DNA from: Podarcis filfolensis
Lineage: Eukaryota
NCBI GenBank assembly: GCA_964270895.1
Contig: OZ185439.1
DNA length: 64,000 bases
Direction: 5' to 3' (one strand)
Shown here: positions 1-64,000 of the stretch, one piece after another
Layout: the number at the start of each line of letters is the position of its first letter
Position numbering within the stretch: position 1 is the stretch's first letter
Position numbers and translations under genes: made by a program
The notes under the pieces: generated by a model
What the model was told of the DNA's origin: nothing
What the model saw: the letters and a program-made list of their open reading frames with translations, nothing else
Database searches by the model: none

Positions 1-179
1 AGAATCTCCAAATCCAGCAGTGGAAGCCATTTCCAGCCCTATGGTGACAATGGAGGGGGTGGGTCACAAAGAAGCCAGCTTGGATGGATAGTTTCCTAAG
101 TCTCAAGAGCTGTTGGGTTAAGTAAATAAAATATATTAACGTTTCTAAGTAATTATTATTATTTCCCTCCAAACTACAG

Positions 180-335
180 GTACAGCCTGAACAGTGGTTG
201 GCAATTACTCTGGCTCTGCACAGGCCTTTTCCCTCCTAGTAAATCCCTGCTGAGTCACGCTCAGAAATTTATGGAGACTCGCCTGAAAGAGAACCTGGCT
301 GTGGACTGCAGGCGTAGGATGCAAAGGGTGATGAG
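180..335 (+). CDS. MYO7B: MYO7B coding exon (MyTH4: YSLNSGWQLLWLCTGLFPPSKSLLSHAQKFMETRLKENLAVDCRRRMQRVMR)
   Basis: Acceptor ctacag ends at 179, donor gtacag starts at 336; 156 nt, phase-compatible with the next exon. Confidence 0.92.
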
Positions 336-1193
336 GTACAGAGGCTTTATCAATCCTTTGAGAAGGTTTTGTGTCCTCTGTCCCTAAGGTAACAGTAGAG
401 TCCCACCTTGTACAAGGTGGCAGGAAATGTAAAACATATACGGTAAAGCATATGCAACATGTAACCTAATGTACAAAAGAAATTGAAAGGGACTAACCTT
501 CCTTCCATACCAGGAGAGATTGATAGCATGACAGATGTGGGCATAATGCAGGTGTGCTCAAGACATACACACATTTCTCTTTTCTGCAGAACTCACAGGC
601 AGCTCCCTCTGAATAGCAGGTGATGCCGGAGGGCTCTTGCTTTAGTGGGGTTCGTTTTAGATTAAAAATAATTACATTTAAGGAATGAGAGAGCCCTGTG
701 GTTTCTATGACGGTTTGGTTCTTCAGCTGAAGCCTCTTCACAAATCCTATACTTGAAGAAACAGGTGCCTCAGAGCCCTGTACCTGTCTTAGGGTGCAGC
801 CCTTAGGAGGAGGAAGAACTCGGGGTAAGAGAGGAGCCATCTAGGAGCACAAAAATTCATGTCAGGATAGCTTTTACTCTTCCATCAGAAGCCTCTGTTT
901 CCTGCTCTCTTAATAGCTGTTTAGTGGCTTAACTTGAGGAATGGCCCTGGCTCAGTAGCAGAGCTCTTGTTTTGCATGCAAAGGTCTCCAGATTCTCCAG
1001 CATCTCCAGGTAGAGCTGGGAAGGATTCTCTGCCTGAAACCTTGGAGAGCCGTTGCCAGTCAGTGTAGACAGTATTGAACAAGGAGGACCAATTTTCGGA
1101 CTCTGCATAAGGCTGAGTTGCAATAGACTAATGGCAGCTGCCCATGAGCAAATGCCCACCTCTGAGATTTCTACCTGCATTGCTATTTTCCAG

Positions 1194-1299
1194 GAGTGGC
1201 TGTCGGAAGTGGGCCCCACACAGCGTGGAAGTGGAGGCGATCCAGAAGAATATCACAAAGATTTCCCACAAGGTTTACTTTCCAAATGATACAGAGCAG
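1194..1299 (+). CDS. MYO7B: MYO7B coding exon ([35 protein letters not shown])
   Basis: Acceptor ttttccag, donor gtgagg; lies within track ORF 1144-1335. Confidence 0.93.
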
Positions 1300-1432
1300 G
1301 TGAGGCCAACTCTGCGATCTACCCATATCTGTTAAATATATTGGAAGGTTGTTCTTTGTACTGTACAGTTACATACAGTCTAATAGACTTTATACTGCAG
1401 AAAAAGGGGACATGGAAGGCGGGGGATGAATA

Positions 1433-1637
1433 CAGTAAGCCCGCACCTTGCATGGGGGTTACATTTTGGGGAATCACACCTAAAGCCAAAATCGCATTAT
1501 CATCGAAACCCATTTGGGTCAATGGTGGGAGGGTTGTCAAGGTTATTTTTCCTGGAACCCGGCCCCTTTTTCACCCTTGTCAAGTGCCTAAAGCTGAATA
1601 TGCACAAGCTAAATGTGCATAAGTTGTGGGCTTACTG
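1433..1637. mobile_element. Tc1/mariner (Tigger-like) MITE
   Basis: TIRs cagtaagcccgcaccttgcatg / tgcataagttgtgggcttactg, flanked by TA on both sides. Confidence 0.75.
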
Positions 1638-1701
1638 TACGTATTAGTAAATTCAGGTACAATTCCTTAATAATGTTTCATAACTGGCATAGCCACTCAT
1701 T

Positions 1702-1909
1702 CAGGCATCTGTCTGAACACATGGGCTGCTCGCTGGCGGAAGAAGAGAAGTGTGGGTGAGTGCATTGCCCACGGCAGCGCGATCCTGGTGGGGTGCCATC
1801 ACAGCTGCCCCCCCGTCCGCGCTGAGCGCCATGCCCCCAGGACGTGCGCCATCCCTGCCCCCGCCTGCTCTCTGCCCCCTCGGTGCCGGAGCATGAAGCT
1901 CTGCCACTG
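1702..1909. mobile_element. GC-rich partial MITE-like element (hAT-type end ...ctgccactg)
   Basis: Abrupt GC/CpG-rich patch ending in a cagtggc-type terminus; the other end and TSD were not found. Confidence 0.35.
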
Positions 1910-2366
1910 GGGCTGCTTATATTAATATATATGTTTAAATCAGGATTGATGGATTATTTTTAATGTGAGCTGTCTATGTTGCTTTTCTTTTTCTTATATT
2001 TGCAAGATTTAAAAATATGTATTTAAACAAAATGCTATGGACAAAATGCTAAGGAGACAATAAACGCTAGTAACGATAATGTCAGGATTGTTGACAACAG
2101 TGGCTAACCAGATGCCCTTGAGATCTCAGAAACTGGGTTGCAATGACAGTCAGTTCCTCACATTTGACTTCAGCATCCAGTGGACATAGAGAGAGGTGCT
2201 GCCTCTCAGCATGGACTTGCATGTTTTCCTTCACTGGCTTCTAGTGCAGCTTGGAGCCAAGGAGACAGATGCCCGCTCTTAGCGGTTTGTGTGCATCATG
2301 CAAGTTGTCCTCCATTCCCTTTCCTTCCAGTCTACTCACTTTGGTCCCTCCACTGTTATGTTCCAG

Positions 2367-2480
2367 GCATTTGTGGTAGGGACAAACACAAAAGTACGGA
2401 CTCTGTGTGAGACTATCGCCAGCCAGATGGAACTGAGTTCCTGGGAAGGATTCAGCCTCTTTGTCAAGACTGCAGACAAG
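2367..2480 (+). CDS. MYO7B: MYO7B coding exon (FERM F1: AFVVGTNTKVRTLCETIASQMELSSWEGFSLFVKTADK)
   Basis: Acceptor ttccag, donor gtaatt; 114 nt. Confidence 0.93.
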
Positions 2481-2637
2481 GTAATTGGCAGAGAGGGCAG
2501 CCATATAAAGCGAGTGTCTTTGATGGGCCCTTTTGGTCACATATCCACTGTGAGCTCTGTGTGATAATAATGCATGCTTCAACTTTTTTTTCTGGGTGAA
2601 AGAATAATGCTTTTTTTTGCTTAATTTCTTTCCTTCA

Positions 2638-2988
2638 TATGGGAAGCCTGCAACTTATGCAGGGTTTACATTCCAGGAATCGCACCTAAAGCCAAAATTG
2701 TGTATACTCAAAAACACATTCAGTGGCAGGTGGGATTGCCAAAGTCATTTCCCCCAGAACCCTGCCCTCTTTCCAGAGCGGACTTGGGCAAACTTGCATT
2801 ATGGCACACTTTGCAAGGCCAAAATTTGGCACCCCCAAATGGATCTTCTCAATTTTACACCCCCTTGGGTTGGAACCACCCTCATTGCCCTAAATCCTAC
2901 ACTGCCCCTTTCCACCCTTTTTATTTATTTATTATCACACAAAGCTGAATATACACAAGTTAAATGTGTGTAAGTTGTGGGCTTACTG
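2638..2988. mobile_element. Second, longer copy of the 1433-1637 MITE family
   Basis: Shares cacctaaagccaaaat and aaagctgaatat..cacaag.taaatgtg..taagttgtgggcttactg-ta; left TIR degenerate. Confidence 0.7.
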
Positions 2989-3135
2989 TACCTGTTTAAT
3001 AAGATCCATGGTCTAACATATGCCAGCATCATTTCTGTTAAATTCCATAAGCTGTTCAGTTACTGCAACAGAAACTATGGGGATTAAACTGATTCTTTGC
3101 ACAAACTCCCCTCTCATTCATCTTTTCTTTCTTAG

Positions 3136-3223
3136 GTGATCAGCCAGAATGAAGCAGATTACTTCTTTGACTCTTTGAGACAGGTGACTGATTGGACGCG
3201 GAAGAACAGGCCGAGCAGAGAGG
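3136..3223 (+). CDS. MYO7B: MYO7B coding exon (VISQNEADYFFDSLRQVTDWTRKNRPSRE)
   Basis: Acceptor tttcttag, donor gtatgg; 88 nt. Confidence 0.93.
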
Positions 3224-3825
3224 GTATGGAAATGGGTGGATGGATTCTTGGGTGTTTGTTTACCAGGGACAGCTCTGGTATTAGGAAACAGAAGAAGAGT
3301 TCAGGAAGCAACTCATTTTATTGCCAGAATTAATCAGTTCTCTCTTTGTTATCATTGCTCTCTGGTGTGTGTTCTGTGTGTACACCTGGTGGCATGAATT
3401 GACTGGCTCAGCTTGACAAAAAGGCTCATTTCAAAATAGTGGAATGAGTCCAGACTCTAGATAGTTATCTAAATAATTTTCGTTTGCCACATTAGTTGGT
3501 GGATCTGGCAACTGCTTGTTCCACTTTGAAATTTGTTCATTGCCAGATAAGATATCATAGCCCCCACATCCTCAAAGGAGACAGCACAATTCCATTTCCT
3601 GAACAAACCTAAATATATATTTACAGGTTCCTTCTTTGCTTGTATGCCAACTTCTAAATTTGGATTCAGTTTCATTGTTGGGTGGGCTAGGGACCATATT
3701 TTTGGCACCTGGCTTTCTGGAGAGTAATGTGAAGCATAAAAAAATACTTATGCATAATCAGGCTATATAAATGAGTGTTACGAGATTTCTTCCCTGTTTA
3801 AATGTATATAACACTGTTTTCCTAG

Positions 3826-3932
3826 TGGCTCCCACCACTGTGAATTACCAGGTGTATTTCATGAGAAAGTTATGGCTGAATGTGACTCCTGGGAAGGACT
3901 TGAAGGCTGACTGCATCTTTCATTATCATCAG
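3826..3932 (+). CDS. MYO7B: MYO7B coding exon ([36 protein letters not shown])
   Basis: Acceptor ttcctag, donor gtaatt; 107 nt. Confidence 0.93.
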
Positions 3933-5235
3933 GTAATTAACAGGGTTGATATTTATAGCATACCACTGACAGTAACGATAACAATAATCACGAGAGGTCT
4001 ACAAATTATGGCCAGTCTTGATAGTAAAGTCCTAGTTTCTACTAGCCAACTGTGAAGTCCTGTCCCATCACGATATACAAGTGGCAGAGGCCCTGCAGGC
4101 AGCATGCCTGCCGCCGCCATCAGCAAAATCATATCCATTTGGGGAGAGCTTGCAGAGCACACAAAATCTCACATGATCGGGGTGTGGGGGGGGGAGATTT
4201 CACCCAAAATCAATCCAATCTTTCCCCAAATCAGCACTGATGGTGGTGCTGGTTCTCTACCAGCAGCAGATGCAGCAGGGCAAAGCAGCAACTTCAGGGG
4301 CTGCAGGCAGAAGGAATCAAGCTGTATAGGTGGTATTTAACTAAGTTTTACTCAGAGTAGACCCATTGAAATTAAGAGCTATTTTAGTTATGATCATTAA
4401 TTTCCAGTTTCTAGTTGAATACCACCCCTATGTATGTTTGATCTGGTTTCTCTCCTTGCTTAATTGATTAGCATAGATAAGATGCCTAAGGAAGAATTCT
4501 CCTAAGGCTGCTTCCATTGTCTCTCCACCTTTTGAAACTGAGCTTAACTGTCCCAAACAATAGTAAAACTTCAAAGGTTCTTTATCACTTCATTAACTTT
4601 CCAGAGCAGGGAGGGCTGCACAATTACCTTGGCAAGTGGTTTTGTTGGAGGCTAATCATCATACTAAAAGGTAAAGGAATTGATGGGTTACTTGGTTTGA
4701 AGGAGGTAGATATTTTGGAATACACAGGTGAGATTAATCTCGGAGATATCTGGGATTCTCCTGTAATCATTTCCCTCTTGTTGCTGGATAGGAATGGCTG
4801 CAAGTCCAATGCCCAGAGCAGATAGAATATACTAAGGACTGTCCTTTCTGAACCCACTGTGGTTTCTCTGAGTCATACAGATTTGTGGAGAATCAGTATG
4901 AGTTGAAGATTCACACGATTTGTGGACAGTGGGTATTTACAATTCCTGGAAAATGTGTCATCATCAAACCAGTAAATGTTATAAAGCACTGAGTGTGGTC
5001 TCTTGGGCCCAGGTTTAGAATTTAGATGTTTTAATGCTTTCCCTCACTCTCACTAAGTTCCTTGCTTTGATTTTACAGGGACAAATACAGTGCCTACCCT
5101 GAAACCAAAAGCAAAGCACAATCACTCGTTCTCTCTCTCTCACACACACACGCATGCGCGCGCACCCCCCCACCCCCCCACACACTGCAGAGAGTAGGGT
5201 TAACAGATCAATGTGTCTTCAATTGTATCTTTCAG

Positions 5236-5421
5236 GAGCAACCAAAGTATCTACGTGGATATCACAAGTGCTCAAAAGAGGATGCCATCCAATTAGCTGG
5301 GCTGATTTTCAAGGTTAACTATAACAATGATCGAACGCAATATGCAGCAATTCCCAAAATATTGAAGGAACTAGTGCCTGAGAACATGATCCGAACAGCA
5401 TCTCCAGAGGAGTGGAAACGG
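5236..5421 (+). CDS. MYO7B: MYO7B coding exon (EQPKYLRGYHKCSKEDAIQLAGLIFKV...PEEWKR)
   Basis: Acceptor ctttcag, donor gtaaga; 186 nt. Not in the ORF track, translated by hand. Confidence 0.93.
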
Positions 5422-6034
5422 GTAAGAAGAATGATTTGATTGTTGCTTCTTGAACAGTGGGCTGGGGCCCATCAGTGGGCCTGCCCTCTGCCTCCATTTG
5501 CCACTGACTGTGTTCCTGCACTGCCATTTTGTTTCTGGTGGCCTCAGTAACCTTTTCAAGTAGGCCCTGAGGGTTGAAGGTTTGAGAACTCTAGAGTGTC
5601 ATAAATTTATATTTGTCCTGGCTTTTGTTTGGGTTGGGACCACCCTGCGGCTACTGATCATGCCTCAATAGTACCCCCTCCCAGTTTATGAGCAAATAAA
5701 ACCAATTTTGCTGTCCACAAAGCTTCCCACTGATGGCAGTCCTTTCAGAGACCCTCTGAAGTCACCACAGTTGCTAAAACTCTTTAAAAATGGCAGGCAT
5801 CATGCTGTACTTACTTTATTTGGATTTTTAACTCACTCAAACCTGAAGACCCAAAGGATGGGTGTTTTCTATCATTCTAATCCAAGGGTGGGGAGGTGCT
5901 TCAGTAAATAAATTTATGTAACAAGGAGCATTAGATAAGTTTTGCATTCTTCATACCTGGGAGCAATTACTTGAGACCCATTACTGTGAGAGAAAGATGC
6001 CCCACCGTTTTGACTCGTGTGTATTTTTATGCAG

Positions 6035-6151
6035 AATATTACTTCTGCCGCCAGCAAACATGAACAGAAGACTGTGGACGAGGCGAAGATTGCCTTCTTG
6101 AAGTACATACATCGTTGGCCAACATTTGGCTCAGCCTTCTTCGAAGTGAAG
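6035..6151 (+). CDS. MYO7B: MYO7B coding exon (NITSAASKHEQKTVDEAKIAFLKYIHRWPTFGSAFFEVK)
   Basis: Acceptor tatgcag, donor gtgagt; 117 nt. Confidence 0.94.
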
Positions 6152-6634
6152 GTGAGTTTCAAAGGTGCTGTTTTTATGTGTGCCTCCATTTGGAAAGCTG
6201 CTTTCTGCAGAGTAGAAGCTTCTTCTATTGTCCTGCTTCTTTTAAGCTCTTGAGTCTACTTAAGGCCCATTCCTGTGATGTGGTGTCCTTGGCATTGATG
6301 CCTCCTCTGTTCTGAAGAAAAGCCACTTTGGGAGTGGGGTGAAATTGTAGGAGGAGATGAAGCTTAACCATTTCTCCCTTAGCTGGTTCCCAGTTCCAAA
6401 TAGCTCCCATGTGTCTGAAGCCAAATATGGGAGGAGTAAGGCACTGAGTGTTTGTAATAACATTCATTATTTGCAGCGTGCAGTATTCCCATGACACACA
6501 CACTTGATTTTCTTATTGTTACATACATTTTGACTGAGAACTCTTTAGATTCTTGTGCAAATAAGAGGACACTGACAGCTGGTGATTTAAAATAGTTCAA
6601 CAGCTATCACTCATTTTTTCTTCCTCTTTACTAG

Positions 6635-6718
6635 CAAACCTCGGAGCCAAATATCCCTGACATTGTATTGATTGCTATCAACAAACAAGGAGTCTCTCTA
6701 ATACATATGAAATCTAAG
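6635..6718 (+). CDS. MYO7B: MYO7B coding exon (QTSEPNIPDIVLIAINKQGVSLIHMKSK)
   Basis: Acceptor tttactag, donor gtaaga; 84 nt. Confidence 0.93.
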
Positions 6719-7289
6719 GTAAGAGTCATATTTTGATACTTGACAGCGAACCTACCCATTGGAAAAGGTACACACACACACTGAGCTATGCCATAAGTTT
6801 CATTCAAAAAACCGTTTAAGGTAAAGGCATAGGGAGATGTGATGAGAGCTGTGGATTCCAGCAGGAAATGTACTTTTCTTCAACAGAAGCAGAACTGTAC
6901 ATTGGCCAACAGAATTTAGTTTTCAGCCTCAGACATTTATCTAGTATTCCCTTAAGCATTAAGGGAAATAAAAACAATTTTATAAAGAAGGGATAAACAT
7001 GAGACCTGCACACCCAGGAAGGAGAAACTCAGGTGGTATCTTCTTGGAAGGATCCTTCAGGCAACATTGCCAGACAGCAGATAAACAGAAGCTTGGCTTC
7101 TATTCTATGGTCAGAAGTGCTATTTAAGATCAATAGGGATTGGTGTAGAAGATAATCTGATGAGGCATCAGCACAGAACTGCGTCCTGGAAAACCAGATG
7201 TGCCACATGTCTCTTTTTGTAGAGAACTACCTGAGTTGTTTGTTCTAATTAAACTTACATGTAGCATTTATTTTGATTTTAAATTGCAG

Positions 7290-7409
7290 GAGATCTTGAC
7301 AGTTTACCCTTTCACTAAAATCTCCAACTGGAGCAGTGGCAGCACATATTTCCACATGACCATAGGGAACCTGGTACGAGGGAGCCGGATCCTTTGTGAG
7401 ACTTCCCTG
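7290..7409 (+). CDS. MYO7B: MYO7B coding exon ([40 protein letters not shown])
   Basis: Acceptor ttgcag, donor gtaaga; 120 nt. Confidence 0.94.
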
Positions 7410-8397
7410 GTAAGAAAAGCTTATGATTTCAGATTTGCTCAAGACCATCCACTGAGGAAGGAAGGACCTGGTAATTACTGGTTAACCCTTTTTCTCCTTC
7501 CTCTAATGGTGCACTGATTAAATGTCACCAAGAGCTATTTCAAATATTTACACATTGCTCCCCTTTTCTCAAACCTGAATAATAGTTCTGCCTTGGGTAG
7601 TTGCGAAAAATCCTGAAATAGATGAAGTCTCTTCTTGCCTTAGATAACATGGTATGTGTGTTAAACAGCAGAAAGATATAATTGCAACAGGCTTGGGATT
7701 GTGGAGGAAACAGAACTGGCTTGTATTATGTGCATATTGGTGGTTTTGGGAACTTAGGCACATATTATATTACTACAAAAGGTATATGGGGTAGAAGATT
7801 CACTTCTTGTGGGAGTCAAAGCTCCCACAGCTGTGCCATAGTGTCAACCTAGGGAAAATACATACAGAGAGAAATGTTTTGTGTTTTAAATTAAAATGCC
7901 TCAAACTACTTAGACAGTTTTTTGAACAAGATGTATATATCTGTCAATCAGCACCCATTATTAACTTTTAATTTATTTTTAAAGTGGTTTTCTTTGTCTC
8001 ATGACCAACTAGGACATTCTGAGAGATCAATTCCTTAAGACTACTTGTGCAGTCACCAAATAAGTTGGGAAGGGCATCATTTACCTCACCCTTGAAATGC
8101 CCAATTAATGTTTTATAACCCGTTTACAACCCATCTCCTGTGACTTACGATATTTTATGTTGCTTTTCCACAAACCACCGAATTCCAATTTTATCAGAGG
8201 AAAACATAAGTTTTTTGTACACTGCTTAGCAGTGTTAATATCTTAAGCCAACAGTATTTGCAGGAGTAACAACAGAATGCTGCTTATCTTAACTGGCTGG
8301 TCTACTATTGTGAAACATTCCATGACTGCTAAAGGGTCTCATGTCTGTCTCGCTCTTTCCAGGGTAGTTCATTAAATGTCTTTTATTTTTCCTTCAG

Positions 8398-8487
8398 GGA
8401 TACAAAATGGATGACCTGCTGACGTCATATGTGCACTTGTTATTGAATGCTGCAAACAAACAGAAGGATTCACATCTCCCTGCCTAA
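8398..8487 (+). CDS. MYO7B: MYO7B last coding exon (GYKMDDLLTSYVHLLLNAANKQKDSHLPA*)
   Basis: Acceptor ccttcag, TAA at 8485-8487; carries the conserved myosin VII C-terminal GYKMDDLLTSY. Confidence 0.94.
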   Translation, partial: GYKMDDLLTSYVHLLLNAANKQKDSHLPA

Positions 8488-9480
8488 GGATGTGCAGAGA
8501 CCATCATTCACAGGCTGTGCCAAACTGAAAATTTGCCACATATTGGAAGGAATTCATTTTTAGCTTTACATTTGTCAGCGCAGTCTCTAGTTTTACCTCT
8601 TCTTGACCCTAGGGGAGTGAACCAAAAGCTGCTGTTGTAGCAAAAAGGTATTTGTTTTTAAACTAACTACAGCTTAAAACATTTTATGACTCATTGATTT
8701 CAACAAGGCTAGCTGTCATTCCCCCCGCTTTTCTGGAAGTATATCCTGTACTAGATTATGCCATCCTTTCCTATTGAGCAGGGACAGGAATGCAGGACAG
8801 TCCTGGCATGTGCCAGGCATCAGCACAAACCTGCAGCACACATGGCAAAAGGTGGCTGTTACCTTTTAAGTCGTGGTGAAGTACTACAAATGAATGGAAG
8901 CAGCATCTTCATGATGTGAAGAGTCGGTCCGTGACTGTTGCCTTAGCTTAAGAAACATGCTTCTGCTAGGAAGCATGCGTAGGATTGTGTTCTGTCAGTT
9001 TCAGCAGTGAAGCTGCCTTTAGTGTCCTCACATTTTCAGCAGATGAGGAAAGACTACTGTTGGCTTCCCCCTGTCATTTGCCAAAGTAGTCACAATAGTT
9101 AGTCTTTGTTCAACTTAGGAGAAGGTGCACAGTTTTGCAATGAAGGTTTTTTCCTGCTTGGGTATTGGGGGATTAGAGCTTCAGTAACTTTGCGCAGCTA
9201 AATGAGTGCCACACCTTTCAGAGTACTTGACCTTTGAAAAAGAACATCCAGACATTCCATGCACAGCATCCATTGCTGGCAGGGAATGCTGACCTGGGGT
9301 CAAGATTGTACTGTATTTTTGAATTCTTCATGTAAATTCAGTTTGAAGTTTTTGATTTAAAATATTTTGCGTGTCCACTTTCTGTTAATGGTAACAGCCA
9401 AATTGTTTCCACTTTCTAAAGAGAATTGCAAAGTAATGGGAGTGATATTGTCAACTTTCTTCTAGAAATGTATATCTAAG

Positions 9481-9486
9481 AATAAA
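9481..9486 (+). terminator. MYO7B: Candidate MYO7B polyadenylation signal AATAAA
   Basis: Canonical hexamer about 1 kb after the stop; no transcript evidence. Confidence 0.5.
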
Positions 9487-12400
9487 TCAAACTCTTGAAC
9501 AGCTTACCTCAGTCCTCTGTTGTCAGAATGCTTAAGGCTACAGCTTGGGTCAAAGAATCCTTCCTGCACAACAGCTGTAATTCCAGTGAAATACATTAAG
9601 CACTAAAATCAACATTCTGCTTTAGTTAAAGGAGATGACCAGCTTCTGTATTCTTGAGGGCTACTCTTTCTCCACACAGTGGCCTGGGGCTGGAACTGTA
9701 TTTTGTCACAGAAACTGATTATTCACAAGTAATTGGACACCACAATAAAGCTGGAATCCTCTAACGATAAGGGTCTCACAGCTATGGGGCATTACATTAG
9801 ATGTAAATACGTACATTTGCACATTGCAGAAGAAAGATGCAACATTACACTCTGGAATATATACTATATCTTAAAGCATTTCTTTCATTTCCTTACTAGT
9901 GAAAGCTGGCAGGCATTTAACCATATTATGCTGAATATTTGGTAGATCCATCAGGACCAAACAAATGGTCCAGTAACTACAGCAGAACACCTGTTGGCCA
10001 GAGCAGCTTACAATGCTATACCTTTACTATTACATTACTTAGACGTCTTAATGACATTTCAGTAACATTTGCACATTTTTGCAAAATAACTTACTGCAGC
10101 AATTTCTTGCACCAAATAAAAGCAATCCAAGATGTGCAGTTTTAAAATAATCTTTACTGTGAAGAGTGAAAAGATATATAGTAGTGAGTTGTCGTTTCAA
10201 GAGTATATGGTAAAATGGAGGAATACAGTATTTTAATCATCAGGATGTACCCTTTTGCTAGTGAAATTACAAGATCCTGGAGCAAAATACTGGCAGGAAA
10301 CTACGTAGGTCTTACAAAAGTGTGATGCCATGCATTATTGTATGAATGGGATCTTATACAAAATGAATCATTTTTAGTAGCAAGTGATATAAAATATGTT
10401 AATACAAAAACTATATCATTATAACAATATATTATAAGCAGTTAAATCTACATTCAGTGCAATTACTGGAAGGATAATATACGTAATATGAATTAAATTG
10501 CTATTTACCTATAATTTTGGCACTTTCAGATTGCCTTGATGGAGCAAAAGTCGCTTGTCATAGACTGGTCAACAAAGCTGTAACAAACTAATACTTGTTT
10601 ATAGTTAAGATGTAAAATGTGCTTTCAACAGTTGCAAAAAAGCAACTCCACCCTTACTTTCCACCCCCCCATTACTTATTTTAATAAGAAATATACACAT
10701 TTGATAACACCAATGCACAACAGCATCTCTGTGTAAATGCTTGGCCTTTACATGCCATTTTTCATGCTTGCTCACAGCCCTGGTTCCCCTGATGAGCTGC
10801 TTCTGTGCCATTTTTAAACAAGGCAGCTTCTTCCTCCATTCACCAAGTGAGTGGCAATGAGAAACCACATTGTGAACAATATGTCTTCATGGAATCAGTC
10901 TGATTAGACTCTGTGGTGACAACAGCGAGAGCAAATGAGACTGTAGTGCCCTCCCTCTGAAGATTCATTCAAGCTACAGTCACACAAGAACTTATATTGG
11001 ACTTACACATTCCAGCAGACAACACTCACTGCTGGATGCACATTGCATTGCACATCCAGCCAATACTTTCTTTTTCGTAGTACTTCATTGTAAAAGTTCA
11101 ATGTTGCTCGCCACCTCAAACGTACACCATTTTAACCCAAAGATGGGGTCCTTTTTCAAGGGGCACAAAATATTTACAAACTCAGGCTTCTGGTTTGGTT
11201 CAGCTCTTCTAATCACTCTCACTAGGCTGCCCTGAAACAGCCATTTACTTACCCCAATAAAAGTAAATTATTTCCCAGCCAATCAATTTTGTTTCTTTTT
11301 CAATGGACAGATTCTGTATTTAGAAGATGAACATTGTGACAAAACTGCAAGCAATTGATACTTCATATTAGATAACTCTGGAGATTTGTACCACAGTGAT
11401 TACTTTCCTGAAGGTCTCCTAAGATTATGGCATTTCAAATATCTCTCCCTAATCCATCTTTCTAACAGGACATTTCCATTCATCACAAATTTCATGTTTT
11501 AATGTATTTGCCTAACATTTCATTTTGAAAGGATAGCACTGATTTCTTACACTGTTAAAGCTGGCCTGAAAGCCTATCTGATATGGCACCCAGTCTTGGC
11601 ATATTTGTATTAGAAAGAATAGTATAATAAAATCTGTTTTTCTATGGAGCACTACATTAAAATCGTTAAAGCGGATCCATATCACTTGCTGGATCAGGAA
11701 TCTGTATCATAAATCTACATTGCTTTACTTACTTTCAAACATGCATCTCCACTAGTCACATATATGCCATTTTAAGGCATAACCAGCATTGGTCTAAGGC
11801 ATAAGAATTGTGTTCCCTAGGTACAGGAGTGCCAGCTTGGCCCTTCAACCATGGATGCTTGGGGCCATGGGTGCCATGCAGCATGCATGGCCCTGGCCCC
11901 AAAATTTGTGGGTGTCCAGCCCCTTCATGGGGAATTTTGTGGGTGCTCCGGCACCCAGAGCCCCAGGGAATTGGCACCTATGTCTAGGTATGTTGCAGAG
12001 GAAGATTCTGCATGAATTGTGTTTTGACTTCTTGACAGTAGACCCTGTGCTTTGTTCCTACAGTGCCTTAGTAAGAATGAGAACCACAATGCTCTCACAC
12101 AACTTCTCCACTCACAAGGGATATCACTTTCATTTCAGTGTTGTGGGCAAACCACATAGACTCAAAGTTCTGTGTTTAACTCCATTTAAATATGACAGCA
12201 CATATACATGTGTACCATTTTAAATGGAGCACATAGAGGGCTCTGGATGAGACTGACAACCAATTCAGTGTGAGTCCAAATTTAGGAGTACTTATCCTAG
12301 AGACCTAAGAAAATTATGTCCTACATTGTGAAACATGTTCCTCTATATTTGTGCTTGGAGGATAGTCTCAAATCAAGAGATGGGCAATCCTCTTGTGCTA

Positions 12401-13177
12401 TTAGTTGTGACAATACAAACTAAGTGCTAGTAAGTAAGTAGCAGATAAATAATGGTATTTGAGGACTAGTTTGGGAGAAGAGGATAGAAAAACCAGTCCT
12501 CTCCCATCAGTAGAAGCAACACATGATTCTTAACTTACATTGTTAGAGTAGTAAATACCGTAAGTAAGATTTATGCTTTTCTATATTAAACAGTCTTGTT
12601 CTGTGCTAGTGTTTATCTTCCTATTACAGGAAAGGAAATACTATGGTGTAATTTGAGGAGAACTTAGGTTGAAATGACAAAATTATGGAGAAACACAGGG
12701 CTCCCAAACTCACATGGTCTGGTACTGCTAATGATAGGGTGGGAAGGAGCACACAGTGAAGAACTGGCAGGTGGAGGACTGCTTCGTACTTCCACTGTCT
12801 GCCACTTTCCCCATACCCAGCAACCTCTCCCTCCCTGCACCATGCCATCCCTCTCCTCTGGCACATACCCTGAGCTCCAAGACTGGAAATGACAGAAAAG
12901 TGGCTGGGAGAAAAGGATTAAGCACACAAAGCTGTTTTTAGATGTGTCCTGGAATATGTATTTTGCTGAGATCAACTATGTTTGGGAACATGTATTTGCT
13001 GAGGTAATAAATAGTTCCAGCTTCAGAGACCATTAAGAAGATTGCTTTCCCACTTCCACTGAAATGAATGTACATTGTAGGAAGACTACGTTTGGGTTAA
13101 GACTCCAGGGATTTACTTAAACTTTGTCACAACAGACAAAAAAAGAGTGCTTGCTAATATGGAGGAGAGGTCTAAAC

Positions 13178-13308
13178 CAGGCTTCCTCAACCTCAGCCCT
13201 CCAGATGTTTTGAGACTACCCACCATCCCTGATCACTGGTCCTGCTAGTTAGGGATCATAGGAGTTGTAGGCCAAAAACATCTGGAGGGCTGAGGTTGAG
13301 GAAGCCTG
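13178..13308. mobile_element. hAT (Charlie-like) MITE, 131 bp
   Basis: 33-bp perfect TIR caggcttcctcaacctcagccctccagatgttt and 8-bp TSD GTCTAAAC. Confidence 0.9.
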
Positions 13309-13717
13309 GTCTAAACGCTCAGAAATCTAAAAAATGCAGGCACCAAGAACAGTCTCTTTCAAAAATGATAGGCTTACAGTTCAGGTACTTTGGTCCATCC
13401 AGATTCTATATTATGCAATCCTGACCTATGCAGCTTAGCTACTACAGCAGGAAAGGTCAGCCAGATAATAAAAACAATCCAGGCTTATGCTAAATAATGT
13501 CAAACTATTAAAATGAGTTAACTAACAATTGCAAGGAAAATTATTACTTGGTTTCGATTAGTCCATTGCAATTTTAAGAGAATGTTCAAGAGGCATGTTA
13601 AATGGAAAAAAATGTGTTTTTGTGCTGTTTTTGGAAGAAAATGGTTAAGTAGTCTTTTTCTACCCAAGCTTCCTGTGTTCCCACTTGCAGTGTGGCCAGG
13701 CTAATTTTGGTATAAAA

Positions 13718-13719
<2 letters not shown>

Positions 13720-13748
<29 letters not shown>
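13720..13748. repeat. (GA)n microsatellite
   Basis: Seen directly. Confidence 0.95.
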
Positions 13749-13751
<3 letters not shown>

Positions 13752-14083
13752 GGGAAGAAGACAGAAGAATTCAAGTAAGTGTGTAACATGAACCTGAATC
13801 TCAAAACAAAATAGGCAAATAGTGAGAGAACATGATACACAACTTATACAAAAGGAAAAATCATAGTGCATTATTGCATATTGCCACCATTCTCTTCTGG
13901 AGGACAGCCTCTGCACACACTATACCTGAGCAGAATAAACATTCAGAGTGCAAGATATAACTGGTGAGCTTTTGTTTGTCTTGAGTCCTTGAAACCATTT
14001 TTAAAAGTTCCTTTTGTGATCAGTAGCTGAGGCAGATTGTAGCTGGTGAGGGTGCATACAGTCAGCAGAGGGTACAGACCTGT

Positions 14084-14231
14084 TTAAGCGGAGTTTAAGT
14101 CCAGAGCTTTTGGGTGAGTTTTCTTGGAGGCCAACTCAGACAGCTTCTTCAGCCTCTTCTTCAGCTCCAAAGGGAATTTCTCATAGCACTTCTTGCACAC
14201 TGGCTTCATGTCGAATTCCACAAACTTATTC
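14084..14231 (-). CDS. LIMS2: LIMS2 exon 10 ([48 protein letters not shown])
   Basis: Acceptor ttgaaag, TAA at 14086-14084; 148 nt. Confidence 0.95.
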
Positions 14232-15420
14232 CTTTCAAAGAAATACAGAAGGATTTACTTTTCAGTTAGGAAGTCATGTGAGGCTTAACATCTAAGTGAG
14301 TAAGGTATGTGGTATACATTCCTTTCATTTTTTAAAAAACTTGCCAATATAAAATCTGTTCCAAATGAATGAGTTAGAACTATGCAAGTAGAAGATCTCT
14401 CGTCCAGTCTTCAGCATCGCAGGTTTAAAAGGGTAAAACAAAGAAATATATTTGCCAGTGAGGCTGGGGAGCCACTGCCTGTCAGGTACTGGATGCAGAC
14501 TGCTTCCCTTGTCCATTTCTGTTCTCTGTCTGAGATACAAAGGATCCCAATCAGAGCTTTCTCTGAAGAAAGAAAGAAAACATGACTGCTCCGGAAGAAG
14601 GCTAGGATCAAAGTGTGTGGACTTTTCATGATTTCTGAAAGGGTATCGGTTTAACGCTTGCTTCTTTCTCTTGCATTTTTCACATCTTTTCATAAAATGA
14701 ATATGTCTCATAAACTCAGTGCTTGAAATTCCAGGTGAGTGTGCTCAATTGTGACTAGATCTTCTTAGATACTTGCTCCAGCCTGCTAGTTCAAGCAGCA
14801 GGCTTGGGGGTGGGGGAAAGGCACTTCTTCTAAAACAAAATTTGCTGGTGGAGCAACCTCCGGCCTGTCATGTCAATCAACAAACTGGGAAATCAAAATA
14901 CAAGCAGATTGAGTAGTGAGCAAGTGCCATGGCCAGCCAATTGACACAATGGAATAAAGCCTATCTTGATAGAAGATTTGCTTACAGGTATGCATACTGT
15001 GACCCTACTGGCAGGCTTAAGTGACTATCTGAAAGCAAATCTTATGAATGAGCCCTCCACCTTGCAAGTTGACATGACATGCCCCCTCCTTGAAAGTAAT
15101 TATGGCACTGTTCCCGTCACACATTAGTTGCAAGTGCAACAGGACTAGCATAGGAACACTGCAAGACAAGGAGTGGCAGCCTGGACTATCTGGTCCCAAA
15201 AAGAAATGTCAAACTACTTGCTGGTGATGGAACACTTGTTTGAGTGTATACTCGTATACATATTTTCTCAGTGATTTCAAGGAGTGTCTCCTATGATTTA
15301 CATGCTTCTCTTGCCAAACTTGAGCCAGTTACTCTGACCACAATGTAACACTGCCAGACTGCAGTAACTCCCTGAGTCATGTTACCTTCCCCCCCAGGAC
15401 AACCTTTGCTGGCCACTTAC

Positions 15421-15496
15421 TTCAATGTGAGTTTGATGTTGCAGGTGGAACAAGCGAAGCAGTTCACACACCAAGCCTTGTTGAGAGCAGAGACCA
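15421..15496 (-). CDS. LIMS2: LIMS2 exon 9 ([26 protein letters not shown])
   Basis: Acceptor ccgctag, donor gtaagt; 76 nt. Confidence 0.94.
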
Positions 15497-15643
15497 CTAG
15501 CGGAAAATATCAAACAAGGGTGGGTTATCAAACTGCAGAACTGTACCAAATTGAGCAAGGACAGATGTGGGGGGAAATCAATCACTGAGGCCTTGTCCGT
15601 GCAGGGCTGCAACAGCTGCATTGACAAACAGGCTTAAACTTAC

Positions 15644-15692
15644 CATCCCCCTCAATCACATGGCTGCAGTTATAGCAGACATCTCCAAAGAG
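15644..15692 (-). CDS. LIMS2: LIMS2 exon 8 (LFGDVCYNCSHVIEGD)
   Basis: Acceptor gcacag, donor gtaag; 49 nt. Confidence 0.94.
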
Positions 15693-17296
15693 CTGTGCAG
15701 AAAAACAAAAAAGCAAAACAAAATGAGCTTTTTAAAACTAATGGAGGGGGTCTGTCTGCCCCTCTTTATCAAATCAGACAACTTGGTCCCAACAATGGAT
15801 TAATTTAGTGCCTCTACAATAGTGCCCCACATTACTTTACACATTTCAGGCACCTCAATAGCTTTTCTCACACATTTGCACCACAATCAAACTTGCATTC
15901 CCAAGGCTGCTTTTTGCACCCTTTGATAGGAATGGCACACCACAGTATTGTGTTGTGTATACCTGCCAGGGGGAAAATGTGAGCTTAAAAAAATAACAAC
16001 CCAGATCCTTGGGACCAGAAATATCTTTCTAAGAGAGGATGTGTACTGGGTTTTCTGGATTTAAAAAATAGTGGCTACTGCTTATTCTGAATCTGTTAAT
16101 CCGTAAGGGACAGGCCGAGGATCTGTTGGAGGGCAACATGCCTGCAATCCATTTCATCTTCACAAGGTTTCTATTGTGTTTTCTCCTCAGGGTTTCACTT
16201 ACTCAGGAATTAATGTTAACACAGGTGTTTGGTGCTTTGAAAAAAACTGATCTGCAAGAGGCAGGAATGGGCTGTCCCTAAATGCTGCCTCCAAGCAATT
16301 TTGTTATACAGTCTGCTTTCTTCCATCCTGAGTGCAGTGCAACCTGGCATCAAAGACAATTTGCAGGTGTGTACCCAGTTGTCTGTGTTCTTCCCCTTAC
16401 AGATTTGCTAAGTGCCTTACATGGAGTGCTAGCAAAGTGCCATCAGTAGGACAGTCTGCGTTTACTCTCTCCCACCAAAGTGGATGTGTCTCTCTTTAAC
16501 TTTTGTAAGAGAAAGGAAATGTGCAGCAATTAATGACACTGTTGAGGTGGAATAAAAGCCTCGCACATGCTCCAATCTCAAGTATTTCCAAATGCAGCTT
16601 TACAGCTACAAGTTAAGCAGGGTAAGGTTAAGAACTTTGAGTGACCCTGCAAAGAAGTAGGAAGAGACAATGAGCCCCACCCCCACCCGTGAGCTTAATG
16701 GGCAGAAGCCCATTGTCTTCCCTCCCCTCTCAACTGGCTCCTTCTGACACTGGCCTTCCAGCACATGCATAATCCCGTACAGTGATGAGGCTGCATGGTA
16801 TCTGAAGCTCAGCGAGATACAGAAAAACGGGCATAGGTATGTACTGTTACATGTTCCCCACTTCCTGAGTGATAGAGGCTACAGTATTGGGTATACCTTC
16901 CTTTGAAAGACAAAACTCTGGAGATATATTTGTGAAGAAAGAAATCTTGCGCAGCCCCCCCCCCCAAGTTCCCAGCTAGAATACTCTTGGCACTGGCTCT
17001 CCCCCCCCCAAAAAAAATTCTATTCAATTTAAAGAATGTTTATTTATGGTTAAGGTTGCTTAAGTTCCTTAAATTTGCATGTTGATACCACTAGGGGTTA
17101 GCAGCCTCACTCAGCTGAATCTCTTAAGATATTAAAAGTTTGAAATTCCTTACACCTCCTATTTGTAGGTGTTTCAGTTCAAACAGCAGGGATTTCTTAA
17201 ATTCCTCATTGGGAAACAACCTCTTATCTCTTGCTCATTTTGGGGGGTGGGAGTGGGGGTTTGGGAGTGCAGAGTTCAAATAAGAGCAGATTTTAC

Positions 17297-17389
17297 CTGG
17301 TTGTAATGAGTCTCGCAGTAAGCCAGACCTTTCTTCTCATAGTGCCGGTGTCCCAGGAATGGCTTCTCACATTTGGCACAAACAAAATG
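17297..17389 (-). CDS. LIMS2: LIMS2 exon 7 ([31 protein letters not shown])
   Basis: Acceptor ttccag, donor gtaaaa; 93 nt. Confidence 0.95.
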
Positions 17390-17540
17390 CTGGAAGGTTA
17401 AAAGTCATGTCAGAGTCCAGGGGTCTGTGCTACAGGCAGTTTTGTGCCAGAAAAGTGCCTTGATAAAATAAGTAGTATGCAAATATTTGCCAGCAAATAT
17501 GAACCACACCTTAGATAGACTCCTAATAATAGTTTGAGTA

Positions 17541-17782
17541 CAGTGGTACCTCGGATTAAGTACTTAATTCGTTCCGGGGGTCCGTTCTAAACCTGAAACT
17601 ATTCTTAACCTGAGGTACCACTTTAGCTAATGGGGCCTCCCGCTGCTGCCGCGCCACCGGAGCACGATTTCTGTTCTCTTCCTGAAGCAAAGTTCTTAAC
17701 CCGAGGTACTATTTCTGGGTTAGCGGAGTCTGTAACATGAAGTGTCTGTAACCTGAAGCGTATGTAACCCGAGGTACCACTG
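17541..17782. mobile_element. Tc1/mariner-type MITE, family A copy 1
   Basis: TIR cagtggtacctcgg(a/g)tta, TA TSD; sibling copies at 23277 and 55791. Confidence 0.9.
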
Positions 17783-18420
17783 TATAAAGCATTTAGGAAT
17801 GTGAATGATCAGCATGTCGTGGACAGATGTTTCAGCACAGCTTGCCTCTTGATGGGGATTAGTCACTGGAGTGTATTATATCAACCCTCCAGCAACAGCT
17901 CTGGCTTCTGATTTTCTCCCAGCTACACTTCAAGGTGCTGCTTATAATCTCTATAGAGTAATTTAATATACTGCCAAAGCATACTAAAGACACTGTTTTC
18001 TCAACTATGGATAAACTAAGACTGTCCTGCTGGGATTAATATTTGTGTCAATTTTATATCTTTGTTTGGAACACAGAAATGTATTCCCAGTGACTGTCCC
18101 ATAGTTGTGAAGCTCCTTTCTTTGATGACTCACTAAATCTTTTTGAAATGTAATGCTTTGCAAAAGAAGAAGCAGGGGTGTGGCTTTATTACTTGTAATA
18201 TGTTTGACATGTGCTTTGATACCTAAATAGTATATTTTGGGGAATAGGCTAGAGATCTAAATAAACAGAATAATAATGAATAAACCACCTGAAACAATTG
18301 CATGCAGCTCCTATGGCTTCAAAGGAACTGTGGCAGCATCTACTTATTAACACAGGCTGTGTCAGGAGTCTCTCTGTAACATGAATCCCAGAGCAAGTAG
18401 CGCAACAGGAGAATTCTCAC

Positions 18421-18571
18421 CTCCACATGCCATTGTTTCCCCAGAGCATTGACCACTCGACCCTCAATGGGCCTGCGACAGGCCCCACAGATTGGGATGC
18501 CCATCTTGTCATGGCAAGGCAGGCAGTAGAGCTCCCCCTTCAGCTCCCTGGCATCAGCTGTCAGCTCCTTC
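18421..18571 (-). CDS. LIMS2: LIMS2 exon 6 ([50 protein letters not shown])
   Basis: Acceptor gtgcag, donor gtgag; 151 nt. Confidence 0.95.
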
Positions 18572-19216
18572 CTGCACACAACAGACAGAATAATCAAGAC
18601 CTTAGCAGAAAAAGCTTGTCCTCAACACATCATGCTGATGGTCACTCCGCCCAAATAAACCAGGCACTCTCCTGACAAATAGGGATAAAGAGCAGCTCTC
18701 AAAAGGAAACATTAAACACAAACATCCTTCCTTTGCCTGCTGATTAACATGATTGTGACATACAAAAAGCTATTTTATAATGAGGTTCTTGTGAATCCAG
18801 TTTGAAATCTGTTTAGATAAGCAGGCTCCATCAGAAATGGCAGGGATTCTAAAATACTGTAAACTGTAGGGCCCATCAAGCTGCGGCTAAGTTCTAATGC
18901 CATTGCTTTTGTAACAACGAGCCTTCACAACTGGCTCTTTCCAAGGATGTTAAGACCCGTCAGGAATAGTGCCAGCTGAACAATGAATTGTATAAGGTGA
19001 AGTTTATTACAGCTCAGCACAATCACTACAATTCCTCTGGGGTTCTTTTTTATTATTCAAATGCTTTTTGAACTTCCGCATTCTTGTTAGTCAGTCTGCA
19101 GAAATGCAGCAAAGCTTATTCTTAAGATCACTCAGGTCCCTTGCAAGACCCCACAATTGCTCATTCTATGCCTTTTCACTTGCTCCAGAGTCCTAGCTGA
19201 AAGAGAGTTGACATAC

Positions 19217-19366
19217 CCGCAGTGGGTGCAGCTGAAGTGATCTGGATGGTAGGAATCATTCCTGAACATCAGAGGCTGTTCATCAATTATCAAGTGGCAC
19301 TTCTGGCAAATATACTTGCCCAAGCCCTTGGCTTTCTCACGATTATGGCAAGGCCTACAGAGGTGC
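19217..19366 (-). CDS. LIMS2: LIMS2 exon 5 ([24 protein letters not shown]...FSCTHCG)
   Basis: Acceptor ttctag, donor gtatg; 150 nt. Confidence 0.95.
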
Positions 19367-20923
19367 CTAGAACAGGAATTAAAGAAAAAAGTTGGGAGAC
19401 ATCATACAGGTATAAGCTACACAAGGTTGCTTTCTAGGCTACAGAGCTTCTCAGCTTTGTAGCTGAGAAGGCTTACTTGTGAATGCACCCAGTAGGGTAT
19501 ATTTAGAGACAAAAAGATTGCATGAATGGTCTAAAGCTGGCACTGATGGCAAGCATCAAGCTGAATTTTATTTTATTTCATGGCCAAAATTATTGGTTCC
19601 CCTACTCATGCTCTTCAACTACAATTTAGATATCCATAACAAAAAGAAGCATAAATGGTTAGACCATTCCAAATACATATTTTTGAGTACATACAATGCC
19701 AGCATGTGCATTTCCAAATGCAATGTATGCAGCTGTGCCTCTGTACATATGGAACTCCAGTGACACACCCGGTTTGCTTATCTGCGGAGTGAAGTGCATA
19801 GTCACAGAGGACAGCTGGTAGATGCAACAGTGCAAATACCTATGGGAAAGGAGCAAAGAGACCCTGGGCTTGTTCCAGGCAGTCTCACTGGCTTCCTGAG
19901 AGTTCCAGGCAGGTCACTTAGCCTCCAGGTCCCTACCAGTAAAATAAAGCTAATAATAAATCTCAATGTCACAAGGCTGTTGTACAGCCTTGTATTTTTA
20001 CAAGCCTCAAATAGAAAGTCCCAGTGAGCATAAGTGGAAAGGAATGTTATTAACACTCCCTCTTCACAAGTCTTCTACTCTGTTCCTCCCTAGAGCTGAA
20101 GATATTGCTGTCCCAGACAAGAGCCACAGTCCCTAGAAAGAAAGCAGACAGCGTTCCTTTATAAATGGGGGCATGCAGCTGTGTTCATCTCAGGATAAAG
20201 GCCTCAATTTTATTCCACACTGTGGAACGGAGTCTAATTATACAGGGCAGGACACTGAGACCCCTATAGCAAGTGTCCTAAAAAGAGCCCCCTCTCATTC
20301 AACTGAATAAGGGGCCTTAAGCCCTTTCCACTGACAACCCATTATCAGCAAGGCTCATTCAGAAGCACCCCCCCTACCATCCTATAGACCCTCCTCCACT
20401 GGAAGCAAAGGGAGGTCTTAGAATCACAGAGCCGTTTCTATGGCAGCCGTCCTTCTCACCCCCACTCCCACTATTATGGAATTATCCCCTTCTGAAATGT
20501 CCTGTTGTGTCTGCAACACCAAATTTCCTCTCCCTTTCTGCAACGCTTTCCAAACTCTCTAAAAGGGTCAGAGGGATCCAAAGAGTCAGCGTAAAAGGCA
20601 GAGGTTCAGAGTGAGAGAGAGAGAGAGTGCTAGAGAAACATTGGAATATTCATAAATACCACAGCAACTCCCCCCTTCCGAACAGCCCAGCTGGAATGAA
20701 AACTGTCTTTCACAGCAAATGTGTTATCTACCCTCCTCTCATGTGAGCAAGATGATAATGGACTATCATCTTCAACAGGGCTCTATATAGTGCAACTCAC
20801 CCTTCCACTGAACCTGCCACTGTCTGCAACTTCAGGATCATCACTGTTTTTAGCCTTTCTGTCTTACCTACATTTGCTGGCACTCTAAGAAGCTAACAAG
20901 ATCTTTACCTCTCTTTTCTACAG

Positions 20924-20941
20924 GACTGCAAGCTGCAAGAG
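20924..20941 (+). other. GPR17: Candidate GPR17 5' non-coding exon (or the 3' end of one)
   Basis: Pyrimidine tract plus ctacag acceptor at 20923 and a near-consensus AG|gtaagc donor at 20942, 4.7 kb upstream of the coding-exon acceptor. Inference only. Confidence 0.35.
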
Positions 20942-23276
20942 GTAAGCACTTTGGTTTCAATAAGAATTACAACCTTGGGGTGTGGGGGTGTGAAAATTGA
21001 GAACGTTCTCAGAGCACCATACTGTTCCCCAGGGCTTACAGATTATACAAGCTAGAAGGGAAAGTACAAGGAGTTGCAGGGACATTTTGATATTGGAAGT
21101 TTTATGCTCAAAATGCTCTGCAACACAGAGAGTGCATTCCACTTTTCTTTTGCATTCTGCCTTTCATTTAATGATGGGTACACAGCGCACAGACAGTGCA
21201 AGTGGTGCACTTTTTAGCAACTTGTGTGAAAATGGTCTAGCAGTTAGAAACTAGACACAAACAGCATGCAACAGCCAATTAAAGCTACTCTGATGAACCT
21301 ATACAGTATCTTCAAGTCATAAGAACAGAGCAACAGCACTGTAAAAATAGTGTATGCCTGGGATTTTTCCAGTTGACAAAATGTTCTTGCCACTACGCTT
21401 TTGAAAAATCATTCTGCTTTCCTAAGCAGAACCTCCTTGATATCTCACAAACTAAGATGATTTCTGGGGGCCTAGTAACAATGGATTGATGTTATCGTGT
21501 GCGAGTAATGATGTTACTTTCATTTATTCAAAGTCACCTAGATATACACTTATGAATGATATATAAACCATGACAGGAAATGAACTTTATTAACAGAAGT
21601 AGCATGTTGGTATACTAGTAAGAACGTAAAGACTCTTGTGAAAACGGTAGCAATGATCCAGAAGACTGCACACACAAAATGAGTTTGCATAAAATAGACT
21701 TGAATGCACAGCACACAATGCAAATGAGCAGCTGTGTGCCAAGTTACACTTCTACCTACTGTTCATGCAATTTGGAAAATTGTGGATAACTTACTCCTAA
21801 AACAGAACTGAATAGACAGATAGATAAAGCAATTGTTGCTATAGACCCTAACAACTCACTAGTAACACAATCTAAGAGAAGGTGGCCAGTCATTTTCCTA
21901 TTTCCTATTTATTGACTATTACAGCCAATACGAATAATTCCAAAAAGTATGTTTTATATGTCATATTCTTAAAATCCCACAACTGCAGTAACTACACCAG
22001 TGAAAGACATGTATGAGGGAGTGCTTTTAAAACCTCTTCTAGATCACGTTCTTTAAAACAGTGAAAGTGATGACAAGAACTATTCATGTGAATATCTCAA
22101 CATGTTCTACAGAGGTAGCTGCTCCACAAAAATCTTTCAGACAGTTATTAAGGTTCTGTTTATTTCACATGGAAAGGTACCAAATGGAGGCTGCTTGATA
22201 TTGCATCCCGTGAAGAACTGTGCAGGTACAGCAGTTCAATAAGAGGAGGAGATGCCCCCATTCAGTATTCTCCACATCACCGATAAGTTTGTTTGGTGAT
22301 GGTATGGGGGTGTTTCCAGACTACTGTTATTTTTGCACAACTTGCAGATTCAAGTTGCACAGATGAAGCTGATTTGGAGCTCTTGCAGAACAAACCCACT
22401 TCCCTAAAATAATGGACTTTCTGCGATAAGGAAGGGATTGCAAGTGTACTGGAAAGTGTAGGATAACACTTGCTTGACACAGCATTGTCTGATCTCCCCA
22501 TAAACAAATAAAGCTGAATGCTCATTTAATAGCCAGTGTTGCCTAAACTCTCCGCAGACAAATCAGGCTGAATGCTGATTAAACAAGTTGTCCAGAAGCA
22601 ACAGTGGAGACAAAACTGCCTCATGGTGAAAAATTCTCCAGAGTCATTGCATAGAGGCAGCCACTAGACAAATACTGTACCATATTAGCGAGCTTCCATG
22701 TGCCAGCCCTTTCAGGAAATAGTTTTAAGATAAACAAGTCAAATAAGGATGCAGTTTAAACAAATAGGTTTATTAGGAGTACACTGCCAAATATTTTTCA
22801 TGTCGATAACAAGCTCCTAATTTAGGGATCACATGGAAATAATTAGCAAGATTCCTGTGTGTGACATTTAATTGTGCAGTAGATATTTGCTATATATATT
22901 TTAAAAATTTTAAGTTAACACTGGAGATTGTTTAATGTCAACCATCAAAATTGTCTATGAAAAATGAGGAATTAAAAGCCTGCTGTGTTATTGCAACTTT
23001 GAGAAAAACAAGTGGAGAGAATTTCTAAAGCATTTGATGGAGATGTCCTGTTGCCCAACATTTAAGGAAAAAGATTTCTCCTCTGAACAAGGGGAAGGCT
23101 GACTTCTTGTGTGTGTAGGGGGAAGAAACTCCTTATTTTGCCTCTTTTTAAAAATGCTGTACAAGAGAGCACTCTGTGGTCAGATGAAGGAATTACACTT
23201 AAGTCTATTACAAAAGAGCAGTCTGTCCCAATTAGAGCTCAAGTTAAGATCTCAAACAATTTTCAGCTTTTACATA

Positions 23277-23501
23277 CAGTGGTACCTCGGGTTAAGAACT
23301 TAATTCGTTCTGGAGGTCTGTTCTTAACCTGAAACTGTTCTTAACCTGAGGTACCACTTAAGCCAATGGAGCCTGCTGCTGCACGATTTCTGTTCTCATC
23401 CTGAATCAAAGTTCTTAACCCGAAGTACTATTTCTGGGTTAGCGGAGTCTGTAACCTGAAGCGTCTGTAACCTGAAGTGTCTGTAACCCGAGGCACCACT
23501 G
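23277..23501. mobile_element. Tc1/mariner-type MITE, family A copy 2
   Basis: Same TIR and TA TSD, same orientation as copy 1. Confidence 0.88.
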
Positions 23502-23730
23502 TATTCAGAGAGCAGGAGCCATGGGTCCTTTATCCCAGCATGCTTTGCAGCAACCTGAGAGTACTTTGCACCACACATGGTATAGGTTAATGAACAATGC
23601 AATCCTAACCATGTTCACTCCCACTGAGTTCAATAGGACTGGCATATAAGGATGTCAGAGACATTTTATTCTGTTCACATTTAAAGGCTAATCTACTGGT
23701 TGGCCACTGTAAGAACAGGATGCTGGACTA

Positions 23731-24185
23731 CTGTTTCCCCCCAAAAGTAAGACACCCCCGAAAATAAGACCTACTTCCAGTTTTGCCTCTCGCTGTAATA
23801 TAAAGCATCCCCTGAAAAGACGACCTCCCCAATAATAAGGCCTCCCCAGAATATAAGGCCCCCGAAGCTACCGTAAGGCGTCTGATTCCTTTGGACCATA
23901 GCGGCGGGCACCGCCGCGCAGCTCACTGATTGGCTGCAGTGCAGCCGGAGCTGTTGAGGCAGTGTGAGGTCTCTTTAAATCAGAGAGCTCATGCCACTGC
24001 CAGGACAAGCTGCCGCCTGCTGCTCGCTCTGCCCTGACAGAGTCTGGCTGACTCACAATTAGACAATAAATGTGTACCGTATTCTTCTTCATGGAAAAAT
24101 AAGACATCCCCTGAAAATAAGACCTAGCGCATCTTTGGGAGCAAAAATTAATATAAGACACTGTCTTATTTTCGGGAAAACAGGA
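23731..24185. mobile_element. Tc2/pogo-type non-autonomous DNA element inserted into an older retroposon tail
   Basis: Imperfect TIRs (ctgtttccccccaaaagtaagac / gtcttattttcgggaaaacagg), repeated AAAATAAGAC subterminal motifs and TA at both ends. The flanks rejoin as caggatgctggacTAgatggg..ggcctgatccagcagg. Confidence 0.7.
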
Positions 24186-24726
24186 TAGATGGGTTGTTGG
24201 CCTGATCCAGCAGGCTCTTAGGATGTTGCATTTTCTTATGTACCAAAATGGCACTTCCTGAAACAATACACAAACCACAATAAAGCTATCCTTTGGGATT
24301 CATACTTATCTGAATTATGTGACACAATTCTCTGACCAATGTTTTTAAAAATGCACATATTAGAGAACATTGTGCAGAAAAATGGATACATTTGTGAAAA
24401 TAAAATGTAAAAATGCCTATTAGAGAGAAAAGCTTGCAAAAATGTAAATGTTGACAAAACTGCATACAAACATGCGTTCATTAAGAGAAATCTGCACTAA
24501 AATGCTGGTTTTGTTTTTTAAATTGCAAGTTGCTGCAGTAAGGTGGATCACATAATTTAAGATTGGAAAAATGAGATACAGAGAACTGAAATCGACAGAT
24601 CCTTCCATTCCATCCTTTTGAGTTACACTCTGCTTTGTGATTTTTTTACTTAATTCTAATGAAACATTTTATGCAGCTGTTGCTGTTGTTTCTAATGGGT
24701 CATCATAGTCTGGCATTTAAACAATC

Positions 24727-25000
24727 CTGTAATTCTCACTTCTACTGTGCCCTTAGCATTATTTTTTTTTTCAAAAATGTAAACACATAATTAAAAGTAC
24801 TTTATTGCTAAAAATGCTATCCATTATCTGAGTCTTCATTTCATCTTATGCATCCTCTTGTAAGGAGCAGCAGAAGCCACTGTGTGGTAGGGACAGGCTC
24901 CTGCAGCCTCGTCTCCAATCCAGCAGTAGCTGTTCCTCCAGTGCTTCAGTTTGTAAAAAAATACAATATCTGCAAAGCGCAATAAAGTGATGTATGCCTG
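24727..25000 (-). mobile_element. Internally deleted Tigger1-like DNA transposon relic
   Basis: Minus strand begins CAGGCATACATCACTTTATTGCGCTTTGCAGATATTG...TTTTTTACAAACTGAAG, and the other end carries ttagcaataaagtact.ttaatt; both resemble my recollection of Tigger1 termini. Confidence 0.6.
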
Positions 25001-25420
25001 TCCGTTGTATATTATCCTGTAAACTTTACAGCTTTAGCCGTCCCCCCCAAAAAATATTAACAATTAAGAGATTCTAAGAACCAGTTTATTATACTGCAAA
25101 ACTTTTAAAAACTAAACTTACTAAAACAAAGTAGAGTACATACATTTTTAATGGTCATGGAGAGCACAGAAAAAGTGTGGCTAAGATCTAGAAAGGCTCT
25201 TGTGTGCATACAAACTGAGTATGTACAAGGTTTGGCCAATTTTTACTTCTGATGGCAGCCCCTTTTATCTCACGGGGTGCTACTTTAAGGGAGCCCCTCA
25301 CTATTTGGGGGTGGCTTTTTAAGCGAGTGGAAGCTGTCAGGAGTAAAACTGGAAACCCCTCTAACATATGCAGAACATGACATAGGATGCTTTGGATCCT
25401 GGCCAACATTCATTACAAAC

Positions 25421-25578
25421 CAGTGGCGTAGCGTGGGTTGTCAGCACCCGGGGCAAGGCAAGTAATTTGCGCCCCCTAACCCGTGGATTTGCGCCCCCTA
25501 ACCCATGGATTTGCCCTAACCCCAGATGTTGCGCCCGGTGCGGCCAGCCCCCCCTGCACCCCCCACGCTACGCCACTG
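25421..25578. mobile_element. hAT MITE, family B copy 1, with internal CCCTAA-containing units
   Basis: 17-bp TIR cagtggcgtagcgtggg and 8-bp TSD TTACAAAC. Confidence 0.9.
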
Positions 25579-25704
25579 TTACAAACATAAGCAAACCAGC
25601 AGGCTTGGCGGATTTCCATGTTGCCTCCTCTACGTTGTAATATTCTTCTCTAGCTTTTTCTTCTTTATTATTTCAGGTTCATATTTCAAGTCCCGCAGTG
25701 AGGA

Positions 25705-26721
25705 ATGAACAACCTAGCTGATTCTTCAGGCCTGTTCTTCAACACTTCACTGGAAAGTTCAGAACAATGTGGCAAAGAGACCAATACGGAGAACATCCTT
25801 TTTGCTACTTTCTACCTTCTGGATTTCATCCTAGCCTTTGTTGGCAATGCTCTGGCTCTTTGGCTTTTCATCCGGGACCAAAAGTCAGACACCCCAGCCA
25901 ACGTTTTCCTGATGCACCTAGCCATGGCCGATCTATCCTTTGTGCTAGTTTTGCCAACCCGGCTAGTATACCACTTTTCAGGCAATCACTGGCCATTTGG
26001 AGAGATCCCTTGCCGACTCACAGGCTTCCTTTTCTACCTCAACATGTATGCCAGCATCTACTTCCTCATGTGCATCAGTGTAGATCGCTTCCTAGCTATC
26101 GTGCACCCTGTAAAGTCCCTCAAGCTCCGCAGATCACTCTATGCCCACTTGGCCTGTGCTTTCCTGTGGGTTATAGTTGCTGTGGCCATGGCGCCTCTTT
26201 TGGTCAGTGTGCAGACAGCTGAGATGAACAATACCACCATCTGCCTGCAGCTCTACAGAGAAAAGGCATCACGCCATGCTCTCGTGTCATTGGCTGTGGC
26301 ATTTACGCTTCCATTTTTTACTACCGTGACCTGCTACTTGCTGATCATACGCAGCCTGAAAAGAGGGAACCGAATTGAGAACCATCTAAAGGAAAAAGCC
26401 ATCAAAATGATAATAATGGTTCTCATGATCTTCTTGGTCTGTTTCGTGCCCTACCATATCAACCGTTACATTTACATTCTCAATTACGATGGTGTGAAGA
26501 CTTCCTGTGAAATGCAGCGGATTCTGGCTCTTGGCAACCGAATTACTTCCTGCCTCACCAGCCTGAATGGTGCCCTAGATCCCATCATGTATTTCTTTGT
26601 AGCTGAGAAGTTCCGAGAGGCCTTATGTGGTTTATTTTGCAGCAGAAAAGCTGCAAGGCTACCTTCAAGTTATGATGGGAAAACGAATGACAGCTCTTTG
26701 AGCACTAAAACTGAACTGTAA
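25705..26721 (+). CDS. GPR17: GPR17, class A GPCR (P2Y/CysLT-related), 338 aa, single coding exon
   Basis: Seven hydrophobic segments with GN, LAxAD, DRF, DPxxY and CLQLYREK (ECL2) motifs and a C-terminal KTEL. Closely matches recalled human GPR17. Acceptor tttcag at 25675-25676, 28 nt upstream of the ATG. Confidence 0.97.
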   Translation: MNNLADSSGLFFNTSLESSEQCGKETNTENILFATFYLLDFILAFVGNALALWLFIRDQKSDTPANVFLMHLAMADLSFVLVLPTRLVYHFSGNHWPFGEIPCRLTGFLFYLNMYASIYFLMCISVDRFLAIVHPVKSLKLRRSLYAHLACAFLWVIVAVAMAPLLVSVQTAEMNNTTICLQLYREKASRHALVSLAVAFTLPFFTTVTCYLLIIRSLKRGNRIENHLKEKAIKMIIMVLMIFLVCFVPYHINRYIYILNYDGVKTSCEMQRILALGNRITSCLTSLNGALDPIMYFFVAEKFREALCGLFCSRKAARLPSSYDGKTNDSSLSTKTEL

Positions 26722-28407
26722 CTAATGAAATCAAGTGCTTTTTCAAAGAAAGGCTTTTTCTATCTGATACAATTAAATCTCCAAGATAGCAAAACTGTGT
26801 TTCTCCAACAGCACACTCTGATCTATGCTTCATTCTTGAGAAAACGAGTAACATATAGTAATTTTTGCACAGCTACCACCAGCAAGTGCTAATTCTCAGC
26901 GGAAGGTAGACTGCAATCTCAATGTATACAAATATAACCAGCATTACACTACAATAGCCACCCTTCTGATTGTCTTCAGACAAGAAAAAGGAAGAAAGCA
27001 TTTGCTTAATAACGCCATGATTGCTCCATGAAATATTTTTGTACTGAAAAATAACAGGCAAATACTTCCATCTTCAGTTATCAAACAAGCAAACTGCACA
27101 GCTAAGATTCAATAGTCCTGACATTCTCTAAGAAAGGTGTTCTAAATTTACATCTGCAGAGCTTTGAGAAGATTGTGCATATAGATTTTGACATGACCTG
27201 ATAAGAAAAGGAAATCCTCAAAGCCTCCAACACATCTGCAAGAAAGGAGAACCATTTGATTTTCTAGACAGCTCAATCGTCTCATTGTTGACTTTTGACT
27301 ATGGACAGCAGTAAACTTGATATAAACACCACATTACAACTTAAAACTCTCTTCTGTTACAGCCTTGGCTGCAGCTCTTATTTTCAGTAACATTTAGAAA
27401 CAATGACATGACACAACTTGTTTCATTTTATCTTTAAGTTTTTATATGAAGTATATGGTTCATGAATCACATGCACAAGACTAAAAGATTTCTAGGGAGC
27501 TTGCTACAAATGAGTAATCTAGTTCAGTTTAACTATTAGGATGCAACTCTTACTGACGCAATTGCCCTTGCTTAATGCAGACTGTACCTACCATAGCCAC
27601 CTTAACAGAACAAAAATCCTCAGTCAAGAGCCACTTCACCAGAACCTTTGCCTGTTGTCTCAATGTCAAATCTGTGCTGTAATTTTTGATAATTGCTACA
27701 CCCAAATCCTAAGCACTTGCTGTGCAAGAAATCACTTATACTGAACTCTTGTTGCCATAGCTTTTTTGGAAGCAGTGGTGCACCTAGGCCTAAATCTATG
27801 ACCCTGGAGTCCGGCAACCCGCTAAATTATCACCGGAGAGTGGAAGGTGATGAGGGCAGGAGCAAATGGGTAAACCCGACGTCAGCACCTGGGCAGGTAT
27901 TGACATGCCAGAGTGTACATTCTAATGGTGGTCACCTCAATGTATTTTTTTATTACTTTTTATATATATATAAAAGTTATACAGTGAGAGGGTGGCTGGC
28001 CAGCCATATGCACAGCTACAGCTCATTCTTTATTTTGTATTTCAAAGATACATTGTCTTTTTCTACAGGTAAATGAGTCTACCATCAGGGAAGCATAAGC
28101 AAACCTCATATTATTCCTGTAGTCATGATGATGTGAAATGGCACATGCTCAAGAGTATTTCTTCTTTCTAAATCAGGTTGGCAAACCGTTAGTTTGTTTG
28201 ATGCCCTAACAAAGCAGTTGTACAGCATAGCACGGCCAGGGTAGGGGCCGGGGAGAAGAGAAATGTGAATTGTATGTGTCACAACTGAAGTAATGCACAT
28301 GGCTACCTAAAAGGCGAGGCCCTAGCTGGATCCGGACACATCAAAGAAGCGTTTCAGTTGAAAGAGTTGTAAACAGGGAAAACAGGTAGAGAAAAATGGG
28401 GTGCCAC

Positions 28408-28425
28408 GTCGCCATCTGGTGGCAC
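28408..28425 (-). promoter_or_regulatory. Candidate CTCF binding site (GTGCCACCAGATGGCGAC)
   Basis: Close match to the CTCF core CCACCAGNTGGCG, with CpGs retained in a CpG-poor intron. Confidence 0.6.
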
Positions 28426-29607
28426 AATGTTATATCGCACATGCAACACATATAAATCACTTTTTCTTCACGAGTCTAGTTGAGTCCTCAGTGAGATAAT
28501 TAAAAATGGCCCCATTGTACTCTTATTTAGAAGAAGCAAATGTTCAGCTACCATATTATGGAGTCTTGCAACTTGCCTGTTAACCATGGAATCCTGACTG
28601 CTTTCCTATAACAGACTTTGCATTCACTACAGAGACCTTGCAACAAAGAAAAAAGGCACACAAATCATACTAAGTTGTTCCCTTTTAATTAGCTCAGTTC
28701 TACTAGGCTAGTCATCAAGACTACATAGGAAATGTTTCAGTATAAGGCCATTTCAGAAGGTTTATACTATGACCAGATAAACTGCATCACTCTTTCATAA
28801 CTGTTCTATTCGCTGCCAACCCAAGAAGTGAGAATATAAACTCAGAGACTCTTCTAGCTAGAAATCGCATGCAGTGATGCCAAAAGTTAAGATTCAAATG
28901 TTGTGGCACAGTTACTAGGCTGTTTTTTGTTGTTTTTTTACTTCCCTGTTGAAGGGCGTTTGCTTGGTTGTCTATTTTTACTTCATTTAGCTTCATATTT
29001 TATACTTTCTTTAAAAAATATTGTTTATACTTATTAAACACCAAAAACTATTAAATTCAGAGGAAAAAAAGAATTTATGTGGTGTGTTCAGTGTGCTGTC
29101 TGTCCACCAAGTTGTTTCTGGTGAGTTATTATCCAATCCCTAATCTTCATGTTTACATAGGTTATTCCTCTTCTACTCCCTCACATTTTGTCTAAAAGTA
29201 ATTTGCTTACAATTGAGGATGGTTCTCCATTCATTCTCTAGTTTTCTGCCAATACCTTCCCAGTTCATTTCCGCTATATGCCTCAATGCAATTAAGAGCA
29301 AGGTCCAGATTCCTTGCTTATCCCACAACAAGACTGCTTAACATTTCACACATTTCATATATGCATGCAGTTCACATGCTAAACCATCATACTTAAGAGA
29401 GATGAATGTGTGTTTCGGAAGACATTATCAGCTCTGCAAAAGTGCATACATGCCTGTGATTTTTTGGCACCTCCTTCTCTGGGTGTGCACGTATTTAAAG
29501 CATGTGTTTGCAGATCCCACCACGCACCCTGGGATTTCTCCTAGAGTGTGAAGTGGTCCTGACATCCAAAGAATTATCTCATGTTCACGTCCTCTGATCC
29601 TTCTTAC

Positions 29608-29728
29608 CTGCCAGCATTCTTCACAAAGCCCAAATCAGCAAGAACCACATCACAGAGCTCACAACGAAAGCATTCTGGGTGCCAGTTATTGTTCATTGCT
29701 TTGATAACACGGCCAATGATGAATTCAC
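29608..29728 (-). CDS. LIMS2: LIMS2 exon 4 ([40 protein letters not shown])
   Basis: Acceptor ttccaag, donor gtaag; 121 nt. Confidence 0.95.
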
Positions 29729-30143
29729 CTTGGAACAGAAGTACCACACTTCAGTTAAAACACTTGATTTATTTCAGGACTCTTCTCTATGTGCACAGCC
29801 ATTCCCCCAGAGAATTCCATGGATGATATATTTTAATCATTTATATTGCAAAGTAATTTACAATTATCTTAGACTCAGAATAAGCCTGCAATTAACTATT
29901 ATCGAAGAAACTGAGTCTGAGTGAGAGTGACTTAATGAAGGCCACTGAATAATTCATACCCACATTTTTCAGGCTCAGGACTAACATCCATGCCACTGAA
30001 ACATAAAAACCTATATTCTGAATGTCAGGAACTTTGGCTTTAAAACCTCAAAACTAATTATTTTATTGCTCTTGACCAGAGTGCCTAACGAGAACAACAT
30101 CCATCATTAATAATTCTTTCACCTTTGTGTAGCTTTCCTTAAA

Positions 30144-30165
30144 GAGAGAGAGAGAGAGAGAGAGA
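30144..30165. repeat. (GA)n microsatellite
   Basis: Seen directly, about 25 nt from the LIMS2 exon 3 donor. Confidence 0.9.
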
Positions 30166-30189
30166 AGGCTTGAATGATCTGCATCTTAC

Positions 30190-30256
30190 CACATTCCCCA
30201 CAGCAAGGCGCAAACAGCATCTGGAAGTCATGCTCACAATATTTCCTCCCTTCAAA
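30190..30256 (-). CDS. LIMS2: LIMS2 exon 3 ([22 protein letters not shown])
   Basis: Acceptor tttacag, donor gtaag; 67 nt. Confidence 0.95.
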
Positions 30257-31370
30257 CTGTAAAAAAAGATGCAGGAGAACATATCTTTACAAAATTTCCA
30301 CTATGTAATTCCAGTTTGCCCACCACAGAGTTACAATTCCCAGCACCCTTAAACCACAGTTCCCAGGATTCTTTGGGAAGAGGGTGGGCTTTAAATGTGT
30401 GGTGCGTATGAAGCTACTGTTACACAGAATGTAAGTGCAAAGTTCTACAAACTATTTACCACCATTATTTCAATCACTGCAGTTTTTTGTGTTCCTTTGA
30501 AGTAATTTATTCTTAGGAAAGCTAATCCCTAATGCAACCTATTTTGGATCAACATTTTAATAACAATATATTTGTTCTATAAGCATGTACTGCACTCTTA
30601 CAACACTCTCTCATTTTAATTATATTGGCTGCAGAACAGAGCATGATGGGCGGCAGAGCAACAGGGTACCCTTATGGACCAGGCAATGTTGCATTTGTTG
30701 AGATGGGTCAGCGCAGTGAGAGCATTCCACAGGTGAATGGGCCTTGAATTCATCAGCTTACTCACTTCCCCCACCCCCACACTTCCTCCAATACATCTCC
30801 AAATAAAAGAACAGAATGTTGCTTCCATGTTTAACTAACTGAAGTTTAGCATCTAATCCCAACATAGGACAAGCTGTGGTTAGTCTTAACTATGGTTAAT
30901 CAAAACAAGTCAACTTTGAACTGTGGTTTATGAAATTGGTTTGTTTCAATAAACCACAGTTAAAACAAGCCACAGTTTAGGGTTCAGATGTTGATGCTTC
31001 TCTGTGGTTAACTGAGAATGAAAATGAAAGCTTCTAATCACATCCTTGTGGCTATCCTAGAGGAGGATGGAGCAAACAAGCCCTGGCTCAAGAACATAAC
31101 ACTAAACAATAGCTCAGCATTATGTCTGAAGCAGGGCATTATTGACAATACTGCTAGGAAAGCAACCCCTCATTGATGACTGAATCATTTCAAAGCTAAA
31201 TTACTGTATACATGGAGGAAATGGAAGGGGGTCATTGATATAAGAATTGCAAATGAATTTTGGATAATCAAACCCCACAGAAAGTTCAGTCAAGCTTCTT
31301 AAAATCATGTAAGTGGAGGGGGGGGGAAGTCAAGTAGCTTTTCACACTATCAGAAAGATGCTGATCTTAC

Positions 31371-31530
31371 ATCGTAGAAGAGTCCATCTGGAAACTGGCG
31401 GAAGCACTGAGCACAGACAAAGCAGTTTTCATGATATAGTTCCCCATTGCTGTTCACGATTCGCTCAGTTGGATCAAAGCGAGCTCGGCAGCGCTCACAC
31501 ACAGCATTTGCAAGGGCATCTGACATGTTA
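31371..31530 (-). CDS. LIMS2: LIMS2 exon 2 ([14 protein letters not shown]...FPDGLFYD; LIM1)
   Basis: Acceptor ccccag, donor gtaag; 160 nt. Confidence 0.95.
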
Positions 31531-34500
31531 CTGGGGAACAAAACAGAAAAAGAAATATCACAATTACATATTGAAGCCATCAAAACCACCTAACTCAAAT
31601 TAATCAAATCAATGAGAAGTCCATGCTTACAAATTTATTTATGTTTTACCATATACAAAATCTATATATTGAAGGGTTCCATATATGCTCATCAACCCCT
31701 CCATGTTAGAAAGCCAAATCTTCCAGTAGGTCAGTGGGATATTTTCTGTCAACTTCAATGATGAGCCTATTTGAATCCAAACTGCATAAGAGGACTGAAT
31801 AAGGCATTTGCTAGCACAAAGTAGAAAACCAAGAAAACCAAGAAAACTCAATAATTTTTTTTGTGCCCTTTACAGAATATTCTTTGTAATAGTCAACTTT
31901 GCTGATGTCTAGATTTGTCTTAAATGTCACTGAAAGCAATGGAAATTTACAGTAAATGTGTTTAGATGCCAGTGTCTCAAGCAGACAATGGAATGAAAAA
32001 ACAAATAACTGAATGTCCACTTTCAGATGAGTGCTTTACATTACCTTTAGAATCCATTGGCTGGTTTTAAAGCATGCTCTGACTGCGTGTGGAATTCTGT
32101 GATCTGGACAGTCTTGTTTCCAGCCATATCAGCTTCAGATAATCTATGGCTTAGAAATGCTACTGGGTCACAGAGCCAGACACTATTAATCAACATCACT
32201 CATGCAAATAAAAATTCACAAGTAATCTTCTGAGTTTGGAGATAGCCTTGATGCTGTGTTCTTCAACAGATGTGAAAGAGTGAACAAACCCCTCCAGAGT
32301 TTTAATGTGAAAAGTTAAGCCTATAGGCACTTTCTGAAGCATGGATAACTGTGCAAAAGGCAAAAACAAATACTATGCTTTCAAGAGATCTAACTCCAAA
32401 GTCCTGTCTGTTAGTACGGAATCAGCCACCAGGGCTCCTGACACATCAGCAGTTGCCCTCTATCATTGCCTTGGCAGAGCAGAGTCACCCAAGGCCACCT
32501 ATGCTACTATGGAAGGGACTGGAAGCGAGCAAAGTCACCTTGGAGCAAAATGCAGTTGATTTACTCATGCTCTTTGATATTTAAACACAAATATATTCCA
32601 CAACAAAAAGTGCAAAAACTACCAGGGAAGCATGGGTAAATACAGATAATGTGGGACATACTGAACAGGACACAAACACAATTGAAAGAATGTTTATGCA
32701 AGAGCTGAAGGAGTCCTAATGGGCTTTACGAAACAGAAATGAAAACTCCCACCAAGAGACCAATAGTTAATCTGTGTCCTTGCAGGCCCATGTTTTTGTC
32801 CTTGGAAACATTTCTGGATTCTAGCTATGCAGGTCTTAAATTCATCCATCCCACTCATCCACCCACACACAACAGGCTAAAAATGTCAAATGTGAGAGGA
32901 TTGATCATATTTAACATCATAGTGGCAGCAGGCTTTCATAACTCCCAGCAGAATCTTACAAACAATCAGCTATCCAGACAATCTTATGAGAGCACAGGAA
33001 AAATTATAATGAAACTGAGTAATTAGGTGCTACATCCCAAAACTATCTTGGGATATACGGAGATGCAATAAAACTGATAAAGGGTAAACAGAATAAGTGA
33101 CTGTTATAAATAAAAATGTCGTTGGTAATGAGAAGTACGAAGGCCATGCAGAAGTCACAGTGCCTTAAAGAAAGCCTGATGTAAATTAATCAAGAGTAAT
33201 TCAGAAAATATTACACATAATTATGATATCAAACAGGATGAGCTTTTATCCTGGCCACTGACAAATCTAAAAGTGCAAGCTTCACAGATGTTGTTATAAA
33301 ATTCCCTTAAATATACATCTCCATCTCCAAATGGAAGTAACTCTTCAACCTTGCCCTCATCTGATCCTACAAAAGGTCTTTCCATTATTGTTCCTACCTG
33401 TTAAAGTACTTATCTCCATCAACCAGTCTATTAGTTAATTACTTTTATAACTGTGCTTGCCAGCCCCTTGCTAAGACTGCCCAGCCTTTGCAGCAGCTCT
33501 AGCAATCATCCATTTCCCACTTTTATATGAACAGCATAAACTTTTCAGACTTATTCATGCCACAAAGCTGGTAGCAAAGTTTGGTGGAGGACAGCTTGCT
33601 TCAGATAGCAACTCCATACTCATGTTGAGGCTTCACTGGAGAAACTGCAGGACAGTAATAGTTATTAATGACAAGACTAGAGGCAGTGAAATGGAGATAT
33701 CTGAAAAGTGCCATCTGGAAAGGACTGTGCCATATGGTTTAAAGAAAGCTCATATGTTTGTGCCTGAGAACCAAGGAGTGGGACAACACAGGACAATACA
33801 GCACCTGCACCACCACTGAAAGTGAGCAACATAAGCTCTGTGGCAGTAATTGTCCCTGGGATTGTGCTGGACTGGTAAACACATCCCATTGATCCACTGG
33901 AGATCAACAGAGAGATGACTCATAACCAAAGCACAGTGTAGATAGCATAGGAAGGCTGTTTACTAAGTGTGATGTCTAATGTCAAAGCATAATCAGATAT
34001 GCATAGCTTAAAAGATTTATAATTAAAAGTCATCAGTTTTAATTAATACAATGAAGGTATTCTGTTTTGGGTATAAAAGTCTTCATGTGCAAATTAGCCA
34101 GTCAAGATCAACAAAAAGCAAGAAAAGGCAACAACGAAAGAGACCTCTAAGTCTGTGGAATTTTCTTCACACTGTGGCTCACACATACATGGAAATCAGC
34201 ATGAGGAAGAGGTCATTAGAAATAACACAAGTCCACACCCAAACACATCACTATTATTAATTCTCCTGGAGCTTTGCGGTGCTTGAAATTCACAGCTGCT
34301 CAGGAGGTCTTTGTGACAACTCAGCTGGGAGCTTGATGGCACAAGAGAGGCAGTCCACAACCAGAATTTATTTTGATCTCTGATATATTTAGGGACTCTA
34401 ACAAAAGAATTACAGTATCTCTGTCTCTTGTAAAAGATGAGTTGGCAATGTAGCATAAAGGCGTGGTGAATGTTATATTTAATTCCTTAAACATACCAAT

Positions 34501-36156
34501 GTTATATTTAATTCCTTAAGATGATGATGCTTGGGGTGGGGGGGCACCCCTTTTCCTGTAGATACGGACTGTATTTCATTGCCATTGTGTTAAACAATCA
34601 GTCTTGTTTGCACAACTGAGAATTCAGAAGGGGCTGTTCTTAATTCTACCTTTCAATACAGACAAGAACATTGGGGGAGGGCTGTTTCTGCCTCACAGAT
34701 ACTCACTATCCATGTTGATTGAAAGACCTTTGCACTTACAACACTTCCACATACCTGCTGTGATGTAAGTGTTCACGTCTCAGGAGTAGAGAGAAACAAA
34801 TCAAGAGCTCAGGAGCCAAGTCTCTGATTCACCTTTAATGTACAAATCTTATTTAAGTAAGTTACTTGGCTGAGGATTCTGGGTTCTGAGATGCCAGACA
34901 GAATTGGTGGACCCAACTGATGCCACCTGTTCTCTACAACATGCTCAAACACCTCTCAGAGAGTGGAACAATTTGAAAAGCACTGCCCTACACTTTCCAT
35001 TTTATCTACAATTCTTCCCCTTCTGAATTATTTCAGTATTCTTCCAGAGTATCTCAGTAAATGAACCTGTCTCCTATTGTAGAATCTTCCCCTTTAATTC
35101 CCCTGCATCTAAAGCAGTACCCTCTCATGAACCAAAACCACACATTTTCATATGGGATGTAAGTGAGTCACGAAAACAGAAAAGTTTTAGTGTATGAATT
35201 ACTATGGGAAATGAGATTAAGACACAGAGCCTACAGCCTAGTGCAATTCAGACCAGACATTATTTGCTTAGAACAAAAGAAAAGCCTTCTGGTTCTACTA
35301 CCAGACTAAATGCAATCCAGTGAACCCTTGTACCCTTGTAGCAGAAATAGCTTTATGTTATGCGAAACAATGGTCCCCCCCCCAAAAAAAAGCTCAACAA
35401 CTTTGCCCCTTCCAATAAAAGCTCAATGAATTTTTGTCTGGATTTCACTTGAAATATGGCAACCCTGCAATAGACATGAGTTGACGACTATTTGGCAAAA
35501 AAATTAAAAGCCTAATTGAGCAGGAGTCTTCTAGGTGATGATAGGTATCAACGTGTTTATTTAATTTATCCTGCATATGATCATGTTCCAGAGGGGATAA
35601 GGGTATTGTTTCTTGTAAGAATTTTGAATACCACCGAAATTCCATGGGGACATATCACAAAGACAGGAAACACTGTGCTTGCTGAACTTTGCCCTGCTTT
35701 AGAGATCTTAAGGGAAGGGCAAATCCCTATTCTTTTTTCAGTATGACAATTCAATATATGCTGAAAAGAAAGAAAAAAATAACATAGAAACTATTTACAA
35801 TGGAAAAGACTTATTTCGGGTGGTATAAAAGTATTGGTTTGTTCCAGGTGTCAACAAAAGCTTGAACTTTAGACTATTAAGACTACACAGCGCCTTAGCT
35901 TTTGTTTATGTGGTGCCTACAACTCCCACATTGTTAGCCTGCCCAGCATCACCAAGGAGGCAAAAGTTCCCATGGTTGTTTTCCTGCTATTGTTCAGAAC
36001 TGTTAATACCAGAGCCAAAGATACCTCTTCAAACAAAGAGTGGAAACTGAAACACAGTCATGTCAGCCTGTCTAGTTTTGCCTTCCTTCCTGCTTCAAAG
36101 GAAACATTCCAATAATCCAAGACCATTAATCTAAAACAGCTATCCAAATAACCTAC

Positions 36157-36278
36157 CTAAATATCCCAGCTGCCCTGTCTTTCCCATCATTCCATAGTGA
36201 CCCTGTGCCACTCAGACGATCTTGCCGGCGTTGATAGAGTTTGGAAGATGCTAGCCCCCGAAGTTTCACGCCAGCCAT
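36157..36278 (-). CDS. LIMS2: Putative alternative first coding exon of LIMS2 (MAGVKLRGLASSKLYQRRQDRLSGTGSLWNDGKDRAAGIF-S)
   Basis: 122 nt from ATG to AG|gtaggt, phase 2, splicing in frame to exon 2; resembles recalled LIMS1/LIMS2 alternative N-termini containing SGLYRRR. Confidence 0.75.
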
Positions 36279-36989
36279 GGAATTCATTACCTCTGGGTAG
36301 AAAAGCTGTATGAGGATAACTGAAGAGCAGTCCACAAATAACACTGTAGGTTCAAGGAAGCAGTTTCTTCGGATAACTGCTTTTCTCAGAAATACTACAA
36401 GAACAAGTCCGTGCTTCTTATGCAGCAGCAGCTGCTCTGTAACTATTCAACATCTTCCTTCTTTTGTTCAAGTATGGAATTAGTGTAATTTGTTCAGAGT
36501 CATTTGAACAAGAACTAAAATTAAAAAATCTTGATTTTTTTTTACCTTGATTCCTTTACTAAAATCACAGAATCAAAAAAACTGAATTTGAGAGAGAACC
36601 CCCCCACCAAATTTGTTTAGTAATTAATACTGAAGACTACTTGCTGAAATAGACTCCTTCGTATCAGTCTTCTTTGACCAGTTCCATCACAATTCTATAT
36701 TATCTAGTGATCGGATTGCCACTTGGGAAAACAAATGCTGGAAAACAGCAGGCTAGCTTTGAAGCTTACTTCAAAAGCCACATATAGTCAGAATATCAAT
36801 AAGCTGAGAAAAGAAACATACTTTACATTCCATTCCCCACTATGTTCTCTCTGAGATGCAGTAGTGTTACAGACTCAAGCTGTTCCTTTACACAACTAAT
36901 TCCACGCCCACTTTAGGGAGATCACATTACATAAGCTGGAGTCATGACTAGCGTTTATATTGTTTGGATGATCCAGACCTCCCTAACCT

Positions 36990-37050
36990 CAGAATCATCA
37001 AATCGTAGAGTTGGAAGGGGCATGAGGGTCATCTAGTCTAACCCCCCTCA
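36990..37050 (-). mobile_element. CR1 3'-end fragment
   Basis: agaatcat..cgtagagttggaagggg..gggtcatctagtc.aacccc, the reverse complement of a CR1 3' UTR end. Confidence 0.55.
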
Positions 37051-38299
37051 ACTTATTTCTCCTTTCAAAAAACAACTTTTTTTCATATACTGAAAATTAT
37101 GTGCGATTATGCTTACTATTGCTGATTCTGGCTATATAAAAATCCAAGCCAAAAAAAGAAAAAGTAGCAAAATCCAACGATGCAGAAAACCAGTCCTTTA
37201 AATTAAGAAGCACAAACAAGTAGCAGAAAAGTTTCCCAGTATCCCAACCAAGCACAGATCCATAATTAGATGTATTATAAGTAAGAAATGACAATTCCAA
37301 AATCTATTTCATAAAAATGACAAAAAAGTACTGGCAAAATCACTCCCTCCTATATTCTACCTGCTTTTTAACATTTTTAAACACGGAAACAATAGCTTTC
37401 TTAATTATCTTTCAGAACAATGGGTCCAAATATTTCAAGCAGGGAGTACTGAAATTAAGTACCTTTGGTTTTGTACCTGCTAATTCCACTCAAAGATATG
37501 GAGGTGAACATTATATTGGCCTAGTGCACCTGGCTTATGCATATAATAATGCAGCCTTAATCCCTCTCTCAATCCATTAGTCACAGAATCATAAAGCTGG
37601 TGAGTGCCTGGAAATCTAAAATGGCAACTTTGCCAACAGATGACTATCCAGCCTTTACTTGAAGACCTCCAGTGAGGTCAAACCCACTTTAGTTCTGTTG
37701 TCAAACTGCTCTTACCATCAAAACATTTGTCCTAATGTTCAGCTGAAATCTACTCACCTGTAACTTAAGCCCATTAGGTCTACCCCTGTTCTCTAAGGAA
37801 GTAGAACAAGTCTCCTATTTCTATGTGGAAGCTTTTCAGGTATTGAAAGAGCCCTATCAACGTTTCCTCTCAGTCTTTCCTTCTTCAAACTACACATACA
37901 CAGTTCATCTATTCCTCATTTTCCTTACTGCTGATCATTTTGTTGCCCTCCTCAACCTTTTTCAGTTTGTCCATGCTCTTCTTAAAGTGCAGCCCCCCAA
38001 AATGGACACAGCGCTCAGGAGAAAGTGTGACTATGACATGCAGTAGAACCATTACTTTCTGTGGCTTGGAAATTACGGTTCTGTTAATACTGTACTGCCA
38101 AAAATCACGTTAGCCTCTTGTGCAGCCACAGCACACAAATAGCTCGTTTCAACATGTGATTGACTACAATTCCAAGATTATTTCCACATGTGCCACTGCC
38201 AAGTCAGGTATCCCATATCCTGTACCTGGATATTTTATTTATTTAACTAGCCTAAATCTAGAATCTTGCATTTGTTGCTATTGAATTTAATTTTCTGGT

Positions 38300-38535
38300 T
38301 TTTAAAAATTTATTAAATTTATATACTGCCATTCATCTGAAGATCTCAGGGCGGTTCACAGCATAAAAATACAAAACAAAAGTACAACACACATCATAAA
38401 AACAAGATCCAAACCAATAACATCCCTTCTACAAACACATTTAAAGGACCTAGAATGTTAACCAGACAAAGCCCGGTTGAAGAGGAATGTTTTCACCTGG
38501 TGCCTAAAGATGTTTAATGAAGACGCCAGGTGAGA
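38300..38535 (-). mobile_element. L2-type LINE 3' fragment nested in CR1
   Basis: tttattaaatttata..ctgcc.ttcat..gaagatctcagggcggttcaca, resembling squamate L2 tails as I recall them. Confidence 0.5.
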
Positions 38536-39180
38536 TATTTGATAAAAGTTGTTTTGAATTTTATTTATGATGTGTTAGGTATCCTCACCAGTATTGTGTC
38601 ATCCACATATCTGATAAGCATGCCTTCTACCTCTTCATCCAAGTCATTGATTCCAACATTAAGGAGTACTGGGTCAAAGGAAAAGCTCTGCAGCACCCCA
38701 CTTGAAACTTATTTCCATTAGCCCTCTCTGAACAATTTCCCAACCTTCGGGAAATCACCTGACATTAAGCTGTTTGCTAATGAAAATATCATCATCAACT
38801 TTGTCAAACATTCTGCTGAAATAAAGATAATTTATATGCAAAAGCATTCCCACAATCCACTAAATTAATAATATGTTCAAAAAAGTACTGAGTTTAGCAA
38901 CAATACACATTTTTAAAAATCAATGCTGTCTTCTATTATTAACTGCATTATCAAAGTGCTCACAAATGGACTTCTTAATATATTAAATTTCTTACATTTA
39001 TATCCTGCATTCTCTATCCTACAACCCAAGGTGGCATTTCTGTAGTTCCCAAGCAGTATCTCAACCAGGCACTGATCTGACTTTAACCTTATAAAATCAA
39101 CTCTATAGAGTTTCCAAATTTTCCTTTCCCCCATTTTTGAGGATTGAGACAACATGCCACTTTGGCATATAAGTGATATA

Positions 39181-39205
39181 ACAACAACAACAACAACAAC
39201 AACAA
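39181..39205. repeat. (CAA)n microsatellite
   Basis: Seen directly. Confidence 0.9.
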
Positions 39206-39478
39206 CTTTTTCTCCAGTTCTGTGGCACCTCACCTGTTCTCCACAATTTCTCAGGTGATACAAATAACTTCTGAGACAATACCTGCCAGTTCCTTTAGTA
39301 TTCTATAAAGAAATTCACCTGACCCTGAATACCTGAACTTGTTTCAAGCACTTCCTAACCAACTCCTTATCAATCTTGAACTTACACTGCTTATGCAAGG
39401 TTGCTTTTGGGAGAAAATGGAAGGACAGCTGAGTATCAGTTCATTTCATAGAATGGTCATAATCAAGGACCATTGGTC

Positions 39479-39805
39479 ATAATCAATCATTATAACTTTT
39501 CCACCTGAGCTATTTTGTTAAGTAACTAAAAGGAGGAAAAGCTATAATCAGCAAACTGGATTCTTCAACAAACTTATATTTTCAAAGTCTTTCATAAGAC
39601 CTGTTTTAAATAATACACTGTTAAGAATCTAATTCTAACAATCGTGTCTTTTTGTGTAACTATAAATTATTATAGCTTTCCCTCCTTTTAGTTATTTAAC
39701 AAAATAGCCATATAATCAAACAGGTGAGTATGAGAAAGTGAAACACATGCTTCCTTTAATTCATTCTGGTAATAATCAATCATTATAACTTTTCCACCTG
39801 AGCTA
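39479..39805. repeat. Composite direct + inverted repeat structure
   Basis: 34-bp direct repeat at 39479 and 39772; 40-bp inverted repeat at about 39509-39548 and 39669-39708 with 2 mismatches. Confidence 0.85.
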
Positions 39806-40197
39806 CAGGGAGCCCAAAGAACTGGGAAATAAAATCAAGTTATGAAACACATTCAAATGCAATTCTATACAAACTTACCTGTGAGTAAGCCTGAATGAAC
39901 ATAGTGGGACTTACTTCTGAGTTAACATGCATAGAATTATGTGGTCAGTGCTCCATTTGTCCCGATTCGTTTTACACAGGGTGGGAAATAAGAAGTTCTG
40001 ATTCCTCCTGCCCTAAATGTTAGGGACCACAGAAAACCATGCAGAAAGCAATAGATGGGATACATAAAACACAAAACTTAATTGGGATCTCCAATCCACT
40101 CTTCTTCCTACCTACATCTATTCAAGGCACAGATAACATGGGGAACATTCACAGGATGGTCACTCACACTAGCAATTAATGTCTAATTATAGTTACA

Positions 40198-41105
40198 GAG
40201 GTGCAGCTGTGTTAATTCCTTGCAAGAAAACAATCAGAATCTTATGGCACCTTAAAAGAATAACAAATGTAACATGACATAAGGTTTTTGGGACTCATGC
40301 CCACTTTTTCAGATGCATAAAGTGAAAGTTGGTAGGTATAAAAAGAATAAAATTGCAAGGTGGGAGTTGAATGGCAATGAGATGCAAAAATTACAATAAA
40401 AATATGAACTTAAATATATATATATGTTAAATATGTACACTTTTTGCAGTAGCAGATTGGTGCTAATTGCTAAGATTAACTCCTGTAGTATGGCTGAAAA
40501 CCATTGGCAAGAAAGTCATATCCTGATAATGGTAAGTTAATTCACACACACAGTGTGATAAAAATCCTTTCTTTCAAGTTCACCCATAAGTGATGGCACT
40601 GAACTTATTGATGAATTAGCAGTTTCATGTTGTATTGTTTCTTGTTGCAGAATGGTCACCCTTGAGGTCAGTTACAGAGTGACTTGAGAGGTGGAAATAT
40701 TCTCTCACTGATTTATGGATATTACCATTTAAATTATCAGACTGACCTGTCTGTCCTATGAAGGGTACTGTTGGCAGATGATAGTATAAATCTCACTAGG
40801 TGAATAAACCCCTGGTATTGTGGATGCCATTATTAGATCCTGTTCTAGTGTAACCAGAATGACACAGGGGCAGAGCATCTAGATTTGCCTCCGGGCATGG
40901 TCCTTAAACATATATTTTAACTCTAGTTTTCACTGACTGCAATTTTTGCATCTCATTGCTATTCAGCTCCCACCTTGAAATTTTCTCCTTTATACCTGCC
41001 AACTAAATTTCATGCATCTGGCAAAGTGGGTTTGAGTTCATGAAACCTTACGTCATAATAAACTTGTTAGTCTTTAATTTGCCACAAGGCTCTTTGATTG
41101 TTTTA
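40198..41105 (-). mobile_element. Penelope-like element relic with inverted terminal copies
   Basis: 40205-40318 and 41012-41105 are diverged inverted copies (atgcatctg..aagtggg..aaaccttatg..ttgtta.tcttt). Internal minus-strand SVREYFHLSSHSVTDLKVTIL resembles a PLE GIY-YIG C-terminus. Confidence 0.6.
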
Positions 41106-41589
41106 TCATTGTTACAATATTTCTGTACCCAAACCACACCATCTTTTGTTTTGCCAGTTCTCTGCAGTCCCTCCTTGAGGGAAGTTCACTCTGCCCTTGC
41201 TGGAGAGATGCTCCCTTCATTATTTCCTTCACATGCCCAGTAGCAGCTAAGTGTCTGGGCTTTGCATATATATACAGTACACTACTGAACCAAACAATTA
41301 AAACAAAAATGGCAAGCGTCACACATTCCAGGGTGGGGTTAGTCTGTTGTAGCAGAAGCAACAGCGAGTCTTGGGCACCCTAAAAAGGACGCATTGTGGA
41401 ACAGGAATCTTTCAGGGGCTGTATGTTGAAAAGGCCTAACAAAGCGGTTTGCAGCAATAAAAAAAAGACAGCCTCAAATTCCGTGGAAAGCCCAATTCGT
41501 AAACACCTCCCTGACATCATTTCATTTTTTTTATCCCGAAGGGAAGGGCGAAAAGCCTGAGCAGCTAAGCTGGCCGATTTCTGGGCACT

Positions 41590-42260
41590 CCCAAGGGCTG
41601 CTCCGAGCGTGCAAGTGATAATATCACCGGCCAGGAGGGGGCTGCCGGCGGCGGGAAGGCTCACGACTGGAAAGGGGGCTGAACTGCCCGCTCTGAGAGC
41701 CAGAGGCCGCGGAGTCGCTCTCCGCCCATCCTCACCGCCGGCGCTGGCGAGGGGACCCCGAGGGCTTCTCCGACTGCTCAGTTCCTACCTGCCCGTCATG
41801 GCGGCTCCCGGCCCCGCGCTGAGGCGGCGGCAGCGGCTGTCCTGACAAGTGAGGAGAGGACGAGACCCGCCCGCGCTCTAGAGCCACTCGGTCCCCGGCT
41901 CAGGCAGCAGCGCCCGGCCCGCTTGGCTCTCGCCTGTCCTCCGCCCTGGGTCAGCCGCGGTGGCGGGCCGCCCCCCAACGCCTCCAGAAGACGGGCGGCC
42001 TCCTCTTCCCGCCCCTCGGCTCGGCCCAGCACATACTTTTCCTAGAAAGGGAATGAAATAATAAATAATGAAATAGCCGTGGCCGGCCGGTGGGCGGGCC
42101 AGGCGGTGGGAGCGCTTGGGCGGCAGGGCACGAGCCAAGCTTGCGGGAAAGAGAGGGACGTGTAGGGAGCTAAAGGCGCGGCTGTTGGTGCTCCGTAGGC
42201 TGAGTAGGGAATGGAAACCCATCGTGTAAGCACCGCAGTGGGAGCAGCCCCAGAGGAACA
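41590..42260 (-). promoter_or_regulatory. LIMS2: CpG island / LIMS2 main promoter and exon 1
   Basis: Very GC- and CpG-rich against an AT-rich background; contains the Kozak ATG and GC boxes. Bounds approximate. Confidence 0.8.
41789..41799 (-). CDS. LIMS2: LIMS2 coding exon 1 (MTG-S)
   Basis: Minus strand reads GCCGCC ATG ACG GGC AG|gtagga: strong Kozak context inside a CpG island, phase 2 matching exon 2. Confidence 0.88.
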
Positions 42261-42812
42261 GCGGAGACTATGAAGACCCCCCTAAAGCTGTTCGGTTTAT
42301 CCTTATTATGGTCATTCAGTGGCAGTCACAGAAGTCCATTACATGCCTCTCCCACCTAATGTTGTGCTAGAATCTCTGCGCTATCTTTTCAACAATAAAC
42401 CTCTCAGATCTGCAGCCGTTATTCAGGACAAGCTTATTGCCCTTATTGAAACTAATCTTCGCGCATTCTTCTTATTTAACATCCTCAAGTTAGGGAGTGG
42501 CAGATATCGAGAGTGCAAGGGGACATGGTTGCAATTCAGAGAGGGCTGAAATGCAACTGGTAAATACGTTTGAAGGTAAGACACCATTTATATGCCAAAA
42601 GCTGGAAGCCTCTGAGCCAAGATGAGCAAGCAGGAGTGAGCAGGACAGCACTGATAAGACAGCACTGTGGGCATAACAGAAGCCTGATGTAATGGAGAGA
42701 ATCAGTGGGTCACTTATCTCCAAACCCAACCTCTATAGGAATGAGAAGGGCGCAGAACTATAGAGGGGGCCTCAAGTTGATGGGCATTACCATTCAAATA
42801 GTGTGCATTCAC

Positions 42813-42957
42813 CAGTGGCGTAGCGTGGGGGGTGAAGGGGGCCGGCCGCACCGGGCGCGACATCTGGGGGTTAGGGTTAGGGGGCGCAAATCCACGGGTT
42901 AGGGGGTGCAAATTACTTGCCTTGCCCCGGGTGCTGACAACCCACGCTACGCCACTG
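42813..42957. mobile_element. hAT MITE, family B copy 2 (opposite orientation)
   Basis: Same TIR, 8-bp TSD GCATTCAC, internal GGGTTAGGGTTAGGG. Confidence 0.9.
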
Positions 42958-43239
42958 GCATTCACCGGGTCATATGTGGGGCAGGGCTTACCTGGACCCC
43001 CAATATTTTATTCAAGTTGCCACCCCTGCCCCATGACCAAATTGCTCATAGTAATCTTGACATGGCAAATGAAATCAGGGAGGCATCCCAAAGAGGAGCT
43101 GCTGTAGTAATAAATGACTTCAATTAAACTAGCAAACCGTTACAGTACTTTTACAATAAGATAGAGCAAGCATTTCTTTCTTTGTTACCGCTACGTAATT
43201 GTTTCTGACTGAATCACAGCCTTATCACAGCGATAGTAA

Positions 43240-44420
43240 AATTCTAGAACCCGCCCCCGCCAGCTCTCAATTTCGCCTTGTGGAAGGGGGGGGGGAAGGT
43301 CCAAAGAGACTGGCGTTTCTTCTCCAGATGATGGTCACTCTCTAAGTTTCATATCTCTATAGTTCAGCGTCTCTAGAGGAAAAAGTAGATCCAAGTCCTT
43401 GATGACGCAAACCCTATTCCCTTGGCGACTAGAAAAACCACGGAAGTGCATTACTCCGGCCGACAGTTGACCAATCGGCAACTGCCTTCCCACAAGGCCC
43501 ATCGCCTTCTCCCCAAGATGGCGGATCTGAACCGGCAATTGCAGGAGTACTTAGCTCAGTCCAAGGCGGGCGGCAGCTCGGCGGCCCTGTCGGCGCCTCA
43601 GAACCCGCCGCGAGATGAGGCGGAGAAGCCCGGCTCGGGGTTGGGGACTTGGCTGGGCCGGATCAACCCTTTCCCCGCGACGGAGACGTGGCCGTGGGCA
43701 GCCGAGCCGGAGCCGGATCCGTGGCTGCCGACGGGTCTGTCCCGTTGGCAGCGGCTGGTGGGGAGCGCGCTGTGCCTGCTGCTGGCCGCGCTCTGCTTCG
43801 GCCTCGCCGCTCTCTACGGGTCGCTCCTGTTGCTCCGCAAGTTCGCGCTGCTCTGGTCGCTGGGCTCCACCTTCGCCTTGGGCGCCGCGGGCTTCTTACG
43901 GGGCCCGAGCCGCCTTCTGGGCGAGCCCGACCGCCGCGGCCTGGCCCTCCTTTACTTAGCCTCGGTGGGCGGCACTCTGTACGCGGCGCTTGGGCTCCGC
44001 AGCACCCTGCTCACCACGCTGGGGGCCGTTGTCCAGCTGGGAGCCGGCGGAGTCTACTTGCTGTCTTCGGTACCTGGCGGGACTACCGGGCTGCGCTATG
44101 TCGGCGGATTCTTGGGCGGCGCCGTGCGACGCAGCGTGTCTAAAACTCTGCCCGTGTGAGGACGGTCGTCGAGGCGAAGCCCTTCATGGACGTGGGAAAA
44201 CAAGATCGATGTCTGTGGTAAAGAGCCCCTTGCCCGTCTCCAAACCAACGCGCAGCACGGGACGTCGTCTCCAGGCCAGACCCGACTGCCCATGGGGCAT
44301 TTTGTAGGATAACGTTTCTTTACTGTTTATCTTTTCGAATCGAGGGCAGAGGAGCACTTGAGTAACCGACCGGGACACTGCATCCTTCGCACAAGGCAGT
44401 TGAAAAGGATAGTTGAAGTT
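43240..44420 (+). promoter_or_regulatory. SFT2D3: CpG island / SFT2D3 promoter and gene body
   Basis: GC box at 43250-43258, ETS-type CGGAAGTG at 43441-43448, CCAAT at 43471-43475 and YY1-type AAGATGGCGG at 43515-43524 overlapping the ATG; a typical TATA-less housekeeping layout. Bounds approximate. Confidence 0.75.
43518..44159 (+). CDS. SFT2D3: SFT2D3, vesicle transport protein (SFT2/Got1 family), 213 aa, intronless
   Basis: MADLNRQLQEYLAQSKAG...RKFALLWSLGS...LGLRSTLLT...KTLPV* matches recalled human SFT2D3 at both termini. True ATG is in AAGATGG; the track ORF starts at an upstream TTG. Confidence 0.93.
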   Translation: MADLNRQLQEYLAQSKAGGSSAALSAPQNPPRDEAEKPGSGLGTWLGRINPFPATETWPWAAEPEPDPWLPTGLSRWQRLVGSALCLLLAALCFGLAALYGSLLLLRKFALLWSLGSTFALGAAGFLRGPSRLLGEPDRRGLALLYLASVGGTLYAALGLRSTLLTTLGAVVQLGAGGVYLLSSVPGGTTGLRYVGGFLGGAVRRSVSKTLPV

Positions 44421-46022
44421 AATTGCAACAAAGGTGTATGAACTTGGCTGAACAAGCTACTCAAGCAATTGAACCAATTAAGGGCTTTAACAGTGGTACT
44501 GGGTAAAGGTCTTTTTGTGTCTCCCCTTGCTCTCTGAAACTACTCAGATGCCCTCTCAGCGGCAGGTGATGAGGTTTTTTTTTTTTTTAACAGGCAGATC
44601 CAGCCAAGTGTACAAGTATGTGTTGGCAGATTCCCTGAGGGTGCACATTGATGCCAGACCTATCTCTTTGTCTTAGAACCCAACTGCATAATATATCAAA
44701 CATGCTTTTATGAAAGTGTTTTCAATGATATCACTTCTGTTTTGAAGAAGCAACCGGTCTGTTGCGCTGCTTAAAGAGAGAGTACAAGCAGATAGTTCAT
44801 TTCTTCTGGAATGGTCTGTCCCAAGTAGTGGCAAGCCTCACTTGCCTGTCTCTTGCTGCTTAGAGTGGCTGAAAGACTATATGATAATAGCAAGAATGAC
44901 ATTCCCACTTGCTATTAACTATGCTGGGTTCACTCCCCATCTCTGCACCATCCAGAGGAAGAGCACAAGTGAGTGAGGATGAGATGGCTACTCTGGTGTG
45001 TATGTGTTAGAGGTTTACTGACTGGATGGTTCCTTACCCTTTCCAGCCTCTGATGCATGGTAGGGGGCTCTTTTTGCCTGATCAGCTCTTTTTCCTTCAG
45101 AAGAAGCTGCTCAAAAAGTGTGATTTCGGTAATGAGTAGTTGAACCTTAAACTCTTTTAAAATCATCAGTTTGTCTCTTCATCTTTTCAGGGCCAGAGCA
45201 GGAAATAAATTTGGAAGCTGTTGTGATTTGCTTCCATTCAGTTCCCTAGCATCATAACATTCCCAATTGCCATGTAACCTCTTGCCTTACTAAAAGTCAG
45301 CAGTATCAGTATATATAGTACTTTGTTTATCCATAACACAAGTTCTTTCTTGGGCTGACTTCCAGCATACTTCCTATTCAAGCAATGACTTCTATGTCTG
45401 ATCATATTCAAAACGGCATGACCACGAGACTGCTGAAGTTCACACCAGTGATTTTAAAGACAAGTATAATATAGACATGGGACCTAATTCTGCCATAATG
45501 GGTTATGCTTTCGTTGTGACTTTGGGAAATCACAATATATGTGAAAAAGCTGTGCCTGAATATATTATCCTCAACTTCTTTGGATCATGGGGCTATCTGT
45601 CATATATGATTCTGTCATAACTTATTCCATGTTTGCATTGAAGATTTTGTAAGCCCATGGGTTGAATCTGAACTGCACAGGCTCCTAGTTCTTGCTACAG
45701 CTTAGAAGTATTGATAAGTGGTGTGATGGATGGGTATCACATAGACATATTTAATATATCAATATGCACTACCAAAATCACCTGAGTAAAGTTCATTTTG
45801 CTCCACAAATGTAATCTGTAAACCACTTAAACCAACGGCAGCTGCAAGCACTACACTTTGGCAGTGTAAGTTGCTATAATGTAATTTAAAAACTAACTAT
45901 TGAAGCTGCCTCTTAATTGTGGCTCTTAGTGTTATTTGAAGTCAGTAAAGTAAGCCTTGCAAAATGGCTTAGAGTTTGCAGCCAAATGTTAAAGTATTAG
46001 TTTTTCAAAGTCTGTAGCTTTC

Positions 46023-46048
46023 AATAAAACATTTTTGACAACAATAAA
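46023..46048 (+). terminator. SFT2D3: Candidate SFT2D3 polyadenylation signals (AATAAA at 46023 and 46043)
   Basis: Two canonical hexamers about 1.9 kb after the stop; further copies at 47547 and 47642. Confidence 0.35.
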
Positions 46049-47905
46049 AAATGATATGCAAATAACTTCCAGTTCAAAAGTACGTTACTGAGAAAGGCTT
46101 CTTGCTGTAGTGGGAATGTTAGAGCACTATCGTCAAACACAAATGCTGCATCAATGTGGGACATGAAGTGTAAAACTTGAAAGTAATTTAGTAGCTAGTA
46201 TGTCTGAATAGATACTTTGACTACTTGATGTACAGCCCAATCCTGTACTAGAAGCAAGTCCTAGTGAGACTTTTTAAAAAAATAAATGCATAGGATTATG
46301 GCTTTAGGTTGTGATCTGCTATTAAGATGGTCTATTTGTTTACATTTTCAAACTTGAGATTTGTGGGTCCTGCATTGTAGTGAAATCAGGCTATGGCAGA
46401 TGCCGCAGATCTGAATCAAAATGGTGCTAAGTGTTGTTAAATTGTGTGATAAAAATATTCTGAAATCTTTTAATTGGGACTTTAAAAAATAGTGTTAATT
46501 AGCATGACACATTGTAGAGCACATTTAACAGTGCAATCCTGTTTACTCAGAAGGAAGCCCTGCTGAGTTAAAAGGGACGTACAACGAGGTACATAGCCTA
46601 ACAGGTAGGCTAACCCTGCCCTGATATCAATAGAGCAGAGGGTGGTTTATCTCATACTCTGCTGCTTTTGCTTGCCAGGGTGGAAGGGGGTTTTCTTTCT
46701 TAAATTTTTGCTGTGCCAGCTCCAGGCTAGCATAGCTGAGAAGCCTACGGATCAAGCCTCTCAGAGGAAGCACAGGATCCAGAGCCCTGGCATCCTGACC
46801 CATTTCATGTCTTATTGCTGGCTTTCCACCCATCAAAGGTGGAGCCTGCACTATAGTAGAGCCACCACCCTGTAAACCAGCAGCACATCTCTTTGCTGTC
46901 AGGGAGTAACAAGCATAGTATTCTATCTTCCCACAAGCCACCAACATTGGGAGGGCACATTAGATTTGGGCTGTAAGTGATTGGTTTTTGTATTAGTGTA
47001 CATTTTTGTATTCATGTAGATACATAGTTGTTCAGTCCCTTGTCATTTGAAAGAAATGGTTAGATTCAGTTTTTGCAAACTTGTTTTGAAGTATTTGGGT
47101 TAGTGTTTACAGAACTAGCTGATAGCACTTTCAGAAGTGAAACTGATTTGAATGACATTAAAAAAACCTCAGATCTAAATAGGGGCTGAAAACAATATTT
47201 TACTGGTGTGTGTGTGGTTTTTTTTAGATGGTTGGTTACAAGTGTGCTTAAGATTGCTATGTGTATTTTCCATTTAACTGTGGTTGAGGTGGAAGGAGCA
47301 GGCATTCCCAGAGCTAGCTGGAACCAGTATTGTCTCTGCACTGACCACATCTAAAAGGTTTTCAGATATTTTAATATTGCTAGATCATCTCTTGAGAAAT
47401 GTACCAGCATAACGTAGAGACTGCAAAGCTTCTCTGTAGACATATGTCTACAAAGACTTAACAAAACTTAAAAGCACAAAATAAACTTCACCAGAATGCT
47501 GTTTTCTAGTTCTTTTCTTCTGCAGTTGGGTAGGCTTCACTGTTGGAATAAACTGTCTACCAAAGAGAAATGGAGAAACATGTACAGTATGTGCTTTACG
47601 TTCACTTGCTTTGCAGATATGTGCAGTGTGTCATTTTTGTTAATAAAATTGAATAATTAAAGCCTAGGCCAAGGAGTCTTGATTCCTTGTGACAGAAGTC
47701 TTAAGGCTCAGTGATCCCCCCCCCATGTTTGGTATGCAGTATAACCCTTAGTGGTTTTAAACTTGTCCAGACCCAAGACCCACTTCCAAGTCCAAACCTG
47801 CAACATGGCACCCACTTTCACTTTTGATTTATACTTAATAATGCCAATAATGTACATTAATAATCCTAAAATAATTTAGAGCAATATATATAGTTTACTT
47901 ATTTA

Positions 47906-47906
<1 letters not shown>

Positions 47907-47951
<45 letters not shown>
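47907..47951. repeat. (TAA)n microsatellite
   Basis: Seen directly. Confidence 0.95.
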
Positions 47952-47956
<5 letters not shown>

Positions 47957-48140
47957 TAAACACTAATGACTTTTAGCAAAGACAGAAAAGCTTTTGAAAA
48001 GCAATGTTGTTGTTTTTAAAGACACTTTCAGTGGAAGACCTGAGCATGTTTGTTCTTCCAGATTTCATTGCAGTATGGGGTGATATTAGAAAAGCAACTC
48101 CTTTCCTTCAGCTAAACTGTTTCTTGTTTTGTTTTTAAGG

Positions 48141-48272
48141 GTCATGCTGGCCACATGACCCGGAAGCTGTCTGCGGACAAACGCCGGCTCCCTCGGCCCA
48201 TAGAGCGAGATGAGCGTCGCAACCCCAGAGTCGGTCACAACTGGACCTAATGGTTAGGGGTACCTTTACATT
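48141..48272 (+). mobile_element. Sauria SINE, 5'-truncated 3' portion
   Basis: gtcatgctggccacatgacccggaagctg...gagatgagcg.cgcaaccccagagtcgg...ctggacctaatgg...acctttac, the Sauria SINE 3' region with its ACCTTT tail. Confidence 0.85.
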
Positions 48273-48273
48273 T

Positions 48274-48279
48274 TTTATT
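48274..48279 (-). terminator. WDR33: Candidate WDR33 polyadenylation signal AATAAA
   Basis: The only canonical minus-strand AATAAA I found by eye between the WDR33 stop and the SFT2D3 stop. Confidence 0.45.
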
Positions 48280-49143
48280 GTTGAGAAATATGGATAATAG
48301 CTTCACCTGCCAATTCTGGGTATTCTTTACTAGCCAGAATCCAAAACTTTGGTAATATTAGCTGTTGAAATTGCACTTTCAAGATTGTGTCAGAAGATTG
48401 CTCAAGGAATTGTTTCTGCAACTCATACCTAAATTCCAGTGACTCTGTGTCCACAGTGAATGGCAAATATAGACACTGCATACATTCACACAAATTTTGG
48501 GGGAACTGATTGTTCAAATAACGTCTTGTTTTGTGAAATTTTGCTTCTGTTTGATAGCCCTCAAGATCGTATAACAGTAGTTAGTTGCCAAGATTCTGAC
48601 AACTGGATGCTTTTGTATCCAGAGACAAGAATGCAGTCTATGCATCAGTTTATACTACATGAAAGATACCGTGTGGCTAGAGGGAAGATGTGAAAATATG
48701 TATATAAAAAATCACAAACTCCATTTGTTAATTTTTGGACAAATTGCATTCTGTATTCATACAAAAACAACTCAACTTTTTCCTGACAACTGTACATATA
48801 GAAACAAGTTCTTCTGGACATGAACTGAAATCTGTGGAGGTGCTCCATGTCTCACAACACTAAAAAAACATCCAGCTTTTATCTTCAAAAATCAATGCAA
48901 GAAATATGGAAGTGATGAGGGACTGGGATGGCAAGGAGAATGAAACAAAGGTAGTTGTGATGGCATTACTAGCTGGCATTTAATCTTTGAATAGACCTTC
49001 TTAGGAACTAATGCACATTCATTTATCTCCATTCATAGAGTCCAGGTTTGTGGGATTGCAGAATTACTTTCTCAATGATTCTGCAATAGGTGTATTTAAA
49101 TACTGTCCTAGAAAGACTGGGACTTGCCCAGTCATAACCTCTT

Positions 49144-49370
49144 CTATCGACCCCTTCCGCCACCTCGAGAACCTCCTCGCCTTGACTGGTTTGAGTTCAT
49201 GTTACTTCCTCTTCCCCAATTACTCCCACTCCTCCCTCGGGAAGGGTTATTGCCTCCTGGAGGTCCTCCAAAGGGTTCTTCTCTATGATATCCATCATGG
49301 TGTTCTCCATCCAAAGAGCTGGATCTCCCAGATTTTGACATTCTCTGTGAAGGTCCTGACTTCCCACGCC
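49144..49370 (-). CDS. WDR33: WDR33 last coding exon (RGKSGPSQRMSKSGRSSSLDGEHHDGY...RGGGRGR*)
   Basis: Acceptor ttccag, TAG at 49146-49144; 227 nt. Confidence 0.94.
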
Positions 49371-49666
49371 CTGGAATAAAAATATTGCAAACTAAAATAA
49401 GAAAATGCACTAGTTTGTTTGCTTTCCAGTCATGCAATACAGAAGATCAAAGTATGGTGTCTCAGTTTCCTGCCTCCTGTTCCACTGCAGAAACAGTGCA
49501 GAGTTAAAGATAATTGGTAGGGAAAATTAGCACTGCGTATAGGAATTTTGATATCAATGCAGTAAAAAATAAAATAAATCAACATTTTCCAAATTGATAT
49601 TTCCATTAATATTTGAAATTAAAATTTCTAAAGACAATTCTCTAATCTCAAAGAGTTATGTTTTAC

Positions 49667-49852
49667 CCTTTCCCCTCTCTTCTGGAGGCCCGCCTTGAAT
49701 TTCCATTTCTCTATGGTCAGAGGTTCCTGGTCCATCATGCCAAGGACGCTTGCGAGGTGGCAGTGATGCCATGTCCATTCCCTGGATTGAGGAAGAACGT
49801 TCTCGACTTGCTGGAGAATGACCATCATGAGGTGGATGATCCTGGCGGGGAC
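49667..49852 (-). CDS. WDR33: WDR33 exon (PRQDHPPHDGHSPASRERSSSIQGMDMASLPPRKRPWHDG...ERGK)
   Basis: Acceptor ggttag after a poly-C tract, donor gtaaaa; 186 nt. Confidence 0.92.
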
Positions 49853-50906
49853 CTAACCATGATGGGGGGGGGGGGAAATCAAGAGAGACAAATGTTGGTA
49901 TAGTGCAGCAAGGAATCTCTTCTTGGAACCCCTTCCAGCATTATCTTTTGTAAATATTACAACGAAATAAATGTTTTGTAGCATCCAATTTACCTCAGGA
50001 AGATAGCTCATTGTCTTTTCTTAGTTAAGCACACAAATAATTCCTGTTCCACTATCTCTGATGGTGAAGGTTCTACCCCCTTTCCACCCCAGGCGAGCTG
50101 CTGTAGAGATTGTACTTTCTGCTTTCGTTAGACAGAGAAGGGATAGAGATTGATAGGGAAACAGGCAATGGACATATTTCTTGTGAGAAAGGAACAAGAA
50201 CAGTGCTTGCAGAAAAATCACCAAGCTCTTGGTGCTACTGAAGGAGACTGGGGGAGTAGATTATGGTAAAAATGTGGCTTTCTATGGTTCATGAGTACCT
50301 CTTTCCACCCCTCCCTTATCAAAAACTTCAAGCAGCAGAGCTCATTCTTCCTCTACAGGAACCCCCTCTGCATTTGCTTGCTGGGCACTGAGAAGGGAAA
50401 CCTCTTTTGCAGCATCCAACAAGGATGGGAAAGCAACTTTGTCTCATTACCGATTATCTGAACTGTACAGGCCTGCCCCAAAGTCCATTATATTAAGGAA
50501 AAATGTGTCTCTCTGAAATAATCTGCCTTCTCTGTAAAAACGGGATACGTTTCTGCAATCTGTTGCTGATTAACTTCTTATGTATGAGGTTTGGTTGAAA
50601 TTTGTGTGCCAGATTCAGCTAGAGTGCTAAATATTTCCCACCCCTTACCCCAACAGGGAACTGAAGGGGGTTGCTGGAGAAACTTTTTGGAGAAATCTAA
50701 AACAGATTGAGGACTATTGGATCATGATAGGAAAATCCAGGCCAGTTTTAATCTATAGTTCCATGTATCTGTATCTGTATCTATCTAGGAATTAAAAACA
50801 GTAAGAAAGATCATATGGTAGCCTATTCAGCTTTCCTCCCATTTTGTAATACAGTATTCAGATAAATGCTAATATAAAATCTGGCGAAGTGCTTCTATAT
50901 TTTCAC

Positions 50907-50987
50907 CTGGTTCTCGATTTCCATCCATACGGCCTCCTTCAAAGTGAGGAAATTCATCTGGCGTTGGAAGCAGACCTTTCCGTCCCC
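50907..50987 (-). CDS. WDR33: WDR33 exon (GRKGLLPTPDEFPHFEGGRMDGNREP)
   Basis: Acceptor atacag, donor gtgaaa; 81 nt. Confidence 0.92.
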
Positions 50988-51101
50988 CTGTATAATGAAT
51001 GGACAAAGGATGCAAAGAAGTTGAAAGAGCAATTATAAAAATTCTAACTGCACCAATACATTCCTCAGCTGAGTATAAATTATCCACCAAAGCTCTCTTA
51101 C

Positions 51102-51268
51102 CTCTAGCAGCACCCCGACCTCGCCCCCGGCCACCATGATCTCTTCCTCTTGCGTTATCCTCTGAGGAGTCAAACTTTTCTTCTGGCACAAAGTCGTCAG
51201 GCCCAGAAAAGCTGTCCCTTCCCCTGGATCCCCGGCCCTCATGTCTTGAGGGTGTTCCTCTCCTATAG
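51102..51268 (-). CDS. WDR33: WDR33 exon (YRRGTPSRHEGRGSRGRD...RGRGAAR)
   Basis: Acceptor gttcag, donor gtaag; 167 nt. Confidence 0.92.
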
Positions 51269-51488
51269 CTGAACCAAAGAAATATAAAGTAGCATAAGAA
51301 TATACTTGAAGCTATATAGCTCCATGCTGAAAAATTCCATTGTCTACTCAGAAATTCCAACTACTTAAAAAAATGCCCAATTTCTCCGCATTGCTGGAAT
51401 GGGATTGTATTATTAAAAAAACTTCATTTACTTTGTACCTTTGCCAGGAATCAGAAACTAAAGTTTTCAACCAGTTGAATATTATTTA

Positions 51489-52943
51489 CCGTATTTTTCC
51501 CTCTATTACACGCAGATTTTTTCTCCTAAAAAGTAAGGGGAAATGTCTGTGCGTGTTATAGAGCGAATGTGTGGTCCCTGGAGCTGACAAGCGTGAGTGA
51601 AGGCAAAAATCAGGCAAATATCAAATCGTCCGGAGAAGGGAGGAAAGAGGAAGCTGCTGCTTTCCTGCATTCTGCCTCAGGGTCTTACTGCCCACCCGCT
51701 TCTGTTTCCTTACTGTGTTTGCTCAGACGGAACAAAGAGCAGAGAAAACCCCTCCCCTCCAGGCAAGCAGAGTGGAAAACAGATTCCTCTCCGTGCGTCT
51801 GGGACTCGAAGGCAACATGCAGGTTGGGGGGGGGGGAGAGAGAGAGAGAGCGGGCTGGCTTGTGGGGGGGGGGGGACTTTTGCCTTCCTTTCCTCCCTCC
51901 GGTAAAACCCCTCTCCTGCATTCTTAGCCAGCTGCTTCTCTGCACACCCCTCTCCTTGTCGCTTCTATGTTTTTCCTTCCCTCCCTACTTAAAACGTGGT
52001 TCCAATCACGGATCCACATGGATCCTCAGGATCTTTGCATTTAGTCACCCCAAATTCATCATCAGATCACATAGCAATGATCTGATGCAAAAACAGGGCT
52101 GCAATGCTGCAAAAACATGGTTACAAAGCACGGATCCACATGGATCCTCAGGATTTTTGCATTGGGTCACCCCAAATTCACCATCAGATCACATAGCATG
52201 TCCATGGCTACAGCCTGCACCAAAAAAATCACGCACCCACTGTTTCCTGGGGCTGCAATGGTGCAAAAACATGGTTACAAAGCACGGATCCACATGGATC
52301 CTCAGGATCTTTGCATTGGGTCACCCCAAATTCACCATCAGATCACATAGCATGTCCATGGCTACAGCCTGCACCAAAAAAATCACGCACCCACTGTTTC
52401 CTGGGGCTGCAATGGTGCAAAAACATGGTTACAAAGCACGGATCCACATGGATCCTCAGGATCTTTGCATTGGGTCACCCCAAATTCACCATCAGATCAC
52501 ATAGCATGTCCATGGCTACAGCCTGCACCAAAAAAATCATGCACCCACTGTTTCCTGGGGCTGCAATGGTGCAAAAACGTGGTTACAAAGCATGGATCCA
52601 CATGGATCCTCAGGATCTTTGCATTGGGTCACCCCAAATTCACCATCAGATCACATAGCATGTCCATGGCTACAGCCTGCACCAAAAAAATCACGCACCC
52701 ACTGTTGCCTGGGGCTGCAATGGTGCAAAAACGTGGTTACAAAGCATGGATCCACATGGATCCTCAGGATCTTTGCATTGGGCTACCCCAAACTCACCGT
52801 CAAATCACATGTCTGTGGCCGCAGCATGAAGCACAAAAATGATACATCCACTGTTTCATTCAGAATTTTTTTTTCTTGTTTTCCTCCTCTAAAAACTATG
52901 TGCGTGTTATGGTCAGGTGCGTGTTATCGAGCGAAAAATACGG
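51489..52943. mobile_element. Non-autonomous Tc1/mariner-pogo (Tc2-like) DNA transposon, 1455 bp, carrying a tandem array
   Basis: TIRs ccgtatttttc(c/g)ctc(t/g)at(t/a)acacgc at both ends, TA on both sides, repeated subterminal gcgtgttat motifs; no transposase ORF. Confidence 0.85.
51991..52810. repeat. 154-bp tandem repeat array (about 5.3 units; first unit 122 bp)
   Basis: The base preceding the GGATCCACATGGATCC core falls at 52009, 52131, 52285, 52439, 52593 and 52747 (spacing 122, 154, 154, 154, 154). Confidence 0.95.
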
Positions 52944-53100
52944 TAGTTAGCTGTCTGGTTTCCAATTGTTTAATCAGTCAAATTTAAATACATGTTATGT
53001 TGTAGGAAAGTCATTATCAATAAAAGCGGCTTTTCAATAATTCTAATTAAATGTTCCATTGATTATACCCAAGCCTCTTGCTACTCACTCCTAAAGAGCA

Positions 53101-53947
53101 CTCATTAATAGTTCCTCATCATCCTGAAAAAAGTGACAAGTGGGGTGCTGCAAGGTTCTGTCCTGGGCCCGTTATCGTTCAGCATCTTTATAGACAACTT
53201 AGATGAAGGGATTGAGGGGATACTCATCAAATTTTCAGATGGCACCAAACTGGGAGAGGTAGCTAACGCCACAGAAGACAGAATCACAATTCAAAATGAC
53301 TTTAACAGATTGGAGAACTCGGCACAAGGTAACAAAATGAATTTCAATAGGGACAAATGTAATGTTTTGCACTTAGGCAGGAAGAACCAGATGCACAAAT
53401 ATAGGATGCGGGACACCTGGCTTACTAGCAGTACAAGTGAAAAGGATCTAGGGGTCTTGGTGGACCACAAGCATAACATGAGTCAACAGTGTGATGCAGC
53501 AGCAAAAAAAGCTACTACTATTATAGGCTGCATCAACAGAAGTATAGTGTCCAGATAAAGGGAAGTAATATTACCACTCTATTCTGCCTTGGTCAGACCA
53601 CACCTGAAATACTGTGTCCAGTTCTGGGCACCCCAGTTTAAGAAAGATATTGACAAGCTGCAATGTGTGCAGAGGAGGACAACTAGGATGATCAGGGGTC
53701 TGGAAACCAAGTCTTATGAGGGCATTGGGTATGTTTAGCCTGAAAAAGGGAAGACTGAGATGAGAGGTGATAGCCATCTTCAAATATTTGAAGAGCTGTC
53801 ACATGGAAGATGGAGCAAGCTTGGTTTTTTGTGCAGAGGTTGGATGGCCATCTGTAATGGATGTTTTTGCTGAGATTCCTACAATAAAGGGGGGTTTGAC
53901 TAAATGACCCCCGGAATCCCTTCCAACTCTGCAATTGGATTCTATGA
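53101..53947 (+). mobile_element. CR1 LINE 3' fragment (degenerate RT C-terminus plus 3' UTR)
   Basis: ORF 53133-53558 TSGVLQGSVLGP...FSDGTKL...EKDLGVLVD; stops and frameshifts follow; ends ttccaactc...attctatga. Confidence 0.9.
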
Positions 53948-54168
53948 GTCCACTTGGCTGTGACTTAGTGCCCACTTTAGGAAAACTGAACTTTGTAGAA
54001 TGCCATTTTCATAATTTTATTAATAAATGATTTGATGAGTTCCTACAAACAGGATTTCCCCCCCCCCCATAAAATGTACAAATTCACTTAAATGAGGCTC
54101 ATTTCTTTTAACATGAAACCAGGAGATAACTGTTCATCATCGAATAATAAAAACTGTATGATTTTTAC

Positions 54169-54637
54169 CTTTCATCTCTTCTTCCTCGGTACCGTGCATC
54201 CTCAGGCTCATGAGGAAATCTCTCGTCTGAAGGTCTCCGTCCCTCCCAAGGCCCAGGAGGTCCACGGTTTGGACCTCTGCTATCTCCCTCATTGAATTCT
54301 CTGTGGTCCGGGGGGAAAGGTGGGCCTGGACCACCTCGTCTCCACTTCTCTTCTTGGGGTGGGCCTCCCCGTCCCTCAAATTCACGTAAGCGATGCCCAA
54401 ATCGCTTGTCTGGATGGAAGTCTTCACGAAATTCATCTGGTCGATCAAAGTCATCATGGAACTCTGGATGAGGTCCTCTTCTGTCTGGCATGCCCCTATT
54501 TTCTCTACCATCACCCCAATCTTGGCCACCTCGGAAGGGGCCCCTCTCAGGGCCATGATCAGGACCACCACTGTTCTGGTCATGCCGCCTTTCTGAGAGA
54601 GGGCCCATGTGATGGTTTGGCGGCCCACGAGAATCAC
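54169..54637 (-). CDS. WDR33: WDR33 exon (DSRGPPNHHMGPLSERRHDQ...YRGRRDE)
   Basis: Acceptor cttaag, donor gtaaaa; 469 nt. Confidence 0.93.
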
Positions 54638-54871
54638 CTTAAGATAAAGGAAATATGTGTGAGTGCTTTGTAACAAAATATTAATAATATAAAAGGTATA
54701 ACTGAATGTACTTCGTAAGTGCAGACAATGAAGTTACAACTATCAGCAAAGTATTCTTATAAAACTTTTACCTGTTTTAATGGTGCACATATTATATTAT
54801 ATACTAGCATATTATATATTAGTATATGAGTGCTGTTTGTCGCACTGGTCCCTACTGTGCCAAAAGGCAAT

Positions 54872-55128
54872 GATTTATTCATTCATGCATGCATGCATGC
54901 ATGCATGCATGCATATATACATACATACATACATACCCTGCCCATCTGGCTGGGTTTCCCCAGCCACTCTGGGCGGCTCCCAACAGAACATTAAAAACAC
55001 AATAAAAGATCAAACATTAAAAACTTCCCTAAACAGGGCTGCTGTCAGATGTCTTCTAAAATTCAGATAGGTGTTTACTTCCTTGACATCTGATGGGAGG
55101 GCGTTCCACAGGGCGGGCGCCACTACTA
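54872..55128 (-). mobile_element. L2-type LINE 3' fragment with tail converted to (ATGC)n/(ATAC)n
   Basis: cccagccactctgggcggctcccaaca...gggagggcgttccacagggcgggcgccactac, adjoining the tetranucleotide tail. Confidence 0.65.
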
Positions 55129-55581
55129 ATCATTTAATTTTGTAAATTTGTACCCTAATTTTCAACTTAAAGGTTCACAGAGCACCTTAAACTATTCCAC
55201 TAAAATGTAACAATAAAAAAAATCACAAAATGAAATCCTTCAACCATAAAATATAAACCTAAAACCAGTATACATTATACTACAACCCAACAAAGAGCAC
55301 AATTTCTCCTAAATCAGCACCACCCACTGCTCCAGACCTGAAGAAACAAGGAAATATTCACCTATGCCAGAAAACCATTAGGGTAGAGAATGAACATATT
55401 TACAGGGGGAGAGAATTCCAGACCCAGCGTATCATAAGAGAAAATAAAGACACATGTTGCCTGACTTAGTCTATGGATTAAAGACCCAAAGAACTATAAA
55501 GCACTGAATTGTGCTAAAGCTTGCTTTGCAATAATAGTGAGCTTATGCCATTTGTTCTAAAGGAAAAGTGAATTTAATTAC

Positions 55582-55684
55582 CTTTATTAGGACCAGGTCC
55601 TTGGTTGTGAGGGCCATGGCGGCCTGGGCCTCCATGCTGTCCCAGTCCTGGTATCAATGGTGGGGGACCTGGATTCTGTCCTTC
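55582..55684 (-). CDS. WDR33: WDR33 exon (EGQNPGPPPLIPGLGQHGGPGRHGPHNQGPGPNK)
   Basis: Acceptor ttgcag, donor gtaatt; 103 nt. Confidence 0.92.
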
Positions 55685-55790
55685 CTGCAAGAAAGAAAAA
55701 CTAGGAATTAATGAATCATGGAAAGAACAGAATAGAGCAAAGCAGAGCAGAACAGAAATCCCTTGTGTCTACTAGGTAAAACAGGCAATA

Positions 55791-56016
55791 CAGTGGTACC
55801 TCGGGTTACATACACTTCAGTTTACAGACTCTGCTAACCCAGAAATAGTGTTTAAGGTTAAGAACTTTGCTTCAGGATGAGAACAGAAACCGGGCTCCGG
55901 CGGCGCAGCAGCCGCAGGAGGCCCCATTAGCGAAAGTGGTGCTTCAGGTTAAGAACAGTTTCAGGTTAAGTACGGACCTCCGGAACGAATTAAGTACTTA
56001 ACCCGAGGTACCACTG
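55791..56016. mobile_element. Tc1/mariner-type MITE, family A copy 3 (opposite orientation)
   Basis: cagtggtacctcgggtta ... taacccgaggtaccactg, TA TSD. Confidence 0.9.
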
Positions 56017-57768
56017 TATATGGTTCTCATCCTCTAATTATGAGGCGGAAGTGGGGCCAGCAACCCAGATCCTGAACTCTCCCACCCCCTGCAAGCCATT
56101 TTGACTGGCCATCTGTCAATCACCTGTTACCAGGACATGAGATGACCCATTTTTCCTTTATAACCTTGCTTGAACTCAAGTCCAGCTACAAAGGAGGTTT
56201 CTATGTAAGTGTAAGTTGGGTTCCTACTATGCCATCAAAAAAAAAATGCAGCAGGGTTTAAAGTCACCACTGATCAGCTGACTGATGGCAACTTTCAGTA
56301 GGGATTGGTTCTACTGTATTTAGGAGTTCCCAACTGATCTAAAATATCAGGTGTGGGGCAGGTTGGCATGGCTTGGAGAACACAGAACTCTTGATGGGCC
56401 TAATTTGGCTTGAGGGCTGGAGGCTTTCCATGCCTGCTCTAAGGGTAAATCCAAACAACATTAAAATGGAATTCTCTCCCAGTTTTGGAATAACTTCAGC
56501 TAGAAACATCTAATAGAGCAGAACAAAACAAAACAAAAAAACGACGAACTGTGGAATCAGGCTACACTGGACAAAAAAAGATAAGTAGGACAAATGAAGT
56601 CAAAATCAAAGAAACATTTAGGTTTTATTGCAGCCTACTCTAGCAATTACCATGTGGATAAGATCCCACCAAAAAACATTCCTGTATAAGTCTGCATTCT
56701 TTACCACCTACTAAGAGCAAAAGGGTGTTCCTTGACTTCAGTGATTGTACAGAAGAGGAATTTTGGGCAGGTGCAGCTTTCCTCAGCCCTTAATAACAAA
56801 TTGCCCTGCTAGAACTCCCTCTTCTACATACCTTTTAAAAGTATGTAAGCTTTTTTATTTTTAATCATTGGCATCCGTCACCCTATAAACAAACTCATAG
56901 ACTATAGATTTAGGAATTTACAAAAATATATTTGCCAATAGGGGAGTGAGTGTTCATAAGAGAACATTCACACAACTCAGGTGATGTAGTTCAACTCAGA
57001 TATAACAGTGCAGATAGAGTAATATATGAGATTCCCCTCCTCTTTTCACTTCTATCAGCCCATCCCCCCATAACACAAAAATATTTCATTCCAGAGACCT
57101 AAGGAATCAGAGACCTTCTCATACTGCATCAAATACTGAAAAAATCAACCATGGCTTATAAAGAGGCAAAGGCAGTTGCTGTTGAAAAGGTGTTTTGTCA
57201 GCCCAGGTGGGCATGTGTCACCCTATGACACTCTGGGTTGTGGTCATCAATAAGACCTGCTTCGGGGGGGTGGGATCTGATGAATATTAAAAAAACATTA
57301 TTGAATCTCCTGATACACTGGCTATTTTGTACTGCAACTTGCTTGAGATATCTGTGAACCCCATTTTCATAACAGTCTGCTGGAACTATGAAAATAATAA
57401 GGTGACGTGCAATTTTGGTATCTCACTCCTGCTGACATAAATTGGTTGGGAGACTGCAGGGAGGAAGGGGAATTCAGTCATATTCGCTGGTGCAACGCTG
57501 GATTTCACCCATATTCTGAGATTACAAAAAAACAAACAAACAACAAACAAAAAACAAAAAAACCCCAGCATGTGTGTCCCAAAATCCATCTAATTTCATT
57601 TACACTAGGGTTATAACAACAGTCAGTTTTGTTCTTAAAAGAGTTTTACACCACTGAAATCACTGCTCTGCCTGATCATTTTATTATGCTATTAACAGCA
57701 ATTTATTATGGTATTAATTTCTTCCTGACCAGACCTCTTCTCATGAAGAGTATCCTTCCCAGACATAC

Positions 57769-58779
57769 CTGATTGAATGGGGCCCGAGGACCGTCACCAA
57801 GCAAGGGAGTTTTCTGCTGCTGAAAGGGTGGAGGGCCCTGGGAAGGATGTGGCCCCCTTGAAGGGTTCTGCTGTCCTTGAGGCCCTGGTGGCCCTTGCAT
57901 GTTTCCTTGAGGCCCTACCATAGCACCTTGCGGAGGTCCCTGCTGTCCTTGTGCACCTGGTGGCCCACGCAATTCTTGCGGAGGTCCCATCATTGAACCC
58001 TGAGGTGGAGGACCCCTCATCTCCTGGGGACCATGCCCCAGTAAACCATGCGGCCCTCTCATTTCTTGAGGTGGATGGCCCATCATCATTCCCTGTGGTC
58101 CAGGACCCTGGTTCTCCCTTGGTCCTGGAGGTCCCTGCATGCCTCTTGGGTTAAGTCCCATCAAGGGCCCTTGAGATACAGGACCCTGTATCCCTTGAGC
58201 TCCTTGCACTCCATGAGGTCCTTGCATTCCTCTTGGCCCAGGTGGCCCTTGACCACCAGGTGGCCCTTGAGGACCTAAGTGGGTCTGTGGTGTTGGTGGA
58301 CCTTGTTGACCTAAATGAGCCTGTGGGCCTGGTGGGCCTAAGTGACCCTGAGGTCCAGAATTCGTCTGTGGACCAGGTGGCCCTCCAGGTGGAGGGCCCA
58401 TTTGTCCATGAGGGCCAGGATGTCTCTGCATTCCTTGATGCCCATGAAGTTCTTGAGGTCTTGGCAGTCCTTGTGGAGGTCCTTGAGGCCCAACAAATCC
58501 TTGTGGTCCACCACCTCCTTGGTGTAAAGGAGGACCTTGGGGTCCCATTTGTCCTTGAGGTCCTGGAGGTCTGAACTGGCCCTGTGGCCCAGGTGGTCCC
58601 ATCTGAGGCATATTCATTGGCATCTGCTGAGGTGGATGGGCTTGCTGAAAGCCTTGAGGCACCTGAGACATTGGACTTTGTCCTGGGAAATGTTGGGGTC
58701 CATGAACAGGTCCTCCTGGAGGTGGCTGCTGCTGACCTTGTTCTGCTTGCTTCTGTGCAAGCCTTTCAATCTTCAGTTG
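57769..58779 (-). CDS. WDR33: WDR33 large exon encoding the collagen-like GPQ/GPP low-complexity region
   Basis: Acceptor tttgcag, donor gtatg; 1011 nt (337 codons), QLKIERLAQKQ...RAPFNQ. Confidence 0.95.
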
Positions 58780-59670
58780 CTGCAAAAAAGAAGAAAATAA
58801 TTTACACAGCCACACAATTATGACGAACTATTGGAAACCAAAGGGCACTTTCTGCGTAGCTTGTTCCAATTAGTATTAAGCCATGGCTTGCTCAACAAAT
58901 GCTAAGCCTCACAGAAAAGTAAACATCCCTTGGCTTGTTTCTCCAATGCTTGATTTATTCTCTAGCTGCTCTTGCCTGTTGCCTCTGTAGCTTGGTGAGT
59001 GTCTGGAGTGGGGTGGCCACCCACAGTTAAGCAAGACTGTTGGGTTTGGAGATAATGCCGATCCAAGGATAAAATATGGCTAGACTTTCAAGCCAAATAC
59101 AAACCATGGCTGCCAACAGTAGTTTGTTACTGGAAAACAAACCATAATTATTCTCTGGGCTGAGTTCAGATGTTCAAACAAGCCACACTTTGGCTAAACA
59201 AACTATGGCTTATCATTATGTACTAACCAGGCAATTTTTAATTTTAATTATTGTTTCAACAAAAGCAAAATGAAGAATGTAGCTAGGAAGCAATAACTTC
59301 AAACAGAATGTTTACTTCAGCAGCATACACCACTTGATTAGACACTGGTCAGGAGCAAAAAACAAAACAAAAAGCCACTTTCTTCAGAGGGTTTTGTGGC
59401 AATCATTTATTAATTATTCTTATCCTTGCACACAGAGCAGATTATATGTGGTTCCCAGATAGCCTCTCATGCAAGCAGTACTCAAGGGAAGACCCACTTA
59501 CAGCATCATGTAACTTGGGACCATTCATTAAGCCAGAAAAGTTTATGTTACCCATAGCTGCAGTGATGTTGCAAATAGGGCCTATCAATATCCTCATTGG
59601 TTTCCTCTAATTTTTGGTGGGAGTAAGTGCATTTATGCAAACATTATCAGTGACCTGACTTTTCACATAC

Positions 59671-59823
59671 CTCTAGAAGCTGTGGGTTGGTGTACTGAAG
59701 TGCTGCCATTTCTTGCTCAATCTCTGCCTGTGACTTCTTCTTTTCCTCCAGTTTAAGATCTTCCTTTCGGTCATTCAGTGGCTCAGCTGGTGAAGGAATA
59801 GGAACTTTATTCTGCATCCAAGC
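59671..59823 (-). CDS. WDR33: WDR33 exon (AWMQNKVPIPSPAEPLNDRKEDLKLEEKKKSQAEIEQEMAALQYTNPQLLE)
   Basis: Acceptor attcag, donor gtatg; 153 nt. Confidence 0.94.
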
Positions 59824-60011
59824 CTGAATAGGATAATAAAGGTGTATGGTTACAGTGTTATTGAAACCTGTTGGATGAATCCATCCACAAGTGCATTTAC
59901 GCTGGAGACTTGATGAAAGTAGACTATGTCAACTGCACTATATTTTAGGCCCAGCTGCTGAAGTCAATCATCTATTTGCTCGTTTTAAGAATTCATCAAT
60001 GAGGACTTTGG

Positions 60012-60097
60012 ATTCTAATAGGTACTGACTGTGGAAATAAATAAAGATGTTTTGCATTCTAATAGGTGCTGATCGTGGAAATAAATAAAGAAGTTAC
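60012..60097. repeat. 44-bp tandem duplication
   Basis: attctaataggt(a/g)ctga..gtggaaataaataaaga starts at both 60012 and 60056. Confidence 0.85.
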
Positions 60098-60101
60098 TAA
60101 C

Positions 60102-60241
60102 CTGCTGAAACTGGGCTGGGATTGGTTTTGCGTAGGGGACCTTTTTTTGTGGTACTTTCTTTTGGTCCTTTTGCATCACCTCCTCCATTCCCCAGTCCAA
60201 TCCTGGGATAGTCATCTCAATTTCACTGGTCTCATCTTTCC
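60102..60241 (-). CDS. WDR33: WDR33 exon (KDETSEIEMTIPGLDWGMEEVMQKDQKKVPQKKVPYAKPIPAQFQQ)
   Basis: Acceptor attgaag, donor gttagt; 140 nt. Confidence 0.94.
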
Positions 60242-60610
60242 CTTCAATGAAAAGAATTGAATAGTGGTTTCTACACAGTATGATGAACAACTTATGTCTT
60301 CATAAATAAAGTCATCAGGAAACTTAATTTCATGTCCAGAGATGGGGGGGGAGGGGTTTTTGCAGAATCCTTTAGCTAATTTTAAATTTTTCTTGGCACA
60401 AAAGGATGCCAAAAAGGAACAGAAAAGAAGATCCAACCCATTTCTTTATGATTCATGCAAATTTTCAGAAAAGCAACACAATCCTATTTGGGATTCTCTT
60501 CCTATCAATTGGTATTTCTCTTGCTATTGGTTATTAGCAAGTCCCACTATGTTCAAGGAGTTACGCCAAGGAAAGTATCCATAATACGGCAGCCACAATT
60601 TCTCTCTTAC

Positions 60611-60697
60611 CCATCTGCTCTTGTTCCATGGCTAGTTTCAGCTGCTCAGGTATTCCCATCCCTGGAATCACTGCAAGACTATTGGGTTCTAGGTCAT
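60611..60697 (-). CDS. WDR33: WDR33 exon (DLEPNSLAVIPGMGIPEQLKLAMEQEQM)
   Basis: Acceptor tttccag, donor gtaag; 87 nt. Confidence 0.94.
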
Positions 60698-60840
60698 CTG
60701 GAAAGGGAGAGTAAACTGTTATCAACAAAATATTTGATATTTCTTAGGTCCCATTCAGTGATGTTTCAACACTATTACTTAATTTCCTACAATCAACCAT
60801 TTCATTATTTTCTCTTTTACTGACCGGCAAGGATTTAAAG

Positions 60841-61247
60841 CAGGGTTGGAGAACCCTTTTCAGCTAGTGTTGCTTTTGATGGGTGAGGCCACAGTGAAAA
60901 GTGGCTCGCATAAAATATGTAAACTTTACCTTTATACAGTAGGTTAATTTCGATATCCTCTTTTAAACCACACTCAGCCAAGCAAAATACATTAGCAGAG
61001 TTTAAGGACAGAATCAAGCCAGGTAAAAGGACTCTAGTAGGTTGCAATCTGAGGGTGGGACTTTTTATTTTTATTTACTTATCAAATTTATACACCACCC
61101 TTCCTCACAGGATCTTAGGGTTTGAGGAAATGAGGTGTGGCTGGGGAGGGTATGTGGTGTAGGGAGAGTCCTGAGGGCCAAAAAGAAAACCTTAGAGGGC
61201 CATATTTGTCCCCCCACCCCCCGCCGGCCTGAGGATCCCCATCCCTA
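60841..61247. mobile_element. Older hAT MITE
   Basis: Degenerate TIRs cagggttggagaacc / ggatccccatcccta and 8-bp TSD ATTTAAAG. Confidence 0.7.
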
Positions 61248-61575
61248 ATTTAAAGTCTGTAACCTATATAGCATTTCAAACTTTCTGCTGAAATAAATAT
61301 TGAGTAAAATATGTGTTTTCTTTACAAGGTAACAACTAGGTGGGCTGTGATGACAAGAGAACAAACATTTGGAAATAAGACCACAACCATGGTTCCTATG
61401 TTGTGTTGTGTTAGAATGCATAACTCACCTGAAAGGAACAGAATAGCAAAGGAAAAGGGGGGGGGGGCGAGGTTTCAGGAACTACGTGCTTTTACATTAC
61501 AACTTAAAGATTATCTTAAGCACTGCTTAAGTTTGAGTCTGTTGTCTTTTCATATTCCCATATAAATGGCCAAGA

Positions 61576-61800
61576 AAGCAACTGTGGCGTATTGGTTAGA
61601 GTGTTGAACTAGAATTAGGGAGACTCAGGTTAAAATCCCTGCTCATTTATGTAGCTCACCAGGTGACCTTGGGCCAGTCACTACTTCACAGCCTAACTTG
61701 TCTCACAGGATTGTTGAGAGGGTAAAAAAGGGGAGGAGGACATGTATGACACCACGAATTCCTTCAAAGAAAGACGAAATGTAAGTGTAACAAATAAATA
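61576..61800 (+). mobile_element. tRNA-derived SINE (MIR/CORE- or Squam3-like)
   Basis: A box TGGCGTATTGG at 61585-61595, B-box-like GGTTAAAATCC at 61628-61638, CORE-like gtgaccttgggccagtcact, tail aataaata. Confidence 0.75.
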
Positions 61801-61803
61801 TAC

Positions 61804-61898
61804 CATATTCAACTCCATCCTCTGACATTCCTGGAAGCAAGTTCAGATTATAACGATCTCGCATTTTATCTCCAGGACGATTCCGGGTCCAGAATTTG
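61804..61898 (-). CDS. WDR33: WDR33 exon (KFWTRNRPGDKMRDRYNLNLLPGMSEDGVEY)
   Basis: Acceptor ttaacag, donor gtatat; 95 nt. Confidence 0.94.
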
Positions 61899-62999
61899 CT
61901 GTTAAAATAAAACTAAGAGATAGTATCCTCTGTTGATTTATAAGTTAAGCCTTCATTACTCAGAGCCAGTAACTCTTAACATCCTCTAACTCTGAAGTTT
62001 TTTTAAAAAAGTTATTTTAAATGTGTATTAGCTTCTTCTTGTTTTCTACTGGACCACTTCAAGTTGTGATGGCTACTGAATTGGGTGGTCCCTCACCATC
62101 TGCCAGTAGTAGAGAGTAGAGGTAGAGTACCCACTCCTTGCTGTGCACATAGTTCCAAGTAACCTAAATAAGCAGTAGAGTTGCTTCTAAAGCAGAAAGG
62201 GAAATCTGTTCTGCATCAACAGCCACAGTAGAAAGCTATTGCCAGCCAGAACCAGACTAATAATACAATTTGTGTAACATCTTACAATGGTGTAAACTTG
62301 TACTTAACCAATAGGCTTGTTTCACATATTATTGGGTGCCAACAGGGTTGCACAGAACTCTGCTATATCTTGAAAATGTATATATTAAAAAATTACACTT
62401 CACCCTTTAAGTATGAATACTATCAGAGCAATCAAAAGAGATAAAAACAATAATAAACTATAATAAAGCAGACTTACAAGTTACTCTTTCATTATGTTCA
62501 GCAATACCCATGCCAAAAGAAATAATCTAGTTCAATAATGTGTTACATCTGGGCTGCTATCCAGTGAAGTTGTCCTATTAGTACAAGGAGTTCTTACTGC
62601 ACATCATAATTTTCTCTCCCTCATCTCGCCTTGTGCCCCCCCTCCAAATCTGTTCTTGGGGGTTCTCAAAATCCTCGGGAGCAGATGCGGGGGGGTGGGG
62701 GATGGAAACTTCCATTAAACAAATGGAACTCCTCATGCTAAGGGAACTGTGCTGTTGAATACCTGCCCTGGTGTGTATAACTGTTTGAGCACAATGGCCA
62801 TTCTGTAGTCCTTTTCACCTTGATAAGAAGGGGCACAAAGTATCAGTGGTAATGATACAATAAATTTGTCTTTTTTAAACTCTCAAAACAGTCAAATCAT
62901 TGTATGGGAAATGCATCCGGAAGACAAAAATGTATCAAGGAGTTAGTGATCTGATACGGTTACCCTTCCTGCCTCTACTCCTTCCCCCTCCCCCGCTCT

Positions 63000-63459
63000 T
63001 GTTAAGTATTTTGATGGTGTGAGAACAGTCTTTAATGTCCTGAGAATGTTGGGAGGAGGTGAAGTCCCCCACACAGCTGCCTTAATCAGTTCGGAGGATA
63101 GTGCTGGGTACCTTCTTTGATGTTGGACATTGTTTTGAGAAAGTGAGGCACTGGGAGGGGATGGCTAATGGATGATCTGCACGTAGTCAGTCTTGGAAGC
63201 CACAGGCTACCTATAAAACCGGACCATTTGGGCAGAGTTTCTTTGAAGCTCGTGCAGGGACTGATTGACTGCAGGGCCGTGCAAACTGAGGCTACCTGGG
63301 GAAGTCGCTTTGCCACTTCTTGAGGGCTTCCAAGTGGCAGAGGGAAGTGCTTGCTTGGTATGTATACATTGCTTGTTGTCTAAGAATAAAATCTATAATC
63401 TTCTGTATTTTGTATTGCTTCTGAATCTATCTTAAAAGAACCTTGCCTTTGGCAAGACA
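63000..63459 (+). mobile_element. Possible solo LTR
   Basis: TG...CA ends, TATAAAA at 63212-63218 and AATAAA at 63385-63390 in U3-R-U5 order; no TSD found. Confidence 0.4.
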
Positions 63460-63671
63460 ATCATCTCCTGCAGCTTTTCTATGTTTAATGTACTATATTT
63501 CACCCCGTCTCTTTCAGTAGTTAAATCTTCCAGCTTGCTGAATGATCATATTTGATTTCATTTCGTTTCACAGTGTATTCTTTTTAATCACGATGAAAGG
63601 TAAAGTACCATGAATAACAGCTGATTGCATTAGTATGAATGTGTAAATGAAATGTACTATATTAAAAGCTA

Positions 63672-63998
<327 letters not shown>

Positions 63999-64000
63999 AT

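Follow-up and report, generated by a model that had tools for sequence, protein, structure and literature searches.

Does intron 1 of LIMS2 (PINCH2) in the lizard Podarcis filfolensis hold a second coding start, and if so, what would it place at the N terminus of the protein? The question arose from an original prediction that a minus-strand frame of 122 nt, running from an ATG to a splice donor within the intron, ends in phase 2 as exon 1 does and so joins exon 2 in frame. We addressed it in a window of 64,000 nt (the whole stretch of DNA analyzed, from contig OZ185439.1), to which all positions refer. The features needed are listed here; X1 and X3 denote two sets of Logan contigs, taken to be RNA by guess only.

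36157 to 36278, minus strand: coding part of the alternative 5' exon, 40 codons opening with ATG and then two bases, AG (phase 2); from sequence, conservation and selection.
36151 to 36156, minus strand: splice donor GTAGGT of the alternative exon; from sequence and the junction in an X3 contig, the GT being kept in all sources.
36279 to 36877, minus strand: 5' leader of the alternative exon, minimum extent; colinear with the genome in the spliced X3 contig.
36285 to 36287, minus strand: second in-frame ATG, 9 nt upstream of the exon ATG; from sequence.
31371 to 31530, minus strand: LIMS2 exon 2, start of LIM1 and acceptor for both 5' exons; from a Pfam LIM match (E 1.3e-10) and RNA contigs.
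41789 to 41799, minus strand: coding part of canonical exon 1, ATGACGGGCAG, in a CpG island; from sequence and the exon 2 junction in X1 and X3.

The predicted frame was present, and its translation agreed with the predicted one letter for letter. The alternative coding exon, 122 nt within intron 1, sits between canonical exon 1 and exon 2; read on the minus strand, it begins at 36278 in the context ccATGG and, after 40 codons and the bases AG, runs into gtaggt. Canonical exon 1 (ATGACGGGCAG, followed by gtagga) ends in the identical phase. The exon 2 acceptor at 31530 reads ccccag, followed by T AAC ATG TCA, and across the joint between the alternative exon and exon 2 the bases AG and T form a Ser codon, keeping the frame. 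The boundaries of exons 1 and 2 also confirmed the predicted length of the product: with 40 residues from the alternative exon against a canonical head of three (M-T-G), the protein is 37 aa longer than canonical LIMS2. The second in-frame ATG, likewise predicted, is present at 36287-36285 but among relatives is kept in one agamid source only. Besides this in-frame ATG, the leader (36279-36877) carries seven upstream ATGs with short uORFs, and the -3 position of the exon ATG is a pyrimidine in the window.

The gene was identified as LIMS2 by a PINCH-type LIM exon together with synteny. The translation of exon 2 is a LIM domain by Pfam, 100% identical to exon 2 of the rattlesnake and 91% identical to LIMS2 of the Komodo dragon, Varanus komodoensis. 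The CpG island at 41-44 kb that houses canonical exon 1 is common to LIMS2 and to an ORF of the Got1/Sft2 family arranged head to head with it (43422-44159, plus strand; Pfam, E 6e-20); this ORF is probably SFT2D3, with a bidirectional promoter shared with LIMS2. A Got1 gene lies upstream in the rattlesnake LIMS2 locus too. Nested on the opposite strand, within the LIMS2 intron downstream of exon 2, is an intact 338-aa ORF for a rhodopsin-family receptor (25705-26721, plus strand; Pfam 7tm_1, E 9e-59), which by position is probably the GPR17 orthologue. Farther along, a 369-codon open frame at 57706-58815 (minus strand; GC 0.53) consists almost wholly of collagen-like Pro/Gly/Gln repeats; a Pfam search with this frame returned no match, and synteny makes the C-terminal exon of WDR33 its probable identity. 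The receptor, Got1/Sft2 and P/G/Q-rich ORFs fit the arrangement in human, with GPR17 nested in LIMS2 and SFT2D3 and WDR33 upstream.

Use of the exon in RNA was assessed with reads and contigs over 31250-37200. Both X1 and X3 do contain cDNA, as shown by exon 2 contigs (depth 99 and 130, respectively) that continue into the sequence of canonical exon 1; in both sets the loose end at 31533 matches the reverse-complemented sequence around 41799. The junction from 36157 to 31530, which the original prediction had named as the one to look for, was seen in X3. There, one contig of 748 nt (depth 6.3) joins the two positions exactly, with GT..AG ends (CT..AC on the plus strand). It includes 28 nt of exon 2, plus 2 ambiguous, the length of overlap (k-1) that a variant-specific unitig should have. 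The canonical exon 1 unitig in X3 has a depth of 57, against 6.3 for the alternative form, suggesting, very roughly, a one-in-ten share for the latter in this set. The sample behind X3 is 1-3% diverged from the window and thus represents either another population or a sister species; the coding part differs at one position only, 36255, and the change is synonymous. Support for the junction amounts to this one contig in one run. In X1, no alternative junction was seen, exon 2 runs straight into canonical exon 1, and a contig reads through the alternative donor unspliced at intron-like depth. The raw-read RNA runs X23 and X24 gave 5 and 9 reads over 6 kb, too few for junctions, start, strand or level.

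Whether the exon is the first of its transcript or an internal one bears on the promoter. Upstream of the junction, the X3 contig is colinear with the genome to 36877, a contig end that is a lower bound on the reach of the exon. The block from 36157 to 36877 (721 nt) has even depth, with zero cover just downstream of the donor and just upstream of 36877; since cover is absent on both flanks, the block has the look of an exon, 721 nt being its minimum length. No junction upstream of the block was found in the contig, and contigs cannot show a cap site. An exon that is real and coding could nevertheless be internal, spliced from an upstream exon through an acceptor-like site about 40 nt before the ATG, with no promoter in intron 1. 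Such a site is suggested by a pyrimidine tract followed by CAG (ttatcctcat.cag) just 5' of the ATG, kept in the window, in L001 and in the rattlesnake, and the upstream extension of the X3 contig could then stem from pre-mRNA reads. The even depth of the block, its bare flanks and the lack of any junction into the acceptor-like site make this arrangement unlikely. It also sits poorly with a CAGE atlas of human muscle, in which a comparison of alternative transcribed regulatory elements reported LIMS1 forms with altered N termini, upregulated in diaphragm (bioRxiv 10.64898/2026.04.08.717200). A keyword search of the open literature returned no study of the LIMS N-terminal head, that CAGE report on LIMS1 being the sole related item. 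It is likely that the alternative exon opens its transcript and has a promoter of its own. A short repeat-like piece (tagactagatgaccctc...cccttccaactct) lies at about 36990-37060 (minus strand), just upstream of where the spliced X3 contig has its 5' end; a 37-nt RNA contig of higher depth maps to this piece, as expected of a dispersed element.

With the 40-aa peptide as query, a full HMMER scan against 1.8 billion representatives returned five true hits. Two are Logan ORFs from lizard-like sources, with 92% and 78% identity, the latter belonging to a run whose description gives an oral sample from an agamid, Japalura splendida (PMC12336156). Another is GenBank KAL7990734.1 of Crotalus horridus, a 100-aa protein formed by the alternative exon spliced to exon 2 and then the next intron, with 79% identity to the window peptide over 39 residues. 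The two further hits are more diverged ORF groups (79% and 66%). One contig of the diverged groups, L005, holds exons 2 and 3 as well, 6.9 kb downstream of the alternative exon; it appears to come from a non-squamate sauropsid, because its exon 2 residues match LIMS2 of birds and tortoise and not that of squamates. A word search with the 40-aa peptide gave no matches among proteins of 22-70 aa, and one with the non-squamate ORF P0008, limited to the peptide, gave unnamed ORFs of 106-150 aa only and no partial LIMS2 models.

Loss of the frame, the ATG or the donor in relatives was sought, and all three were found to be kept in the five other sauropsid sources. Counting the window, the exon begins with ATGG in all six, is exactly 122 nt long and has no indel; its last G is followed by GTAGGT or GTATGT in every source. 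In both loci where exon 2 could be read it begins with T, so that the frame is kept: in the rattlesnake the alternative exon is at 10001 and exon 2 starts at 19491, and in L005 the corresponding positions are 1553 and 8543. The exon is the only densely invariant block of a six-way DNA alignment. By blastn against the window, the snake sequence matched over 36324-36138 only and the non-squamate sequence over 36280-36151 only. Two lizards are also alignable over about 36638-36957, adjoining the 5' end of the spliced contig. In the non-squamate sequences L005 and L009, the intron is still alignable for about 60 nt past the donor, and the read-through ORF gives similar peptides; this may reflect a conserved intronic splicing or regulatory element.

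The dN/dS check proposed along with the prediction gave values of 0.11-0.59 for the whole exon (Nei-Gojobori), with the constraint concentrated in codons 1-25. There, by the same method, pN was 0.02-0.13 against a pS of 0.19-0.84, a three- to fourteen-fold deficit of non-synonymous change; in codons 26-40 pN and pS were about equal. Codons 1-25 are thus under strong purifying selection, and codons 26-40 form a free linker of fixed length. The pattern is that of an exon under translation in which a head of about 23-25 residues is constrained; the conserved basic motif of this head is roughly M-A-G-V-[KR]-L-R-G-L-x-S-S-K-L-Y-Q-R-R-Q-D-R-L-S.

These figures weigh against the reading that the exon is transcribed and spliced but serves as an alternative 5' UTR only, with translation from a Met in exon 2. 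The long leader with its seven upstream ATGs would suit such a role, as would the pyrimidine at -3 of the ATG in the window. A UTR would, however, keep neither frame nor motif, and what we observe is scarce non-synonymous change in codons 1-25, a length of 122 nt without indel and an invariant ATG in six sources, and a peptide motif common to LIMS1 across vertebrate classes (see below). We regard a purely untranslated role as quite improbable. Less credible still, to the point of being negligible, is a chance open frame in the intron that meets a GT in the right phase by luck. Short ATG-to-GT frames are common in introns, and the X1 depth over the exon is at intron level, but chance is refuted by the conservation, selection, splicing and homology results together.

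Is the head peculiar to LIMS2? With the natural rattlesnake protein KAL7990734.1 as the query in a search for paralogues, near full-length matches were obtained to LIMS2 of the manta ray Mobula birostris and to LIMS1 of Lynx rufus and Eptesicus fuscus, listed in RefSeq as isoform X4. Further matches were from a bear and a free-tailed bat and, as LIMS1, from two grouse (sage-grouse and ptarmigan), the frog Ascaphus truei and a platyfish. All the matched proteins open with a like head, and in all of them the joint with exon 2 falls one residue ahead of N-M. When six sauropsid LIMS2 heads were compared with seven LIMS1-type heads by hhalign, columns 1-23 aligned to columns 1-23 (probability 93.6, E 2e-7). 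The window peptide matched manta LIMS2 by BLASTP (17/29 identities, E 2e-10), and the manta protein found window positions 36278-36186 by tblastn (E 1e-5). Residues M1, L6, L9, S12, L14, Y15, R17, R18 and R21 are invariant in all eight aligned proteins, and the motif of the alternative PINCH head, M-x-x-[LV]-x-L-[KR]-x-L-x-x-S-x-L-Y-x-R-R-x-x-R, begins at Met 1 in the window peptide. Among hits of 55-175 aa, no mammalian LIMS2 fragment with the alternative head was found.

The likeness to the alternative-head isoform of LIMS1 (PINCH1) extends to gene structure, in that the 5' exon joins the matching exon 2 in the same phase and the first 23 residues correspond column for column. That isoform differs in belonging to the paralogous gene, in having a head of 35 residues, whose basic run is followed by R-P-D-S and not, as in LIMS2, by R-L-S-G, and in an unrelated linker. 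Manta LIMS2 comes from the orthologous gene and has the same head, with the run MAGVRLR, but carries five extra residues ahead of the shared Met. The rattlesnake protein, also from the orthologous gene and with the same head spliced to exon 2, differs in being a 100-aa fragment that extends into the following intron, with 'hypothetical protein' as its only name.

The original prediction had held that the exon encodes an ancient isoform shared by the paralogues and marked by an L-x-x-S-x-L-Y-x-R-R motif, which presumably lies near the start of the alternative N termini of human LIMS1 and LIMS2; the LIMS1 proteins in the databases and manta LIMS2 bore this out. Because the motif is common to LIMS1-type proteins and manta LIMS2, the isoform class is ancient, and it is already annotated elsewhere. 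The same head on LIMS1 and LIMS2 across jawed vertebrates places the origin of the exon before the LIMS1/LIMS2 duplication, and the lizard LIMS2 form is an orthologue of isoforms that other species already have in their public annotation. That the isoform exists is for this reason no surprise, and its interest is modest.

The central claim, that of an alternative LIMS2 coding exon, is upheld by the spliced X3 contig, the rattlesnake protein, the conservation in five sources and the purifying selection. Very probably, these 122 nt form the coding end of an alternative 5' exon of LIMS2 that is both genuine and old. The exon would have its own promoter upstream, its ATG would be used, and the head may act as a short binding or localization module that modulates PINCH2. 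Transcripts with the alternative exon leave out exon 1 of the CpG island and join 36157 directly to 31530 in exon 2. Initiation at 36278, in the conserved ccATGG, would then swap M-T-G for 40 residues, placing the conserved basic motif of 23-25 residues, followed by a free linker of about 15, directly ahead of LIM1. In PINCH proteins LIM1 is the domain that binds ILK, as part of the ILK-PINCH-parvin complex. The promoter would be a non-CpG one lying upstream in AT-rich DNA, and expression would on that ground probably be tissue-restricted. If the leader is at least 600 nt long, its seven upstream ATGs would damp translation.

Since the head would end about 15 residues from LIM1, we hypothesize that it serves as a short, basic motif for binding or targeting, which would tune the engagement of ILK by PINCH2 or the location of the complex. 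We give roughly even chances to a broader proposal, in which LIMS1 and LIMS2 share, in the 23-residue head, a linear motif that is over 400 million years old and uncharacterised, and by which a promoter-selected subset of PINCH could gain a distinct partner, localization or ILK affinity. If true, the lizard exon would be a further witness of an overlooked regulatory layer in the ILK-PINCH-parvin complex. Pfam searches with the peptide and its relatives gave no family up to an E of 10. An AlphaFold2 model of the rattlesnake protein that joins the alternative exon to exon 2, built from an alignment of 8 rows, had a mean pLDDT of 50 and a weak helix at residues 13-23, and was unusable.

For annotation, the analysis gives LIMS2 of P. 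filfolensis a second protein-coding start, or confirms one, and it explains the rattlesnake 'hypothetical protein' KAL7990734.1 as the LIMS2 alternative exon plus exon 2. For the study of cell adhesion, a head kept from ray to mammals on both paralogues, with selection on a basic motif of 23-25 residues near LIM1, would make a testable target. In the C. horridus sequence JBNQXW010000005.1 (L003; 10001-19671 and 26936 onward), the LIMS2 annotation is split in two, one part being the 100-aa 'hypothetical protein' and the other a LIM gene model of 224 aa farther downstream.

Two proteins, P0006 (E 6e-4) and P0007 (E 1e-3), were rejected as LIMS relatives, their matches being repeat-driven. P0006, a 542-aa protein from a JGI/IMG contig of 1.7 kb with no Pfam family, contains at least five tandem units with S-L-A-N-S-K-L-[LM]-R-R-R-Q-[DE]-K; the unit resembles the core of the LIMS head, S-S-K-L-Y-Q-R-R-Q-D-R, either by chance or as a shared linear motif. 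Finally, a third, longer N-terminal variant of mammalian LIMS1 (P0107 of Diceros and P0114 of Vombatus) contains, at residues ~37-47, the stretch A-V-S-K-L-Q-R-R-[HQ]-S-D. It recalls the S-K-L-x-x-R-R core, and the motif may have been recruited twice, or the likeness may be a coincidence.
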